This document shows, in pieces, positions 1 through 64,000 of a stretch of DNA of 64,000 bases. The stretch's first letter is position 1. Each line of letters opens with the position of its first letter. The stretch spans positions 288,001 through 352,000 of the forward strand of contig CAWFAK010000007.1 in NCBI GenBank assembly GCA_963813715.1, in the 5' to 3' direction. The notes below the pieces were generated by a model. It saw nothing but the letters and a program-made list of their open reading frames with translations. It had not been told where the DNA came from and searched no databases. A program made the translations under genes and the position numbers. The stretch comes from an uncultured Planctomycetaceae bacterium. GTDB lineage: Bacteria; Planctomycetota; Planctomycetia; Planctomycetales; Planctomycetaceae.

Positions 1-629
1 AATTCGGTGTCCGTCAGCGGCCCGGCCTTCAACAGCACGCTGTCTGGAATGCCTACCTTGCCGATGTCGTGCAGCGGGCTGGTGAGGTAGATCAGGTTGA
101 CGTATTCCGCGTCGATTTCGTCGCGGTATTTCGGCTTGCGGCTCAAGCGGTCGGCCAGAATGCGGCAATACTCGCGCATCCGCTCGAGGTGCGCGCCCGT
201 CTCGGGACTCCGCGACTCGGCCAGCTTGGCGAGCGTGAAGATCGTCAGGTTGCGGCTCTCCAACGAGAGCAAGCGCACGCCCGACTTCACCCGCACGCGC
301 AGCTCGGCCGGATGAAACGGCTTGGAGATGAAATCGTCGGCCCCGGCGTCGAGCCCCTGCACGACGTTGTCGGTGCCGTCCCGCGAGGTGACCAGAATGA
401 TGTACACGTAACTAGCGAAGCTGCGCTCGCGAATGCGGCGGCACAGCTCGAGGCCGTTCATCTCCGGCATTTCCCAGTCGGAGATGACGATGCGATACAG
501 CCCCGTCCGCAGGATTTCGAGCGCCTCGCGCCCGTTGTGCGCGGCCGTGACCTCGTAGCCGGCGCCCGACAGCGCCTCGCCCAACAGCTCGAGTGCGATT
601 TCATCGTCATCCACAATCAAGATGCGCAT
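1..629 (-). CDS. Response regulator with REC + HD-GYP domain (RpfG-like cyclic di-GMP phosphodiesterase), runs off the window start
   Basis: Not in the ORF track; translated by hand from ATG at 629: MRILIVDDDEIA...ISDWEMPEMNG...DDFISKPF (REC), then LAESRSPETGAHLERM...SPLHDIGKVGIPDSVLLKAGPLT (HD-GYP N-terminal half). Start overlaps the kinase stop. Confidence 0.9.
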   Translation of the reverse strand, partial: MRILIVDDDEIALELLGEALSGAGYEVTAAHNGREALEILRTGLYRIVISDWEMPEMNGLELCRRIRERSFASYVYIILVTSRDGTDNVVQGLDAGADDFISKPFHPAELRVRVKSGVRLLSLESRNLTIFTLAKLAESRSPETGAHLERMREYCRILADRLSRKPKYRDEIDAEYVNLIYLTSPLHDIGKVGIPDSVLLKAGPLTDTE

Positions 630-3600
630 GGAACTTCTCCGGAGAGCACAGTTTCAGCCAGCACGGCGTCGGTCCGTTCGGGCGACGTCGCGGGGACCAA
701 CGGCAAGGTTTCCTGCAGGAACCGCCGACTTTCGTATTTGAGTTTTGCCAGAGTGTCGCGGGCCGCGCCGATGTTGCCGCTCTTGGCCAACATTTCCAGA
801 TCGCCCGACACGGCGCGAAGCGGCTCGGCCGACAGATTCGCGGCCGCCCCCTTCAACCGGTGGGCACAGCGTCCCAAAAGATCGCAGTCGCCGGCGTCCG
901 CGGCCGTTTTGATCTCGTACAAATCGGCACCCAGCCGCGCGTGGAGCTTGACCAGCAGCTTGTCGGCCAGCTCGGCCTTGCCCAGGCAGCGCCTCAGGAG
1001 CGACGGCCGATCGATGACGATGGCCAGATCTTCGGCCGGATCCTGCTCGGCTTCGACCGCGGAGACAACCGCCGCCGGCTCGGGCATCTGGGCCACCTCG
1101 AACGGTTCCGGGGCCGCGCCTTCGGTCGCCGACAGCTGCACTTCGATCGTCTCGACGAGCTTGAAGGGATCGAAGGGCTTGCAGATGTAATCGTTCATGC
1201 CGGCGTTCAGGCACCGCTCGCGTTCGCCGGTCAGCGCGTTGGCGGTGAGGGCGACGATCGGCAGCACCGGCCCCGTGGCGCCCGCCGCCCGCTCGGCCTC
1301 GCGAATGTGCTGCGTCGCTTCCAGGCCGCCCATCTCGGGCATCTGGCAGTCCATCAGCACGAGGTGGTATTTCGTCTTCTGCACGGCTTCGACCGCCTGC
1401 CGGCCGTCGCCGACAACATCGCAGCGGTAGCCGGCCTGCGTGAGGATCTCGACGGCCACCTGCTGATTGATGTCGTTGTCCTCGGCCAGCAAAATGCGAA
1501 CTCCCTTTCGCGACGTGCGCGGAATGACGAAGGCTTCCGTCGTGTCCTTGCGCCCCAAGCGGGGACGGGCCTTTTCGGTGCCGTCATTGCTGACGACCGC
1601 CAACAGGGCCTCCATCAGCGCGGTCCGCATGATCGGCTTTGAGAGGCAATCCACAAAGCCCAAATTCCGCAAACGCAGCAAATCCTGCGGTGCCCCGACC
1701 GGCGTGAGTAGCATCAGGGCCGGCTTGCCCAGCTCGGGCAGCGAGCGAACGGTGGCGGCAAACTCCTCTTTGGTCAAATCGCTGACCCCGAGATCCCAAA
1801 GGGCAAAACTGTAGTGCGCTTGGGTGGTGGCCGCCTGTTCGAGCCGTTTGAGGGCTTCCGCTCCGCTCGTCACCTCGCTGACTTCCAGCCCCAGGTTGAC
1901 GAGCTGTTCGGCAACGATCGGCCGGCTGGTCTCGTTTTGATCGACGACCAGGGCCCGCAGACCCTGCAACGGCTTGAGCCGGTTCGCGTCGGCCTCTCCG
2001 GACAGCTCAGCCACCTCGAACGGCAGCGAGAACCAGAAGGTCGAGCCGCGGCCCACCTGGCTCTCGAAGCCGATGGCGCCCCCCATCAGTTCGCACAACT
2101 TCTTGCAGATCACCAGCCCCAGGCCCGACCCACCATATTTCCGCGTGATCGACGCGTCGACTTGAGAGAAGGCCTGAAACAGCCGGTTGAAGCGGCTTTC
2201 CGGAATGCCGATGCCGGTGTCTTCGACGGTAATGCGGAGCGTGGCGACGCGGTCGAGCTGTTCGACGACGGCGATGCGGACCACCACCTTGCCCCGCTCG
2301 GTGAACTTGATCGCGTTGTTCACCAGGTTGGTGATCACCTGCCGCACGCGGCCCGGGTCGCCGATCAGGCGCAATGGCACGCCCGGATCCGCAAAGTAGG
2401 CCATCTCGAGCGACTTTTCCTTGCACTTATGCGCCATCAGCTCGATCACCGGCTCAATGGTGGCGTGCAGGTCGAACGGGATCTTTTCGACCTCGAGCAT
2501 GCCCGCTTCGATCTTCGAGAAGTCGAGCACCTCGTTGAGCAAGTCGAGCAGCGACGTGCCCGAGAATTTGGTCGTCTGGGCGTACTTGCGCTGTTGCGAG
2601 TTGAGCGGCGTCGACATCAACAGGTCGGTCATGCCGATCACGCCGTTGAGCGGCGTGCGCAGCTCGTGCGAAATGTTCGCCAAAAATTCGCTCTTCGCGC
2701 GGTTGGCGGTTTCGGCCTCGACGCGGGCGGCGTGCAGCTGCTTGTTGTAGTCGGTGAGCTGCTTCTGCGTTTGCGACAGCTCGGCGACGAGCCGCTCCAA
2801 CTGCTTGGTCCGCTCGCGGACCCGCTCTTCCAAATTGAGGTTGAGGTCGCGGATGGTGCGGTTGTCGCGATCGAGCCGCTCGACCATCGAGTTGAACTGG
2901 CGGGCCAGGATGTCGATTTCGTCGTTGCCCGTCGGCGTGAGCCGCTCGGAAAGCAGTCCACTACCGACCCGGTCCATGGCGGCGACCATCACGTCGACCC
3001 GCTTGGTCACCGAACCGGCCATCAACGTCGCGTAGAGCACGCCTGTAATGGCCGCGGCGGCCGTGATGTACAAGGAGTGGGCTCGCAGCTCGCGGACGGC
3101 CTCCACCTGGTTGTTCTTGTCGGGGTCGTTGATGATGTCGGTGGCCCGCTGCCGCGCGACCTGGCCGATCATCAGCGCCGTGGTCGTAATGATCAAAAAC
3201 GAGCACAATCCCAGGCGGAACCGCAGCTTGCCCCGCGGCACGGCGCGATATTCAATCGACACTCCGTGCGCCAACAGGTGGCGAATCACGGTGCTCATGC
3301 AGTGTTCGACGGCAAAGAACGTGGCCAACAAGGCCAGGTTGATGCCCATGAACACGGCCCAGGTCAGGTTGATGAGCATGTCAACCGGAGCGCCGTGCCA
3401 GCGCAAATAGAGCGACACGGGCAACAGGCACGTCAGCGGCGTGAACCAGGCCTCGATGCGGTGATGCCGCGCCGAAAACAGGACCGCGTCACGGCCGGCC
3501 TGCTGGGCGTAGACCGGGTCGAACGGTTCGCCCCACTGGATACATTTGAGCACGTGCCGAACGCGCCTGAGCTCCCACAGAGCGATCAGCACGGTCGCCG

Positions 3601-3823
3601 TCACGCACTGCAGCACGACGGTGATGGCCGAGACGCGGAAGTGGTAGCGTAGCGCCGGGTCGAGCCGCAACGTCAGCTCGACGTAATAGATGACGAGCAA
3701 GCCGCCGATCGAGCCGCCCAAACGCGTCACGATCATCATCAGCAGGATGTACTGATGACCGAAACGGTTGAGGTATTTCTCGGTCAGCGATTGCTTCACG
3801 GCTGTGGCCTGTTTACCGGCCAA
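617..3823 (-). CDS. Hybrid sensor histidine kinase (multi-TM sensor, HAMP, HisKA, HATPase, 2x REC, Hpt)
   Basis: Several hydrophobic helices; HAMP (DEIDILARQFNSM); H-box FLANISHELRTPLNG; N/G boxes NLVNNAIKFT, DTGIGI, GGSGLGL; REC LLAEDN..LMDCQMP..KP; Hpt AHRLKGAA. Confidence 0.95.
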   Translation of the reverse strand: MAGKQATAVKQSLTEKYLNRFGHQYILLMMIVTRLGGSIGGLLVIYYVELTLRLDPALRYHFRVSAITVVLQCVTATVLIALWELRRVRHVLKCIQWGEPFDPVYAQQAGRDAVLFSARHHRIEAWFTPLTCLLPVSLYLRWHGAPVDMLINLTWAVFMGINLALLATFFAVEHCMSTVIRHLLAHGVSIEYRAVPRGKLRFRLGLCSFLIITTTALMIGQVARQRATDIINDPDKNNQVEAVRELRAHSLYITAAAAITGVLYATLMAGSVTKRVDVMVAAMDRVGSGLLSERLTPTGNDEIDILARQFNSMVERLDRDNRTIRDLNLNLEERVRERTKQLERLVAELSQTQKQLTDYNKQLHAARVEAETANRAKSEFLANISHELRTPLNGVIGMTDLLMSTPLNSQQRKYAQTTKFSGTSLLDLLNEVLDFSKIEAGMLEVEKIPFDLHATIEPVIELMAHKCKEKSLEMAYFADPGVPLRLIGDPGRVRQVITNLVNNAIKFTERGKVVVRIAVVEQLDRVATLRITVEDTGIGIPESRFNRLFQAFSQVDASITRKYGGSGLGLVICKKLCELMGGAIGFESQVGRGSTFWFSLPFEVAELSGEADANRLKPLQGLRALVVDQNETSRPIVAEQLVNLGLEVSEVTSGAEALKRLEQAATTQAHYSFALWDLGVSDLTKEEFAATVRSLPELGKPALMLLTPVGAPQDLLRLRNLGFVDCLSKPIMRTALMEALLAVVSNDGTEKARPRLGRKDTTEAFVIPRTSRKGVRILLAEDNDINQQVAVEILTQAGYRCDVVGDGRQAVEAVQKTKYHLVLMDCQMPEMGGLEATQHIREAERAAGATGPVLPIVALTANALTGERERCLNAGMNDYICKPFDPFKLVETIEVQLSATEGAAPEPFEVAQMPEPAAVVSAVEAEQDPAEDLAIVIDRPSLLRRCLGKAELADKLLVKLHARLGADLYEIKTAADAGDCDLLGRCAHRLKGAAANLSAEPLRAVSGDLEMLAKSGNIGAARDTLAKLKYESRRFLQETLPLVPATSPERTDAVLAETVLSGEVPCAS

Positions 3824-3854
3824 GCGGAGGGGGCCGCTCGTCGGGATGAATTCC

Positions 3855-4910
3855 CTATTTCTTCCCCCGGCTGCCCAAGTGCAGGCAGATCAGCCGCTGG
3901 AGTCCCCCGACGAGATCGGTCAAATTCACCGAGCGGCAGCGGGTCGCCAGCGCCAGGATCTCCCGGCGATAGGCCTGCCAGCGCTCGAGGAAGTGTTCCT
4001 CGTGCTTGCGTTCCCGGATCACGCCTTCGATGTATTCGCGGTTGCCGCTCCACAAGTCGCTGACCTTGAGGTCGCCGCAGGCAATCGCGCGGGCGAAGAC
4101 GCCGCTGGTGAAGTCGTCCTCGCCGATCTCGCGCTGCCAGGTGGTGATCATGTTGCCGATGCGGCCCATGCACTGCCCGCGCCACACCGCCTCACGAACC
4201 ACGCCCATTTCCGCGCGGTCGAACCGGGGCGAGCACATCATGTCCATGGTCGAAGAGACCATCATGTGCATGTTGTGCGGCAGGTAGAGGTCGTGCTCGA
4301 CCAGGTTGAACATCTCGGGATATTCATCCATCAGCCGCGAATAGCGCATCACGTTGAACAGCTGCCGATAGTCGAACTGCAACAGCTCGGCGAACTCGGC
4401 GTGGCGGGGAAAGTCCTTCACGCGGCGCTGGATCTCGTTCCAGATATCGAGCGTGAACCGCGCGTAGGCCCGCTGGTGCGGCAACAGCGATTTCTTCAGC
4501 TCCTGTCCGCCCGTCTCGAGCAAGTCGAGCAGGTGTTCCAGAAAGGCGAGATCCTTCTGATTGTCGGCGACGTCGTCGAGCATGACGTCGAGCATCACGC
4601 CCAACACCTTGGTGTCGGCCACCTCGTTCTCGAGGGACGGCTCGCAGCAGGTCAGCCGCGTGATCTCCACGCCGCGCCGTGCCCAGGTCCACAGGAACGG
4701 ATCGCGACGGCCAACTTGCGCGTAGCCCTCGACCCAGCCCGCGAGCGGGCGGCTCAATTTGATCGCGAGGACGTGCGCGATTTCTTGTTCGATTAATTCG
4801 GCATTGGGGAAGAAGTCGGGCATGACCACCGGTTCACTGGCCGCTCGAACCGCGTCCGAGCCGGCCGGGGCCAGAAGTTGTTCCACTAGAAGTTGAGGGT
4901 TCACGGTCAC
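3855..4910 (-). CDS. Class I isoprenoid synthase (terpene synthase/prenyltransferase) fold protein
   Basis: Asp-rich motif MLDDVADN (DDxxD) and NSE-like motif GNMITTWQRE (NxxxTxxRE) about 140 aa downstream; helical-looking, about 350 aa. The start may be GTG 4904, which has better AGGA spacing. Confidence 0.6.
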   Translation of the reverse strand: MTVNPQLLVEQLLAPAGSDAVRAASEPVVMPDFFPNAELIEQEIAHVLAIKLSRPLAGWVEGYAQVGRRDPFLWTWARRGVEITRLTCCEPSLENEVADTKVLGVMLDVMLDDVADNQKDLAFLEHLLDLLETGGQELKKSLLPHQRAYARFTLDIWNEIQRRVKDFPRHAEFAELLQFDYRQLFNVMRYSRLMDEYPEMFNLVEHDLYLPHNMHMMVSSTMDMMCSPRFDRAEMGVVREAVWRGQCMGRIGNMITTWQREIGEDDFTSGVFARAIACGDLKVSDLWSGNREYIEGVIRERKHEEHFLERWQAYRREILALATRCRSVNLTDLVGGLQRLICLHLGSRGKK

Positions 4911-5175
4911 GTTCCTGGTCTACGGGAGGTGCTGAGGGGAAAGTTCACCGCGGACCAAAGTCCGCCCGTTCTAACGTGCGCTCCGCGCCGTTCTCGATAT
5001 TCCTTTTCGTTCGCGATTTTCTGCGCTCTCGATATTCCTTCCTGTCGATTCCGTTCGCTCCGGCTCCTGTGCCGACTACTTTGTTGCCGACTTCTTCGCT
5101 CGTCGTCTTTACGCTTCCGCCGCGGTTCGCACCGCGCGTAGATCACTAGGGCCTCCGGGGTTAATGAGGCACGAA

Positions 5176-5203
5176 AGCCTACTCCACGACTGAACTCTGT
5201 CAA
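5176..5203 (-). promoter_or_regulatory. Putative sigma70 promoter for the synthase-kinase-RR operon
   Basis: Minus strand TTGACA-N16-TAGGCT, about 270 nt upstream of the synthase start. Confidence 0.5.
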
Positions 5204-5257
5204 CCGGCGCGTCCGTCAGTTTTTTCAGAATCTCTTTCGATCGACTTCGTTAAGTTT

Positions 5258-5285
5258 TTGACTTTCTGGAAAATTGGACTAAAGT
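5258..5285 (+). promoter_or_regulatory. Putative sigma70 promoter for ribB-like gene
   Basis: TTGACT-N16-TAAAGT in an AT-rich patch, back-to-back with the minus-strand promoter. Confidence 0.4.
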
Positions 5286-5588
5286 GTGAGCATCGCATCT
5301 TCAGGCAGGTTCCAGTCGGGACATCAGATCCCGTTTTCTCGCCATCTCTTGCCGTTTGCGGTTGGCTCTTCCGGTCAGCGGATCGTCGACTTTTCGCGGT
5401 GTGCGTCTTTTCGCGGTGTGATTGAGACGATCGCCAAACTCAACGCGATCGTGCCGCGTTCCACTTCGCGATGAAGCGGCACCCGCCCGCATTGGACGAG
5501 TTCCGCAAGCCGACCTCGTTGATCCCACAACCTCATTGATCCACATCAGAGAATCCGCAAGCCCCGAATTTTCGAGGACGATTCCCCC

Positions 5589-6392
5589 ATGCCCCTCTTC
5601 TCCAAGCTGGACGACGCGCTGGAAGCCCTGACGCAGGGCCGCATGATCATCGTTGCCGACTCCGAAGACCGTGAGAACGAAGCCGACTTTCTCGTTGCGG
5701 CGGAACGGATCACATCGGAGAACGTGCACTTCATGATTTCGCACGGACGCGGACAGCTCTGCATGCCCGTCGTGTCGCAAATCGCCCGGCGCCTCAGCCT
5801 CAAGCCGATGGTTCCGCGAAAGAGTGCGTCGATGCCCTGCTTCGCCGTGCCGGTTGACCACTCGCTGTGCAAAACGGGAATCAGCCCAAAAGAACGGGCG
5901 TTCACAATCCGGAAGATCGTCGAAGATTCGACGCGGCCCGACGACTTTCTGCGGCCCGGACACATCTTTCCTCTGATCGCCCGCGACGGCGGAGTGCTCG
6001 AACGACCGGGTCACACCGAGGCCACCATCGACCTGATGCGACTGGCCGGGCTTCCGGCCGCGGGAGTGCTCTGCGAGATCTGCAGCCGCGACGGGGAACA
6101 CATGGCGACCGGCCGCGAACTCCTGGACATCGCCAAGAACTTCGGCCTGCCGATCATCACCATCGACAACGTGATCGATCGCATGCAGGCAAAGGTCCGC
6201 GCAGCGCTCGTCGAACGGCGCCGGCCGGCACCCCAACCATCGCCTGGTGGCACAGCTCACGAGCACCAATGGCGCGAGCGTCAATGGCCCAGGCGTCAAT
6301 GGTACCGGGGCCGGGCGGGTTCCCGCCTGCGCTCCGCCTGGGCCGCACAGACGCAACGGCAAACATCAGCCGACTCCCCCGTCACCGCTTGA
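5589..6392 (+). CDS. ribB: 3,4-dihydroxy-2-butanone-4-phosphate synthase (stand-alone)
   Basis: DRENEADF, GQLCMP, TGIS, RPGHIFPL, GVLERPGHTEA and LCEI motifs. The low-complexity tail may be frameshifted. Confidence 0.9.
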   Translation: MPLFSKLDDALEALTQGRMIIVADSEDRENEADFLVAAERITSENVHFMISHGRGQLCMPVVSQIARRLSLKPMVPRKSASMPCFAVPVDHSLCKTGISPKERAFTIRKIVEDSTRPDDFLRPGHIFPLIARDGGVLERPGHTEATIDLMRLAGLPAAGVLCEICSRDGEHMATGRELLDIAKNFGLPIITIDNVIDRMQAKVRAALVERRRPAPQPSPGGTAHEHQWRERQWPRRQWYRGRAGSRLRSAWAAQTQRQTSADSPVTA

Positions 6393-7038
6393 CGGAACTT
6401 CCCGGGACTGAAGAATTCGGCGCGAGCCACTTCCCGTTCGCCGTATCGAAGAGCAACAACTCGCTCGTGCCGTGCGCTTCCGGGCCGTGCTTCGCGCCGC
6501 CGAGGATCGAAATGGCGATATGGCCGTTATCGACGCCAACCAGCACGCGGTACGGCTCGAGCGTCACGCTTCCCACCTCGCGATCGTCGGCATCCCACAC
6601 GCGGACGATGTAGCGCAGCTCGCACTCTTTGCCTGCGAGCGTCGCGAAGCCGTCGACGGGGACGAACAGCGACACAATTCGACGCGTGTCGACCGTAGTC
6701 GGGCCGACGTCGACGTAGTCCCGCAGTCCGCCGTACTTCTTCGACGTGTACCAGGCGGCCAGCGGATGCTTGGGCATCTGCACGGGCTGCCAGTTCCCCT
6801 TTTCGCGATATTCGGGATGCGCGGAGATGGTGAAGCCTTTGTTGCCCGCGCGTTGTTGCGCGAGCACGGTAATCACGTCGCCCTTCTCGGAGATGGCCGC
6901 TTGCTGCGCATCGATCCGCCGTGTACGGACGAGCGATTCGGTGGCGAGGCTGCCTGTTCCGACAAGTGATTGAGCGGAGGCGGACGACGACAGCGCGGCG
7001 AGCAGCGCGCACGAGAGGAACGTGGCGGGGATTCTCAT
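6382..7038 (-). CDS. Hypothetical secreted protein
   Basis: ATG 7038 gives a signal-peptide-like start MRIPATFLSCALLAALSSSASAQ; typical codon usage. Confidence 0.65.
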   Translation of the reverse strand: MRIPATFLSCALLAALSSSASAQSLVGTGSLATESLVRTRRIDAQQAAISEKGDVITVLAQQRAGNKGFTISAHPEYREKGNWQPVQMPKHPLAAWYTSKKYGGLRDYVDVGPTTVDTRRIVSLFVPVDGFATLAGKECELRYIVRVWDADDREVGSVTLEPYRVLVGVDNGHIAISILGGAKHGPEAHGTSELLLFDTANGKWLAPNSSVPGSSVKR

Positions 7039-7275
7039 TTGGCCCTCAACTCGGATGCTGGTGATCGCACTCACGTGACGCGGCGCGCGGCCATCCTCGG
7101 GCAGGCTTTGCCACGAGACCGGTTCACATGGTGTTTTGCGTTTGAGTACGACCGCTGCGGCCAGGTCAGAGATGGGTGAAAGCGCCTGGCCACCTCCGTG
7201 AATTGGCGGATGGACGGTCCACCAGGATACCAAGCCCGCGCCGATAAACAGCGCAAATTCCGAAGAGCCAATTTC

Positions 7276-9245
7276 TTAGCAGCGCGCCGCGGCTCGCTTT
7301 TTGACCAGCTGGAAGTGAACAACCGTTACAGCGGTAAAAGCGAACAGCACCCCGTAATAGATGTTGAAGGCGCGCTCGTTCGAATCGGTCAGCGGACCTG
7401 TGATCGCCTGCGCGATCGCATTCTGCACGAGCAGCACGAGCCACATCGCGGCAGCCGCGTGCGGGAAGATGTTGCCCCGAAAATTCCGCGGCAACGGCCA
7501 GACCAGCACCCAAACGGCGATGCCGAACACCATCAGCAAGTAGTCCGGGGCGAGCGCGTGCTGCAGCCGCCGATCCCAGACCCGCTCATCGTAGCCGTAA
7601 GTGTTGAACCAGCCCTTGATCCCGTACTGCAGCGACAGCCCCAGCCCCGCCAGCAGGCCGAGGGCCAGCCCCAGTCGCTCGAGATTCGGGTCACCCTCGG
7701 CAGGCGTCCCGGAATTCTTTCTCGGCCGCGAATTTTCGCAGAGCCAAGCAATACCAGCCCATGCCCGACGAGGATCACGGCCGCCAGGTAGAGCCGCATC
7801 ACGGTGAGGCCCAGCTCGAACGAGCGGGTGCGGACGCGAGCATGGTCCGGGCCGAGGAATTGGGTGAGGTTCACCAGGAACTTGTCCAGGCGGTTGAATA
7901 CCCGGTCAATTTGGAGCGTACGACCCCACTCGGCGTACTGCTCGACCGGAACGAACAGGCCAACGACCAACGCGGCGGTCAGGATCAGACCGACCCATTC
8001 GACGCTCGTCGACGGGCCCTTCGGATTCGCACTGCTTTCCGCAGAATCGATCGGCCGCTTGCGGTAGGCGAAGTAATACGCCGCGGCAAAGACACTGACG
8101 ACGGCAAAGAAGAACGACGACCACTCCAGATATTTCCAGTGAGCGAAGTGATCCGCCAACGTCTGGGGAAACCGAATCAACCAGGGCACCTCCAGCCGAA
8201 ACACGGTGCTCAAGAGCCAGGTCAGTCCCAGAAAAATCAGCAGCCACTCGAAGTTCGGCCCGGCGACCGAGCGTCGCGAGGCAACGATCGCCCGCTCGCG
8301 CTCGGACATCGGCCGATTGACCAGGAAATAGGCCATCCCAAAGGCAAAGCCCATGCTCAGGCCGCCCGACGACTCCCAACACCTCCAAAAGTTGAATTGC
8401 ACGCCCGGAAAGACGGTCGGAGCCCACTTCCAAGTCTGAAACAGCGCCCAGCCGATGCCGTTGACGATTGAGGCGGTCAGAATCAGGCCGACGTTCTTCC
8501 AGTCTCGCCGCCAGACCTCGAACGCCAGAAAGCCAAGAATCAGGCCCAGGTGATGCACGGCTTCGGTGCAGTCGATGATCATGCGGCGGAGGTTGGGATT
8601 GGCTTTCAGATCCTCGTACTGCGCTTGAATCGAGTCATAAAGCGGCAAGAAGCACTGCGGGTAATGCTCGATCAGGAACTGCGCGAGGTACGCGCCGGTC
8701 AGCCCGCAGGCAATCCGCAGGAACCAGTGCCAGACCCGCGTCTCCTTCAGCGAGCCGGTCCAAGCCAAAAAGCAGGCGCCGATGCCCGCCCACTTTGCTC
8801 CGGCGAGGAACATCCACAGAAAGCCGTACGCCCGGGAGATCGGCACAAACCGATCGACGCCGAGCGTCGCGTTGGTCATCAGTTTGCCTTCGAATAGGCT
8901 CGGCCACTGCATCCAACCTTGGATGCCGGCAATGCCGATCCCGAAGGTCAGCGCGGCCACGATCCAGCCCGAGGCGTAACGCCGCGACTGTTCCCTCCGC
9001 GGATCGTGGGCCAAATACCACCACGCCGCTCCCCAGGTGACGCCGGCAAAAACGCAGCCCTTCCAGGCACCAAACCCGGAGCAGCCGCGAACGGCCCAGG
9101 TCATTCCTCCGAGCGCCACGAAGAGCAGCGTCGGCAAGACCAGGTCGTGCAACAGGTCAGAATGCGGAGTGAAGGTCGACGGCGGGTCGGCCATTGCGGC
9201 CGCAGGGCCCTTGCCGGAAGCGGGGCCCGGTGTGGTATTCATCAA
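7276..9245 (-). CDS. Uncharacterised polytopic membrane protein (apparent frameshifts near 7700-7760)
   Basis: Many Gly/Trp-rich TM segments; ORFs 7533..9245 and 7276..7539 join through a hydrophobic alternative frame. Confidence 0.7.
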
Positions 9246-9383
9246 GCGGACTTTCTGGCGGTCGGCCGAGCGAAGACTTTTCGCAAAATGCTCGGACCAA
9301 AGGCCAGTTTAATGCCGCGACAAACCCGGTCCAATCAAGCCTCGACCCAGATTCGTGCGACGACCGACCTTAATTGACAGACT

Positions 9384-9455
9384 GGGTGCATGCCCACGGC
9401 CCGGCGTGGGCATGCATGCAGGACATGCCCACCCAAAGCTGTGGGCATGGCACCC
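9384..9455. repeat. Inverted pair of GGGTG-headed REP-like palindromes
   Basis: GGGTGCATGCCCAC..GTGGGCATG and CATGCCCAC..GTGGGCATGGCACCC in an intergenic region. Confidence 0.65.
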
Positions 9456-9590
9456 ATCATTCCAGCCCGGTCCATCCACCAGCGGACCCTGACGAGCCGA
9501 CCCCGAGCCTCGACCAGCCGGCCCGTGTCAGAGCGGTTGACCGCGACGGTGCTCGGTCCCCGTCAGCATTTTCTCGAGCGGAACCAGCGC

Positions 9591-10392
9591 ATGACCCAAG
9601 GCAGCGACTACTCCAGCGACACTTTTGCCACGTTCTACGATCATCTCGACGTCTACGTGAATCGCGCCGACGTCGACTTCTTCGTCTCGGAGTCGGTCGC
9701 CGCGCGCGGGCCCGTGCTGGAACTCGGTTGCGGGACCGGACGCGTGCTGCTCCCCTGCGCGGGCCGGCGCCACCATTTGGGGTTTGGACGCTTCAGAATC
9801 GATGCTGGATCGCTGCCGGGGCAAGCTGGCATCCGAGAATGAGGACGTGCGGAATCGAGTGGTGCTCAAGCGCGGCGACATGCGGGACTTCCGCTACGAC
9901 GTCCCGTTCCAACTCGTGACGATTCCGTTCCGCCCCTTCCAACATCTGAACACCGTGGCCGAGCAGCTCGCCTGCCTGGCGTCGATTCACCGCGCCCTGG
10001 CCGAGGGAGGCCGACTGATCCTCGACGTCTTCAATCCGTCCCTTACGGCGCTCGTCGACCAAACGCGGTTGCAGGAGCAATCGAGCGGCGCGCCCTTCAC
10101 CCTGCCCGATGGACGCGTCGTCGAGCGGACCGAGCGGGTCACCGGCCGCGACTACGCGAAGCAAATCGTGTTCGTCGACCTGATCTTTTCCGTGACGCAT
10201 CCCGGCGGCCAGCGCGAGCGGCTCGTGCAGGCGATCCAGATGCGCTACCTGTTCCGATACGAACTCGAGCACCTGTTGGCCCGCAGCGGATTCGAGATCG
10301 TGGCCGCCTATTGCGATTACAAGCGCACGCCTCTCGACGCAGGTCCGGCCCAAGAGCTGGTGTTCGTCGCGCGAAAACCGAGCCGCGGATGA
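9591..10392 (+). CDS. Class I SAM-dependent methyltransferase (apparent frameshift near 9760)
   Basis: VLELGCGTGR motif I, then GLDAS..ML and GDMRDF in the next frame. Confidence 0.85.
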
Positions 10393-11450
10393 CGCTCCGT
10401 GCCGGCGTTCAGGCGAGCAGTCGCGATATCGGATCTCCAGCGAAGATCGACGGCCAATCGTCCCGCGGCGACGTGGGCGCGCAGGGCCCGCGGCCGATCG
10501 TACCGGTCGGAGTCGAGGTCCGCGCGCGTCATGCCGCCGGCACGGAAGGCGTCGTACATTTGCTCGATTCCGTCGGCGACGGTCCAGCGCGGCCGAAAGC
10601 CGGGCACCTCCTGCGCGAGGCGGCTGCAGTCGACGCAATAAGAGCGCCGATCGGCGCCGTTGCCCGGTTCATACTCCAGGCGACTGGGCACCAACTGATG
10701 GATGAGGTCGGCCAACTCGCCGAGGCGGTAATTGTCTTCGGTCCCGCCGACGTTGAAAATTCGGTTGTGGACCAATTGTCGAGGGGCGGCCAGAACGGCT
10801 TCGAATGCGCGGCAAATGTCCTCGACGTGGACAAAGGGCCGCCACGCCAAGCCGTCTCCGCGAAGGATGACGCGTCCGGTTGTCGCCACAGTCGCCACCA
10901 ATTCGTTGAGCGCCAAATCCAACCGCATTCCCGGCGAAACGCCATAAGCCGTCGCGTTGCGGAGGACGGTGGGGCTGAAACTGTCGCTGGCCAGCAAAGC
11001 CAGATTCCGCTCGGCAAGCGCCTTCGACTCGGCATACGAGGTGAGCGGAGTGACAGGCGCATCTTCATCGAGCAGTGCTGATCCCGCGTTGCCGTAGAGG
11101 CTGCACGAGGACGCAAACAGGAAACGCGGCACTCCCGCCTGCTTCGACAGCTCGGCGAGCCGCACCGTGGCCCGCGTGTTGATATCGAGCATCAACTCGC
11201 GGCCCACGCGGCCCAGCGGATCGTTCGACAAGGCGGCCAGGTGGATGACGGCGTCGAGTCCAGCCAGGTCGGCGCGAGTCACGTCGCGGAGGTCGTCGGC
11301 CACGCACGGCACGATCAGTTCCTCATCGTCGAGCGCCGAGTTGCGATAGAGGCCGCTATCGAGGCCGAAAACTTGATGCCGCTGCGCCAAAAGCCGCGGC
11401 ACCAGCAGGCTGCCGATGTAGCCATAACAGCCGGTGACCAGGATCCGCAT
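10317..11450 (-). CDS. NAD-dependent epimerase/dehydratase (extended SDR)
   Basis: ILVTGCYGYIG, IHLAALSND, ASSCSLYG, YAESK. The true 3' end may lie near 10410. Confidence 0.9.
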   Translation of the reverse strand: MRILVTGCYGYIGSLLVPRLLAQRHQVFGLDSGLYRNSALDDEELIVPCVADDLRDVTRADLAGLDAVIHLAALSNDPLGRVGRELMLDINTRATVRLAELSKQAGVPRFLFASSCSLYGNAGSALLDEDAPVTPLTSYAESKALAERNLALLASDSFSPTVLRNATAYGVSPGMRLDLALNELVATVATTGRVILRGDGLAWRPFVHVEDICRAFEAVLAAPRQLVHNRIFNVGGTEDNYRLGELADLIHQLVPSRLEYEPGNGADRRSYCVDCSRLAQEVPGFRPRWTVADGIEQMYDAFRAGGMTRADLDSDRYDRPRALRAHVAAGRLAVDLRWRSDIATARLNAGTERHPRLGFRATNTSSWAGPASRGVRL

Positions 11451-11678
11451 CTCTTAAGGACCTCGCTCGTTGTGTGTCGCGTGTTGGTTTACCGCTCGCA
11501 GGGGGTTCCTTTCACGGTAAGGTGGACGCTGAGCCGCGGAGAAGACGAATTCGGAGGAGGAAGGATCGGCCCGTCGAATGAGCCCGGCCCCGCTACCGAA
11601 CGTTCCGATTGTGCGTGCCCTGAGGAGATGTCGCCGTCGCGCGACAATCGAGACAATTGAGAGCTGATCGGTCCGCGC

Positions 11679-12146
11679 TCAGTCGTCGGCCGGACGGCGG
11701 CGCAACTGCTTGGCGGCCGAACGCTGGCGCTTGTCGGTTAAGCGGCGGCGGCGGGAGCCGGCGGTCGGCCGAGTCGCTTTGCGACGTTTGGGCTGCGCCA
11801 CGGCCCGAGCCAGCATCTCCCGCAGTTTGTCGTAGCAATCCTGAATGTTCTTCGGCTGATCGCGGAAGCGTTGGCTGGTGAGCAGGAAGTCCCCTGCGTC
11901 CGTCATACGGTGCCGATTCTGCTCGACAAAGCGCACACGAACGCGCTCGTCGATGCTGGGCGACTCGAGCACGCGCCAGCGCATCACGGCCTTGCTGTTG
12001 ACCTTATTGACGTTCTGTCCGCCGGGCCCGCCGCTGCGGGCGAAAGTGAAGGAGAATTCGGCAAGCGGAATGCGCACCGCCGGCGGCACGAACAGCACTC
12101 GTTCGTCGTCACCAGCATCCCGCGAATCATCGGAACTCGAGAGCAT
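11679..12146 (-). CDS. arfB: Alternative ribosome rescue peptidyl-tRNA hydrolase ArfB
   Basis: RSGGPGGQNVNKVNSK (GGQ motif) and basic C-terminal tail KRRKATRPT..RRRL..K. Confidence 0.92.
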   Translation of the reverse strand: MLSSSDDSRDAGDDERVLFVPPAVRIPLAEFSFTFARSGGPGGQNVNKVNSKAVMRWRVLESPSIDERVRVRFVEQNRHRMTDAGDFLLTSQRFRDQPKNIQDCYDKLREMLARAVAQPKRRKATRPTAGSRRRRLTDKRQRSAAKQLRRRPADD

Positions 12147-12271
12147 TCAGGGTTTCCCGTCGCGCGAACGTCGACCACTTTATTAGATCACTCTATTAAA
12201 CGGCAGATGCCTCAATTATAGAGGAGCCTGGGTGGCGCTCGATCCTCGACCCATTCAGGAAGGTCCACGAC

Positions 12272-12760
12272 ATGTTTGACCGCGAACTGCGCTTGTACGC
12301 TTTGATGAACGGACTCCTGCAAAAACTGCTCGCCGACGTCGACGAGACGCGGTTCCAGCATCCGTTGTGCGAGGGGGGTAACTCGCCCGCGTGGATCGTC
12401 TCGCATCTGGCCATCGTCAACGATTATTGCCTCAAAAATCTCGGCGACCAGCGGATCGCCCCTGCCGAGTGGCACAAGCGGTTCCGCCCGGGCGCGATGC
12501 CCAAGGACGACACGGCCCCCCGGCCCACCAAGGCCGAACTGTTCGAGGTGCTCGAAAAGGGCCGTCGCCGCATCTTCGAGACGGCCGCCAACGTCGATCC
12601 GGAAAAGATGGATCAGCCGCAAACCTCCGATTTCTTCAAGGATTCGCCGGTGAAGACCATTGGCGACGTGGTCGCCCACCTGCTCACCACGCACTTTGCT
12701 TTTCACGTCGGTCAAATCTCGGCCTGGCGGCGGCTCGAAGGCAAGTCGCACCTCATCTAA
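12272..12760 (+). CDS. DinB/YfiT family protein
   Basis: NSPAWIVSHL and HFAFHVGQI His triad; 162 aa. Confidence 0.85.
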   Translation: MFDRELRLYALMNGLLQKLLADVDETRFQHPLCEGGNSPAWIVSHLAIVNDYCLKNLGDQRIAPAEWHKRFRPGAMPKDDTAPRPTKAELFEVLEKGRRRIFETAANVDPEKMDQPQTSDFFKDSPVKTIGDVVAHLLTTHFAFHVGQISAWRRLEGKSHLI

Positions 12761-12897
12761 AGTCCGACGGACAGCCAGGGACCGATCTTTCCTGCATTCG
12801 CCGATTTGCTAAACTCCGCGCCCAGCGGACGCGGAGGTTGCGGGTGAGGTTCGCGCGCCCCGCGGAATTGCGGCAAACCACAAGGACGTGCGGCGCC

Positions 12898-13648
12898 ATG
12901 TACTGTTCCGAGTGCGGCAAACCGGCCACGCGGGAAGTTCTGTTCCAATTGCGGCACCCCCCTGATGTCTGCCGCAACGGCGGTTTCTGTGGCGGCGCCC
13001 GTCGCCGCGGCAGCGACGGTGCCTACAGTCCCGCCGGCTCCGCACCTGCCGATCTCGGCAGCGATGGCTGTGACGCCGGTCGTCGACGTCCCAGTCGCCA
13101 GCGCCCCGACGGTCAATCCGCCCGTCGTTAACTGGGACCAGGAGTGGCGCTACGAGGAATTGATGAAGGTGCCCGAGGTGCGGCGGATCATCGAACGGCA
13201 CGCCTCGATGGCCCGCACGGCAATCAGCGCCGAGCAATTCTCCAAGTTCGCCGACAAGGTCCTGCAGAATCCGATCCCCTCGGATAAGTTCGCCGCCTTT
13301 GCCCAGCCAATCTTCGGCAGTTTTGGGATCCGCACGGGGAAGGATCGCACCACCGTCGTCGACGCGCCGATCGGTCGCGTGATGTTGCGCGTGCTCTGCT
13401 CGCTGGCCCGCCACGGCCAGTCGTTACGGGGCGTCCAGCAAGGACCGGACGGCTGCAGCTTTACGGCCGTGCTGCCTTCGGACCCAATGTCCCTCGAGGG
13501 CGAGGTGTCCGTCATCGTTCGTCGCCGCGAAACGCGCTCGAGCAAGCTGACGGCCGCCATGAAGATCACCGGCCAGCTCTACGATTGGGGCAAGTGCCGC
13601 CGGGCCCTCGACGCGTTCTTCGCGGACATGCAAGTCGACCCCGCCTGA
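12898..13648 (+). CDS. Zinc-ribbon domain protein (apparent frameshift near 12930)
   Basis: ATG 12898 gives MYCSECGKP; the next frame gives GKFCSNCGTP, then a Pro/Ala linker and a globular domain. Confidence 0.7.
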
Positions 13649-13808
13649 TCAGGGTCAGTCGTCGCTCGTCCGCGCCGTCACCTGTCGACGCCCGCATGTC
13701 GGCCGCCGGAATGGAACGGTCCGCCTCCAAAGCGTAAGCTCGGTGTGCCCGTGCAACGAAGTTGCTCCGTGGCTGCCCCCCGAACGCGCTTCCGAGAGGA
13801 CCACTCCC

Positions 13809-15405
13809 ATGTCGCAACGAATCAATCGCCGGACTGCGCTCGTCCGCTGCGCGCAGCTGGCCTCCGCCGGCGCTGCCGGGAGTTTGCTGCCGCACACAGT
13901 CACCGGCACCCAAACGTCCGCGTCGATGTCCGTGACAGTGTTACTCAACGAGCCGACCGGCTGGATCAAGCCGGCGCTCTACGGCCAGTTCACCGAGCAC
14001 ATCGGCGGCGTGGTTTACGACGGCATCTGGGTCGGGCCGAATTCGAAGGTGCCGAACATCGACGGCATTCGCCGCGCGCTGGTCGAACACGTCCGGCGGT
14101 TGGGGAAAATCGTGATCCGCTGGCCGGGCGGCTGCTTCGCCGACGCCTACGATTGGCGCGACGGCATCGGACCGCGCGAAAAGCGGCCACGCCGTTTCGG
14201 CCGCTGGGAAGAAGTCACCGAGTCGAACCAGTTCGGCACGCACGAGTTCATCAAATTCTGTCGGCTGTGCGGCGCGGAGCCGTATCTGGCCGGCAACGTC
14301 GGCACAGGGACGCCCGAGCAATTTCAGCGGTGGGTTGAATACTGCAATGCTCCGGCGGGCGCAACGTCGCTGGCCGACGAGCGGGTGGCCAACGGCGACC
14401 GCGATCCGTTCCGCGTCCACTATTGGGGTGTCGGCAACGAGAGCTGGGGCTGCGGCGGCAAGTTCACGCCCGAGGATTATTGCACGCAGTACCGCCGTTT
14501 CACGGAGTGGCTGCCCGGCTACGGCGTGCCACTCTACCTCATCGCGTCGGGACCAAACGGCAACGACCTCGACTGGACGCGGCGGTTCTTCAAAAAGTGG
14601 AGCGACTACGCCCGCGCGCCGCTCTCCGGCTGGGCCGCACACTACTACTGCGGCACGACCGGCCACGCGCTCAAGTTCACGCTCGACCAGTGGTACGAAA
14701 TGCTGGAGAAGGCCAACCGCATGGAGCGGCTGATCGTCGATCAGTGGGCCGCCATGGGCGAATTCGATCGGGCCCACAAGGTCAAACTGCTGATCGACGA
14801 ATGGGGCTGCTGGCATCCGAAGGGCACGGAGCTCAACCCGCACCACCTATTCGAACAGAAGTCGTGCCTCCGCGATGCGCTGTGTGCCGCCCTCACGCTC
14901 GACACGTTCAATCGCCATGCCGAGAAGATCGATATGGCGAACGTGGCGCAGCTCGTGAACAACATCCACACGCTATTCCACGCCGACGGCGACAAATTCG
15001 TCGCCACGCCCAACTTTTACGTCTTCGAGATGTACCGCCCGCACCAGGACACGCGCGGCGTGCGGATGGACGTGCAGGCTCCGGCGGTCAAGTTTCACGC
15101 CGGACATGAGCAGCAGATCTTCCGCGTGGCGGGATCGGCGTCGCGGGCGGACCGCAAGTTGACCGTCACGCTCGTCCACACGCACGCGAGCGAACCGGCC
15201 GAGGTTTCGTTCTCAATCCGCGGCGGCTCGGCCGATCACGTCGAACAGACGGTGCTCACACACAGAGACGCTCAGCGCGCACAACACATTCGAGAGTCCG
15301 CACGAAGTGGTGCCGCAAACGTCGAGCACGCCGCACCGCGGGGCGACGTTCACGTGCGTCCTGCCGCCGGCGTCGGTGAATCGATTGGACGTTGCGATTG
15401 CCTGA
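13809..15405 (+). CDS. GH51 alpha-L-arabinofuranosidase, Tat-exported (apparent frameshift near 15265)
   Basis: INRRTAL twin-Arg; YGQFTEH, RWPGGCFAD, WGVGNE, DEWG, MANVAQLVN; C-terminus AHNTFESP..LPPASV in the shifted frame. Confidence 0.92.
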
Positions 15406-15450
15406 TGACGCCCGAAGAGCGGATCCGCTTCGACCCAGCAGAGACGAGCC

Positions 15451-16122
15451 GTGACCAGCCTGACCGTCGAGAATTACCTCAAGGCGATCCTGCAGATCTC
15501 ACTCGAGAGCGGCAGCACATCGGTCTCGACGGGTGAAGTTGCCGCCGCGCTCGGCGTACTGCCGGGAACTGTCACCAGCATGCTCAAGACGCTGGACGAG
15601 GGGAAGCTCGCCAAGTACACGCCCTACGAGGGGGTCGTTCTCACCGCCGCGGGTCGAAAGGCAGCAATGCGGATTCTGCGCCGGCATCGCCTCATCGAGT
15701 CGTTCCTGGTGAAAACGCTCGATCTCCCGTGGGACGAGGTCCACGGTGAAGCGGAAAATATGGAGCACGCGGTCAGCGACCAGCTCATCGATCGGATTGA
15801 CGAGTTCCTCGGACGCCCACAGTACGATCCGCACGGCGATCCGATTCCGACGGCCGAGTGCAAGCTCCCGGCCCAACGCCAGACGGCCACCCCACTCACC
15901 GAGTGTGCGGCGGCAGCGCGGATCAAGATCGGGCGCGTGATCAACCAGGCACCGGAGTTCCTCCGCTTTCTCTCGGCGTCCGGCATTGCGGTTGGAAGCG
16001 TCGCCACGGTTGTGTCGAACACGCCCGAGGCTGGAATCGTGCGTCTCGATCTCGGGCGACGCACGGTCGACCTCGGTTATTCAGCCGCAGGACAGTTGCT
16101 GGTCGAGCCCATCAAGCGCTGA
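15451..16122 (+). CDS. DtxR/MntR family metal-dependent regulator with FeoA domain
   Basis: TVENYLKAI, HTH GTVTSMLK, RRHRLIESFL, EAENMEH, DPHGDPIP. Confidence 0.93.
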   Translation: MTSLTVENYLKAILQISLESGSTSVSTGEVAAALGVLPGTVTSMLKTLDEGKLAKYTPYEGVVLTAAGRKAAMRILRRHRLIESFLVKTLDLPWDEVHGEAENMEHAVSDQLIDRIDEFLGRPQYDPHGDPIPTAECKLPAQRQTATPLTECAAAARIKIGRVINQAPEFLRFLSASGIAVGSVATVVSNTPEAGIVRLDLGRRTVDLGYSAAGQLLVEPIKR

Positions 16123-16198
16123 TCTGCGTCAGGCGGTCAGCTTCCAGCACGCCCGTTCTCCGATTCTCGGTTGGACTTGACAATTCGAGCGCCAGAGA

Positions 16199-16214
16199 TT
16201 TTGATTAGTCAAAA
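16199..16214. promoter_or_regulatory. Candidate MntR/DtxR operator
   Basis: Near-perfect palindrome TTTTGATTAGTCAAAA located 16 nt after a TTGACA (16177-16182), in an AT-rich intergenic region. Confidence 0.5.
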
Positions 16215-16273
16215 ATTGTGATTTGATTAACTGCATTTGTTACATTTGACAATATGAAAAATGAGAGGTGGGC

Positions 16274-17376
16274 ATGGGCAGACTCGGCGTTCGACACAGT
16301 TCGCGCGGCGGTTTTACGCTGATCGAGCTGCTCGTGGTGATCGCGATCGTCGGAATTCTGGCGGGGCTGCTGTTGCCCGCCGTGCAGGCCGCCCGCGAAT
16401 CCGCGCGGCGGATCCAGTGCGTCAACAACCTCAAGCAAATCGGCTTGGCGCTCCATCACTACGCGGACGCCAACCTCTGCTTTCCGCCCTCGTACGTTCA
16501 AGGATCCGCGACTGCGACCGGCGTCTCTTATGGCATCAAGGTCCCCGATTTGGGCTACAACAACGTGAACGGATGGGGGTGGGGCGTCCTGATCCTGCCC
16601 TACCTCGAACAGGGCAACCTCCTTCAGAAGTTCAGAATCAACCTCCCGTGCTGGGCAACGGAAAACGCGACGGCTGTCCAGACCCAAGTCTCGGTGTACC
16701 TCTGCCCTTCGTCGTCAAAGCCCGGCGCCTTCGACCCGTTCGCGCTGCAACAGTACACGGCAGGCACTAACGAAGACCCTCTGAATCCGGCTCCGTACGA
16801 CCCCCCGATCTTATTTTCGCACGGCCACTACGCGCTCAACGCGGGTCAAAACGGGCCTTGGAATCGCACCAGCGCGTATTCCCTCGATTTCACGGTTCCG
16901 GAACCCGTTACAGTTGGCTCCCAAGTCGAATTTGACATTATCAACGGGCCGTTCTACCGGAATTCCCATACGCGCCGCGCGACGTCACCGATGGCTTGTC
17001 GCAGACCGTCTTCGCCGGAGAAGCGGACCCCATCCTGTGCAACAAGACCTGGGTCGGCGTCGTTCCCTGGAGCATTATTCCGCCGCAGGTCCCGCCCATC
17101 GGGATCGGCGACACCAATAGCGGCGGTTGCCTGGTCGGCGTTCACAGCGGCCCCGACGTGCACGACCATCCGAACATCATCATCCACCCGCCCGACGATC
17201 CCTTCGGACATACGGACGAAATGTACTCGGAGCATGCCGGTCAAACCGGCGGCAATGTCCTGTTTGGGGACGGTTCGGTCCGGTTCATCAGTGCGTTCAT
17301 CGACCAGGACACGTGGTGGTTTCTGTCGACGATGAACGGCGGCGACACCCCAGACTTGTCGACCTTGGAGGAGTGA
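16274..17376 (+). CDS. DUF1559 prepilin-type protein with H-X9-DG-like C-terminus (apparent frameshift near 16975)
   Basis: [42 protein letters not shown]-terminal [18 protein letters not shown]. Confidence 0.93.
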
Positions 17377-17439
17377 CTAGCCCGTGCGAATTCGGGTTCG
17401 CCGCCGAAATCGGCGCGGCCGGCAAGGGAAGTTGAGAAA

Positions 17440-17786
17440 ATGGCCGACGAAAAAAACGTGAGAAGAGCGGCTGTTGCGGCGACTGGCGTTGTGCGCTGCT
17501 GCTGGGGACCTGGTTTGCCTATTGGGACCGGACTCCCCAGGTCGGGGGGGACAAAGAGAGCCTGAAGGCCGTCGAAGCACTTTACACCGCCGTCAGTTCC
17601 CGCGACACGTCGCGACTGACGCATTGCGAAGAGCAACTGCACGCACTGAGGGATCAGGGGAGATTACCACGTGCGGCCGCCGACTATCTCGACGGCCTGA
17701 TTAGCACGGCGCGAGGAGGCAATTGGAAGGGAGCGACGCACAAGATTTTCGACTTCATGAGAGCGCAGCGCCCTCCCGAAGCATGA
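17440..17786 (+). CDS. Small membrane-anchored hypothetical protein (apparent frameshift near 17495)
   Basis: Manual translation: MADEKNVRRAAVAATGVV / ALLLGTWFAYWDRTPQVGGDKESLKAVEALYTAVSSRD...FMRAQRPPEA. Confidence 0.6.
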
Positions 17787-17886
17787 AGCCCCTTCACGGA
17801 TCGCCGAGTGACGATGGCCCACATCGCGGCCGCGGAAGCGCTTGTGCGCCGCCGTGAGCGATCCGAGTCGCGGACGCGCCTGGAAA

Positions 17887-18855
17887 TCACCCTCGCGTAG
17901 CCACCCCCAGCTTGAACAGCCTCTCTGCATTGATGTGCCCGATCTTTTCGCGGTCGGCCGGGCTGATCGGCGCGTCGTTCAGGAACGCGACGGCCTCCTT
18001 GGAGTCGGCGAACGGATAGTCGACTGAAAAGAGGATGTGGTCGACGCCGAATACCGACAGCGCGCATTGCAGCGGCGGGACGGTCGTGTAGCCGCAGGTG
18101 GTCAGGTGCACGTGCTCGCGGACCGTATCGGCGATCGACGGGCGACCGACGCGCAGGCGGCTCATGGCGAAGTCGGCTCACATCAGCGAGAACGGCAGGT
18201 TCTCGCCCATGTGGCCGACGACGACTTGCAGCCGCGGGTGACGGTCGAACACTCCTCCCAAAACCATCCGCAGCACGTGCAGGCCGGTTTCGGCATGCCA
18301 GCCCCAGCCGGCCGACCCAAGTGCCACGGCCGTCATCGGCTCCAAGCCGCTGAAATAGATGTCGGCAACGCCTTTCGGCGGGTAGGTCGGGTGCAGGTAC
18401 ATTGGCACGCCGAGCCGCTCGATCGCCGCCAGCATCGGCTCGAACTCGGGCGCGTCGAGAAAGCGCCCCTGCGTGTGCCCATTAATGATGATGCCACAGA
18501 AGCCAAGTTCCTCGACGGCTCGGCACGCCTCCGCGGCGGCCGCTGCCGGATCCGGCGTCGGCAGGCTTGCCAGCGCGTTGAACCGCGTCGGATGCGATTT
18601 CATGGCCGCGGCGGCGTAGTCGTTGAACTTGCGGGCGAGCGAAACAGCTTCGGCCGTGCCGACCTGCTGCGAACCGGGCGCAACCGCGGAGAGGACCTGG
18701 ACTTCGATCCCCGCGGCGTCCATCGCCTTGAGCCGTCCGTCGCCGACGTCGGCGAGCGCGTCGACGATAAACGGTGGCGGCTTCACGACGTTGCCAAAAG
18801 CGGCGCCGACGTCCTCGGCCGGCAGCATGTGCTCCTCGAGCGTGATCAGCCTCAT
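17887..18855 (-). CDS. Amidohydrolase_2 family protein (ACMSD/aromatic acid decarboxylase-like; apparent frameshift near 18175)
   Basis: ITLEEH, YLHP, GWGWH, GHMGE, LFSVDYP. Confidence 0.9.
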
Positions 18856-18880
18856 GGTCGACTCCCTTTGTAGAGAGGGT

Positions 18881-20448
18881 TCACGGCTTGGATGACGGTG
18901 GCAAAACGCGTTCCTCGATCCAGCCCCGGACGACTTCCATTCCAAACCGCTGGAGCTGTTTCAGCAGCGTTTTGATCCGGTCGCGGTCGAGATCCTGCTC
19001 GTAGGCCCGCAACAGCGCGCCCGACTGGGCCTCGCCCAGGATCGAAATCAGCGCCGGCATCAGTTCTTCAAGAATGCCCCACGCGCGGTCCTTCGCCACG
19101 TCGGAGCAGACGGGGACTACCGTCGCAAGCGAGCTGCCGAACAGCTCGCGGACGTACGCGACGGCGTCGTGCATCGCCTGCTCTTTGGGCCGCGTCGGCT
19201 CTCGCCATTCGTAGGGGGGTGTCCACTCCAGCACGGGACGCAGCAAGTCGACGTGCGTGACGATGCCCAGCATGGGCGGCCGCTTGAGCTGCGGCTGCGA
19301 CTGGTACCACGCGGCCACGTCGCCGAGCGTGCGGCGGTCGGCTTCGCGGGCCGGCGAGTGTCCGTCCATCACCACGAGCACGGCGTGCGATTCGCGCAAG
19401 GCCTCGCGGATCTCCTCCAACTGCTCAGCCGAGGCCCCGGCTTCGCCGTATCCGGGCGTGTCCAACAAGCGTGACGCGGACCGGCGGAGTGCCGAAGCTC
19501 GCCTGGTAGCGGTGGACCTCGCGCGTTTTCGGCAGCAGGTCGACGGCCGCCTGATGCACGCCGGTGAGCGCGTTGATCAGGCTCGACTTGCCCGAGCTGA
19601 CTTGTCCGACGAGGGCCACGTTCACCGTCTGGGCGCCGGACGGAGCGAACGACTCTTGCTCGCCCTCCTCCGCGGTATGCCCTCCACCGGACTGAAAATG
19701 TCGGCGGTACGCATCGGCCCCGCCGCGGAGCCGGCCGCTGTTCATCTCGATCAGGTAAAAGCCCATCTCGCGGATGAAGCGCAAATAGATCACCGCCAGC
19801 ACTTCGGTTTGCAGCTCGGTCGTGATCGGGTCGGCCGTCATCCGCGAGGTCCACAGCCGGGCGATGTTGGCCGGATTCATCAGGATCGAGGCGGCCCAGG
19901 TCGTGTTCTGGATGCGGCGAATCCACTTGGGAGCATGCTGCAACGACTGCCACTGCTTGATCGACAAGAGGCGGCTGCCGGGCAGCGAAGTCAGCAGCCA
20001 CTGCTCCATGTCGTCGAGGGCCAACCGCACGGCGGCCAGCACTTCGGGCACGGTCAGCGACGAAAACGGGTCGGCGGCGTCGGGAAAATAATTTCGCGCA
20101 AGGGCCGTCGCCAGCTTTTGGGCCTGCTGGCGATAAAAGTCGGGATCGGTGAGCTCCGCGGGCGTGAGTTGATCGACTTGTTGTTGAAACTCCCGGACGA
20201 TCAGCGCCGCCCTGCTCGTCCCGCGGAGTCCAATGCGGCGCGATCGGAACGGCGTGCCCCAGCCGCAGCGGGTGTCCCGCCCGCCAGAATTGCCCGAGCA
20301 GCCAGGCCGCGAGCCAAAAGAGGGGCGCGACCCACCACGCCCTGCGCAACAGGCCCGTCTCCCACAGGGCAAACCCGCCGAGCACGCCGTAAATCACCAC
20401 CGGCAGGAAGACGAGGAGGCCGATGACCGCCGAGCGCCGTGAAATCAC
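18881..20448 (-). CDS. Membrane-anchored GTPase (Era/YeeP/YcjF-like), several apparent frameshifts
   Basis: N-terminal TM helices; G1 GQVSSGKSS, G3 DTPG, G4-like THVD across three partial ORFs. Confidence 0.75.
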
Positions 20449-21621
20449 GCGTGGGTCTCCGACATCGTGGTCTTCCAGAGGGCGACGCCTTTGCGCAATT
20501 GTTCCTGATACATTTCACGCAGCTCGCTGGCGTCAGGCACGTGACCTTTGCGGACCTCCAAAAAGTACCAGTTCCAGACCCAGCCCGAGGCATACATGAA
20601 GGCAAACGCCGCCGCCGCGTTGGCGGCCATTCCCACCCAGGGAATGAATTTCAACAACTCGCGCAGGCCCATCGCAGCGCCACGCGTCCGCCCATCGCCA
20701 CCGTGACGTGCGCGAGCGCGGCCGCGTCGAGGTGCTGCTGGTTGACGCGGGCCAACCGATGGGCGAGGTGCGACTGAATCGCCATCACCACGGGCAAATC
20801 GATCCACGGAACGGGGACCGCCGCAGCCGACGCTGCCAGCACGCTGTGCGCCAGGATGATCGGCAGCGAGCGCTCCTGTTGAATCTCGAGCAGGGCCTCG
20901 CGCAGGTGATCCATCTGCAGCAGCGTTTGGCGATAGGCGCTCGGCAACAGATCGAGGATCGGCCGTCTTCAGCCGCGGCCCGCCGAACTCCGGCGTGGCG
21001 AAGCCTTCGTCGGCCGGCGTCAGATCGACCGGGACGGCCCGATCGAACAGCCCGTCGAAGCGATCGTACTGCGCCTGCAGACAGCGGCGGAGATCCTCAC
21101 CGACCGAGGCGGGCAGCGGCCGGGGCGACGAGTCGAACGGATCCGGGTCGGGATGTTGTTGTCCCACGTAAGCGTCGTGCAGGCAGGTGACGGCCAACAG
21201 CACGGGCCGCTCGGCGTTGGCTTTGCGGATCTGCTTGAGTGGTTGCACGACCTCCTCGGTGGCCTGGTCGGTGGCGCGAACGGTGACGATCAAGAGGTGC
21301 GTCTTCGCGTCGAATTGGGCCGAGATCCTCGCTCGCGTCGTAGCCGGCCTCGCCCAGACCCCGCGTGTCGAGAAACTGGACGACGGGGACGTCAGCGTCG
21401 GGGAAGCTGAAGAGCCGCGAGTGTCGCGTTTGCGGACGAAATCCCCGGCCGATTTCGGCGTCGGCCGCCCCGGTGAGGTAGCGGACGATCGAAGTCTTTC
21501 CACTCCCCGTCTTGCCCAGCAGCCACAGGCAGGGAATGGGGGCGTTGGCCAGCAGCGCGGAACGGCGGCGGAGGAACTCGTCCTTACGCTCGGGTCCGAA
21601 GAACTTCCAGGGATTCCACAT
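20445..21621 (-). CDS. GTPase with YcjF/DUF697-like C-terminus, several apparent frameshifts
   Basis: G1 GKTGSGKT, G3 DTRG; C-terminal AVPVPWIDLP and LLKFIPWVG. Confidence 0.75.
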
Positions 21622-21890
21622 GCCGTTCGTGGGTCGCGAGATAGGGAGAGTTTGAACGTCGCGGCCGGCCGCGGGTTCACGGAATTCTCAGTTCCGGGGG
21701 TGCCGAGAACAAGCCTGCGTTTGCCAGCGGGTGGGGTGATCGCGAATAATCGGGGATGATCGTCAATAATCGAGGCTGTGCGGCGCCGCCGTAAGGGCAG
21801 CGCCCGGCCCGCGTGCGGAGCTTGTCTCCGGAACCGTTGGGCTTGTCGCATCATTCCGGGTCGCATAAAAGACCCAGACTGCGCAGTCCC

Positions 21891-21935
21891 CTGAACTCCA
21901 GGGCGCTGCACTCGAAGGCGCTGAACTCAAGGGCG
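21891..21935. repeat. Three imperfect 15-bp tandem repeats
   Basis: CTGAACTCCAGGGCG / CTGCACTCGAAGGCG / CTGAACTCAAGGGCG. Confidence 0.7.
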
Positions 21936-21974
21936 TGCAGGCACGACCTTTATAACGAGAGGATTTGTCGGGAA

Positions 21975-23769
21975 ATGGCGGTGTTGTTACAGCTCAAAAA
22001 CGCGACCAAAAGTTACGGGAACCAGGTGCTCCTCGACGACGCAGAGTTTACGCTGGTCGACGACGTGAAAGTCGGTTTTGTCGGCCGCAACGGCGCGGGC
22101 AAGAGCACCCTCTTGCGCGTCCTCCTGGGCGAGGAAGAACTCGAGCGAGGCGAGGTCATCTGCCATCCCAAGCTGCGCTTGGGCTATCTGCGCGCAGCAC
22201 GACCCGTTCCATCCCGGCGAAACGGTGCTCGACTTCTTGATGCGCGACAGCGAGCAGCCCGACTGGAAGTGCGGCGAAGTGGCCGGCCAGTTCGAGCTCA
22301 AGAGCGAGCTCCTCGAAGGCCCCGTCGCCAAGCTCTCCGGCGGATGGCAGACGCGCGTGAAGCTCGCCGCCCTCTTGCTGCACGAGCCCAACCTGCTGCT
22401 CCTGGACGAACCGACGAACTTCCTCGACTTGCGCACGCAGATTTTGCTCGAACACTTTTTGCGCAACTACCAGGAAGCCTGTTTGATCGTGTCGCACGAC
22501 CGGGCCTTTCTCCGCGCCACCTGCACGCAGACGCTGGAGCTGGCCCGCGGCAAGCTCACGATGTTTTCCGGCAAGATCGACGCCTTCCTCGAAAACCAGA
22601 CGGAGCGGCGCGAACGCGACGAGCGGACCAACGCCACTGTGCTGGCCAAGCGTCGCCACCTGGAAGAATTCATCGCCAAGAACAAGGCCCGCGCCAGCAC
22701 GGCCACCCGCGCCCGCTCCAAAAGCCGGCAACTGGAAAAACTCGACCTGATCCAGATCGATAACGACGAACCGACGGCGAAAATTCGCGCGCCGGAGGTC
22801 GAGCCGCGCAAGGGCCCGGCCGTCCGCTGCCGCGAAGTTTCCATCGGCTATCCGAATCGCGAAGTCGCCAGCCACATCGATCTGGAAATCGATCACGGCT
22901 GGCGGGCGGCGGTCGTGGGAGACAACGGCCAGGGGAAAACGACGCTGCTCCGCACGCTCGTCGACTCACTCAAACCGCTCGCCGGCGAAGTTCGCTGGGG
23001 TTACGGCTGCAACGTGGGCGTCTACGCGCAGCACGTTTATACCAGCCTGCCGGACAAAGAAACCGTGATGAGCTACCTGGAACAAAAGGCGGCCATCGGC
23101 ACCAAGACACAAGCCATTCTCGACCAGGCGGCCTCCCTGCTCTTCCGCGGCGACCATGTGGAAAAACCCGTGTCGGTCCTCTCCGGTGGCGAGCGCGCCC
23201 GGCTCTGCCTCGCCGGCCTGCTGCTGGCTCAACACAACGTGCTGGTGCTCGACGAACCGGGCAACCACCTCGACGTCGACACCGTCGAGGCCCTGGCGGA
23301 GGCGTTGCTCGGCTATCAGGGGACGGTGATCTTCACGAGCCACGACCGGTACTTCATGAAGCGCGTGGCGACCTGCATCATCGAGGTTCGCGATAGTCGC
23401 GTCGTCAACTATCGCGGCGACTACGAGGCCTATCTCTACGCCGTCAACAAAGAGATTGATCAGGGCGAGCGGGAGCGGGAAAGTCGCGCACGCCCGGCGG
23501 CCGCCCGGCCCGCGGCAGCGACGGCGGAGAAGAAGCCGTCCCGCCCCGCCCCCAAGAACGAGCGGGCCGCCCGCAAGGAGATCATCAATCTCGAACGGAC
23601 CATCGCCCAGCTCGACACCCAAAAACGGGCGACCAACGACCAGCTGCTGAAAACCACCGATGCGGCCGAAGCCCTGCGTCTGCACAACGAAGTGACGGCG
23701 CTCGCGGCGCAAATCGCCGAAGCCGAAGACCGCTGGTGCCAACTGCAAGAAGAAGTGGCCGCGGAGTGA
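21975..23769 (+). CDS. ABC-F family ATPase (apparent frameshift near 22190)
   Basis: Two ABC cassettes: GRNGAGKST/LSGG/LLLDEPTN and GDNGQGKT/LSGGE/LVLDEPGN; no TM; C-terminal coiled coil. Confidence 0.93.
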
Positions 23770-23809
23770 GGACTGTTTTCTCAGAGGGCCACTGAGCGAA
23801 ACCTGCGTT

Positions 23810-25081
23810 ATGACCGTCCCTGCCGCACGCGAATCCAGCAACGACCCGAGCAAACCGCTGGCCGGATTGCGGGTGCTCGACTTTTCGCATGCGCTCGCGG
23901 GGCCTTACTGCACGCTCATTCTCGCGGAGTACGGGGCGGACATCTATAAGCTCGAATCGCGCGACGGCGGCGACATCGGCCGCGGCTGGGGACCGCCCAA
24001 CTACGGCGACCAGTCGAGCTTCTTCATGGGGCTCAACCGCGGCAAGTTCGGCATCTCGATCGACCTCAAAAAGGCCGAGGGGATCGAGCTGTGCCTGCGG
24101 CTCGTCGAGACGATGGACGTCTTCCTCGAGAACTTTCGCCCCGGCACGATGGAACGGCTGGGCCTCGGTTACGAAGCGGTCGCGGCCCGCAATCCGCGGA
24201 TCATCTATTGCTCGATCTCCGGCTACGGACAGGACGGCCCCTCGCGCAATGAGCCGGCCATGGACCTCATCGTCCAAAGCTCGAGCGGCCTGATGAGTAT
24301 CACCGGGACCGAAGACGGCGGGCCGGTCCGCTGCGGCTACTCCGTCGCCGACGTGAGCGCGGGCATGTTCGCCATCATGGGGATTTTGATGGCCCTGCGG
24401 TCGCGGGACAAAACGGGCCGCGGCCAATACATCGACGTCTCCATGTTCGACAGCATGATCTCGGGCATGACCAGCTGCTTCATGATCTACCTGGGATCGA
24501 ACACGCTGCCGAAGCCGATGGGGTCGGCCTATCCCACGATCGTTCCCTACCGCGTCTTTTCCGGAAAAGATCGCGACTTCTCCATCGCGATCGGCAGCGA
24601 AAAACTGTGGACGGCGTTTTGCGCCGCCCTCCAGCGTCCCGATCTCGAGCACCATCCCGATTACGCCACGAACCGCCTGCGGGTGAAGAACCGCGCCGCG
24701 ATCGAAGGCCTGCTCTCCGACTTGTTTCGCACGCGTCTGGCGGCCGAATGGCTGAAGATCCTCGGCGCCCAGGGCATCCCCTGCTCGCTCGTCCGTAACC
24801 TTCGCGAAGTAGTCGAGGATCCCCAGAGCGACTTCCGCGGCCTGTTCCCGACGGTGCAGAATTCGCCCGTCGGCCCGCATCGCGTCACGGGAGCGCCGAT
24901 CAAATTCTCCCGCAGTAAGAAAGCCGCCAGCGCCGCCCAGTCACCGCGGACGGCCCCGATGCTCGGCGAGCACACCCGCGAGACTCTCGCGGATCTCTTG
25001 GGCCTCGACACCGCGTCGATCGGCAAACTGGTGGAGAGCGGCGTCGTGTTTCAATCCAAAGAATCGCGCGGCTCGACCTAG
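23810..25081 (+). CDS. Family III CoA-transferase (CaiB/BaiF)
   Basis: PLAGLRVLDFS..AGP, LNRGK, ENFRPG, SISGYGQDGP. Confidence 0.93.
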   Translation: MTVPAARESSNDPSKPLAGLRVLDFSHALAGPYCTLILAEYGADIYKLESRDGGDIGRGWGPPNYGDQSSFFMGLNRGKFGISIDLKKAEGIELCLRLVETMDVFLENFRPGTMERLGLGYEAVAARNPRIIYCSISGYGQDGPSRNEPAMDLIVQSSSGLMSITGTEDGGPVRCGYSVADVSAGMFAIMGILMALRSRDKTGRGQYIDVSMFDSMISGMTSCFMIYLGSNTLPKPMGSAYPTIVPYRVFSGKDRDFSIAIGSEKLWTAFCAALQRPDLEHHPDYATNRLRVKNRAAIEGLLSDLFRTRLAAEWLKILGAQGIPCSLVRNLREVVEDPQSDFRGLFPTVQNSPVGPHRVTGAPIKFSRSKKAASAAQSPRTAPMLGEHTRETLADLLGLDTASIGKLVESGVVFQSKESRGST

Positions 25082-25088
25082 CGGCCTT

Positions 25089-25140
25089 GCCACCCTCTCC
25101 GAGTCAGGGTGGCTGGGGCCGGCGTCCTCGCCGCCCCCAG
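25089..25140. repeat. Hairpins / GGGTGG-headed REP-like element between convergent genes
   Basis: GCCACCCT..AGGGTGGC stem overlapping GGGTGGCTGGGG...CCCCAG. Confidence 0.5.
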
Positions 25141-25244
25141 TCTCGCGACGCATTCCCAGCCACCACGCAGCGCAAAAAGAACGCGACTGGGCCGAAGCAC
25201 AGTCGCGTTCTCTAGCGCTCTTCAGAGCTGTTCGTTATCCGCAA

Positions 25245-25916
25245 TTACTTCTCGCGACGTTCGCCACCAGTGTTGGCCGGGCGCTCGGTCCCTTGCGGGC
25301 GTTGCGCACCACGGACCGTATTTCCGCGCGGCTGCGGCTGGGTCGGCTGAGTCTGGGTGCCGCGGTTCTCGACGCCGCGATTCTCGGCGCCGCGCTGCTC
25401 CCCGTTCTTCGGCATGTTGTTGTGGTCGCCGCGATAGAACGTCTGCACGCGCTGCTGAACCTTGGGATCGCGCAGTTCGGCGATATCGCGAATCCGCGGA
25501 AAATCGCGGATGCGATCACGGCCGAAGCCGAGCATGAACGCGTGACGGCCAAAATCGAACGTGCCCGCGCCCCACGGCACGGCCACCAGGCCGTTGTCCG
25601 CTGCGATCACCGCGTACTCCAGGCAACCGCTGTCGGTGAGCACGAAGTCTTTCACAGTCCCGAAGCTCGCGTTCCCCTGCAGCATCACGTTGGAGCCGAT
25701 GAGCGTGCTCCCCTGCAGAAAGCGATTCTGATCACGGCCGGCGTCACGAGCGTCCGGAGCGCCCGTGCGATTCTGGCCGACCTGTCCGTTCGGAGCGACC
25801 TCTCCGGCCGGCGGCGCGGCGGGACGACCCGCCTGGCCGAACGCGCTCTGAGCCGTCGGGCAAGCGATACAAGCAACCAAGGCGATGTCAAGAAGTTTGC
25901 GAGCGGAAACGATCAT
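25245..25916 (-). CDS. Secreted PRC-barrel domain protein
   Basis: Signal peptide; STLIGSNV..GTVKDFVL..G.LEYAVI..VAVPW PRC pattern. Confidence 0.75.
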   Translation of the reverse strand: MIVSARKLLDIALVACIACPTAQSAFGQAGRPAAPPAGEVAPNGQVGQNRTGAPDARDAGRDQNRFLQGSTLIGSNVMLQGNASFGTVKDFVLTDSGCLEYAVIAADNGLVAVPWGAGTFDFGRHAFMLGFGRDRIRDFPRIRDIAELRDPKVQQRVQTFYRGDHNNMPKNGEQRGAENRGVENRGTQTQPTQPQPRGNTVRGAQRPQGTERPANTGGERREK

Positions 25917-26066
25917 CGGGAAATCCTCTTTGGCAGTTGAATGAGGTTCGTTGAGTCAGGCGAATCAGTACCCAACCGAGGGCGGCACGAGCACAACCCA
26001 CCGGACGCGAGCAATCCGACTGCGTGGGATCTCGGCAAGGCCCGCGAAAGCAATATCGCGTTTGAA

Positions 26067-26082
26067 AGCACTTCATGTGCCA
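26067..26082 (-). promoter_or_regulatory. Putative sigma54 (-24/-12) promoter of the PRC-barrel gene
   Basis: TGGCAC-ATGAA-GTGCT with correct GG-N10-GC spacing, about 150 nt upstream of the start. Confidence 0.5.
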
Positions 26083-26669
26083 AATCACAGCTCGAACGAA
26101 AGCGGTGCGCCGGTCAATGTGCGCAGTGAAGTCAAAGTCCGCGGAGCGAAACTCGGGCGTTTCCGAAACGCCTCAATCTGAACTCATCACCTGTCGGCCG
26201 CCCGTGTGCGGCAAGCGGACGCCGCGGGCCGACTCGTCACAATCGGATCGCAGGTCCCCGCAATCGTTGCGACCTCAGCAACGGCCGAACGTCGGTTCGT
26301 GGCGCGGTCCAGATTCCCCGGCGTGCAGATCGGCCGCGCACCGACCGTCGGTGGGGAATGCCTCAGCTTGACGCTGTACATTGGAGCCAACTTCCCAAAC
26401 GCCCTGTGCAACCGGGGTCGGAATTTGGTATTTTTGACGGGCGACGACAGGTTCCGGTCCGGATCCTTTGCGATCACGCGCTTGGTCGAATTCAGGCCGG
26501 AACAACGCTTTAGACCGGTCGAAGCTTCGAAACCCGGTCTCTCTTTCGCGAGTACCGTGTAATACCAGACCGATCCGGTCGAATTAACGACAGGCCGAGT
26601 AAGCGAGTGCGGGACTCGCGGTCTGCCCTGTCTGTTACCAAGTCATTCCTGCCGAGTGGGGAGAGCTGT

Positions 26670-28627
26670 ATGCGATTGCGGGCCGTGTTCGCGGGTGTCG
26701 CGGTTGCGGGTGTCGCGCTGGGATTCGCCGCACAAGGCGAGGCCTGCGCGGCCGACGCCCTGACGGCGGCCAAGCTGGGGCAAAAGATCGGCGACGTCGG
26801 CTTTGTCGACGCGGCCGGCAAGAAGATCACGCTCGACGAGCTCAAAGGGGCCAAGGCCACGGTCGTCGTCTTTTTGTCGTTCGAGTGCCCCGTCTCCACC
26901 AGCTATTCGCCCGTGCTCAGCGACATGAAGAAGCATTACGCCGACCGCGGCGTCTCCTTTGTGGGCGTCTGCGCAAGCGAGGCGGAAACTCCGGCCACCG
27001 TCGCCAAGCGGGCGACCGACTTCGCCCTCGCCTTCCCCGTTTATTCCGACAGCCAGGGGCTCGCGGTCTCCGCCTTCAAGGCCGAGAAAACGCCCGAAGC
27101 CTTCCTGCTCGATCACAACCTCGTGCTCCGCTATCGAGGCCGCGTGGACGACGCGTTTGCAGCGCGGCTCAAGCGCAACCAGCAAATCAAATCGCACGAC
27201 CTCGAAACCGCCCTCGATGAAGTCCTCGCCGGCAAGGCCGTCAGCCGGCCAGTCGCCGAAGCCATCGGCTGCCTGATCGGCGCCGAAAAGCAGATCAAGA
27301 AGGACGGCGCCGTCACGTACTACCGGGACGTGCTGCCCATTCTGCAGGCCAACTGCCAGGAGTGCCACCGGCCCGGCGAGATCGGTCCGTTTTCGCTGAT
27401 GACCTTCAAAGAAGCGGTCAACTGGGCCGACGACATCAAGACCTACACCGAAACGCGGCAGATGCCCCCCTGGAAAATCACGGCCGGCCTGCCGTTCCAC
27501 AACGAGCGCCGCCTGAGCGACAAGGATCTCACCACGCTCGCCAAGTGGGTCGAGGACGGCACTCCCGAGGGCAAAGCCGCCGACGCACCGCCGGCCCGCC
27601 AATTCGTCAGCGGCTGGCAACTGGGCGAGCCGGACCTGGTCGTCACGCCGACGAGCGAATTCGTCGTCGGCCCCGGCGGCCCCGATTTGTTCCGCGTCTT
27701 CGTGCTGCCGACCAATCTGCCCGAAGACAAGTTCGTCGTCGGCTACGAAGTCAAACCGGCCAACCCGCGCGTGGTCCATCACACGCTCAACTTCATCGAC
27801 ACCACGAAGGCCGGCCGCAAGCTCGAAGAAAAGGCCCAGGCCGGCGAGAGCAAAACGAAATCAGAACACGGCTGGGACCGCGGCCCCGGCTATTCGTCCG
27901 ACATGGGCGTCGGCTTCTTCCCGCAGGGCGGCCTCGGCGGCTGGGCTCCCGGACAGCTCGCGCGGCAGATGCCCCCGGGTTACGGCTTCCTCTTGCCCAA
28001 GCACTCGGACGTCGTCGTGCAGGTTCACTACCATCGCGACGGCCGCGTCGAGCACGACAAGCTGCAAATCGGCCTCTACTTCGCCAAGTCGACCGCCGGC
28101 ATGAAGTCCTTCAAGGGCGGCGTCATTCCCGGCCGTTTCCTCGGCGATCCCCGCGAACGATCCGAACTACAAAGTCTACGGCTCGACGACGGTGAACGAG
28201 GACTGCATCCTGCACAACATCACGCCGCACATGCACCTGGTCGGCAAGCAGATCAAAGTCACGATCAAGTTCCCCAACAAGCCGAAAGAAACGCTGCTCG
28301 AGATCGGCTCGTGGGACTACAACTGGCAGGAAACCTACTTCCTCAAAGATCCGCTGAAGCTGCCGAAGGGCACCGATCCTCGACGTCGAAGCGATCTACG
28401 ACAACAGCGCCAAAAATCCCAACAACCCGAACAACCCGCCCAAGCTCGTAACCTTCGGCGAACAGACAACCAACGAAATGTGTTTTGTGTTCTTGGGCGC
28501 CACCTCCGAAGGCAAAGAACGCTCCCCATTCGGCAACCCCTTCGGCGGCGGCAACCGACGCGGACGCCAACGCGAAAAGGCCAAAGAAGCAGCTAAGAAG
28601 GCCGCGGAGAAGCAGGCCAGCCGATAG
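26670..28627 (+). CDS. Secreted redoxin + c-type heme motif + copper monooxygenase (PHM/DBH)-like multidomain protein (apparent frameshifts near 28145 and 28378)
   Basis: FLSFECP redoxin; CQECH; VVHH, QVHYH, PHMH, WDYNWQ and EMC motifs. Confidence 0.8.
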
Positions 28628-28657
28628 AGCAGCGACGGCGACAATCTGATTTCTGCA

Positions 28658-28694
28658 CCATGGCTGAGCGGTTTCCGCTCAGCCGTGGCTTTTT
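28658..28694 (+). terminator. Intrinsic terminator
   Basis: CCATGGCTGAGCGG-TTT-CCGCTCAGCCGTGG stem followed by CTTTTT, 30 nt after the stop. Confidence 0.7.
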
Positions 28695-28786
28695 GGTGCA
28701 GGCAGTCCGTGCCACGCACCGGACTTCGATTCTTGATCCAGGTCTGAGTCCTTGTTTGTGAACAGCACGCCATGGCTCGCTGGTCA

Positions 28787-29221
28787 TTACCACGGTCCAT
28801 CAGTGGGTGTCGGCCGTGACCCCGACTGCCATCGACCTTGCTCGTCACGATATCCTTGGTCAACGTCAACTGGATATATGGTCCCATTTTCGAGCACAAA
28901 GGGTCTGCGGCGCTGAAATTGGATAATGTGTCCCGCACTATCCACAGTGACTTCCAACATATGCCACCCAGTCAGACTCATCGGTGAGTCGGTCGTGTTC
29001 GGCAAAAACTGGTACCAGCTGTAGGCCGTATTGGCGTCGGGCGGCCCAAGCGCCTCGGTGATGTCACTCAACGATACGTCCGGCAACCGCAACGCCGCGA
29101 CTCTCGCCCATCTGTTCGTCAAATCATCGGGATTTCCGCGAGGGATGAATAATAAGGCGAGCAACGCGGCAAGCGCGACGGCGAACAACACGGCCAGTAA
29201 GTTCCGTCTCTTCATCGACAT
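28787..29221 (-). CDS. Hypothetical membrane-anchored/exported protein
   Basis: MKRRNLLAVLFAVALAALLALLF start; LGPPD motif; visibly lower GC than neighbours. Confidence 0.6.
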   Translation of the reverse strand: MSMKRRNLLAVLFAVALAALLALLFIPRGNPDDLTNRWARVAALRLPDVSLSDITEALGPPDANTAYSWYQFLPNTTDSPMSLTGWHMLEVTVDSAGHIIQFQRRRPFVLENGTIYPVDVDQGYRDEQGRWQSGSRPTPTDGPW

Positions 29222-29318
29222 TCCACTGATTGGCGGCTCACATCCAACACGACGCTATAGGCGTGATTTTGGTCTACGAAATAAGTCGAGCCACCCCTAA
29301 GGCCTCTGTCGCCCCGAC

Positions 29319-29463
29319 GGGTGGCCGGGACAACTTGTTGTCCCGGCTGCGCAGCAGCAAGAGCCTGCTCGCCGAAGTTCACATATGGCTGAAGCGGTCT
29401 GACGCCCGAGCGAGGCACCTCTTGTCGCTTCGCGACCCGGACAACAAGTTGTCCGGGCCACCC
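29319..29463. repeat. Inverted pair of GGGTGG-headed REP-like palindromes
   Basis: GGGTGGCCGGGACAACTTGTTGTCCCGG (29319-29346) and CCCGGACAACAAGTTGTCCGGGCCACCC (29436-29463); further copies at 31026-31053 and a degraded one at 30325. Confidence 0.75.
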
Positions 29464-29524
29464 TGACTCCCGGAATTCGATCACGCGCCCCGATCGGACG
29501 ATGATCGTTCGATCGCGTCCGCGA

Positions 29525-30019
29525 TCAATTCGGCGTAATTTGCGTTCCCTTCGCTGAACCGGCTCTCCGGGTTCGCGACAGTTCAAGCTGAATCCTGTCG
29601 CCGGCCGGAACTTTCGCCTCCCGCTCGTAAACCGTGATTTTCGGGTCAGACACAAACGCGATTTGCCCGCGCTCGATCGCGCGCCCGAACAGAAGAATGT
29701 ACGGCGTGAGGTCGCCTTCCAGGAGCCACGGAATCCGGCCGGAATAGTAAATCCGGTCGGTGCGCGACATGCCGACGGCGCCGTTGCTTTCGATGGTGGG
29801 CCGCTCGAGGGTGACGTACACCCGATCGGGCGTTGGCGCGGCGGTTCTGGAGACCCAGTAGCCATGCTGTTGCTTGAACTTCTCGCTGGTCGCCGCCAGT
29901 TCGTCCTTGAACAGATAACGACCGCGAGCATTCCAGCCCCCCTCCTGCGCTAAGATGGCCGGAAGAGCGCACACGAGGGTAAAAAGCACTCCGAGTGAGG
30001 CCATCTTCCTGCGTTTCAT
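29525..30019 (-). CDS. Hypothetical secreted protein, copy 1
   Basis: AAGGAG RBS, then MKRRKMASLGVLFTLVCALPAILAQ signal peptide. Confidence 0.6.
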   Translation of the reverse strand: MKRRKMASLGVLFTLVCALPAILAQEGGWNARGRYLFKDELAATSEKFKQQHGYWVSRTAAPTPDRVYVTLERPTIESNGAVGMSRTDRIYYSGRIPWLLEGDLTPYILLFGRAIERGQIAFVSDPKITVYEREAKVPAGDRIQLELSRTRRAGSAKGTQITPN

Positions 30020-30048
30020 GGCATTGGCTCCTTTGTGTCGAGCGCTGT

Positions 30049-30264
30049 TCAAAGTGTTGCGAGCAGTCGCAGCAGGGCGGGCGCGAACAAAACGCTCAGC
30101 AGTCCGCCGAGCACGGCCACCGCATTCTTACCGCGGCAGGTAATGAAAGTGGTCACGAATCCCCAAACGAAGATCGCGAGCAAGAGCACCAACTTGAGCA
30201 CGAGGCCAGAGAGGGGCATGGCCTTATCGTCCTTAGCGAGCCAACTTTGAGCCATATTGGGCAT
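30049..30264 (-). CDS. Small two-TM hypothetical protein, copy 1 (second copy about 30749-30963)
   Basis: MPNMAQSWLAKDDKAMPLSGLVLKLVLLLAIFVWGFVTTF..VAVLGGLLSVLF. Confidence 0.45.
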   Translation of the reverse strand: MPNMAQSWLAKDDKAMPLSGLVLKLVLLLAIFVWGFVTTFITCRGKNAVAVLGGLLSVLFAPALLRLLATL

Positions 30265-30343
30265 GCCCACGGCTCGCCGTCGGCATGTCTGATTCCCCCT
30301 TAAGGTACCAAGCGGACGCTGCGCGGGAGGCCGGGATAATTTG

Positions 30344-30719
<376 letters not shown>

Positions 30720-31158
30720 GGCATTGGCTCCTTTGTGTCGAGCGCTGTTCAAAGTGTTGCGAGCAGTCGCAGCAGGGCGGCGCGAACAAAACGCTCAGCA
30801 GTCCGCCGAGCACGGCCACCGCATTCTTACCGCGGCAGGTAATGAAAGTGGTCACGAATCCCCAAACGAAGATCGCGAGCAAGAGCACCAACTTGAGCAC
30901 GAGGCCAGAGAGGGGCATGGCCTTATCGTCCTTAGCGAGCCAACTTTGAGCCATACTGGGCATGCCCGCGGCTCGCCGTCGGCATGTCTGATTCCCCCTT
31001 AAGGTAACAATCCGACGCTGCCGCCGGGTGGCCGGGACAACTTCTTGTCCCGGCTGCGACAGGCCCGCGAAAAATCTGGCGAGTTTCTTGCATTCTCGAA
31101 ACAAATCCGCCTTCGAGCCGGTAGTTACGTCGTGACCTCGTCGGTCGGCCTTTCTGCA

Positions 31159-32327
31159 ATGCGTTTCTCCGGAGTCGTGATCCATGTGGCGTTCCGCGCC
31201 GTCTGCTCCGTCGCGCGTTCTTTCGCCGCCCCGCGTCCGTCGGGGCAAGCCGCTGACAAGCCCCCGCAGGCGGCGGTCGATACGCCGCAGCAAGCGGTTG
31301 TCGCCGCGGAATATCGCAAGTTCGAGAAGGTGGCCGCGTTTCTGCGGGCCCGCAACGCGGAGCAGTTCGGCATCACGTCCGCCAAGGGCATCGATGAGGC
31401 GAAGTTCGTGGTCCTCGGCGGGATCGAACAGTGGGTCACAATCCGCGGTCAGGACCGCGACAATCCCGTGTTATTGTTCCTCCACGGTGGGCCCGGGGAC
31501 GTGACCAACCCGTGGACGTTCGCGCTGTTCGCTCCCTGGCTGCGCTACTTCACGGTGGCCCAATGGGATCAGCGGGGCGCGGGGAGGACGCTGCGAAAGA
31601 CCGGCGCCGCCGTCGCGCCGACGCTGACGATCGAGCGGCTGGTGCAGGACGGCATCGAACTGGCCGACTACCTGCGAAAGCGCCTGGCGAAGGACAAGAT
31701 CATTGTCGTCGCCCATTCGTTCGGGTCGATTCTGGGCGTCCGCATGGCGCGGGCACGGCCGGACCTGTTCCACGCGTACGTTGGCACGGCCCAGGTCGCC
31801 GACGAAACACGCAATTACGCCGTCGCCTACGACGCCCTCCTCCAGAAGGCGGGCTGTGGGCGATCAAACTGCCGTCGACGAATTGAGCCGCGTCGGGCCG
31901 CCGCCTTACAAGTCGGGCGCCGGATTTCGGACGCAGCGGAAATGGTCCAACGCCTTCGAGGGCGCGGACAACTTCCTGTTCGGCATGATCGGCCTGACGC
32001 TGGTCGCCCCCGGTGGGTCGGCCCAGGACCTCAACGACTCCATCGACGGCCAGATGCTGAGCGGCGAGCGACTGGTGCCGCAGACGACGTCCCACCGTCC
32101 GCAAGATTCGGCACAGAGTTCTCCGTGCCGATCTTTTTCATCCAGGGAGATGAGGACTTCACCACTCCGACGTCGCTGGCGGCGAGTATCTCGAAACCAT
32201 CAAGGCGCCCCGCAAGGCATTCGTGCCGATTCCGGGAGGGCATTTTGCCGTATTCATCCACGCCGACCGGTTTCTGGCGGAGCTCGTGAAACAAGTGCGC
32301 CCCCTAGCGGTGCGGATCAAAAACTGA
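31159..32327 (+). CDS. Alpha/beta hydrolase (proline iminopeptidase-like), several apparent frameshifts
   Basis: LFLHGGPG, WDQRGAG, AHSFG nucleophile elbow, IQGDED, GGHF; start uncertain. Confidence 0.8.
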
Positions 32328-32629
32328 TCTTGGCCGAATCGCTCTTTTGTGGCTGAATAGGGATAGGCGACCTGCGGCTCAGCGATGTCGCTGCGCGCCG
32401 GCATTGCGCGTGGGACCGCACATTGGGTCGGGATAGAATTGTCCGAGCCCCCCGTGTGAACGGAGGGAGATGATCGATAGTCCCGGATTCGGTGCACGTC
32501 AACCGGAGCACGGGACGGGACAGAAAGATTGGGACGGGATTGATTGGGACGGCAGCGCACGGGTCGGGACACCGAGGTTGGGACGGGATACGACGATCTC
32601 CCGCGTCAGACCGGACCGGTCAATCGTTT

Positions 32630-32722
32630 GCCGGTGGTGGGGATCCCTTTTTCACTAAGCGGGACAAGGAATCCCCAACAGCCGGGACGGGACTCGGGGA
32701 CGGGACGGGACACGTTGTTTCA
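32630..32722 (+). repeat. About 92-bp direct repeat, copy 1 (copy 2 at 34168-34258)
   Basis: GCCGGTGGT.GGGATCC..TTTTCACTAAG...GGGACTCG.GGACGGGACGGGACACGTTGTTTCA on both sides of the IS. Confidence 0.8.
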
Positions 32723-32776
32723 CCGGGCTTTTGCCGCGAAAACGTGAGCGGCCGGTTCCGTAGGGCGAGCTGCCAG

Positions 32777-34127
32777 TGTATAGACCGGACACATAGGTAA
32801 CAGTCGTTCGGACACATAGGTAACACTTTTTGTAGGCTGAGGTCTTCCTTTCCAGGAGGGAGACGGATGCCGTGGCAGGAGTGTGACGTTGTGTCGATGC
32901 GGGAAGAGTTTTGCCGTTTGGCGTCGTCGCCAATTCGAAGGTCGCTGTGCTGTGCAGGCGGTTTGGGATTTCGCGGAAGACGGGTTACAAGTGGTTAGGC
33001 CGAGTTCGGTTGGGCGAACCGTGCGTGGATCGTTCGCGTCGTCCTCGGCATTTTCGCGAGCCGACGAGCGCGGCCATTGAGGCGGAGGTGCTGGAGCTGC
33101 GGGATCGGCACCCGGTTTGGGGAGGTCGCAAGCTGCGAGCCCGTCTGTTGGCCCTGGGGCGTCAAGCGGTCCCGGCCGCCAGCACGATCACGGCGATTTT
33201 GCGTCGTCATGGTCGCATCGAGCAGGAGGAGTCACTTCGGCGTGCCCCCGTGCAGCGGTTCGAGCGGGAGGTGCCCAACGAGCTGTGGCAGATGGATTTC
33301 AAGGGCGATTTCCGCATGGTCGACGGTCGTCGCTGCCACCCGTTGACGATCACAGACGATCACTCGCGCTACTCCTTGGGGCTGCGGGCCTGTTTGAACC
33401 AGCGATCCGAGACCGTTCGGGAGAGTCTGCAGGGCGTCTTTCGACGTTACGGCCTTCCCTGGTCGATGTTGATGGACAACGGGACGCCCTGGGCGGTCAC
33501 CCACCGTCGCGGAGGTTACACGAAGCTGTCGGTCTGGTTGTTGCGACACAACATTCGCGTGATCCATGGCCGCCCTTACCACCCCGAGACGCAAGGGAAG
33601 GAAGAGCGATTTCACCGCACGCTGCAGGCGGAAGTGTTGCGCGGCCGGGCCTTCGCGAACTCTGGGGAGGTGCAGCGGGAGTTCGATCGTTGGCGTCAGA
33701 CGTATAACCACGAGCGTCCTCACGAGGCCTTGGGGCTGAGAGTGCCTGGTAGTCGTTACGTGGTCAGCCGACGTGAGTTTCCGGAGCATCTTCCGCCGAT
33801 CGAATACGACGAGGGAGACGAAGTCCGCAAGGTGAATCCCGTGGGGCAACTGAGTTTTCGAGGACAAGTGATCAAGATCAGCGAGGCGTTCTCGGGCGAA
33901 GCCGTCGCTCTTCGGCCGACGACGACCGAGGGAGTCTGGCAGGTGTTTTATTGCTGGCAGAAGATTGCCCGCATTGATCTGCGAGACCGGAACGCGGAGG
34001 GGACGTGATTTTCCGACGCGAGGAAGGCAAAGCCTGCATTCGCTACGCTCACGCAGCCTTTGCCTTCCCCGCCAAACCTGTTACCCATGTGTCCGAACAC
34101 TTGTCACCCATGTGTCCGGTCTCAACA
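32777..34127 (+). mobile_element. IS481-family insertion sequence
   Basis: TGT...ACA ends; IRL TGTATAGACCGGACACATAGGTAACA vs IRR (reverse complement) TGTTGAGACCGGACACATGGGTGACA; repeated subterminal motif; flanking direct repeat CTGCCAG at 32770-32776 and 34128-34134. Confidence 0.92.
32867..34008 (+). CDS. IS481-family DDE transposase (apparent frameshift near 32930)
   Basis: AGGAGG RBS, MPWQECDVVSMREEF; HTH CRRFGISRKTGYKW; DDE motifs WQMDFKG, MDNG, GKEERFHRTL. Confidence 0.92.
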
Positions 34128-34167
34128 CTGCCAGCTTGCCCGCTTCGTTGCCGGTGAAGGGATCCCC

Positions 34168-34258
34168 GCCGGTGGTAGGGATCCGTTTTCACTAAGGGGG
34201 AAAAGGATCCCCAGCAGCCGGAACGGGACTCGAGGACGGGACGGGACACGTTGTTTCA
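34168..34258 (+). repeat. About 92-bp direct repeat, copy 2
   Basis: Matches 32630-32722 with scattered substitutions. Confidence 0.8.
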
Positions 34259-34330
34259 TCGAGAAATGCCCGAAGAAATTGGCCGTCACCCCTGGCCACA
34301 CCCAGCGTTCTCGGCGCAATGAGCGAAAGG

Positions 34331-34468
34331 CTCCCCCTCACCCCCCGGCCCCTCTCGCGCGCAGCGGGGGAGAGGGGAGAAGGCGAATCAGATCGAAGAC
34401 CACTGGCGGGCAAGCCGCCAGTGCCACCCGTTTCGCACCCACTGGCGGGCGAGCCGCCAGTGCCACCC
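34331..34468. repeat. Cluster of REP-like palindromes
   Basis: CCCCTCACCCC..CCCCTCTC...GAGAGGGG element and two tandem CACTGGCGGGCRAGCCGCCAGTGCCACCC copies (34401-34429, 34440-34468). Confidence 0.75.
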
Positions 34469-34478
34469 GCCGCGGGAT

Positions 34479-36155
34479 CTAGCGTGCCATCGAATCCCGG
34501 TCTGGCCGCCCCGGGTCCAGGGGCATTGCCCCTGGGGGCCCGCGTCTGGGACGCGGTGGCCGATTGCGGACTTGGGCTACGCCCCAGTAGCCGCCGATGA
34601 GGTGGGGGAACTTGCCGGGGGTCACGTGGTAGTGCCAGCCGCGGGCTTCGTCGTGGTGGACGTTGAAGGCGTTGAGCGGGTTCTTGGTTGAATCCTTGGC
34701 CAGCTCGCCGGCCGACTCGTAGGGGCCGTAGATTGGAAAGCCGTCGAAGGCGAAGCCGATCAGCGGCGAGTGGGCGGTGCCGTCGTCGGTCCAGGGCGAT
34801 TTCACGCACGCCGGGTACTTGTGGTAGTGGTACTCGAAGCCGGGACTCGGGTGGCCGCAGCAGCGGTCGAGCCGCCAGATCGCTTCAACCGAGTCGGCGT
34901 CGAACGGGTTGAAGAAGATCACGCCGTTCGTGGCGATGCCGATCGGGCCGCCGGGGAGGGCCCGGTTTTCGTTGTGCGGGTCGATGGCGACGTGGTTCGG
35001 ATTGACCTGCGGCTCGAGCGGAATTCGCCAGACCTGCCGCTGCTCCTGAATGTAGTTGGGATTGCCGTCGAGCGCCCGCCAGCGATCGGGAAAGACGGCC
35101 GTCGGATGGTTCGGCAAGTTGTGCGACCGCACGATCAATTCGGTCTTGGTGAACTCGAGCGTGACGTTGTCCGGCACCAGGCGGTCTTTGGTGACGAGCT
35201 TGCCCTCCAGGTCGAGCCAGCCCTTCCGCAGCCAGGCCTGCATGTTGTCGGCAAACGGCGCCTCGAACCGATCGGTGCGGTAATAGAGCCGGTCGGCGTT
35301 GGAGAAATCGAAATGGGTCGGCGGCGCGGCTGACCGGCTGTGGGCTGCATGCTCGGCGTCGGTCCCGCGCGGATCGTAGTACCAGCGGCCGCCCAGCGGA
35401 ATCAGCGAGTCGGCCGCCGGCTCGGGGAGCTGCGACTCGTTCTTGGCCTTCGATTCGTTCTTTGCCTTCATGCGGGCGACGTAATCGTCCGGATCGGGAA
35501 TGCGGACCAGCTCGAATTCGTTGATCCAGAACTCGGCCTGCTTCGACTTGCCGCTGCCGTGCCCGAAGCCGGCCGTCAGCTCGAGCGTATCGACCTCGGG
35601 GAACGGCGTGCGAAAGACCAGCTCGTAACTTTGCCAGGTTCCGACACCCAGCCGAGCGTTCGTTTGCGAATCGCGAAAGTCTTCACGCTCCTTTTCGACC
35701 TGGGGATAAATCCACTTCTTGATCGAGTCGAGCGAATTGGTGCCGCCGTCGCGAAAGAATTCGACCTTGAGATACAGATCGTCGCGCTGGACGTGAAAGC
35801 CGTCCTGCGCCAGGCCACGGATGCGAAAGCGGTACCAGCGGCCGCCGGTGGCGGAGATATTCGTCACCGTCTCCCGCACCGAGCCGGAGCGCAGATGTCC
35901 TTTCGCGCCATCCGCGCTCGCGAGGAATCGCACTCCGCGTCCGGCCTGCTCGGAGTGCGCGTCCGGGAAGGCACCGTAGACCGCGTCGCCTTCGACTGTG
36001 AAGCTCTTCGACGCCGTTCCCTTTTCGTCGAACCGCGGATGAGCGTTGATTGCCCGGTCGTGCATCGGTGCCGCCAGGGCAGATGGCAGCAGGATGCACG
36101 CCGAGACAATCAACGACAAGGCAATCAACGACAAGGAGCACGCCCGCACGATCAC
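34479..36155 (-). CDS. Secreted YHYH-domain protein
   Basis: Signal peptide; GIATNGV, CCGHP, EYHYH, HSPLIGFAFDGFPIYG, WHYH. Confidence 0.88.
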   Translation of the reverse strand: MIVRACSLSLIALSLIVSACILLPSALAAPMHDRAINAHPRFDEKGTASKSFTVEGDAVYGAFPDAHSEQAGRGVRFLASADGAKGHLRSGSVRETVTNISATGGRWYRFRIRGLAQDGFHVQRDDLYLKVEFFRDGGTNSLDSIKKWIYPQVEKEREDFRDSQTNARLGVGTWQSYELVFRTPFPEVDTLELTAGFGHGSGKSKQAEFWINEFELVRIPDPDDYVARMKAKNESKAKNESQLPEPAADSLIPLGGRWYYDPRGTDAEHAAHSRSAAPPTHFDFSNADRLYYRTDRFEAPFADNMQAWLRKGWLDLEGKLVTKDRLVPDNVTLEFTKTELIVRSHNLPNHPTAVFPDRWRALDGNPNYIQEQRQVWRIPLEPQVNPNHVAIDPHNENRALPGGPIGIATNGVIFFNPFDADSVEAIWRLDRCCGHPSPGFEYHYHKYPACVKSPWTDDGTAHSPLIGFAFDGFPIYGPYESAGELAKDSTKNPLNAFNVHHDEARGWHYHVTPGKFPHLIGGYWGVAQVRNRPPRPRRGPPGAMPLDPGRPDRDSMAR

Positions 36156-36212
36156 CGTTTCACTCCGGAAGTCGATGCCAATAACAGCGCCGGACTTGCT
36201 CGCCGGGCGATC

Positions 36213-37033
36213 TTACTCTGGTGCCGGACGGTCGGGACGTTGGGGACGATTCGAGTCGCCGTCCTGCGGTCCGCCACCCGGGCCGCCATCGCCGCCCGGG
36301 CCGCCGGGGCCACCAGGTCCGCCCGGACCGCCGCCCGGGCCACCCGCGCCGCCGCGTCCGCCCCGAGCGCCGCGTGGCGCATGTCGAATAAAGTCCTTTG
36401 CGAACTTGGTCAACTCGGCTCGGCTGAGCTTGCCGTCGCCGTCGGCATCGAAGGACATCGCGTGCGCGACGAGTCCGTCCACGGTCGGCGGTCCGCCTTG
36501 GCGTCCGCCGCGACCGCGACGACCACCCTGCCCCCCATTACCGGGTCCACCGCCACCCGGGCCACCCGGCCCACCTGCGCCGTCCGGACCGCCGGGGCCG
36601 GCACCGCCCGGTCCGCCGCGATCTTCTCCAGGCCCGCCGCCGGGACCATCCGGTGGTCCGCCCGGTCCGCCTTCGGCCTGCGGGCCGCGCCCGAATTGTC
36701 CGCCGCGACGACCGCCTCCGGACCGCCGGGTCCGCCCTGGGGATGCAATTCGTCCTCGGTCAGCTTGCCGTCGCCGTTCTTGTCGAGCTTCTTGAGCGCG
36801 GCCGGTGCATTGGCGATTTCTTCGGCCGAAAGCTCGCCGTCGTGATTCGTATCCAAAACTTCCATCAGCGGATTGCGGGGCGGGCCACGACGGCGTCCTC
36901 CGCCCCCCTCATCGGGCGGACCCTGACGCTCGTTGTCGTCACCGCCTCGCGGCGGGCCCTCCGGCGGCTGCGCGACGACGGCCGCCGCGCCCAAAACGCA
37001 GAGCACTCCAACCAGCCAAAACGTGCGACGCAT
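36213..37033 (-). CDS. Secreted EF-hand protein with Gly/Pro-rich repeats (apparent frameshifts)
   Basis: DTNHDGELSAEE, DKNGDGKLTEDE and DADGDGKLSRAE loops; GGPGG repeats. Confidence 0.82.
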
Positions 37034-37078
37034 GAGGTTTCTCCGAAAGCGTGCGTCCGCGGGGACGTGGCACGAAGC

Positions 37079-38416
37079 TCACTTTCCCGCGGCAACGCAA
37101 TAGAGGGCCAGGTTCGACCGCAAAAACAACTCGTTGTTACTGATTGCCGGCGTGGCGTTGAAGTCGGTGTCGTCGGCAGGAAACCGGTTCTGAGCGACGA
37201 TCTTGAACTCGGGCTTTGCCGGCAGCACGAGCGTGCCGTCCCAGCGGGTCACCGCCAGGATTTTGTCGCCGGCCAAAACGGGCGACGCATAAACGGGGCG
37301 TCCCCCCGTCTGCAATCCGGGCACCCGCTGCCGATACTTCACCTCGCCGGAGTTGGCATCCATGCACCAGGCCAGCCCCCGGTCGTCGACCCAATACAAA
37401 TGACTGTCGTAGAGCAAGGGCGTCGAGACGTAGGAACTGTTGCGGCTCGTCCAGAGGACGTTCGACGCGGTGACGTCTCCCTTCCCTCCCGCGCGAATGG
37501 CACAACTTCCCGACGAACGCACGCCGCCGAAGACGAAGACCCGGTCACCATCAACGACGGGACTCGGACAGATGTTGCCGATCAGCTGCGTCTCGACGCG
37601 CCAGCGAAGCTTGCCACGATTCGGATCGAGCCCCCACACCTCGCCGGGCACGGCAAGCACCAGGTCGCTCTTGCCTCCCTTGGTGACGAGGGCCGGCGTG
37701 TCGTAGGCCAGTTCGAGCAGCTTGGCCTCGCTCTTCCAGAGCTGCTTGCCCGTCCGCTTATCGAACGCGCGGAGCGAATTGCTCTCTTCGGAGGCGTTCA
37801 CGATCAGGGCGTCGTCGCACAGGATCAGGCTGGCGGCCGAGCCCCAGCGGCGATCGCTCGACTCGTTGCCGACATGCGCACTCCACAGCTTCTTCCCCTC
37901 GAGGTCGAAGGCAAACACGCCCGACTTGCCGAAAAAGACGTACACGCGCTCGCCGTCGCTCGTCGGCGTGTTGCTGGCGTAGCCGTGCTCGGTGAGGTAG
38001 CCGTTGAAGTCGTCCTCGGGCGAACCGCCGTCGATCATGCGGGTCCACTGGATCTGTCCCGTCTGGCGATCGACACAGACCAGGTGTCGCCGCAACCCGT
38101 CGACGCGGCCCGCTCCGCGCTCGCCCGTGCCGTAGCCGGAGTAGCACGTGACGAAGACGCGCGAGCCGACGACGATCGGGCTGGACGACCCAAATCCTGG
38201 CAGTTTGGCCTTCCAGCGCAGGTTCTCCGATTCGCTCCAAGTCGTCGGCAGGTGAGAGTCGCTGATTCCCGAGCCGTTGGGACCGCGAAACCGCAACCAA
38301 TCGTCGCCGCGAACCGAGCCAACCCCGGCAAACAGGGCAATCGACGCCAGCGCGGCCCAGCCGGCCAACCCTGCGGCACCCACCCTGGTTCGGCTATGAT
38401 TAACGGGATTCATCAT
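37079..38416 (-). CDS. PQQ-like beta-propeller (BamB-like) secreted protein
   Basis: DWLRFRGPNGSG, SSPIV, ASNTP and ATPAI repeats typical of this planctomycete family. Confidence 0.9.
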   Translation of the reverse strand: MMNPVNHSRTRVGAAGLAGWAALASIALFAGVGSVRGDDWLRFRGPNGSGISDSHLPTTWSESENLRWKAKLPGFGSSSPIVVGSRVFVTCYSGYGTGERGAGRVDGLRRHLVCVDRQTGQIQWTRMIDGGSPEDDFNGYLTEHGYASNTPTSDGERVYVFFGKSGVFAFDLEGKKLWSAHVGNESSDRRWGSAASLILCDDALIVNASEESNSLRAFDKRTGKQLWKSEAKLLELAYDTPALVTKGGKSDLVLAVPGEVWGLDPNRGKLRWRVETQLIGNICPSPVVDGDRVFVFGGVRSSGSCAIRAGGKGDVTASNVLWTSRNSSYVSTPLLYDSHLYWVDDRGLAWCMDANSGEVKYRQRVPGLQTGGRPVYASPVLAGDKILAVTRWDGTLVLPAKPEFKIVAQNRFPADDTDFNATPAISNNELFLRSNLALYCVAAGK

Positions 38417-38593
38417 TGTCCGCAGTCTGTTGTGCGTGGCGATCGATTCAAGGGAAGTAACGGAAACCGGTCGACCGCGTCCACGCCCCGCGACGAAGTG
38501 TGTGCCGATTCCGCCGAAAAAGGACGCTGGACGCCGCTTTTCGGCAGGGTTGTGGAGAACGGCAGTCGTTTCTCGTTAAAGAACAGGTGAGTG

Positions 38594-39259
38594 ATGACGG
38601 GCAGACCCTCGGCGCCGGCTGACGAGCAAGCGCTCGTGCTTCGCCTGCGAGAGGGCGACCCGGAGGCGTTGGCCGAGCTGTTCAGCCTGCATCGGGAGCG
38701 GATTTGGCGGATGATCCGTTTCCGCATGGACCGCCGGCTGGTCCGCCCGAATTGACCCCGACGACGTTTTGCAGGAATCGTTCCTTGCCGCCCGGCGCGG
38801 ATCGACAACTTTCTGGCCGAGCCGCACGGCTCGTTCTTCGTCTGGTTGCGGCTGATCGCCCTGCAAACGTTGTTCGACCAGCATCGCCACCATATCGGGG
38901 CCGAGATGCGAAACGCCGGGCGGGACGTGCAACTGGGCGACCGGCCCGACTCGGCCAACACGTCGCTCTGCCTGGCCGCCCAACTGGCCGGAACGATCAC
39001 GTCTCCCAGCGAGGCGGTCGCCGGACTCGAAATGATGCAGCGGCTGGAGCAGGCGATCCGCACGATGGCCGCCCTCGATCAGGAAATCATCGCCATGCGG
39101 CACTTCGAGGATTTGACCAACATCGAGTCGGCCGAGGCCCTGGGCATCAGCCCGACGGCGGCCAGCAACCGCTACGTGCGGGCCATCGCGCGGCTCAAGG
39201 AAATCCTCACGTCGTTCGGCGAGTCCAACTTCGGCGTTCCGGGCAAAAAGTCGTCTTAG
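38594..39259 (+). CDS. ECF sigma factor (apparent frameshifts near 38745 and 38795)
   Basis: GDPEALAELF..HRERI, DPDDVLQE, FFVWLRLIA (sigma2); EIIAMRHFEDL..AEALGIS..AASNRYVRA (sigma4). Confidence 0.88.
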
Positions 39260-39267
39260 GTCCGAGC

Positions 39268-42200
39268 ATGCTCGCCCCCCAACCCGACAGCAATCCGCTC
39301 GAAGCGCTCGCCGCCGACTTCATGGAGCGCCAGCGGCGGGGCGAAATGCCGTCCGTCGAAGAGTACGCGGCCGATCATCCCGAGCTGGCGGACGAAATCC
39401 GCGACTTGTTTCCGACGATCGCTGCGCTGGAGAAAGTGCGGGCGGGCCAGGAAAGCGAAGATTCGCGACGACCGCCCGGCGCGACGCGGCTACAACGCCT
39501 GGGCGACTTCCGCATCCTGCGAGAGATCGGCCGCGGCGGCATGGGCATCGTCTACGAGGCCATGCAGGAGTCGCTTGGCCGTCGCGTGGCGGTGAAAGTG
39601 CTGGCTCGTCACTCGCGGCTCGACGATTCGCACCGCCGGCGATTCCTCCGCGAAGCGCGGACGGCCGGCCGCCTGCACCATACGAACATCGTGCCGATTC
39701 TGGGCGTCGGCGAGCAGGACGGCCTCGACTATTTCGTGATGCAATATATCGAGGGGGTGGGGCTCGACTCAGTCATCGGCCGGCTCCGGAGAACGAGCGG
39801 CACGAATCCTGAGTCGCTGCGGCTCTCGTCGTATTGGCAAGCAGGCGATACCGACGGCAGAATCTCGGCACCGACGCAGCGAGTCGAATCCGTCGCCAAA
39901 GCCGCGTCCGGCAATGGTGTCGCAAACAAAGCGGCAACCAGCGCGGACTTCAGTCTCTCTGACGACGCCGTGCCGCCGACCCCGGGCTCGCAGCCGCAGT
40001 TGGCTGACAACGCGCCGCCGGCCGTCGGTTCGGGGAGTGGTTCCCAGCTCGCCGGGACGCAGCCGTTGCGGCAAATCTGTCGCACGTATTGGCAGGACGT
40101 GGCCTTTGTCGGCCTGCAGGTGGCGCAGGCCCTCGAATATGCGCACAGCCAGGGAACGTTGCATCGCGACGTGAAGCCGGGCAATTTGTTGCTCGACGCC
40201 CAGGGCACAACCTGGGTGGCCGACTTCGGACTGGCCAAAGCCACCGATCAGGATGTCGTCAGCCGCACGGGGGACGTTCTGGGCACCCTGCTCTACATGG
40301 CTCCGGAACAGTGGCGGGGAACGGCCGACGCCCGCAGCGACATCTACAGCCTGGGCGTGACGCTCTACGAGTTGGCGACGCTGCGCGTGCCGCTGCAAGT
40401 TCACGACCGGGTGAAGTCGCTGGGCCGAGTGAGCCCGACCTCGGCCATCACGGCTCCGCGAAAGCTCTGTCCGTCGCTGCCGGTCGACCTGGAAACGATC
40501 GTGATGAAGGCGATGGCCGAAGAGCCCGCACACCGCTATCAAACAGCCGGCGAACTGGCGGCCGATCTCGCGCGATTCCTGCAGGACCAACCGATTTCCG
40601 TCAGCCGGCCCAGCGTGTGGGAACGCTGGCGGCGCTGGCGGCGGCGGAACCCGGCCGCTGCCTACTTTTCGACGGCCGCAGCGGCACTGCTGATCCTCGT
40701 CGTCGTCGTGACGTCGGTCGCCTACGTGAAGACGCGCGTGGCGCTGGCCGACGCCTCGCAAGCCAACGAGGCGCGGGGCCACGCCCTCGCCAACGAAAAG
40801 CTCGAGCGCGAGCGGGCCGAGTCGATGCTCACGACATCGCTGGCCGCCCTCGACAATGTCTTCGATCGGCTTGTTCCGGATCAACGCGACCAGGGGCGTG
40901 CCCTGACTGTCGCCGGCCAGGACCAGCCCACGCCGACGGCCGCCGCATCTCCGGAATCGGCCGCGCTGCTCGAAGAGCTGCTCAAAGTTTACGATCAGCT
41001 CGCGGCAGGACAGACCACGCAGGCGCGGCTCGGCGTCGAGTCGGCGCGAGCCACTCGACGGATCGGCGACATCTACACGCGGCTGGGTGACCTGCCCCGC
41101 GCCGACACCGCCTATCAACAGTCGATCGACAAATACCAGGCGCTGGCGGCCGGCGGGACCGATCCCAAACTCCAGCTCGAAATCGCGCGGTTGCACAACG
41201 ATCTCGGCGCGATCTACGACCGCCAACGAACGAAGGAGAAGTCTCGCCGCGAGTTCACGATGGCCCTCTCGATTCTCCAGCCGCAACTGGCCAGCCCGTC
41301 CTCGGCGGCCGAACGGTTCGAGGCGGCACGGACACACTTCCTGCTGGGACGCGGGTCCGACCCGCAAGGCGAACCGGAACCCCCCAAGGGCGGACCGCAT
41401 CACCATCCCGGTGACGGTCCGCCGCACCATCCTGGTGACGATGGACCGCCCGGTGAGCATCACCGCCCGCCGCCCGGCGAACCTGGCGACGGTCCTCACG
41501 GTGATGGCCCTCCGGATCACGGGCCGCCTGATGACGGACTGCGCGGTGACGGCCCACCTGGTGACAGGCCGCCGGGCGACTGGGACGGCGGACCACCGCC
41601 GGATGATGGTCCGCGTCGCCGTCCGGGGCATCGTCCGCCGCCGCGTGACGGACGTCCCGACGCTCCACCCGACGACGATCCCGGACCGCCGCCCGAGGAA
41701 CGAGGCGAAGGCCCGGATCGATCGCACAACCGACATCACGATGCACCGCCGCCGCGCAAGGCCGACGCGAAGGAACTCGGCTTGGCCATCGGTTTGCTCG
41801 ATCCGCTCATCAAGAGCGATCCGCGGAATCCGGCGTATCGTTACCTGCTTGCCCAGTGTTACCGGGAGCAGGCCGATCCTCGCGCGGCTTCGTCGAGCGA
41901 AGTCGACAAGGCGGAGCAGTTGCTGACCGCGCTCGTCAAAGAACATCCGGATGTGGCCGATTACCACTTCGCGCTGGCCGACACATACGCCATGTCGGAT
42001 ATTCGCTCGCTCTACCCCAAGGACTTTCCGCAGGCCGAGAAGAACTTGCGGGCGGCGCTCGACCAAAGCACCGCGCTCGTCGATCGCAATCCCTACGCGA
42101 CCGACTATGCCGCGCTGCACGTGCACATTCTGCACAAACTGGCGGGCATCTTGCGGCAAAGCCCTCCCGAGCGTGCCGGCTCACCAACCACCGTCGACGA

Positions 42201-42630
42201 GATCGGCCGACTTTACCAGGAAGCCGTTCGTCGACAGGCGAGCCTCGTGCAGCGATTCCCCGGCAACCTCGGTTACCTGTTCTGGCTTGGGAAAATCCGC
42301 ATGTCGCTCGGCGAGTTCTGGCTCGAACGCCACAATCCGCAGGAAGCCCGCAAAGTCTTCGAGACGGCCATCGCCGATGTCACCCCGGCCTACACGGGCA
42401 AAATCGCGACAGGTCTGCTCGGCGACGTGTTGCGGAGTCTCTACGATCGGCTGGGCGAATCGCTCCAGGATCTGGGCGATGAACCCGGATCCCGCACAGC
42501 CCACGAAAAAGCCCGAAAGATCGGCCCACCCGGTCACGGCCCTGGCGAGGGACCCGGTCCTGGCGGCGACCATTTTGGGCCGCCCGGCCACCGTCGTGGA
42601 CCGCCTCCCCCGCCCAACGGCGAAGGATGA
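39268..42630 (+). CDS. Membrane Ser/Thr protein kinase with TPR-like and Pro/Gly/His/Asp-rich C-terminal region
   Basis: IGRGGMGIVY, VAVK, HRDVKPGN, DFG, GTLLYMAPE, one TM helix; ATG 39268 follows the sigma stop. Confidence 0.93.
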   Translation: MLAPQPDSNPLEALAADFMERQRRGEMPSVEEYAADHPELADEIRDLFPTIAALEKVRAGQESEDSRRPPGATRLQRLGDFRILREIGRGGMGIVYEAMQESLGRRVAVKVLARHSRLDDSHRRRFLREARTAGRLHHTNIVPILGVGEQDGLDYFVMQYIEGVGLDSVIGRLRRTSGTNPESLRLSSYWQAGDTDGRISAPTQRVESVAKAASGNGVANKAATSADFSLSDDAVPPTPGSQPQLADNAPPAVGSGSGSQLAGTQPLRQICRTYWQDVAFVGLQVAQALEYAHSQGTLHRDVKPGNLLLDAQGTTWVADFGLAKATDQDVVSRTGDVLGTLLYMAPEQWRGTADARSDIYSLGVTLYELATLRVPLQVHDRVKSLGRVSPTSAITAPRKLCPSLPVDLETIVMKAMAEEPAHRYQTAGELAADLARFLQDQPISVSRPSVWERWRRWRRRNPAAAYFSTAAAALLILVVVVTSVAYVKTRVALADASQANEARGHALANEKLERERAESMLTTSLAALDNVFDRLVPDQRDQGRALTVAGQDQPTPTAAASPESAALLEELLKVYDQLAAGQTTQARLGVESARATRRIGDIYTRLGDLPRADTAYQQSIDKYQALAAGGTDPKLQLEIARLHNDLGAIYDRQRTKEKSRREFTMALSILQPQLASPSSAAERFEAARTHFLLGRGSDPQGEPEPPKGGPHHHPGDGPPHHPGDDGPPGEHHRPPPGEPGDGPHGDGPPDHGPPDDGLRGDGPPGDRPPGDWDGGPPPDDGPRRRPGHRPPPRDGRPDAPPDDDPGPPPEERGEGPDRSHNRHHDAPPPRKADAKELGLAIGLLDPLIKSDPRNPAYRYLLAQCYREQADPRAASSSEVDKAEQLLTALVKEHPDVADYHFALADTYAMSDIRSLYPKDFPQAEKNLRAALDQSTALVDRNPYATDYAALHVHILHKLAGILRQSPPERAGSPTTVDEIGRLYQEAVRRQASLVQRFPGNLGYLFWLGKIRMSLGEFWLERHNPQEARKVFETAIADVTPAYTGKIATGLLGDVLRSLYDRLGESLQDLGDEPGSRTAHEKARKIGPPGHGPGEGPGPGGDHFGPPGHRRGPPPPPNGEG

Positions 42631-42674
42631 CTGCGACGGATAACGTCCGAGCCATAACACGCCGCACGCGGTCG

Positions 42675-44808
42675 CTACGGATGCCTTGCGTGGGCCGCGT
42701 CGCCCATGATGTGCGCTCGAATGATCTCGATCTTAAAGCTGCGCAGGAGCGGGCCGGGAAGCATTTTGTCAGCGTTCACGATCGTCCCATCCGGTCCGAC
42801 TAGCAAATAGCTCGGGAAGGAGTTGACGCCGCACTCGTGAAGGTAAGCATTCAACGTGCGGCCGTCCGCCTGGTCGATGGCGATCGGCACGGCCATCGAG
42901 GAGGACTCGACATATTTGCGAATCGCGTCCGGCTCGACCGAATTGTCGTGCACGCCGATCACCGTCAACCCGTGGTCCTTGTAGAGTTCGTAGGCGAGTC
43001 GCACCGACGGATAGTCTTGGTGACAGAAGTGGCACCACGTCGTCCAAAAATCGAGCAACACATATCGGCCGCGGAAATCGGCCAGTTTTCCGGTGCCCTG
43101 CGGCACGTTGAGCCATAACCGGCAATCGAGCTCCGGAGCCAGTCCGGCGTGGATCGAGCTATGGGCGAGGCCGCCAGTCGAACCCTTGGCTTCCCAATCG
43201 CGCCACTCTTTGGCGACTTCGTCCAACTGCCGTTCGTAGGGCTCGGGTTCGAGCTTAAGCGTGATGTTCGTCAGGCTCTCGGGCCGATCGAGATGGACTT
43301 CCGTCCGCGCCCCGAGCGGCTCGTAAGCATGAAAGGCGACGACTGGATGGACGTAGACCCGTTTGCCATGCTCGCCCGTCGGCATCACTGACGGTTGCAA
43401 CTCGAAGCGGCCCTGCGCGTCCGTCAGCGTGGGATTTTCCCAGCGGAGCTGAGGACCGCGGAACCGCACGACTGTGTGGGAGGCCGGACGCCCTTCGGGC
43501 CCGACCACGCGCCCGCTCACTTTCGGCGTGGGATGCAAGCGGATGTTGCGGACACTGGCCGGCCCCGGAGCCTTGATCGAAACCTGGATCCATTGAGGGT
43601 CGCAGGTGAAATTGTCCTTGTAGCACGTGACCCGCGCCAGCCCGGTCGCCAGTTGCAGCGAGTACGTGCCGTCCTTGTCGGTCCTCTTGGAATCGGCGTA
43701 GACCCACTGCAGGGCGGACTTGCCGGCTGCGTCGGGAGCGCTCGTCCCCAGGACTTCGCCCACCACAACCTCGTCGGCCACCGGTTTGCCAGAGGGGTCT
43801 TCGAGCACGCGGCCCTGCGCGATGACTTTGCGATGCATCTTGAAGGTGTACGTGTCATTCGTTCCCGGCCCGATCGCAAAGCTCTCGTGGTGCGCATCGG
43901 CCGTCACTCGAGGCACGATCAAGTGCTCCTCGTGCGTCAACGTCAGCAAGCTGTAGTTGCCCGGTTCGACGGTCAGGCGGGCGACACCCTCTTTGTCGAA
44001 CGCCAGCGCGAAGTCGACGTACGTGGACGGCCGGCCGAACGGCACACGATCGAGCCGCAGCCTCGGCGGGGCGGTTGGAGGAATCTGGTCCGCCGGCTCG
44101 AGTCGCAGGGTGAGCTTTACGCCCGGACGCAGGACCGCGTCGACCTTGGTTTTCGGCTTCACGATCACGCCGCTCAGTTGCGCTTGCACGAAGTCGGGAT
44201 GTTCGACGACGAACGCGAGCGAGGCGTGTTGCGGCAACGCCGGCAGTTCCACGCGCCCGGCTTGATCGCTGGCGGGAACGTCCAGGTTGAACCGGGAGTC
44301 CTCGAATCGCCGCGATTCAAAGAAGAACGAGCCGTTCGCATCTTGCTGCTCGACCGACACGACGCGGGCGCCAGACACGGGCTTGCCGTCGGGAGTGCGC
44401 ACCAGGACAGCCAGCGTGCCGGGCCGGCTCAGCGAGATGTCCGCTGCGGTCAGATCGCCGTCTCTGCAACTTCACGAGACGATAAGCCCGCGCGAACCCG
44501 GGAGCCAGCACCGCGAAGACGTACGCCCGCACGGCCAGGTTCTCGAAGCCGTAGGCCCCATCCGCGCCGGTCTTGACGGTTCCCCGCCCCGTTTCCGGCT
44601 GGCCGCTGGCGTCCCGCGCGAACAGGCAAACTTCGGCCCCCGCCACCGCCTTGCCGTCGCTGTTCAGCACCCGTCCGGCTACTCGCCGCGTCGCCTGAGA
44701 ATCGTGGCCGCCGGCCCGTTGCCCCTGGGCGGCACACGGCCGCGAAAGGGCGAAAACCGTCAGAACGAGACCGATGCCGGCAACCAGCGCGATGCGGAGC
44801 GTCTGCAT
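42675..44808 (-). CDS. Secreted carboxypeptidase-regulatory-like repeat protein with C-terminal TlpA redoxin domain (apparent frameshift near 44460)
   Basis: Repeated GRV...GKPV.GA / TD..G.F units; LLDFWTTWCHFC. Confidence 0.85.
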
Positions 44809-45100
44809 GAAATGCGCCTTTCGCAAGAGACCGTCTCTGCCACGGCCGTCGGTCGAAATCCTGCCCCAAATGGAGTTGCGAGACAAGAATTTTCGTCTAC
44901 GAGACGCCCCGCCGGTGGCGTAAAAGCGAAACTCCTCCCGAGAGCCCCCGCAGAACGCCGCCGCGGCCGCTCGTGAATCTGGATTCGCCTCGCCGGGTGA
45001 ACGATAATCGCACGAGCGCTTCGCCGGTTTCGCCCGCCTTCAACCTCTCTTCGACTGCGGAACCCCCAGTTCGAGTGTTGCCCGTTCGACCGTCCCGGCG

Positions 45101-47637
45101 TTGATCGTTCTCAAGGACCGCAGTTTGACCAAACGTTCCCGCAAAGCGCCGCGCGTCGTCCCGCCGCCAGCCGTCGCCGAGCCTGTCCAAATTCCGGAAA
45201 TTCAGGGCGCAGCATCGGCCGCCTGGACGCGGCGTTGGCCCGGGTGGCTGACCCTGTGGGCCGGTTGGCTCGTGCCGCAATTGGTGCTCTTGGGCCCCGC
45301 CTTGATCGGTCGCACCGTCGATCTGCCGGTCGACCTGCTGACCACTCCCCATACGTACGTTCCCAATCCGTCCGAGTACGCGGGCGTTCTGCGGCACGGC
45401 CGCGAGCTGTTCGACATGGTTTTGCTCTATCCGGAGGCGCGCGAATTCTCCGCGAAGGAACTGCGGGCCGGGCGCTTGCCCCTGTGGCAGCCCGCGAACT
45501 TTGCGGGAGCGCCCTTTGCGTTTTGGCCCAAATACTCGCCGTTCGAGCTGCTTTACTACGCGGCGCCGTACCCGGTTACGCTGGCCTGGATGGCCATCGT
45601 GCAGGCGATCACGGTCGGACTGGGAATGTGGCTCTTGCTCTCGCGCTCGTTTCGGCTCGGTTACTGGCCCGCGGCTCTGGCGAGCTGGTGCGCGCCGCTG
45701 ACTGGCTACGTGACGGTCTGGCACGGATCACTCCCTTTGGGGCCCGTGCTCTGGTTGCCCTGGTCGCTCTGGGCAGTGCACAGCGCCGTGAAAAATCCTG
45801 CCGGACTGGGCGGATTGTGGGTGGCCCTGATCACAGGACTGATGTTGCTCACCGGCCATCCGGGCGTCGGCGGCCTCGTGCTGCTGACGACCGGGCTCTA
45901 TTTCGTTTGGATGCTGGCCGACGACTTCCTGTTTGGAGACCTTCCCGTCCGTCAGCATTGGCGACTCGCCGCATGGCGGGTGGCGGTTGTCGCCGCGGGC
46001 TGGTTGATCGGCTTCCTGATCGGCACACCTTATCTGCTCCCGCTCTTGGAATACGGCCGCACCGGCTATCGGATAAACGTCCGCTCGAGCGGGTACGAGG
46101 AGCGGCCGCCCGAAGGTCTCGAGGGAATCCCCGCCATCTTCTGGCCGGAAGTCAATGGCGACGAAACGCACGCAACGACGACGCGGATCACAGGCCGATC
46201 AAGCTTGATCGAGGGAGCATCCGCGGGATACGCGGGCCTGCTGGCCGCGCTGTGGCTGGCGCCGCTGGCCTGGCGTCATCGACGGCTGCGATCACTGACG
46301 GTCTTCCTCGCGCTTTTGACTCTTGTGTCCTTGGGCTGGACGCTCAACGTGCCGGGCATCATCCATCTGCTGGCGCCGGATGGATGCGCCCGCTGGCGTC
46401 TTTGTCGTTCAACCGCTGGGTCTTTGCCGCGGGCGACGCCATCTTAATCCTCGCCGCCATCGGGCTCGATTCGTTGCTCGCCAGCGTGCCGGAGTTTCGA
46501 TGGAGGTGGCGCTTCCCCCCGCTGCTCTGCGCCTGCTTTGGTTGTTGGTGCCTTTATCGATTCGTCACTCTGTCGCCCGTGCACACGCGGCAAGGATTCG
46601 CGACCGTCTTTTTGTTGGGGGCCGCCATGGCCTTGGCGGGGATCGCCGGCTGGGCAACCACGTTTTCCCGCCGACCGCGTATCGGCTGGCTGCGGATCGG
46701 CCTGATCGGACTGCTCCCTCTGGAGCTGTTTTGGTTCGCCTGGACCGAGCGGCGGCAAGCCGACATCTCGCTCAATTTTCCGCCCATTGCCGTGCTCGAC
46801 AAACTGACCACGCTGCCGCCGGGACGTACTTGGGGCATCGCCTCCTTCGAGCCGAATCTCAATCAGACCTTGGGCCTGGAGGACATTCGTGGCTACGACG
46901 GCGTCGACCCGGGAAATTTTATCAGCCTGTTCGAGCTGGCCGTGGATCGGAAACGGACGATGTTTTTCTTTTACGCGCGGACGCAAGTCGCGATTCCCGC
47001 CGCCGCGTACACCGATCAGGGATTGCGGCTGCATCCCGTCTCCGACCTGCTCAACGTCCGGTACCTGATCTATCGCAGCCGCCCGCCCGTGTCGCTGCCG
47101 GTCGTGCTGCACGAGGACGACTATTGGATTGCGGAAAACGTGCGGGCGCTCCCCCGGGCTTACGTGCCGCGTTCGGTCCGTGTCGTCCGGGACGACCACG
47201 AAGCACTTACCCAGATGGCTTCATATGACTTCGATCCCCGCCAGACCGCCTTCGTGTCCGATGATTTGCGGCTGCCTCCCAACATGCAGGGACTGGCGAG
47301 CGTCCAATACCCGAGCCCGTCGCGGGCCGAGATCGATGCGTCGATGCAAACCGACGGGCTGGTGCTCGTCTCCGACCTGTGGGATGGCGGCTGGCGCGCG
47401 GAACTCGACGGCGCGGAGTGTCCGATTTACCGCGTCGACATCGCGCTCCGCGGATTCCACGTGCCGGCGGGGAAACATCGCATCGTCTGCACGTACGAAC
47501 CGCTCAGTGTGTGGGCCGGCTTTCGGGCGGCGGCCGGCGGACTCTTGCTGCTCGTCCTGTGGGCGGTTTGGAAGCGCCGCACGAGCATTCAGAATCGCTT
47601 CGCGCGATTCGGTCGTGCCCGAGCACAGAATGCGTGA
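45101..47637 (+). CDS. YfhO-like polytopic membrane protein (GT-C type; apparent frameshift near 46375)
   Basis: GRLPLWQPANFAGAP, many TM helices, IRGYD, LPRAY, LVLVSD.W..GWRAELDG...LRG..VPAGKH C-terminal pattern. Confidence 0.8.
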
Positions 47638-47652
47638 ACGGCCGTCACTCGA

Positions 47653-48186
47653 TCAGGAATCGCCGTCGACGCCGACGACCGGGCTGCGTCGCTCCATCAA
47701 AATCGTGTCCCGCCAAACACCGCGGAGTCTGCCGATGCGCTCGCGTCGCCCGATCTCGCGGAAACCGCAAGCCTGTTGCAGCCGGAGGCTAGCGTCATTT
47801 TCCGCGAACGTGGCCCCCTGGAGCGTCCAAATGCCGCGCCGTTCCGACTCGGCAATCGCGGCCAGCAACAGTTCGCGACCAATACGTTGGCTGCGATGAT
47901 CGGCCGCAACATACACGCTGACTTCCGCGACGCCGGCATAGCAAGCACGCCGGGACACGGGACAGAGCGCAGCCCAGCCGACGATCCGAGCGTCCAGCCG
48001 CGCCACGAGGCGCGCGAACGGATGATGGGCGGCATCCCATTCGTCCCAAGTCGGCGGATCGACCTCGAACGTCGCCTGGCCGGAGGCAATGCCGTCGACA
48101 TAAATCGCCCGCACCAACTCCCAATCGGCCGGCGCCATCTCGGCGATCTCGAGGCTGGCAGAATGTTCCCGCACTCGATCTCTCAC
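47653..48186 (-). CDS. GNAT acetyltransferase (phosphinothricin/MddA-like)
   Basis: ATFE, VSRR.CY.GVAEVSVYV, N.ASLRL...GF, WRD. Confidence 0.9.
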   Translation of the reverse strand: MRDRVREHSASLEIAEMAPADWELVRAIYVDGIASGQATFEVDPPTWDEWDAAHHPFARLVARLDARIVGWAALCPVSRRACYAGVAEVSVYVAADHRSQRIGRELLLAAIAESERRGIWTLQGATFAENDASLRLQQACGFREIGRRERIGRLRGVWRDTILMERRSPVVGVDGDS

Positions 48187-48219
48187 ACGTCAGAGGGAGC
48201 CTCGTCCGCCCGCGATCCG

Positions 48220-49694
48220 TCAGAACTGCATATAGAGAACGGGGGGCGGTTCCTGCTGAAAGGCCCACTGAACGAAGAACATCCCGGCCACGAACGCGCA
48301 TTGGGCACAGAGAATCGTGGAGAGCAATCCGTTCCGCTCTCCCAGCCACCGACCCGCTCGCTCGAAAAACGAGCCCGCGGCGTCCGATTTCCAAAGCGCC
48401 GTCAACAGCACGGCCGCCGCGACGAGCACGAGCGCCGGTCCCTGCCACGAATACCTCGAGACGGCCGCGGGCAGATTCGCGAGACACGTGCCGAGCGCGC
48501 TGAGAATGCTCAGGGCATGATCGACGTCGTTGGCAAAAAAGAGCTGGCAGACGCAGACGTAATGCAGCGTGATGACGATCGCGACCAGCCGCACCGTCTT
48601 GTCTTTAAGGTAGGCGCGCAGTCGTTGATGGCCGATGGTTGCCCGCAGGACGTCGCCGTAAGCCCGCGTCGCCGCCGCTCCCAGGCCGTTGAGCACGCCG
48701 AACATCACAAAGGCGTCAGTCGTGCCGTGCCAGACGCCGGCGACGAAGAGCGCAAGAACAAGAGCGCGTAACTCCACGAGCGGGCTCCCCGCGGGAAGGC
48801 GGTGGCCGCCGCCTTATAGCTCGACATGAAGACGTAATCGCGAATCCAGTGCGTCAGCGTGATGTGCCAGCGGTCCCAAAAGTCCAAAACGTTGCGGGAG
48901 AGCCACGGCCGGTTGAAATTCTCCGGCAGCCGAAAGCCGAGCAGCCCGCCGGCGCCGATCACGATGTCCGTATACCCCGAAAAATTGAAATACAGGTAGA
49001 CGGGATAGGCGTAAAAGGCGATCAGCACGGACCCCAACGTCGGCGTCGTCCACAATCCGCCATAACTTTTGAGGGCCGTTTCGACGTAAGCCCCCAACAG
49101 GCCCACCTTGATCATTCCGGTCAGGATGCGGATCCAGTAAAGCAGGCTTTCGCGAGTCTCGCTCGGCTGCAGATCCATCTCCTCCCAGTATTTCAGGAAG
49201 TCGTTATAGCGCTGAATCGGGCCGGCCGTGATCGTGAAAAATGAAAGCTGGTAATTGAGATAGCGCCACAGATTGAACGGCGCCAATTGCCCCTGCCACT
49301 GGTCGATCAGCATGTGGATGAATTTGAAGGTCATGTAGGACAGGCCGACCAGCTCGGCCTTGTGCAGCCGCATGTCCAAGGCGAGCGGGAAGGGAATGAA
49401 GGCGGCCAACAACGTGTATCGCTTGACGTAGAGGTAGAGCAAGAGCACCAGCGACACCGCCGCCGTCACAATCCAGCCGCGACTTTGTGCCCGCACGAGT
49501 GCCAGGGCGCCGTAGGTTATCCCCAGGAAGAAGACAAACCAGATCCAACTGCGGAGGTCCGGCACGAGCGGGATGAGGAACATCAGGCTCACGCAGGCCA
49601 GCACGATTTGGCGCAAGCGTTTGCCGGGTGCCAGGTGAAAGACGATCACCGCCGCGCCGCAAAAGAACAGGAAACCCAGGGAGCAGACCGCCAT
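48220..49694 (-). CDS. MBOAT O-acyltransferase (AlgI/DltB-like; apparent frameshift near 48750)
   Basis: GLSYMTFK, AGPIQRY, YFNFSGYTD, ENFNRP, FWDRWHITL, GVWHG; C-terminal VLYMQF. Confidence 0.92.
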
Positions 49695-49703
49695 TGCGCG
49701 TTC

Positions 49704-49958
49704 TCAACCGGCTTGAAGTTTGCTTTCGATCAGCCGGACAAAGGAGCCGATATTCTGATCAGGCTCTTTCAATCGCGACATTTCCGCGGTCGCGAACTTG
49801 ATGCCCAAAGCCCGCTCGATAGCAATCAAGAGGTCGATGTGCGTCACCGAGTCCCAGCCCTCGACGTCGGCCGCAGTCATGTCGTCCCGCAGGACGATGG
49901 TCGGGTCGTCGAAGACTTGGCGAAAGATTTCCTGCAGCTCGGCACGAACGTCACGCAC
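49704..49958 (-). CDS. Acyl carrier protein
   Basis: 84 aa, acidic; GWDSVTH phosphopantetheine site. Confidence 0.9.
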   Translation of the reverse strand: MRDVRAELQEIFRQVFDDPTIVLRDDMTAADVEGWDSVTHIDLLIAIERALGIKFATAEMSRLKEPDQNIGSFVRLIESKLQAG

Positions 49959-51902
49959 GGGATTCGTCCCTCTCGATAAAGTGCGGCAGCGGAGCCGCGG
50001 CCGCCACGTCGAGTTCCCAAAAGGTCGACGCTCCGTCCGAACCGGCCGGCGAAAACCCGAGCTTCGCGTAATGGTCGGCGACGAGCCCGTTCTTGGCCGT
50101 CGGGATATAGGTCCCCAACAGACGATTGCATCCGGCGGCGCGGCACAAATCCACCAATTCGTTGCGGGCGAACTGCTCCACGCCCCGCTGCAGCACCCGG
50201 CAGCTCATGATCCAGGTGTCGATCGCCAGAGCGTCTGCTTGTTTTCGCAGGAGAATCACGCTGATCAGTCCGTTGTCGCCCAATTCGTCGCGGAGGCTGA
50301 ACGTTCGCGTCTGCCATTCGGAATTCTCGACCAGGCCGCGGACTTCCGACAGCGTGTAACGCCGCGTCGTCAGGTTGAACTGGTTCGACTTGTTGACCAG
50401 CTGCGTCGAGCGTTCGATGTTCAAGTCGTTGATCAGCTCAACCTTCATCTTCATGTGCAGCGAGGCGAGAAACGATTCCAGGTCGGTGCGCCGGCCGCCA
50501 GCTCCTTGCGCCGCGTGTTCTCGAAATAATAGCGGGCCCGGGCCGAATCCTCTTGCGTGAACGACGTCGTCTCAAAATAGCGATGACGGGCCACGCGCCG
50601 CGATGTAACCCGACGGATCCTCGGGCAAATCGGGCACCGCGACTTGCGGCACAAAGCGGCGGACGAGCGCCCGCTCGGCCGGATTGTCGTCGACAAACAC
50701 GATCGAATCGAGCCCCAGCTCCAGCTGGTCGGCGATGGTGCGGAGGTTGTCCGCCTTGTTGTTCCAATTGGCGACGAACGCCGAGATGTCGGCCAGGTGC
50801 AGTACCATGTCGGCCCGCTTCTCGAAGGGCTCGCGCGCCTTCTCAGGATCGTTCTTGGAACATACAGCCAGCACGATGCCTCGCTGCGAAAGCTCCTTCG
50901 CGTAGCGCTGAAACGCGAGAAACGCTTCACCTTCGCCCGAGCCCTGCCCGAACTTGATGCCGCCGGGCCCCAGGTCGCCGACGACGCCGCCCCACAGCGT
51001 GTTGTCCAGATCGAGGGCCAGAACTTTCTTGCTGCGCCCCAGCATGGCTCTCAGCTGCGAGACGACGCTGTGGGCATAGCCGGGCAGGCACTCGGCCCCG
51101 CACGGCATTTTGAACTCGTGATAAAACCGCGGATCGAACCAGCCCGCCGCCCCCGCCTCGGCCGCGAGCGATTGAGATCGTGCATCACGACGAACGCGGG
51201 CGCCGCCTCGGCCAGCGAGCGATTGAGCCGGGCCAGATAATTTTCGCGGGCCGCCGGATGCCGCAGCGTGTAATGCCCCAGGATGCGATCAAACGGAATG
51301 TCGAAGTTGTTCTGGATCAGCGTCGCGTTCCAGCGGGAGCGGGCCGTCTCCCAAAGCTGCAGCCAATCGGACAGCTCCGTTTCGGCGAATTGCTCGACCG
51401 CGGCCGCGTCGGCTTCGAGCGGCGGCACGCGGGTGAGATCGCGAGCTCCCGTCGCCACAAAGACGATTTCCGGTCCGAACTGATCTAGTCCCGAGCCGGG
51501 CGTCAAAATCTCCTGGCGAAAGAGCCCGTACTCGGCTTCGTAGATCTCGGCCGCGATCCCCTCGTGCGCGAGAAAGAGTTCGATCAGTTGACGCAGCTGA
51601 ATCGTCGTCGGGCCGCCCAAAATCGCCAGTCGAACGACTCGACCGGTGCTCGTGCCCGCGTTCGTCGCCGCGCCCGTCCCCGCGTTCGGCCCGTTCACGT
51701 AGCGCCGCAGCTTCATCAGCGACGAGTAATCCAGCAAGGGGCTCACGGCGCGGGCTGCCCAGCCACGCGCCGCGTCGGGATCTTCCTGCTGACTGACGGC
51801 TTTGAGGGCCCCGACGAAATCAGCGAAACGCGGCCGGCGAGCCGGCGCGTCGAGCTGCAAATACGAGTGAAGCGTTTCCTGATCGTGCTGCGAGGCGGTC
51901 AA
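49951..51902 (-). CDS. FkbH-like HAD-IIIC glyceryl transferase/phosphatase (several apparent frameshifts)
   Basis: LALDLDNTLWGG, VCSKND, NWNNK, FVDDNPAE, KSNQFNLTTRRY, MSCRV across four partial ORFs. Confidence 0.9.
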
Positions 51903-52147
51903 CGGGGACGTTCCAGCGTTGTCGACTTGGCAAGCCCGCGACGAACGGATGGGGGTCAGCGCGACAGAATCTTGCCGGATGGGAGCTCAGAATCGATCCT
52001 AAGCCGGCGAAATGGCAAGGTCAATCGCCGCGCCCGAGGACTAACTCGTGTCGCCCGGTGCGTTCCAGCAAGTAATTGGCGAGCGAGATCTCCCGTTAGC
52101 GCATCCTGCCGGATTGGCTACAGTTTGCCCCCGCAACGGAGGCGGCC

Positions 52148-53275
52148 GTGCTCGCGTCATCTTATGTTCGGCGGATGCCCTGGTTCGTCCTGATTTGGGC
52201 CTGCGCCCTCTCGGCGATGGGCTTGGCGGCAATTGCCCGCGGCGACGAACTGGCCGGCGGTGGACAGCTCTGGTCGCGGCAGTTGGAGTGGATTCTGCTC
52301 TCGGCCTGTGCGCTCTTCGCGGCCACGCTGCCACACTATCGGCTGCTTCGGCACGTTTGCTATCCGCTTTTTGGCGGTTGCCTGGTCCTGCTCGTCGCCG
52401 TCTTTCTGACGCAACCCCGCAACGGTGCGCAGCGTTGGATCCCGTTCGGGCCGATCGCCTTTCAGCCGTCGGAGCTGACGAAGCTGGCCTTCATCGTGGC
52501 GCTCGCCGCTTACCTGGTCCATCAGCGCAGCTACCGCGAGTTGAAGGGGCTGCTCGTGCCGTTCGTGATCGCCCTGGTGCCGGTCGGCCTGATCCTCCGC
52601 GAGCCCGACCTGGGAACGTCGCTGGTCTTTTTGCCGGTGCTCTTTGCCATGCTGTTTGCAGCCGGAGCCCGCGTGCGGCACCTGGTCTTCGTCGTGCTCT
52701 TGGCCATTCCCGTCCTGCCGATGATGTGGATGGGAATGAGCGCCGAGCAGAAGTCGCGAATCGTGACATTGTTCGTGCAGCGCGACGGCGGCCCGGCCCC
52801 CACCGGCGACGGGTATCACCTGCACCAGTCCAAGCAGGTGATCTCGCTCGGCGGCGTGCGTGGCAGCCAATTCAACGGCGCGACGATCGACGATCCGCAA
52901 GCCTATCACCTGCCCGCATCGCGGACCGATTTTGTCTATTGCCTGGTCGGCGAACGGTTCGGATTGATCGGCTCGTGCACGACGTTGCTGCTCTACTTGG
53001 CGCTGTTCGCGGCCGGACTGCGGATCGCCGCTGGCACGCGCGAACCGTTTGGACGCTTGCTGGCCGTCGGTGTGATTACGTTGATCGCCACGCAGACGAT
53101 CATCAACACCGGCATGACCGTCGGCCTGATGCCGGTCACCGGGATCACGCTGCCACTCATCAGCCACGGCGGCTCGAGCCTGATTACCACGGCCGTCGCC
53201 CTGGGCCTCTTGCTCAACGTGGGCCTGCGGCCGGGTTACGAAGTGGCCGGCGCGCCGTTTCGATTTGCCGAGTGA
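52148..53275 (+). CDS. SEDS family peptidoglycan polymerase (FtsW/RodA/SpoVE)
   Basis: GAQRWI, FQPSE, EPDLGT, GYH, TDF, GLMPVTGITLPLISHGGSS. Confidence 0.92.
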   Translation: MLASSYVRRMPWFVLIWACALSAMGLAAIARGDELAGGGQLWSRQLEWILLSACALFAATLPHYRLLRHVCYPLFGGCLVLLVAVFLTQPRNGAQRWIPFGPIAFQPSELTKLAFIVALAAYLVHQRSYRELKGLLVPFVIALVPVGLILREPDLGTSLVFLPVLFAMLFAAGARVRHLVFVVLLAIPVLPMMWMGMSAEQKSRIVTLFVQRDGGPAPTGDGYHLHQSKQVISLGGVRGSQFNGATIDDPQAYHLPASRTDFVYCLVGERFGLIGSCTTLLLYLALFAAGLRIAAGTREPFGRLLAVGVITLIATQTIINTGMTVGLMPVTGITLPLISHGGSSLITTAVALGLLLNVGLRPGYEVAGAPFRFAE

Positions 53276-53297
53276 CTCACTTTGCCGAGTGAACCGA

Positions 53298-54455
53298 CTA
53301 GTCCGCGCCGGCCATCAAATCTGCCAGCGACTGGAGTAACCCAGTCGCGTCACCACGGTCCGCCTCCGCGAGCGCCATCTTCAAGAGCGCGATGTGCCGT
53401 TCGGTGAGCGGGATTAACGAGTCGGGCGGCGGGACACGGGGCACAAGTCTCTGCGAAATCGCCGCGACCAGCGCGTCGACGCCCGCGCCCGTCTTCGCAG
53501 AAACGCGAATCCACCTTTCAGTTTCATCTGGCTGCCAATGGTCGTCTCCTTCGTACACCGGAAGGTCGCACTTGTGAGCGACAACGATGGCCGGTCGATG
53601 CTCGGCGAGAATCGCTCGGTCGGCGGCCGAGGCGGGTTGGCTGATGTCGACCAGCACCACCGCCAAGTCGGCCGTCTCGAGCGTCTGCCGCGCCCGCTCG
53701 ATTCCCGCCGACTCCAGCGGATCGGCACTCGCCCGCAGGCCGGCGGTGTCGGAAACTTCGATCGGCCAACCGTCGATGGCCGTCTGCGCACTCACGACGT
53801 CGCGCGTCGTCCCGGGCTGATCGAAAACGACGCATCGCGTGTAACCTAAGATTGCGTTGATCAAGCTCGATTTGCCGACGTTCGGCCGTCCGGCCAGCAC
53901 CACGCTCCACGGCCGCGTGAGATGCAGACCGAAATCCTCCCACGCCAGCCACTCGCGGATGCGAGCAGCCGCGGCCGGAAGGTTGGCCGGCGCCGCGGTG
54001 ATGACATCTCGCACTGCTGATTCAAAAAGGCCGTTCGCCTGCTCCCACAGAATGGCCGCCGTTGGCAACGTCGTCGCGCGGCAAAGTTCGCCCATGATTT
54101 CCGCCCGCAGCGGTGATTCCGTCTGCTGCAAAAATTCGGGCCACGCGACCACCCGGCAACCGGCAGCGGCAAGATCCCGGAGGATCCGCCGGGAAGCCGC
54201 CTCGCCGCCATGACAATGGATCTCGAGCGTCGCGTCATCCAGTGCGCAGAGCACGATTTCTTCAGACGGTTCGCTCCCCCAATGACCAAAGACGATGCGG
54301 CCGACGGATTGCGAACTCAGCGGCCGTCCGTTCGCGGCCCGAAAGGGCCACACGTCGGCGACCGGACGCGACGCCCCAAGAAGCGACACGCGGATCGTGG
54401 CAATCGCGCCGCGTCCGATGGGGGTCAAGAGGGCGGCCAGCGGCGGGCCGTTCAC
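53298..54455 (-). CDS. MnmE/TrmE-like GTPase, shortened
   Basis: TP.GRGAIATIRV, EIHCHGG, GRPNVGKSS, GTTRD, DTAG, HKCD, SAK; GTG start overlaps the coaX stop. Confidence 0.85.
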   Translation of the reverse strand: MNGPPLAALLTPIGRGAIATIRVSLLGASRPVADVWPFRAANGRPLSSQSVGRIVFGHWGSEPSEEIVLCALDDATLEIHCHGGEAASRRILRDLAAAGCRVVAWPEFLQQTESPLRAEIMGELCRATTLPTAAILWEQANGLFESAVRDVITAAPANLPAAAARIREWLAWEDFGLHLTRPWSVVLAGRPNVGKSSLINAILGYTRCVVFDQPGTTRDVVSAQTAIDGWPIEVSDTAGLRASADPLESAGIERARQTLETADLAVVLVDISQPASAADRAILAEHRPAIVVAHKCDLPVYEGDDHWQPDETERWIRVSAKTGAGVDALVAAISQRLVPRVPPPDSLIPLTERHIALLKMALAEADRGDATGLLQSLADLMAGAD

Positions 54456-55255
54456 GGATGCGTTTCCAACTGCGTCGCGGCGACGACGGCCAGGCCTTGC
54501 AGCGAAAGTTGGGGCTTCCACAACGCGCCGGGCAAGTGATCGGTGAGCAGCGACGCGCCGCCACCGGTCAGGAGCAAGAACGGCTCGGACGACCAGCGTC
54601 GGCTGAGCCGCTCGGTCAGCTCCTTGATCGCTCCCACCTGCCCCCACAGCAGGCCGCTCCGCAGGGCTTCGCGCGTCCCCTGCCCCAGCGGCTCGTGCGA
54701 TTCCTCGACCAGCTCATCGACCGAGATATAGGGAAGCAGCTCGGTGTATTGATGCAGGGCCCGCGCACACAACTCGAACCCCGGCAGAATCGCGCCGCCT
54801 TCGAAAGCTCCGTCGGCCGAGATGGCGTCAACGCACGTCGCTGTCCCCGTGTCGATGACGAGCGCCGGTCGCCCGGGCGGACGAATCACATTGCAGGCCA
54901 CCGCCTTGAGGATGCGGTCCATGCCGGCGTTCTTGGGCGCTGTCGGCCGAATCGAGCTGGGGATCCGCGACAGTTCGTTGACGGTCGTTGGCGCCGGCCA
55001 TTCCGGCGGCCAGCCTTCGATCAGGCCGGCAATCCCATTCGGATGACTGCCCGAAAAATAACCACGCACGACCGTGTCGCACGGTAGCGACAACCGCTCG
55101 CGGACGATCTCCCACGCGACCGATTGTCCGTGCGGCACGGCGAGCTGGGCGCAGCACTCGGGAAGCAAGCCCGGCGTCGAAACGCTGGCGGACAAAAACA
55201 GGCCGAACTTTGTGCGGCTGTTGCCGACGTCCACGCAGAGCACGGGATCGCTCAT
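54452..55255 (-). CDS. coaX: Type III pantothenate kinase
   Basis: VDVGNSRTK, GMDR, VIDTGTAT, GGAILPG, LTGG. Confidence 0.92.
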   Translation of the reverse strand: MSDPVLCVDVGNSRTKFGLFLSASVSTPGLLPECCAQLAVPHGQSVAWEIVRERLSLPCDTVVRGYFSGSHPNGIAGLIEGWPPEWPAPTTVNELSRIPSSIRPTAPKNAGMDRILKAVACNVIRPPGRPALVIDTGTATCVDAISADGAFEGGAILPGFELCARALHQYTELLPYISVDELVEESHEPLGQGTREALRSGLLWGQVGAIKELTERLSRRWSSEPFLLLTGGGASLLTDHLPGALWKPQLSLQGLAVVAATQLETHP

Positions 55256-55268
55256 CGACGCTCCCGAA

Positions 55269-56441
55269 TCAAGAGACGGGCGCCGCCAGCCGTTCGCGGA
55301 TTTGCGCGTTCACCACTTGCCCGTCCCGCGTGATCAGCGTGTCCCGCACGATCTCGTCCTGGGTGTCGATCGCCGGCAGCCCGTTCTTCTTCAGCAGCGT
55401 GAGGAAGGCCGTGACGTTCCGCGAAAACATCTGGCTGGCGTGATGAGCCACCGTCGCCGGCAGATTCACCGGTCCGAGGATGACGACCCCGCCGACCTCG
55501 ATCGTCTCTCCGGCCCGCGTCGCCTCGCAATTGCCGCCGCGTTCCGCCGCCAGGTCGACGATCACCGAGCCGGGAGTCATTCCGACCAGCATATCGTTGG
55601 TAATCAGCACGGGGGCGCGCTTTCCGGGAACGGCGGCAGTCGTGATGACGACGTCGCTCTCGCCGACGACTTTGGCCATCGCCGCTTGCTGACGCTTATA
55701 AAAGTCCTGGTCCATCGCCCGGGCGTAGCCCCCCTGCCCTTCGGCCGATTCGAGACCGAAGTCGACCGGCTTGCCGCCGACGCTTTGAATTTGCTCGCGG
55801 GCCGCGGGACGCACGTCGTACCCGTAGACGATGGCCCCGAGCCGCCGCGCCGTCGCGATGGCCTGCAAGCCCGCCACGCCCGCGCCAACGACGAAGACCC
55901 TCGCGGGCGTCAGCGTGCCGGCCGCCGTCATCATCATGGGGAACATCCGCGGCGAGGCTTCAGCCGCCAGCAGCACCGCCTTGTAACCGGCCACCGTCGC
56001 CATCGACGACAAAACATCCATCGACTGCGCCCGCGTGATGCGGGGCAATAGCTCCAAGGCAAATGTCGTGACGCGCCGCTCGGCCAGCGCCGCAATCGGC
56101 CGCGGATCGGACAGTGGATCACAGAGCGCAACCAGGATTCGATTTTCCCGCAGGCTCTCGCCGACGGCAAACGGTTCCTGGGGATCCGCGGCGCCCGCGC
56201 GGACGTGAACGATGACCTCGGCCGCGGCGAGCTCGGCGCGATCGGCAGCGATCCGCGCCCCTTGCTGAGTGTATTGCGCGTCGAGAAAGCCGGCGTGCAG
56301 CCCGGCGTTGGTCTCGACCAGGACTTCAAAGCCGGCCTTCTTCAGGCTGCGCACGTCCGCGGGGACGATGGCCACCCGCCGCTCTTGGGCCGACGTCTCC
56401 TTGGGAACGCCGACGGTCAGCGAGGAAGTGTCGGAAGGCAT
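55269..56441 (-). CDS. pntA: NAD(P) transhydrogenase alpha subunit, soluble domain I (PntAA)
   Basis: PKE..ERRVA, PRITRAQSMDVLSSM, MMMTAAGT, GAGVAGLQAIATA, DLAAERGGNCE. Confidence 0.92.
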   Translation of the reverse strand: MPSDTSSLTVGVPKETSAQERRVAIVPADVRSLKKAGFEVLVETNAGLHAGFLDAQYTQQGARIAADRAELAAAEVIVHVRAGAADPQEPFAVGESLRENRILVALCDPLSDPRPIAALAERRVTTFALELLPRITRAQSMDVLSSMATVAGYKAVLLAAEASPRMFPMMMTAAGTLTPARVFVVGAGVAGLQAIATARRLGAIVYGYDVRPAAREQIQSVGGKPVDFGLESAEGQGGYARAMDQDFYKRQQAAMAKVVGESDVVITTAAVPGKRAPVLITNDMLVGMTPGSVIVDLAAERGGNCEATRAGETIEVGGVVILGPVNLPATVAHHASQMFSRNVTAFLTLLKKNGLPAIDTQDEIVRDTLITRDGQVVNAQIRERLAAPVS

Positions 56442-56515
56442 GCGCTCGGGTCGTCCATCAATGGGGGCTGCACGGTTCGCTCAATCTTATAGCCAAAGGT
56501 CGGTGCTCCCGACAG

Positions 56516-57444
56516 TCACCCCGCGGTCGCCGTTGCGGCCGTCCAATTGGCCAGCGGCAACGTCAGCCAGAGCACGTAGGCGATCGGCCCGGCGTAGACG
56601 ACGCTGTCGGTCAGATCGATCAGGCCGCCGAACCCGGGCATCAGCGCGGCCGCGTCTTTTTTGCCGAGATCGCGCTTGATCAACGACTCGCACAGATCGC
56701 CGACGAGGCCGGCAATCGCCACGATCACGCCGTAAAGAACGCAGACCAGCCAATCGCCGCCCGTCCAGCTCCCGCCGAACAAACGCGGTGCGTACTGCAG
56801 CCAGGCCCACGCCCCCAACCCGCCGACGACGACCGCGCCCACCGCGCCGGCCCAGGTCTTGCCCGGGCTCAACAGCGGCGACATTTTGCGTCGGCCAAAC
56901 AAACGCCCAAAGGTGTAGGCCCCGGTGTCGCCGCATTTGGCCGCGACGATCAGCGATCCCAGCACGTAGTAGCCTCGCGACTGTTCGACGGCACCCGTGC
57001 GCTCAGCCCGATCCACCGGAGCCGCACCGTCAGGCACAAGAGCAGACCGGCGTACGCGACAATGAGCAATTCGGCGCCGAGCGTCTCCATCCGACTGCCG
57101 GGAGCCCGGTAGCGAAACGCGTTCGACGCCAATAGCCACACCAAAGCCAGCCCGAAAACGACCGCCGAATCAAAACCGGCGCCGGCGACGGACTCGAGCC
57201 CGGCGATGTGCGGCAACCACGCCGACGCCACGACGATTCCCGCCAGCGCCGCCGTTTGGGGAAAACTCGGCGCGAACGAGCGCGTGCGAAACAGGTTGAC
57301 CAATTCCCACGCCGAGCGGACCGCGATCAAGAGCCCGAGACAAAGGAGCGCCGGCGCGGAGGGGCCGAGGCGGGCATCGAGGTAGAACAGGCCGACGAAG
57401 GCCGGGATCAGCACGGCCGAGACCAGGAGTCGCCAAGCCAGCAT
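56516..57444 (-). CDS. cdsA: Phosphatidate cytidylyltransferase (apparent frameshift near 57000)
   Basis: DTGAYTFGRLFG, SPGKTW, GDLCESLIKR..KD...PGFGGLID. Confidence 0.9.
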
Positions 57445-57450
57445 TCCCGG

Positions 57451-58212
57451 TCAGTCCTTCAGCCCGCCGAAGCGGCGGTCGCGCACGGCAAAATCACGCA
57501 GCGCCTGGATCAGCTCTTTGCGGCGAAAGTCGGGCCAGCAGGTTTCGGTCACCCATAACTCCGCATAGCTGATCTGCCACAGCAGAAAATTGCTGACGCG
57601 CATTTCACCCGCCGTGCGAATCACGAGATCCGGATCGACGATGCCGGCCGTATACAGATGCGAGCTCATGACCTCTTCGGTGACTTCATCGGGATCCATC
57701 TGGCCGCATTCGACCTTACGGGCAATCTCGCGGACCGCGTCGACAATTTCCGACCGCGCGCCGTAGTTGAGCGCCAGGCACAAACCCATCCCCGTGTTGG
57801 GTCGGCTGAACTCGATGGTGCGGTCGACCTCCGCCAGCACGCCCTTGCCCAGTCCGTCGCGCCGCCCGATGGTGGTGAAGCGGATCTGCTGACGCATGAT
57901 CTCGGATCGTTCCTCGATCACGTATTGCTCGAGCAGGTGCATCAGCAGGCTCAGTTCGTGCCGCGGACGCTTCCAGTTCTCGCTGCTGAAGCAATAAAGC
58001 GTCAGCTGTTCGATGCCCAGGCGGCAGCACTCTTCCACGAGCAGCCGCACGCTTTTTACGCCGCGGCGATGCCCCTCGATGCGCGGCAGGCCGCGGGAGT
58101 TGGCCCAACGGCCGTTCCCGTCCATGATGACCGCGATGTGGCGCGGGAGGCGGTTGGGATGCAGCCCCTCCGCGGCAAGCTCGTCGGTCGTATAGGTCGT
58201 TAAGGTCGGCAC
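57451..58212 (-). CDS. uppS: Undecaprenyl diphosphate synthase (cis-prenyltransferase)
   Basis: HIAVIMDGNGRWA, FSSENWKRP, NYG, DLVIRTAGEMRVSNFLLWQ; start approximate. Confidence 0.93.
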   Translation of the reverse strand: MPTLTTYTTDELAAEGLHPNRLPRHIAVIMDGNGRWANSRGLPRIEGHRRGVKSVRLLVEECCRLGIEQLTLYCFSSENWKRPRHELSLLMHLLEQYVIEERSEIMRQQIRFTTIGRRDGLGKGVLAEVDRTIEFSRPNTGMGLCLALNYGARSEIVDAVREIARKVECGQMDPDEVTEEVMSSHLYTAGIVDPDLVIRTAGEMRVSNFLLWQISYAELWVTETCWPDFRRKELIQALRDFAVRDRRFGGLKD

Positions 58213-58376
58213 GGGCGGCGCTTCGGTGGCAGACAGCGGATCGTCGATCCCCTTATTTTGCGCAGAAGCAAAGGGCTCGCCAAGACCACCACGCCGCGGG
58301 ATCAACGCAGCCGTTTCGTAACCGGCACAATCCCGCTGAAACCAGCCGAAAACCGTCTGTTTTCAGCAGCCGGGCG

Positions 58377-58616
58377 TTATTGCAAGAGGAGCGGCTCAGC
58401 AGCCTGCGGCTCGGAGGCCTGCGCGTCGGCGACGAGTTCTTCCTGGTCGTCTTCTTGAGCGTCGTCCCAGTAGAGCGTTTGTTCCCAATATTGCGGATCG
58501 TGCTTCGGGGAGGAGATGGCCAACCGCACAAAGTTTTTGCAAATGTCCAATACCGTCACGTGAATGTCGCTGCCGATTACCAAGCTCTCGTTCACTCGAC
58601 GGGTAATCATTTGCAT
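58377..58616 (-). CDS. CsrA-like carbon storage regulator paralogue
   Basis: MITRRVNESLVIGSDIHVTVL....VRLAI..P pattern; divergent acidic C-terminus. Confidence 0.75.
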   Translation of the reverse strand: MQMITRRVNESLVIGSDIHVTVLDICKNFVRLAISSPKHDPQYWEQTLYWDDAQEDDQEELVADAQASEPQAAEPLLLQ

Positions 58617-58928
58617 TGGGCCGCCTCTTGATTTCTGAATGGCCTTAGGGGAACCTGAAACCGCTCACGACAGCTCAAAAACAAATCGGCGACGTTCGCC
58701 GCACGAAACGAACGGTCACACAAAACAAAAAAAGAGACGAGCGCCGAGCCATCGACCCGCGCTGCCACTTGTCGACACGACTTGTAAAATTTTGAGACTG
58801 CGCTGTGACGGCGTCATTCTGCCGTGCGCTCGCAACGAGAACAAGCACCAACTAGCAGCTTTTTTTTTAATGAACGAAGCCGCGCATCGCCACTTGACAA
58901 TTCACATCAATCCGATTCCGAACTCATC

Positions 58929-59931
58929 ATGAAGCTCTTGGTATTTCCACCAGTCGACGACGAACGACTCGCGCAGATCGTGAACGCCGCCGGCGCAATG
59001 TCGGTCGTCAACGCAGAGGACGACGCCGACGCGCTCGCTCAGATCGTCGACGCCGACGCGTTCTTCGGCAAGATCACGCCGGCGCTGCTCGCGCGCGCCA
59101 GTCGGCTCCGCTGGGTGCAGTCGCCGACGGCGAGCCTCGAGCATTACCTGTTCGATGAGCTGGTCGCGCACCCCTGCGTGCTGAGCAACATGCGGGGCCT
59201 GTTCTCCGACGTCATCGCCGATCACGTGATGGGCTTCGTGCTCTCCTTCGCGCGGAACCTGCATCTCTATCGCGACCGGCAGCAGCGGCATCGATGGGAG
59301 CCGATCGGCGGCGAAGTCGGCCGCTCCGATTTCCTTTACGGCCCTGCCTTCGTCAGCGAGATCGATCGCCGGCACCTGCACCTTTCCGACTGTACGCTGG
59401 GCGTGGTCGGCGTCGGCAACATCGGGGCGGAAATCTGCCGGCGGGCCGCCGCCTTCGGCATGAAAATCCTCGGCGTCGACCCGCGTTGCCGCAGCGTTCC
59501 CGGCGTTTTGGCCGAAGTTTGGCCGTCGGATCGGCTGTTCGATCTGCTGCGCCAGAGCGACTTTGTGGTGATCGCCGCCCCGCACACGCCGGAAACCGTC
59601 AAGCTCTTCCGCCGCGATAAATTCGAGGCGATGAAGCCGACGGCCTACCTGATCAACATCGGCCGCGGGGCGATCGTCGATCTGGCCGACCTCGTGGCCG
59701 CTCTGCGAAGCCGGACGAATCGCGGGGGCCGCGCTCGACGTCTTCGAAACCGAGCCGCTGCCGCCCGATTCGCCCCTCTGGTCGATGCCCAACGTGATCA
59801 TCACGCCGCACATTGCGGCTGCGTCGACCCACATCGCCGAGCGGCATCTGCAGACGCTGCTGGAAAACATACGCCGCTTCGTCGCCGGACAACCGCCGCT
59901 GACGCTGGTCGACAAGCGGCAGTGGTTCTGA
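58929..59931 (+). CDS. D-2-hydroxyacid dehydrogenase (apparent frameshift near 59715)
   Basis: GVGNIG, PHTPET, INIGRG, then LDVFETEPL and ITPHIA in the shifted frame. Confidence 0.9.
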
Positions 59932-59943
59932 CAAGTCCGGACT

Positions 59944-60676
59944 TCAGCCGCGGCCGAGGTAGGTCTGGTCGCGCGGCAGTACGATCGCTTCGAGGAAGTT
60001 GACGTCGTCGGGGAGCGTGACCATCGAGAGCGCCGCTTGCGCGACGGTCTCGGTCTCCATCATCGGCTCGTTATTTACGGGGACCCGCGGGTCGGAACGC
60101 CACTCGACGCGGATGTTACCCGGATGGAGGCAACTGCACAGGATGTTGTGCGGCCGGCCGTCGAGGGCCGTGGCATTGGTCAGCCCCCACAGCCCGAACT
60201 TCGCCGACGTGTAAGGCGCGCTCCCCTCGCGCGGCCGCTGCGCCGAGATCGAACCGATATTCAGAATGCGACCGCCCCCCTGTGGCACCATGATGCGAAA
60301 CGCGGCCCGGCTGCAGAGAAATGCGCCCGTCAGGCACGCGCCGATCACGTTGTTCCAATTGGCCAGCGTCAACTGGTCGATTCGCCCCGCGTCGAAGTTG
60401 CCCGCATTGTTCACCAGGATGTCGACGCGGCCGAAGCGTTCCATCACGTCTTGGAAAAACTTTTCGACGGCCGCTTCCTGCCCCACGTCGACCGGCCGAT
60501 CCAGCACGTCGACGCCCCTTGCCCGCAGCTCATCGGCGGTGGCCGTCAGCTTGGCCGCGTTTCGCGCACAGAGGGCAAGCCGTGCCCCCTCGGCCGCGAA
60601 CAGTTTGGCAATTCCCTTGCCGAGCCCCTGATTTCCCCCGGTGATGACGGCGACTTTTCCTTCGAGTCGGACGCAT
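59944..60676 (-). CDS. Short-chain dehydrogenase/reductase
   Basis: TGGNQGLG, NNAG, YTSAK; ATG 60676 has an RBS but is one frame off (probable indel). Confidence 0.9.
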
Positions 60677-60827
60677 AGTTGTCCCTCGCTGTATGAGCTG
60701 ATTTCTGGTGCCGTTAAGCCGCGCGATCGAGCGACCGGCGGGCTTTTGCGAAAAATCTTGCCAACCGAAAAATCGGCCCTGATTGACGCCGTTTTGCGCT
60801 CGAACTGCAAGGCTCAGCGAGCGAAAC

Positions 60828-61792
60828 TCAGCCGGCGGCCAGGATCTCGGGGAGCCGACTCAAATCGAGATTTCCGCCCGACACGATGGCGACCACCGTT
60901 TTTCCGGCCCACCGCTCGCGCGTCTTGATCGCACCGGCCAGAGCGGCCGCGCCGGCACCCTCAGCGATGTTGTGCGTCTGCTCGAGAATCAGGCGGCAGG
61001 CGCGACGCAGCTCGTCGTCGCTGACCAGCACCACGTCGTCGAGCACGCTCCGCATCAGCTCGAGCGTGAGGTTGGCGGGACGGCGCGTCGCCACGCCCTC
61101 GGCCCACGTGGCCGCTTCTGCCGTCTCCTGCCACTGCCCCGTTTTCCAGGACTGGCTGACGGCGCTCGCTCCCTCGGCCTGCACGCCGATGACTTTCGTG
61201 TTTGGCCCCCGCGCCGCGCGACAATCCCCGCGCCGCACACGCCGCTCCCCAGGCCGATCGCCACGAAGATCACGTCCGGTGGCTCGGGAAGCCGGTCGAA
61301 GATTTCGACGCCCATCGAGCCGACGCCGGCGATCAGTTTCGGCTCGTTGGCCGAATGCACGTAGCGGCCGCCGCGGGGCGCCACCATCTTTTCGAGATAG
61401 TCGCGGGCTTCGTCGAAGTCGCGGCCGTGCTCGATCAACTCGGCCCCGAAGAGACGAATGGCCCGATTCTTTCCCGGGTTATTGCCTTCTGGAACGACGA
61501 TCGTGCAGCGAACCCCGAAACGCCGGGCCGCGAACGCCAGCGACTGCCCATGATTGCCCGTCGAGCAGCCGATGATGCCCGCCTCCCGCTCCGCCGGCGA
61601 AAGCGTGCTCACGAGATTGATTCCGCCGCGGACTTTGAACGCGCCGGTCGGTTGGTGATTCTCGTGCTTGAGATACAACCGGCAGCCGAGCAACTCGGAA
61701 AGCCCCGGCCACTCGAGCAGCGCAGTCGGTGTGAGGGCCGCGTGAACTCGCGGCAACGCCTCGACGACGTCGGCGTACGTGACGGAAGGCAT
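60828..61792 (-). CDS. PLP-dependent threonine/serine dehydratase family protein (apparent frameshift near 61215)
   Basis: KHENHQPTGAFKVRG, STGNHG, IGLGSG, EGAGA, SGGN. Confidence 0.9.
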
Positions 61793-61989
61793 GCGAACTC
61801 TTTGCTCGGGGGAGGGACAACTGCCTCGCGAATCCGCAGCGCGAACAGCCAGGCCGAACTCGACCGGCCTGCGCCGAGTCTCCCGCTTTCCGACCGGCGT
61901 TTCAATTGCCAGTCGGGGGAGGGATCGCAATCGCCGGCCGCGTCCGGATTCGACAACCAGACACGCGTCCCGCACCGAGGTTCGCCCGC

Positions 61990-63448
61990 TTACGCCGCGC
62001 CGAAATAATTCTCGGCGGCTTCGTCGATGTATTCGACCTTCAACTCGAGCGGCACGCCGCAGAAGTCGCAGTGATGCCGCACCTGGGCCAGAATGTCGCG
62101 GACGTGGCAATAGCGGAAATGGCGGTCCATCGAGCGGAAATAGGTCTCGATCAGGTGTTCGAGCACCGTCTCGTCGGGCCGAATCCCCATTTTCACGCAG
62201 CTCTCGTTGAAGAGCTGGCGAAACTCGATCTCCGACGGACCGCGGACGTCGATCTTGTACGGGATGCGGCGGAGAAAGGCCTCGTCGACCAGGCCCTTGG
62301 GGTCGAGGTTCGTGGAAAAAACGACCAGCTGATCGAACGGAGCCTGCAGCTTCTTGCCGCTCGGCAGGCTGAGGTAGTCGTACCGCCGCTCGAGCGGCAC
62401 GATCCACCGGTTCAAAAGCTGATCGACCGAGATCCGCTGGCGACCGAAGTCGTCGATGACCAGCGTGCCGCAGTTGCTCTTGATCTGCAGCGGCGCTTCG
62501 AGAATGCCGAGCGCCCGGTTCGGTTGGACTTCCAAGTGCTCCATCGTCAGTTCGCCGCCAACGACCACCGTCGGCCGCGTGATGCAGACCCAGCGGTGGT
62601 CGATCTGCCGCAGCTTTTCGTCGTCGCCGATCTGGCTCATCGGCAGCGCGTTGTGCACGCACGGATCGTACACGCGGATGATTTCCCCGTCACAATCGAT
62701 GGCTCGCGGAATCCAGATCGTATCGCCGTAGGCCGCCGTCAGCCGCTCGGCGATGCTGGTCTTGCCATTGCCGGGCGCTCCGTAAATGAACATGGCCCTG
62801 GCTTCGACAAGCGCCTTGCCGATGCGGATGCACAGCGGTGTCGGCACCGATAGGTCGCTCAAAGCAGCTTGCACCTGCGGCAGCGTGATCCGCGTGCGGG
62901 TCATCGACTGAGCGCCCACGGCCGCGACATAATCGGCAAACGGCACGGGAGCCGCGCCGAAGTAGGTCGACCGCTCGTTGCACTGCTTGGCCGCCTCGAT
63001 CCCCTTGTTGGTGATCGAATACTCGTAGTCCGACACCGAGGAGTTTCGCACAATCACAATCCGTTGCGACGTCTTCAGCCCCTGAAACATCGCCTGCAGG
63101 ATGCCAAAGGGGAGACGCAGCTGCTCCGCGATGTCCCGCCCCGACTGTACGCCCCGCCGGAACAAAAACTTGAGGATCAAATCCTCGACCTCGGTCTCCG
63201 TGAGGCCGGCGTCCTCTAGCGATTTGGGTGCTGCGGGCACGAAGTTCTCCAGACGGGTCGACATGACCCGCGGGTTCAACGCGCGGAGCCTCGACCGGCG
63301 AGGCCGCCCGCGGCGCGCGACGCCGTTCGACTGGTCGCGGCTGCGGCTCGCCGAAGATCGAATCCAAGAGCGACACCTTGGGCGCGTCGACCTCGGGCAA
63401 CACGGTTCCCTCGACGGACGATCCGGAACCAACGCTGGATTGAGCCAT
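61990..63448 (-). CDS. P-loop AAA+ ATPase of unknown function
   Basis: Walker A GAPGNGKT, Walker B LVIDDFG, STN, DEAFLRRI; starts at ATG 63263, or at 63448 with an indel. Confidence 0.85.
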
Positions 63449-63872
63449 GGACAAACTCGTTGTGCTTGAGGACGCGCGTAGATTAGGGACGCAGGACACC
63501 AATGCGAATTCCCAGCGAGTTAGCCGGCGTCAATTCGCGGGGCGATCCGAGTTCCCCCTTCTGTCAGGAGATTTCGTACGCGCAAGGCACTGTAAAAATG
63601 GGCCGGGAAACGCGCCATGCAACGGCAAAAGATGCACGCCCTGTAACAAAGGCTGAGTTGGTCGGCTCCGTTTTCAGCAAATCCGCGCCAAACGGTCTAT
63701 CCGGTCGAGTCATTTCGACGCGCGGGCCACTCAGCCGGCTTTCAGTCGCCGCAGCTCGGCATCATCCGCCGCAGGTCGACGCCCTGCTCTGCAAACCCCC
63801 GCTCGGCCGGGGCAAAACCACTGGAAGCAAATCCATCCACGAAGTATGATTCGTGCGACGCTGGCGTCACTC

Positions 63873-63959
63873 GGAGAGGTGACAGAGTGGCCGATCGTGC
63901 TGGTCTCGAAAACCAGTGTGCATGCAAGTGCACCGTGGGTTCGAATCCCACCCTCTCCG
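63873..63959 (+). tRNA. tRNA-Ser(CGA)
   Basis: GGAGAGG/CCTCTCC acceptor stem, CTGGT-CTCGAAA-ACCAG anticodon arm, long variable arm, GGTTCGAATCC; CCA not encoded. Confidence 0.95.
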
Positions 63960-63972
63960 CTGCTCAAAGAAC

Positions 63973-63998
63973 AGCCATCGAAAGTCGATGGCTTTTTT
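63973..63998 (+). terminator. Intrinsic terminator after tRNA-Ser
   Basis: AGCCATCGA-AAG-TCGATGGCT followed by TTTTT. Confidence 0.8.
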
Positions 63999-64000
63999 CA

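Follow-up and report, generated by a model that had tools for sequence, protein, structure and literature searches.

A Conserved Planctomycetota Cassette Joining a Terpene-Synthase-Fold Protein to a Membrane Sensor Kinase and an HD-GYP Regulator: A Candidate Isoprenoid-Based Signalling System

Introduction

In the CqsA/CqsS and LqsA/LqsS systems the gene for a synthase adjoins that for a multi-transmembrane sensor kinase, which senses a hydrophobic signal within the membrane, and the locus described here resembles them in layout. CqsA and LqsA are, however, PLP-dependent acyl transferases, their output runs through LuxU/LuxO or LqsR rather than through an HD-GYP protein, and no isoprenoid genes accompany them. 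In the ComQ/ComX/ComP system of Bacillus the gene for an isoprenoid-fold enzyme lies upstream of that for a multi-transmembrane histidine kinase, again as here, but ComQ prenylates a peptide that is encoded between the comQ-type and kinase genes.

The closest known system by analogy is Rpf/DSF (RpfF, RpfC, and RpfG) of Xanthomonas, with a terpene synthase here seemingly taking the place of the fatty-acid signal synthase. According to PMC4504480, the Rpf synthase gene is clustered with that for a hybrid kinase that has a multi-transmembrane input without a large periplasmic domain and carries REC and HPt domains, and the partner of the kinase is a REC–HD-GYP regulator that degrades c-di-GMP when phosphorylated; each of these elements has a counterpart at our locus. 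The two differ in that RpfF has a crotonase fold and makes a cis-2-unsaturated fatty acid, whereas the enzyme here has a predicted terpene synthase fold; in that the place of the fatty-acid enzyme RpfB is taken by dedicated genes of the MEP pathway (IspH, and RibB-like or DXS); and in that the kinase contains a HAMP domain, its input being likened to that of RpfC by layout. A preliminary description of this DNA, made from the sequence, knew of no characterised system of this kind. Our literature searches likewise found no published description of a terpene synthase/sensor kinase/HD-GYP cassette. The preliminary description had missed the analogy to Rpf/DSF.

Results

Organization of the Cassette

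We analyzed a stretch of 64,000 nucleotides (the window) from an uncultured Planctomycetaceae bacterium, a soil planctomycete. The features considered here, in window coordinates, are:

1..629 (ORF 3-629), minus strand: 5' part of gene 3, a REC–HD-GYP response regulator that leaves the window (354 aa when whole, L002:11565-12629)
617..3823, minus strand: gene 2, a hybrid histidine kinase (1068 aa, TTG start) with a multi-transmembrane input followed by HAMP-HisKA-HATPase-REC-REC-Hpt (Pfam)
3014..3823, minus strand: membrane sensor input of gene 2, residues 1-270, with 5-6 hydrophobic segments (hydropathy)
3855..4910, minus strand: gene 1 (351 aa, GTG start), predicted class I terpene-synthase fold, of an unnamed Planctomycetota family
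4128..4154, minus strand: NMITTWQRE, residues 253-261, NSE-type triad N253/T257/E261
4563..4577, minus strand: DDVAD, residues 112-116, aspartate-rich metal-binding motif
4911..5588, no strand: intergenic region that separates gene 1 from the divergent RibB-like gene (678 bp, from the ORF map), with presumed promoters
5589..6392, plus strand: RibB-like (DHBP synthase) gene, a second copy divergent from gene 1 and a candidate member of the cassette

In the ORF map, genes 1, 2, and 3 are all on the minus strand, with a gap of 31 bp between genes 1 and 2 and an overlap of 13 bp between genes 2 and 3, as expected from the three co-oriented, tightly packed genes of the preliminary description. The short gap leaves no room for a ComX-like peptide gene. 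A ComQXP-type system was rejected for want of this precursor-peptide gene; by score, the fold of gene 1 is also closer to terpene synthases than to polyprenyl synthases. The intergenic region upstream of gene 1 is lower in G+C (0.58-0.59), and a search of it against Rfam returned zero matches, by which criterion an FMN riboswitch is absent.

Gene 1 Has a Predicted Terpene Synthase Fold

No Pfam or NCBIfam match to the gene 1 product was obtained at E ≤ 0.1. Its score against Pfam PF19086 (Terpene_syn_C_2) is 11.8 bits (E 0.21), below the gathering cut-off of 23.7 bits, and nine of 35 family members match this model weakly (best E 0.0036). The cut-off is exceeded, at 29.6 bits, by a paralogue in G008 that aligns to the gene 1 family profile with an hhalign probability of 99.9. 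Using an AlphaFold (AF2) model of gene 1 (pLDDT 88.6, pTM 0.86), we obtained 29 Foldseek matches in the PDB at E ≤ 0.001, the best being 9kgb (E 2.7e-5, probability 1.00); the matches listed at this threshold are terpene synthases, except for Sat1646 (7e4n), whose title gives no function. VIA-align gave Z scores of 21.6 for LrdC (6oh6_A; rmsd 3.2 over 279 aligned residues), 21.5 for TmS, and 21.4 for selinadiene synthase, and lower scores, of 17-19, for polyprenyl synthases.

Like the bacterial class I terpene synthases LrdC (6oh6), selinadiene synthase (4okm), and epi-isozizaene synthase (3kb9), the modelled protein is α-helical (Z 21.3-21.6, rmsd 3.0-3.3, 269-279 residues), and like class I enzymes it carries DDxxD on a helix, followed some 140 residues later by an NxxxTxxRE triad. 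DDVAD is placed by the model at the C-terminal end of the long helix 91-118. It is invariant in all 35 aligned sequences, and its aspartates are kept in 139, 141, and 140 of 143 aligned distant representatives. The NSE-type triad, at the end of helix 232-263, is also invariant in 35 of 35, and of the 149 distant representatives aligned, 146 retain the N, 147 the T, and 147 the E; over 150 distant relatives both metal-binding motifs are near-invariant. The second position of the NSE motif, (N/D)Dxx(S/T)xxxE, is M or L in place of the usual D, and the motif is therefore a variant form. A conserved Arg lies 95 residues beyond the triad, at the site of the RY pair in known terpene synthases. Unlike the class I enzymes to which it was compared, gene 1 shares just 10-14% identity with 6oh6, 4okm, and 3kb9, is embedded among signalling genes, and is far more conserved than is typical, with a mean column identity of 59% across orders in the alignment of 35. 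It also has motifs of its own: an invariant polar EHDxYxPHNMH, in the break that separates helix 203-208 from helix 214-225, and HLGSRGxK in the C-terminal part. Neither Pfam and NCBIfam nor the model revealed a regulatory domain in this stand-alone protein.

As judged by the model, gene 1 thus folds as a class I terpene synthase, and both Mg-binding motifs are strongly conserved. The two motifs had been picked out, and an isoprenoid synthase fold anticipated, in the preliminary description; both motifs are present, and AF2, Foldseek, and VIA-align all recover the fold.

The Sensor Kinase and the HD-GYP Regulator

The domains of gene 2 identified by Pfam are HAMP (residues 267-318), HisKA (376-441), HATPase_c (488-603), two Response_reg domains (best 777-893), and Hpt (962-1029). 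Ahead of HAMP, hydropathy analysis revealed five clear hydrophobic segments and a weaker one. The longest extramembrane loops there are of 44, 31, and 28 residues and, because none exceeds 44, the kinase lacks a large periplasmic domain. This input is conserved over 33 orthologues; it belongs to no Pfam family, a lead to MASE10 being weak. BarA, TorS, and LuxQ were rejected as identities for gene 2, since all 25 NCBIfam equivalogs among the matches listed were below cut-off (best BarA, 511.8 versus 890 bits).

The whole of gene 3 matches Response_reg (E 2.1e-30, 105.6 bits), HD_5 (E 4.5e-31, 108.3 bits against a cut-off of 27.2), and HD, and its translation contains the HD and GYP residues. 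By this domain signature, gene 3 is a predicted HD-GYP c-di-GMP phosphodiesterase. The architectures first proposed for the two proteins, several transmembrane helices with no large periplasmic domain ahead of HAMP-HisKA-HATPase-REC-REC-Hpt for gene 2 and REC–HD-GYP for gene 3, are therefore both upheld.

Isoprenoid Genes at the Locus and in Relatives

An IspH paralogue is located 90 bp past gene 3, outside the window, and is followed by a gene for a FadL/TodX-type outer-membrane channel. The paralogue, one of three LytB matches in the genome, passes the cut-offs of both NF002188 (426 versus 420 bits) and TIGR00216 (319.3 versus 187.85 bits). On the other side of the core, the RibB-like gene, one of two RibB copies in the genome, passes TIGR00506 (206.3 versus 177.45 bits). 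Such a gene lies next to the synthase gene, in divergent orientation, in 18 of 44 loci, never together with an upstream DXS-like gene, and a RibB-like domain is fused to the synthase domain in one relative (P0122). No polyprenyl synthase gene was found among the ORFs scanned from 12 related loci and from 12 kb to the left of the window, and no crotonase gene among those scanned in the stretch to the left.

Among 54 Planctomycetota loci from other genomes, IspH is present in 29 and FadL in 25, as raw counts that include loci cut by contig ends. In some relatives a geranylgeranyl-reductase-like (GG-reductase-like) gene together with IspH, or a P450 gene, is placed between the synthase and sensor genes. 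DXS-like domains are fused to the synthase in 45 of 98 scanned relatives; because most of these domains match the Transketolase_C model only, most look degenerate. Of five genomes checked, four have a further DXS besides the one fused to the synthase domain. The synthase domain is also found fused behind PilZ (eight of the 98 representatives, one of them a REC-PilZ) and cNMP-binding domains (four), and a methyltransferase fusion is known among the relatives as well. Judging from these gene neighbourhoods, the synthase is accompanied by additional copies of MEP-pathway genes, and in relatives also by tailoring enzymes of isoprenoid type. As regards tailoring and precursor genes, the remark in the preliminary description that none are adjacent thus holds only inside the window, given the IspH and channel genes just outside, the RibB copy upstream, and the DXS, GG-reductase-like, and P450 genes of relatives.

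The Synthase and the Sensor Are Linked across Orders

A homologue of the gene 2 sensor adjoins the gene 1 homologue, on either strand, in 47 of the 54 loci, and so the arrangement is not due to chance. Of 50 loci, 43 have a sensor homologue on the same strand within 4 kb downstream of the synthase, 37 of them within 500 bp, and REC–HD-GYP was found in 22 of the 36 loci that have at least 7.5 kb downstream. Several orders show the linkage, which persists at synthase identities as low as 42%. The identity of the synthase tracks that of the sensor (r = 0.97 for 37 pairs, which are not independent because the sequences are related). The gene 1 family is rare, being present in five of 301 sampled Planctomycetota genomes. 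The full-length sensor was found in two of the 301, in both beside a gene 1 homologue, and its sensor domain was found nowhere else in them. The conserved association with sensors that had been predicted is thus borne out, and these comparisons indicate that the synthase has been inherited together with gene 2-type sensors and HD-GYP regulators.

There are departures from this pattern. In a more distant subfamily (36-45% identity), none of the 23 metagenome loci that extend 1 kb or more downstream has a gene 2-type sensor; here the synthase is accompanied by a CHASE8 kinase module. A soluble STK-AAA-TPR-GAF kinase replaces the membrane sensor in locus L046 (the G128 stretch), and in G008 an STK-AAA-GAF kinase likewise accompanies the synthase. 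For the G008 paralogue in L065, no kinase was found among the ORFs scanned, and locus L048 has genes for the synthase, an FAD oxidoreductase, and IspH, the kinase being absent.

Genes 1-3 are best explained as the core of a cassette that is conserved in Planctomycetota. In fuller form its order, on the same footing, is a divergent RibB-like paralogue, the terpene-synthase-like enzyme, the multi-transmembrane hybrid histidine kinase, REC–HD-GYP, the IspH paralogue, and the FadL-type channel.

Discussion

The cassette suggests an undescribed isoprenoid-based signalling system. The reading we tentatively adopt, at a little short of an even chance, is an Rpf/DSF-like circuit with a terpenoid, in which the product of the synthase is perceived by the kinase and relayed to c-di-GMP degradation. 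The gene 1 enzyme would ionise a prenyl diphosphate, the local IspH helping with its supply, to yield a small hydrophobic terpenoid that would enter the membrane and be perceived by the transmembrane input of gene 2; a phosphorelay from His to Asp to Hpt would then reach the REC domain of gene 3, activating HD-GYP so that c-di-GMP is degraded. The five-transmembrane hybrid kinase RpfC and the REC–HD-GYP protein RpfG act in this way for DSF (PMC4504480). The FadL-type channel could offer the hydrophobic compound passage across the outer membrane, in which case cell density or confinement is what the system could report. From the order of the genes alone we infer that the kinase has this product as its ligand. 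The original interpretation, of an isoprenoid or prenylated signal detected in the membrane by a candidate quorum-sensing-like system, stands as regards the terpene synthase fold and the conserved linkage to sensor and REC–HD-GYP, and the IspH, RibB, and DXS context strengthens its isoprenoid part.

Several observations count against the signalling reading: the PilZ, cNMP-binding, and REC-PilZ fusions, in which the enzyme is the output of a second messenger and not the source of a signal; the soluble kinase of L046, the kinase-free L048, the distant subfamily without the sensor, and the rarity of the family; and the M or L at the second NSE residue, together with the lack of a polyprenyl synthase gene among the ORFs scanned. 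Because such fusions make the enzyme a signalling output in relatives, cause and effect could be reversed: the kinase would sense some other membrane or envelope cue, and the phosphorelay and c-di-GMP would control the making of an isoprenoid (a membrane-modifying lipid or a volatile, for example) by a synthase that is a co-expressed, regulated output. We regard this as unlikely, although it fits the control of the enzyme by second messengers or phosphorylation in relatives, as well as the variation in kinase type by clade (multi-transmembrane HAMP; STK-AAA-GAF in L046 and G008; CHASE8 in the distant subfamily). Gene 1 stands alone without a regulatory domain, and the response regulator ends in HD-GYP and not in a DNA-binding domain, so that reversed causality would call for a further, unseen c-di-GMP receptor. 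Moreover, the confinement of the full-length sensor to the neighbourhood of the synthase is expected of a cognate receptor and is left unexplained by a general envelope sensor.

It is quite improbable that gene 1 is mainly a ligand-binding partner, which would bind prenyl diphosphate, report flux through the MEP pathway, and modulate the kinase by protein contact. Conservation unusually high for a terpene synthase and the mostly degenerate-looking DXS-like fusions agree with such a role, and contact of this kind is documented for RpfF, which binds the REC domain of RpfC (PMC4504480). But the catalytic metal motifs are nearly always retained, and the tailoring enzymes and methyltransferase fusion of relatives imply that the product is further modified.

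There is, finally, a slight chance that the locus is an ordinary terpene cluster for a specialised metabolite, its two-component genes being unrelated or generic cluster-situated regulators. Terpenoid gene clusters typically contain P450s and additional copies of DXS and IspH, and in the sodorifen cluster DXS is reportedly paired with a terpene cyclase. Our locus does resemble such clusters in having extra copies of rate-limiting MEP enzymes beside a terpene synthase, and the loci without a kinase (L048, and L065 among the ORFs scanned) fit as well. Literature searches, however, found no terpenoid cluster in which a cognate membrane sensor kinase and HD-GYP regulator are conserved, and an ordinary cluster would account poorly for a sensor linkage seen in 47 of 54 loci and several orders, for a sensor domain found nowhere else in the sampled genomes, and for a regulator that by its domains is a c-di-GMP phosphodiesterase and not a transcription factor.

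To return to the terpenoid-signalling reading, its strongest form is possible though on balance doubtful: the cassette would be the first case of terpenoid-based bacterial cell–cell (or self-monitoring) signalling, with a dedicated synthase, its own MEP entry and exit enzymes, passage through FadL, a cognate kinase, and c-di-GMP degradation. In this form the MEP entry enzyme may be of RibB type, offering a natural route to DXP in lieu of DXS. If this is true, the wider family, which includes forms linked to PilZ, cNMP-binding, REC, and kinase domains, would be an unrecognised class of signalling enzymes that joins nucleotide and isoprenoid messengers.

A synthase, a membrane kinase and an HD-GYP protein encoded side by side

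The cassette core lies at the left end of the window (G000:C7:288001–352000, G000 being the source genome), and further genes lie in L002, the DNA to its left (window position equals L002 position minus 12000).

Genes of the cassette and its flanks
Window 3855–4910, minus strand: gene 1, terpene-synthase-like protein, 351 aa
Window 617–3823, minus strand: gene 2, hybrid histidine kinase, 1068 aa
Window 3–629, continuing past the window edge, minus strand: gene 3, REC-HD-GYP regulator, 354 aa in full
Window 5589–6392, plus strand: second copy of a DHBP synthase (RibB-like) gene, divergent and upstream of gene 1
L002:10537–11475 (525–1463 bases left of window position 1), minus strand: IspH/LytB, 312 aa, passing the NCBIfam equivalog cut-off
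L002:9173–10132 (1868–2827 bases left of the window), minus strand: FadL/TodX-type outer-membrane protein (Pfam Toluene_X, E 1e-21)

Genes 1 and 2 are separated by 31 bp, and gene 2 shares 13 bp with gene 3. Pfam assigned HAMP, HisKA, HATPase_c, two receiver stretches and Hpt to gene 2, and REC plus HD_5/HD to gene 3, in whose translation the HD and GYP signature residues are visible. The ORF list, Pfam and the translation confirmed what the preliminary description had reported, namely that the genes are co-oriented, that gene 1 contains DDVAD and NMITTWQRE, and that its neighbors have kinase and REC-HD-GYP domains. Its view of the kinase input as embedded in the membrane, with no large periplasmic domain, also holds: a hydropathy scan revealed five clear hydrophobic segments and one weaker segment before HAMP, the longest loops being of 44, 31 and 28 residues. 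A protein-atlas lead assigning the input to MASE10 (0.90) fell within the range of chance matches, had no confirmation from Pfam, and was rejected.

Scans of the cassette returned one promoter-like site (1.1 expected) and 13 terminator-like sites (7.4 expected), the latter mostly inside genes, and were thus uninformative. Nothing in Rfam matched window 3700–6500, and hence no riboswitch was found ahead of the RibB-like gene. A 570-aa ORF at window 7533–9245 (minus strand) has many long hydrophobic stretches in translation and probably encodes a polytopic membrane protein.

Gene 1 is predicted to be a divergent class I terpene synthase

Gene 1 matched no family in Pfam or NCBIfam at E ≤ 0.1. 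At E ≤ 0.001, 400 relatives came from a word-indexed search; for the 120 of these listed, every name given was "hypothetical protein" and the organism labels shown were Planctomycetes, Planctomycetaceae or Pirellulales. In A1, an alignment of 35 relatives (mean column identity 59%), D112, D113 and D116 of the first motif (DDVAD, residues 112–116) and N253, T257 and E261 of the second (NMITTWQRE, residues 253–261) are invariant, as are many aromatic or polar residues and a C-terminal HLGSRGxK. Among the best 150 representatives of 50%-identity clusters, 139, 141 and 140 of 143 aligned retain the respective aspartates of the first motif, and 146, 147 and 147 of 149 aligned retain the N, T and E of the second.

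Solved structures are out of reach of sequence alone, since the A1 profile matched no PDB sequence at E ≤ 10. The terpene-synthase fold claimed earlier for gene 1 was borne out by two structural searches with an all-helical AlphaFold2 model built on A1 (pLDDT 88.6, pTM 0.86). Foldseek gave 29 matches in the PDB at E ≤ 0.001, and those listed are terpene synthases, except for Sat1646 (7e4n), the title of which gives no function; the best was tolypothrichol synthase (9kgb; E 2.7e-5, TM 0.60). VIA-align, run against 48,161 representative chains, placed biformene synthase LrdC at the top (Z 21.6, rmsd 3.2 over 279 residues), with T-muurolol synthase (Z 21.5), selinadiene synthase (21.4), epi-isozizaene synthase (21.3), the terpene-synthase-fold N-prenyltransferase DabA (20.2) and polyprenyl diphosphate synthases (17–19) below it. 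In the model both motifs lie at the C-terminal ends of helices (91–118 and 232–263), about 140 residues apart, the positions of the metal-binding motifs in class I synthases.

Judged by threshold, the gene 1 sequence falls outside the Pfam family Terpene_syn_C_2, which it matches at 11.8 bits (E 0.21; cut-off 23.7). The same family is weakly matched by 9 of the 35 relatives, and a paralogue from genome G008, which aligns to the A1 profile with a probability of 99.9, passes it at 29.6 bits. Given the confident model, the matches to terpene synthase folds, the kept motifs and the grazing Pfam score, we file gene 1 as a predicted divergent, unnamed subfamily of the class I terpene synthases. The subfamily is new; the fold is known.

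Conserved linkage of the sensor input and the synthase

To survey linkage, one genome per species (GTDB) was scanned, and the 54 loci so obtained were compared by tblastn with the proteins of the window. All are from Planctomycetota (Planctomycetaceae, Pirellulales, Phycisphaerae and others). Fifty loci have at least 1500 bp downstream of the synthase gene. With the kinase input region (residues 1–330) as query, 37 of them showed a sensor homologue on the same strand no more than 500 bp from that gene, and 43 showed one no more than 4 kb away. On either strand, 47 of the 54 loci have one. Where 7.5 kb or more is available downstream (36 loci), a REC-HD-GYP homologue is present in 22, and in 20 of these it is on the same strand and downstream. 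The conserved linkage to membrane sensors expected in the preliminary description is therefore real. Identities of synthase and sensor rise together (r = 0.97 over 37 pairs); because the sequences share ancestry and the pairs are not independent, this co-variation reflects joint inheritance rather than independent events.

The seven loci lacking a sensor homologue are L035, L042, L039, L032, L043, L046 and L048. L035 and L042 are short contigs, and L039 has 2.3 kb downstream, occupied by two other cassette genes. L048 has no kinase at the locus. At L046 (the G128 stretch, also L067) a DXS-like/synthase fusion, with a FadL-type gene upstream, comes before an STK-AAA-TPR-GAF-HisKA kinase of 1693 aa, then a REC protein and lastly a REC-HD-GYP protein. 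At L024 the kinase and HD-GYP genes are divergent and upstream of the synthase gene.

Of 301 sampled Planctomycetota genomes, five matched the synthase profile, two of these belonging to the 190 of high quality. The sensor profile matched in full length in two, G000 and G285, the other matches listed covering the HAMP part only; in G285 the sensor begins 71 bp past the synthase gene. Thus, as judged by full-length matches in the sampled genomes, the sensor input occurs exclusively as a partner of the gene 1 enzyme.

Other kinases and a fusion at synthase-family loci
L046:9016–14097, plus strand: giant soluble kinase (STK-AAA-TPR-GAF-HisKA-HATPase), 1693 aa, adjoining a synthase-family gene
L066:1058–6451, minus strand: giant soluble kinase (STK-AAA-TPR-GAF-PAS-HisKA_3), 1797 aa, adjoining a synthase-family gene
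L066:6792–8660, minus strand: 622 aa, synthase-family domain N-terminal, SAM methyltransferase (Methyltransf_11/25/31, CMAS) C-terminal
L013:9173–12358, plus strand: sensor kinase with REC and a second GHKL domain
L013:12406–15135, plus strand: separate HisKA-HATPase-REC-REC-Hpt hybrid kinase
L013:14906–16294, plus strand: REC-HD-GYP protein

The giant soluble kinases, found in two unrelated genomes, give the synthase family kinase partners of a second kind. L013 illustrates the longer relay of Pirellulales-type loci.

Isoprenoid genes around the cassette

The IspH gene lies 90 bp past gene 3, outside the window, and is a third copy, the genome having three LytB matches in all; the FadL/TodX-type gene comes next. 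Among the 54 loci, many of them on truncated contigs, an IspH homologue is present in 29 and a FadL-type homologue in 25 (uncorrected counts). In Phycisphaerae-type loci an FAD-dependent oxidoreductase lies between the synthase and sensor genes (best match geranylgeranyl reductase family TIGR02032, 126.6 bits, below the cut-off of 158.8), and in four of the five such loci examined an IspH gene lies there too. At L016 that place is held by a P450 resembling terpene-oxidizing P450s, below cut-offs. No polyprenyl diphosphate synthase gene was found in the scanned ORFs of 12 related loci or of the 12 kb left of the window. The earlier remark that the genes have no tailoring or precursor genes next to them thus stands inside the window and fails both beyond its edge (IspH) and in relatives (the geranylgeranyl reductase-like protein and the P450). 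The cassette as a whole is clearly isoprenoid in character.

The genome's other RibB match is in a 404-aa frame elsewhere. Of the 44 loci in which 2 kb or more lies upstream of the synthase gene, 18 have a divergent RibB-like neighbor, 11 a DXS-like gene directly upstream or fused, 15 neither, and none both. A separate, stand-alone DXS is present in four of the five genomes that bear a full DXS/synthase fusion, the fifth assembly being of 2.8 Mb only, and in P0122, a representative protein of the family, a RibB-like domain is fused to the synthase domain. The RibB-like copy may, by analogy, be an alternative entry to the MEP pathway, a natural route to DXP, the sole basis for this being that RibB-like and DXS-like partners never co-occur. 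E. coli RibB with G108S or D113G forms enough DXP to replace DXS (PMC3424233). These substitutions are not reproduced in the cassette copies, all 15 of which keep G108 and have Glu at the E. coli D113 position, where the genome's other copy has Ser. If it is a natural counterpart of the DXP-making laboratory mutants, the RibB-like copy would be of interest to metabolic engineers.

Signal-transduction partners recur in the wider family

When 1.84 billion representatives were searched in full with HMMER, 642 proved to be relatives at E ≤ 0.001, many of them long, with the synthase domain C-terminal. Domain scans covered 98 of the 150 relatives listed, chiefly ones above about 410 aa. DXS or transketolase-type domains are present in 45; most of these look degenerate, in that they match the Transketolase_C model only. 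PilZ is present in eight (one also with REC), a cyclic-nucleotide-binding domain in four and a DHBP synthase domain in one, and 40 have nothing beyond the synthase domain. Divergent paralogues in G008 occur in three settings: with P450, FAD-oxidoreductase and GST genes; as a methyltransferase fusion beside a 1797-aa STK-AAA-GAF-PAS kinase; and as a tandem pair.

With the PilZ fusions as seeds, a metagenome scan yielded 42 loci of a distant subfamily (36–45% identity to gene 1), which match the synthase part only. The cassette sensor was found at none of the 23 having at least 1 kb downstream. Of four long loci scanned, three (L079, L088 and L095; L097 is the exception) have an operon divergent from the synthase gene. 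It specifies a TonB-dependent receptor, a protein like YfiR/HmsC and a CHASE8-HAMP protein, the last extending into PAS and a kinase ATPase domain in L079 and L095. The three contigs look closely related and count as one observation.

TonB-receptor/YfiR-like/CHASE8 operons on soil metagenome contigs
L079:1975–6752, minus strand
L088:3254–6649, minus strand
L095:1898–6759, minus strand

This operon resembles c-di-GMP control modules of the YfiBNR type. Thus, the gene 2 sensor input is specific to one clade of the synthase family, whereas the family as a whole is found repeatedly, in various forms, in association with signal-transduction proteins.

Occurrence in soil

Near-identical sequence turns up in soil and rhizosphere runs of 18 coded studies. 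Because DNA-type runs of many soil studies contain the cassette, the organism or its close relatives occur widely in soil. Three RNA libraries from rhizosphere or soil, in which DNA carry-over is possible, gave contigs that match the cassette (L002:9000–17500, equal to window 1–5500 plus the adjoining 3 kb on the left) at 95% identity or more and cover 30, 27 and 24 of its 30 bins; some bridge the gene 1/2, gene 2/3 and gene 3/IspH junctions. The divergent intergenic region is likewise covered, and given this and the possible carry-over, the coverage is no proof of transcription or of an operon.

Discussion

The closest known system to the cassette is the Rpf/DSF system of Xanthomonas. RpfC has a five-TM input followed by kinase, REC and HPt domains and hands phosphate on to RpfG, whereupon this REC-HD-GYP protein degrades c-di-GMP; rpfF, the gene of the signal synthase, adjoins the pair (PMC4504480). 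Genes 2 and 3 reproduce the RpfC/RpfG architecture, whereas the position of rpfF is taken by gene 1, with its terpene synthase fold. A synthase joined to a membrane kinase and an HD-GYP protein is thus a known kind of arrangement; what is new here is the putative different signal chemistry.

We put at a little short of an even chance a scheme in which gene 1 makes a terpenoid that the kinase senses in the membrane and relays to the HD-GYP protein, with passage through a FadL-type channel. The analysis itself shows the fold and motifs of gene 1, its isoprenoid surroundings and its conserved linkage; the substrate, product, perception step and any cell-density role are what we infer. Gene 1 would convert a prenyl diphosphate to a small hydrophobic terpenoid, precursor supply being raised by the local IspH together with the RibB-like or DXS paralogue. 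The kinase would perceive the terpenoid within the membrane, a phosphorelay would switch on the HD-GYP domain, and the terpenoid would cross the outer membrane via the FadL-type channel.

The PilZ, cyclic-nucleotide-binding and REC fusions favor a different arrangement, in which the enzyme is a regulated output rather than the source of a signal; we think this somewhat unlikely as the explanation, and it is compatible with a feedback loop. That the gene 1 protein serves mainly as a ligand-binding partner of the kinase, much as RpfF binds RpfC, seems to us distinctly improbable; a predicted complex of the sensor input (alignment A2) with the synthase (A1) scored 0.00, which speaks neither for nor against binding. 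We give least credence to an ordinary terpene cluster with incidental regulators, against which stand the exclusive association of the sensor with the enzyme and the non-transcriptional nature of the output.

Known diffusible signals of bacteria are acyl-homoserine lactones, fatty acids, hydroxyketones, peptides, quinolones and furanosyl compounds, and we know of no bacterial terpenoid signal with a cognate receptor kinase. Our search of the full-text literature, which mostly leaves out subscription journals, found no such signal and nothing on the cassette or the synthase family. Because candidate synthase, receptor and output enzyme are encoded adjacently, whether the terpenoid is the ligand of the kinase is directly testable. 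If it is, the cassette would represent a new chemical class for bacterial signaling and the first defined signal-and-receptor pair of the Planctomycetota, and it would explain the repeated fusion and linkage of the synthase family to c-di-GMP, cyclic-nucleotide and phosphorelay modules.
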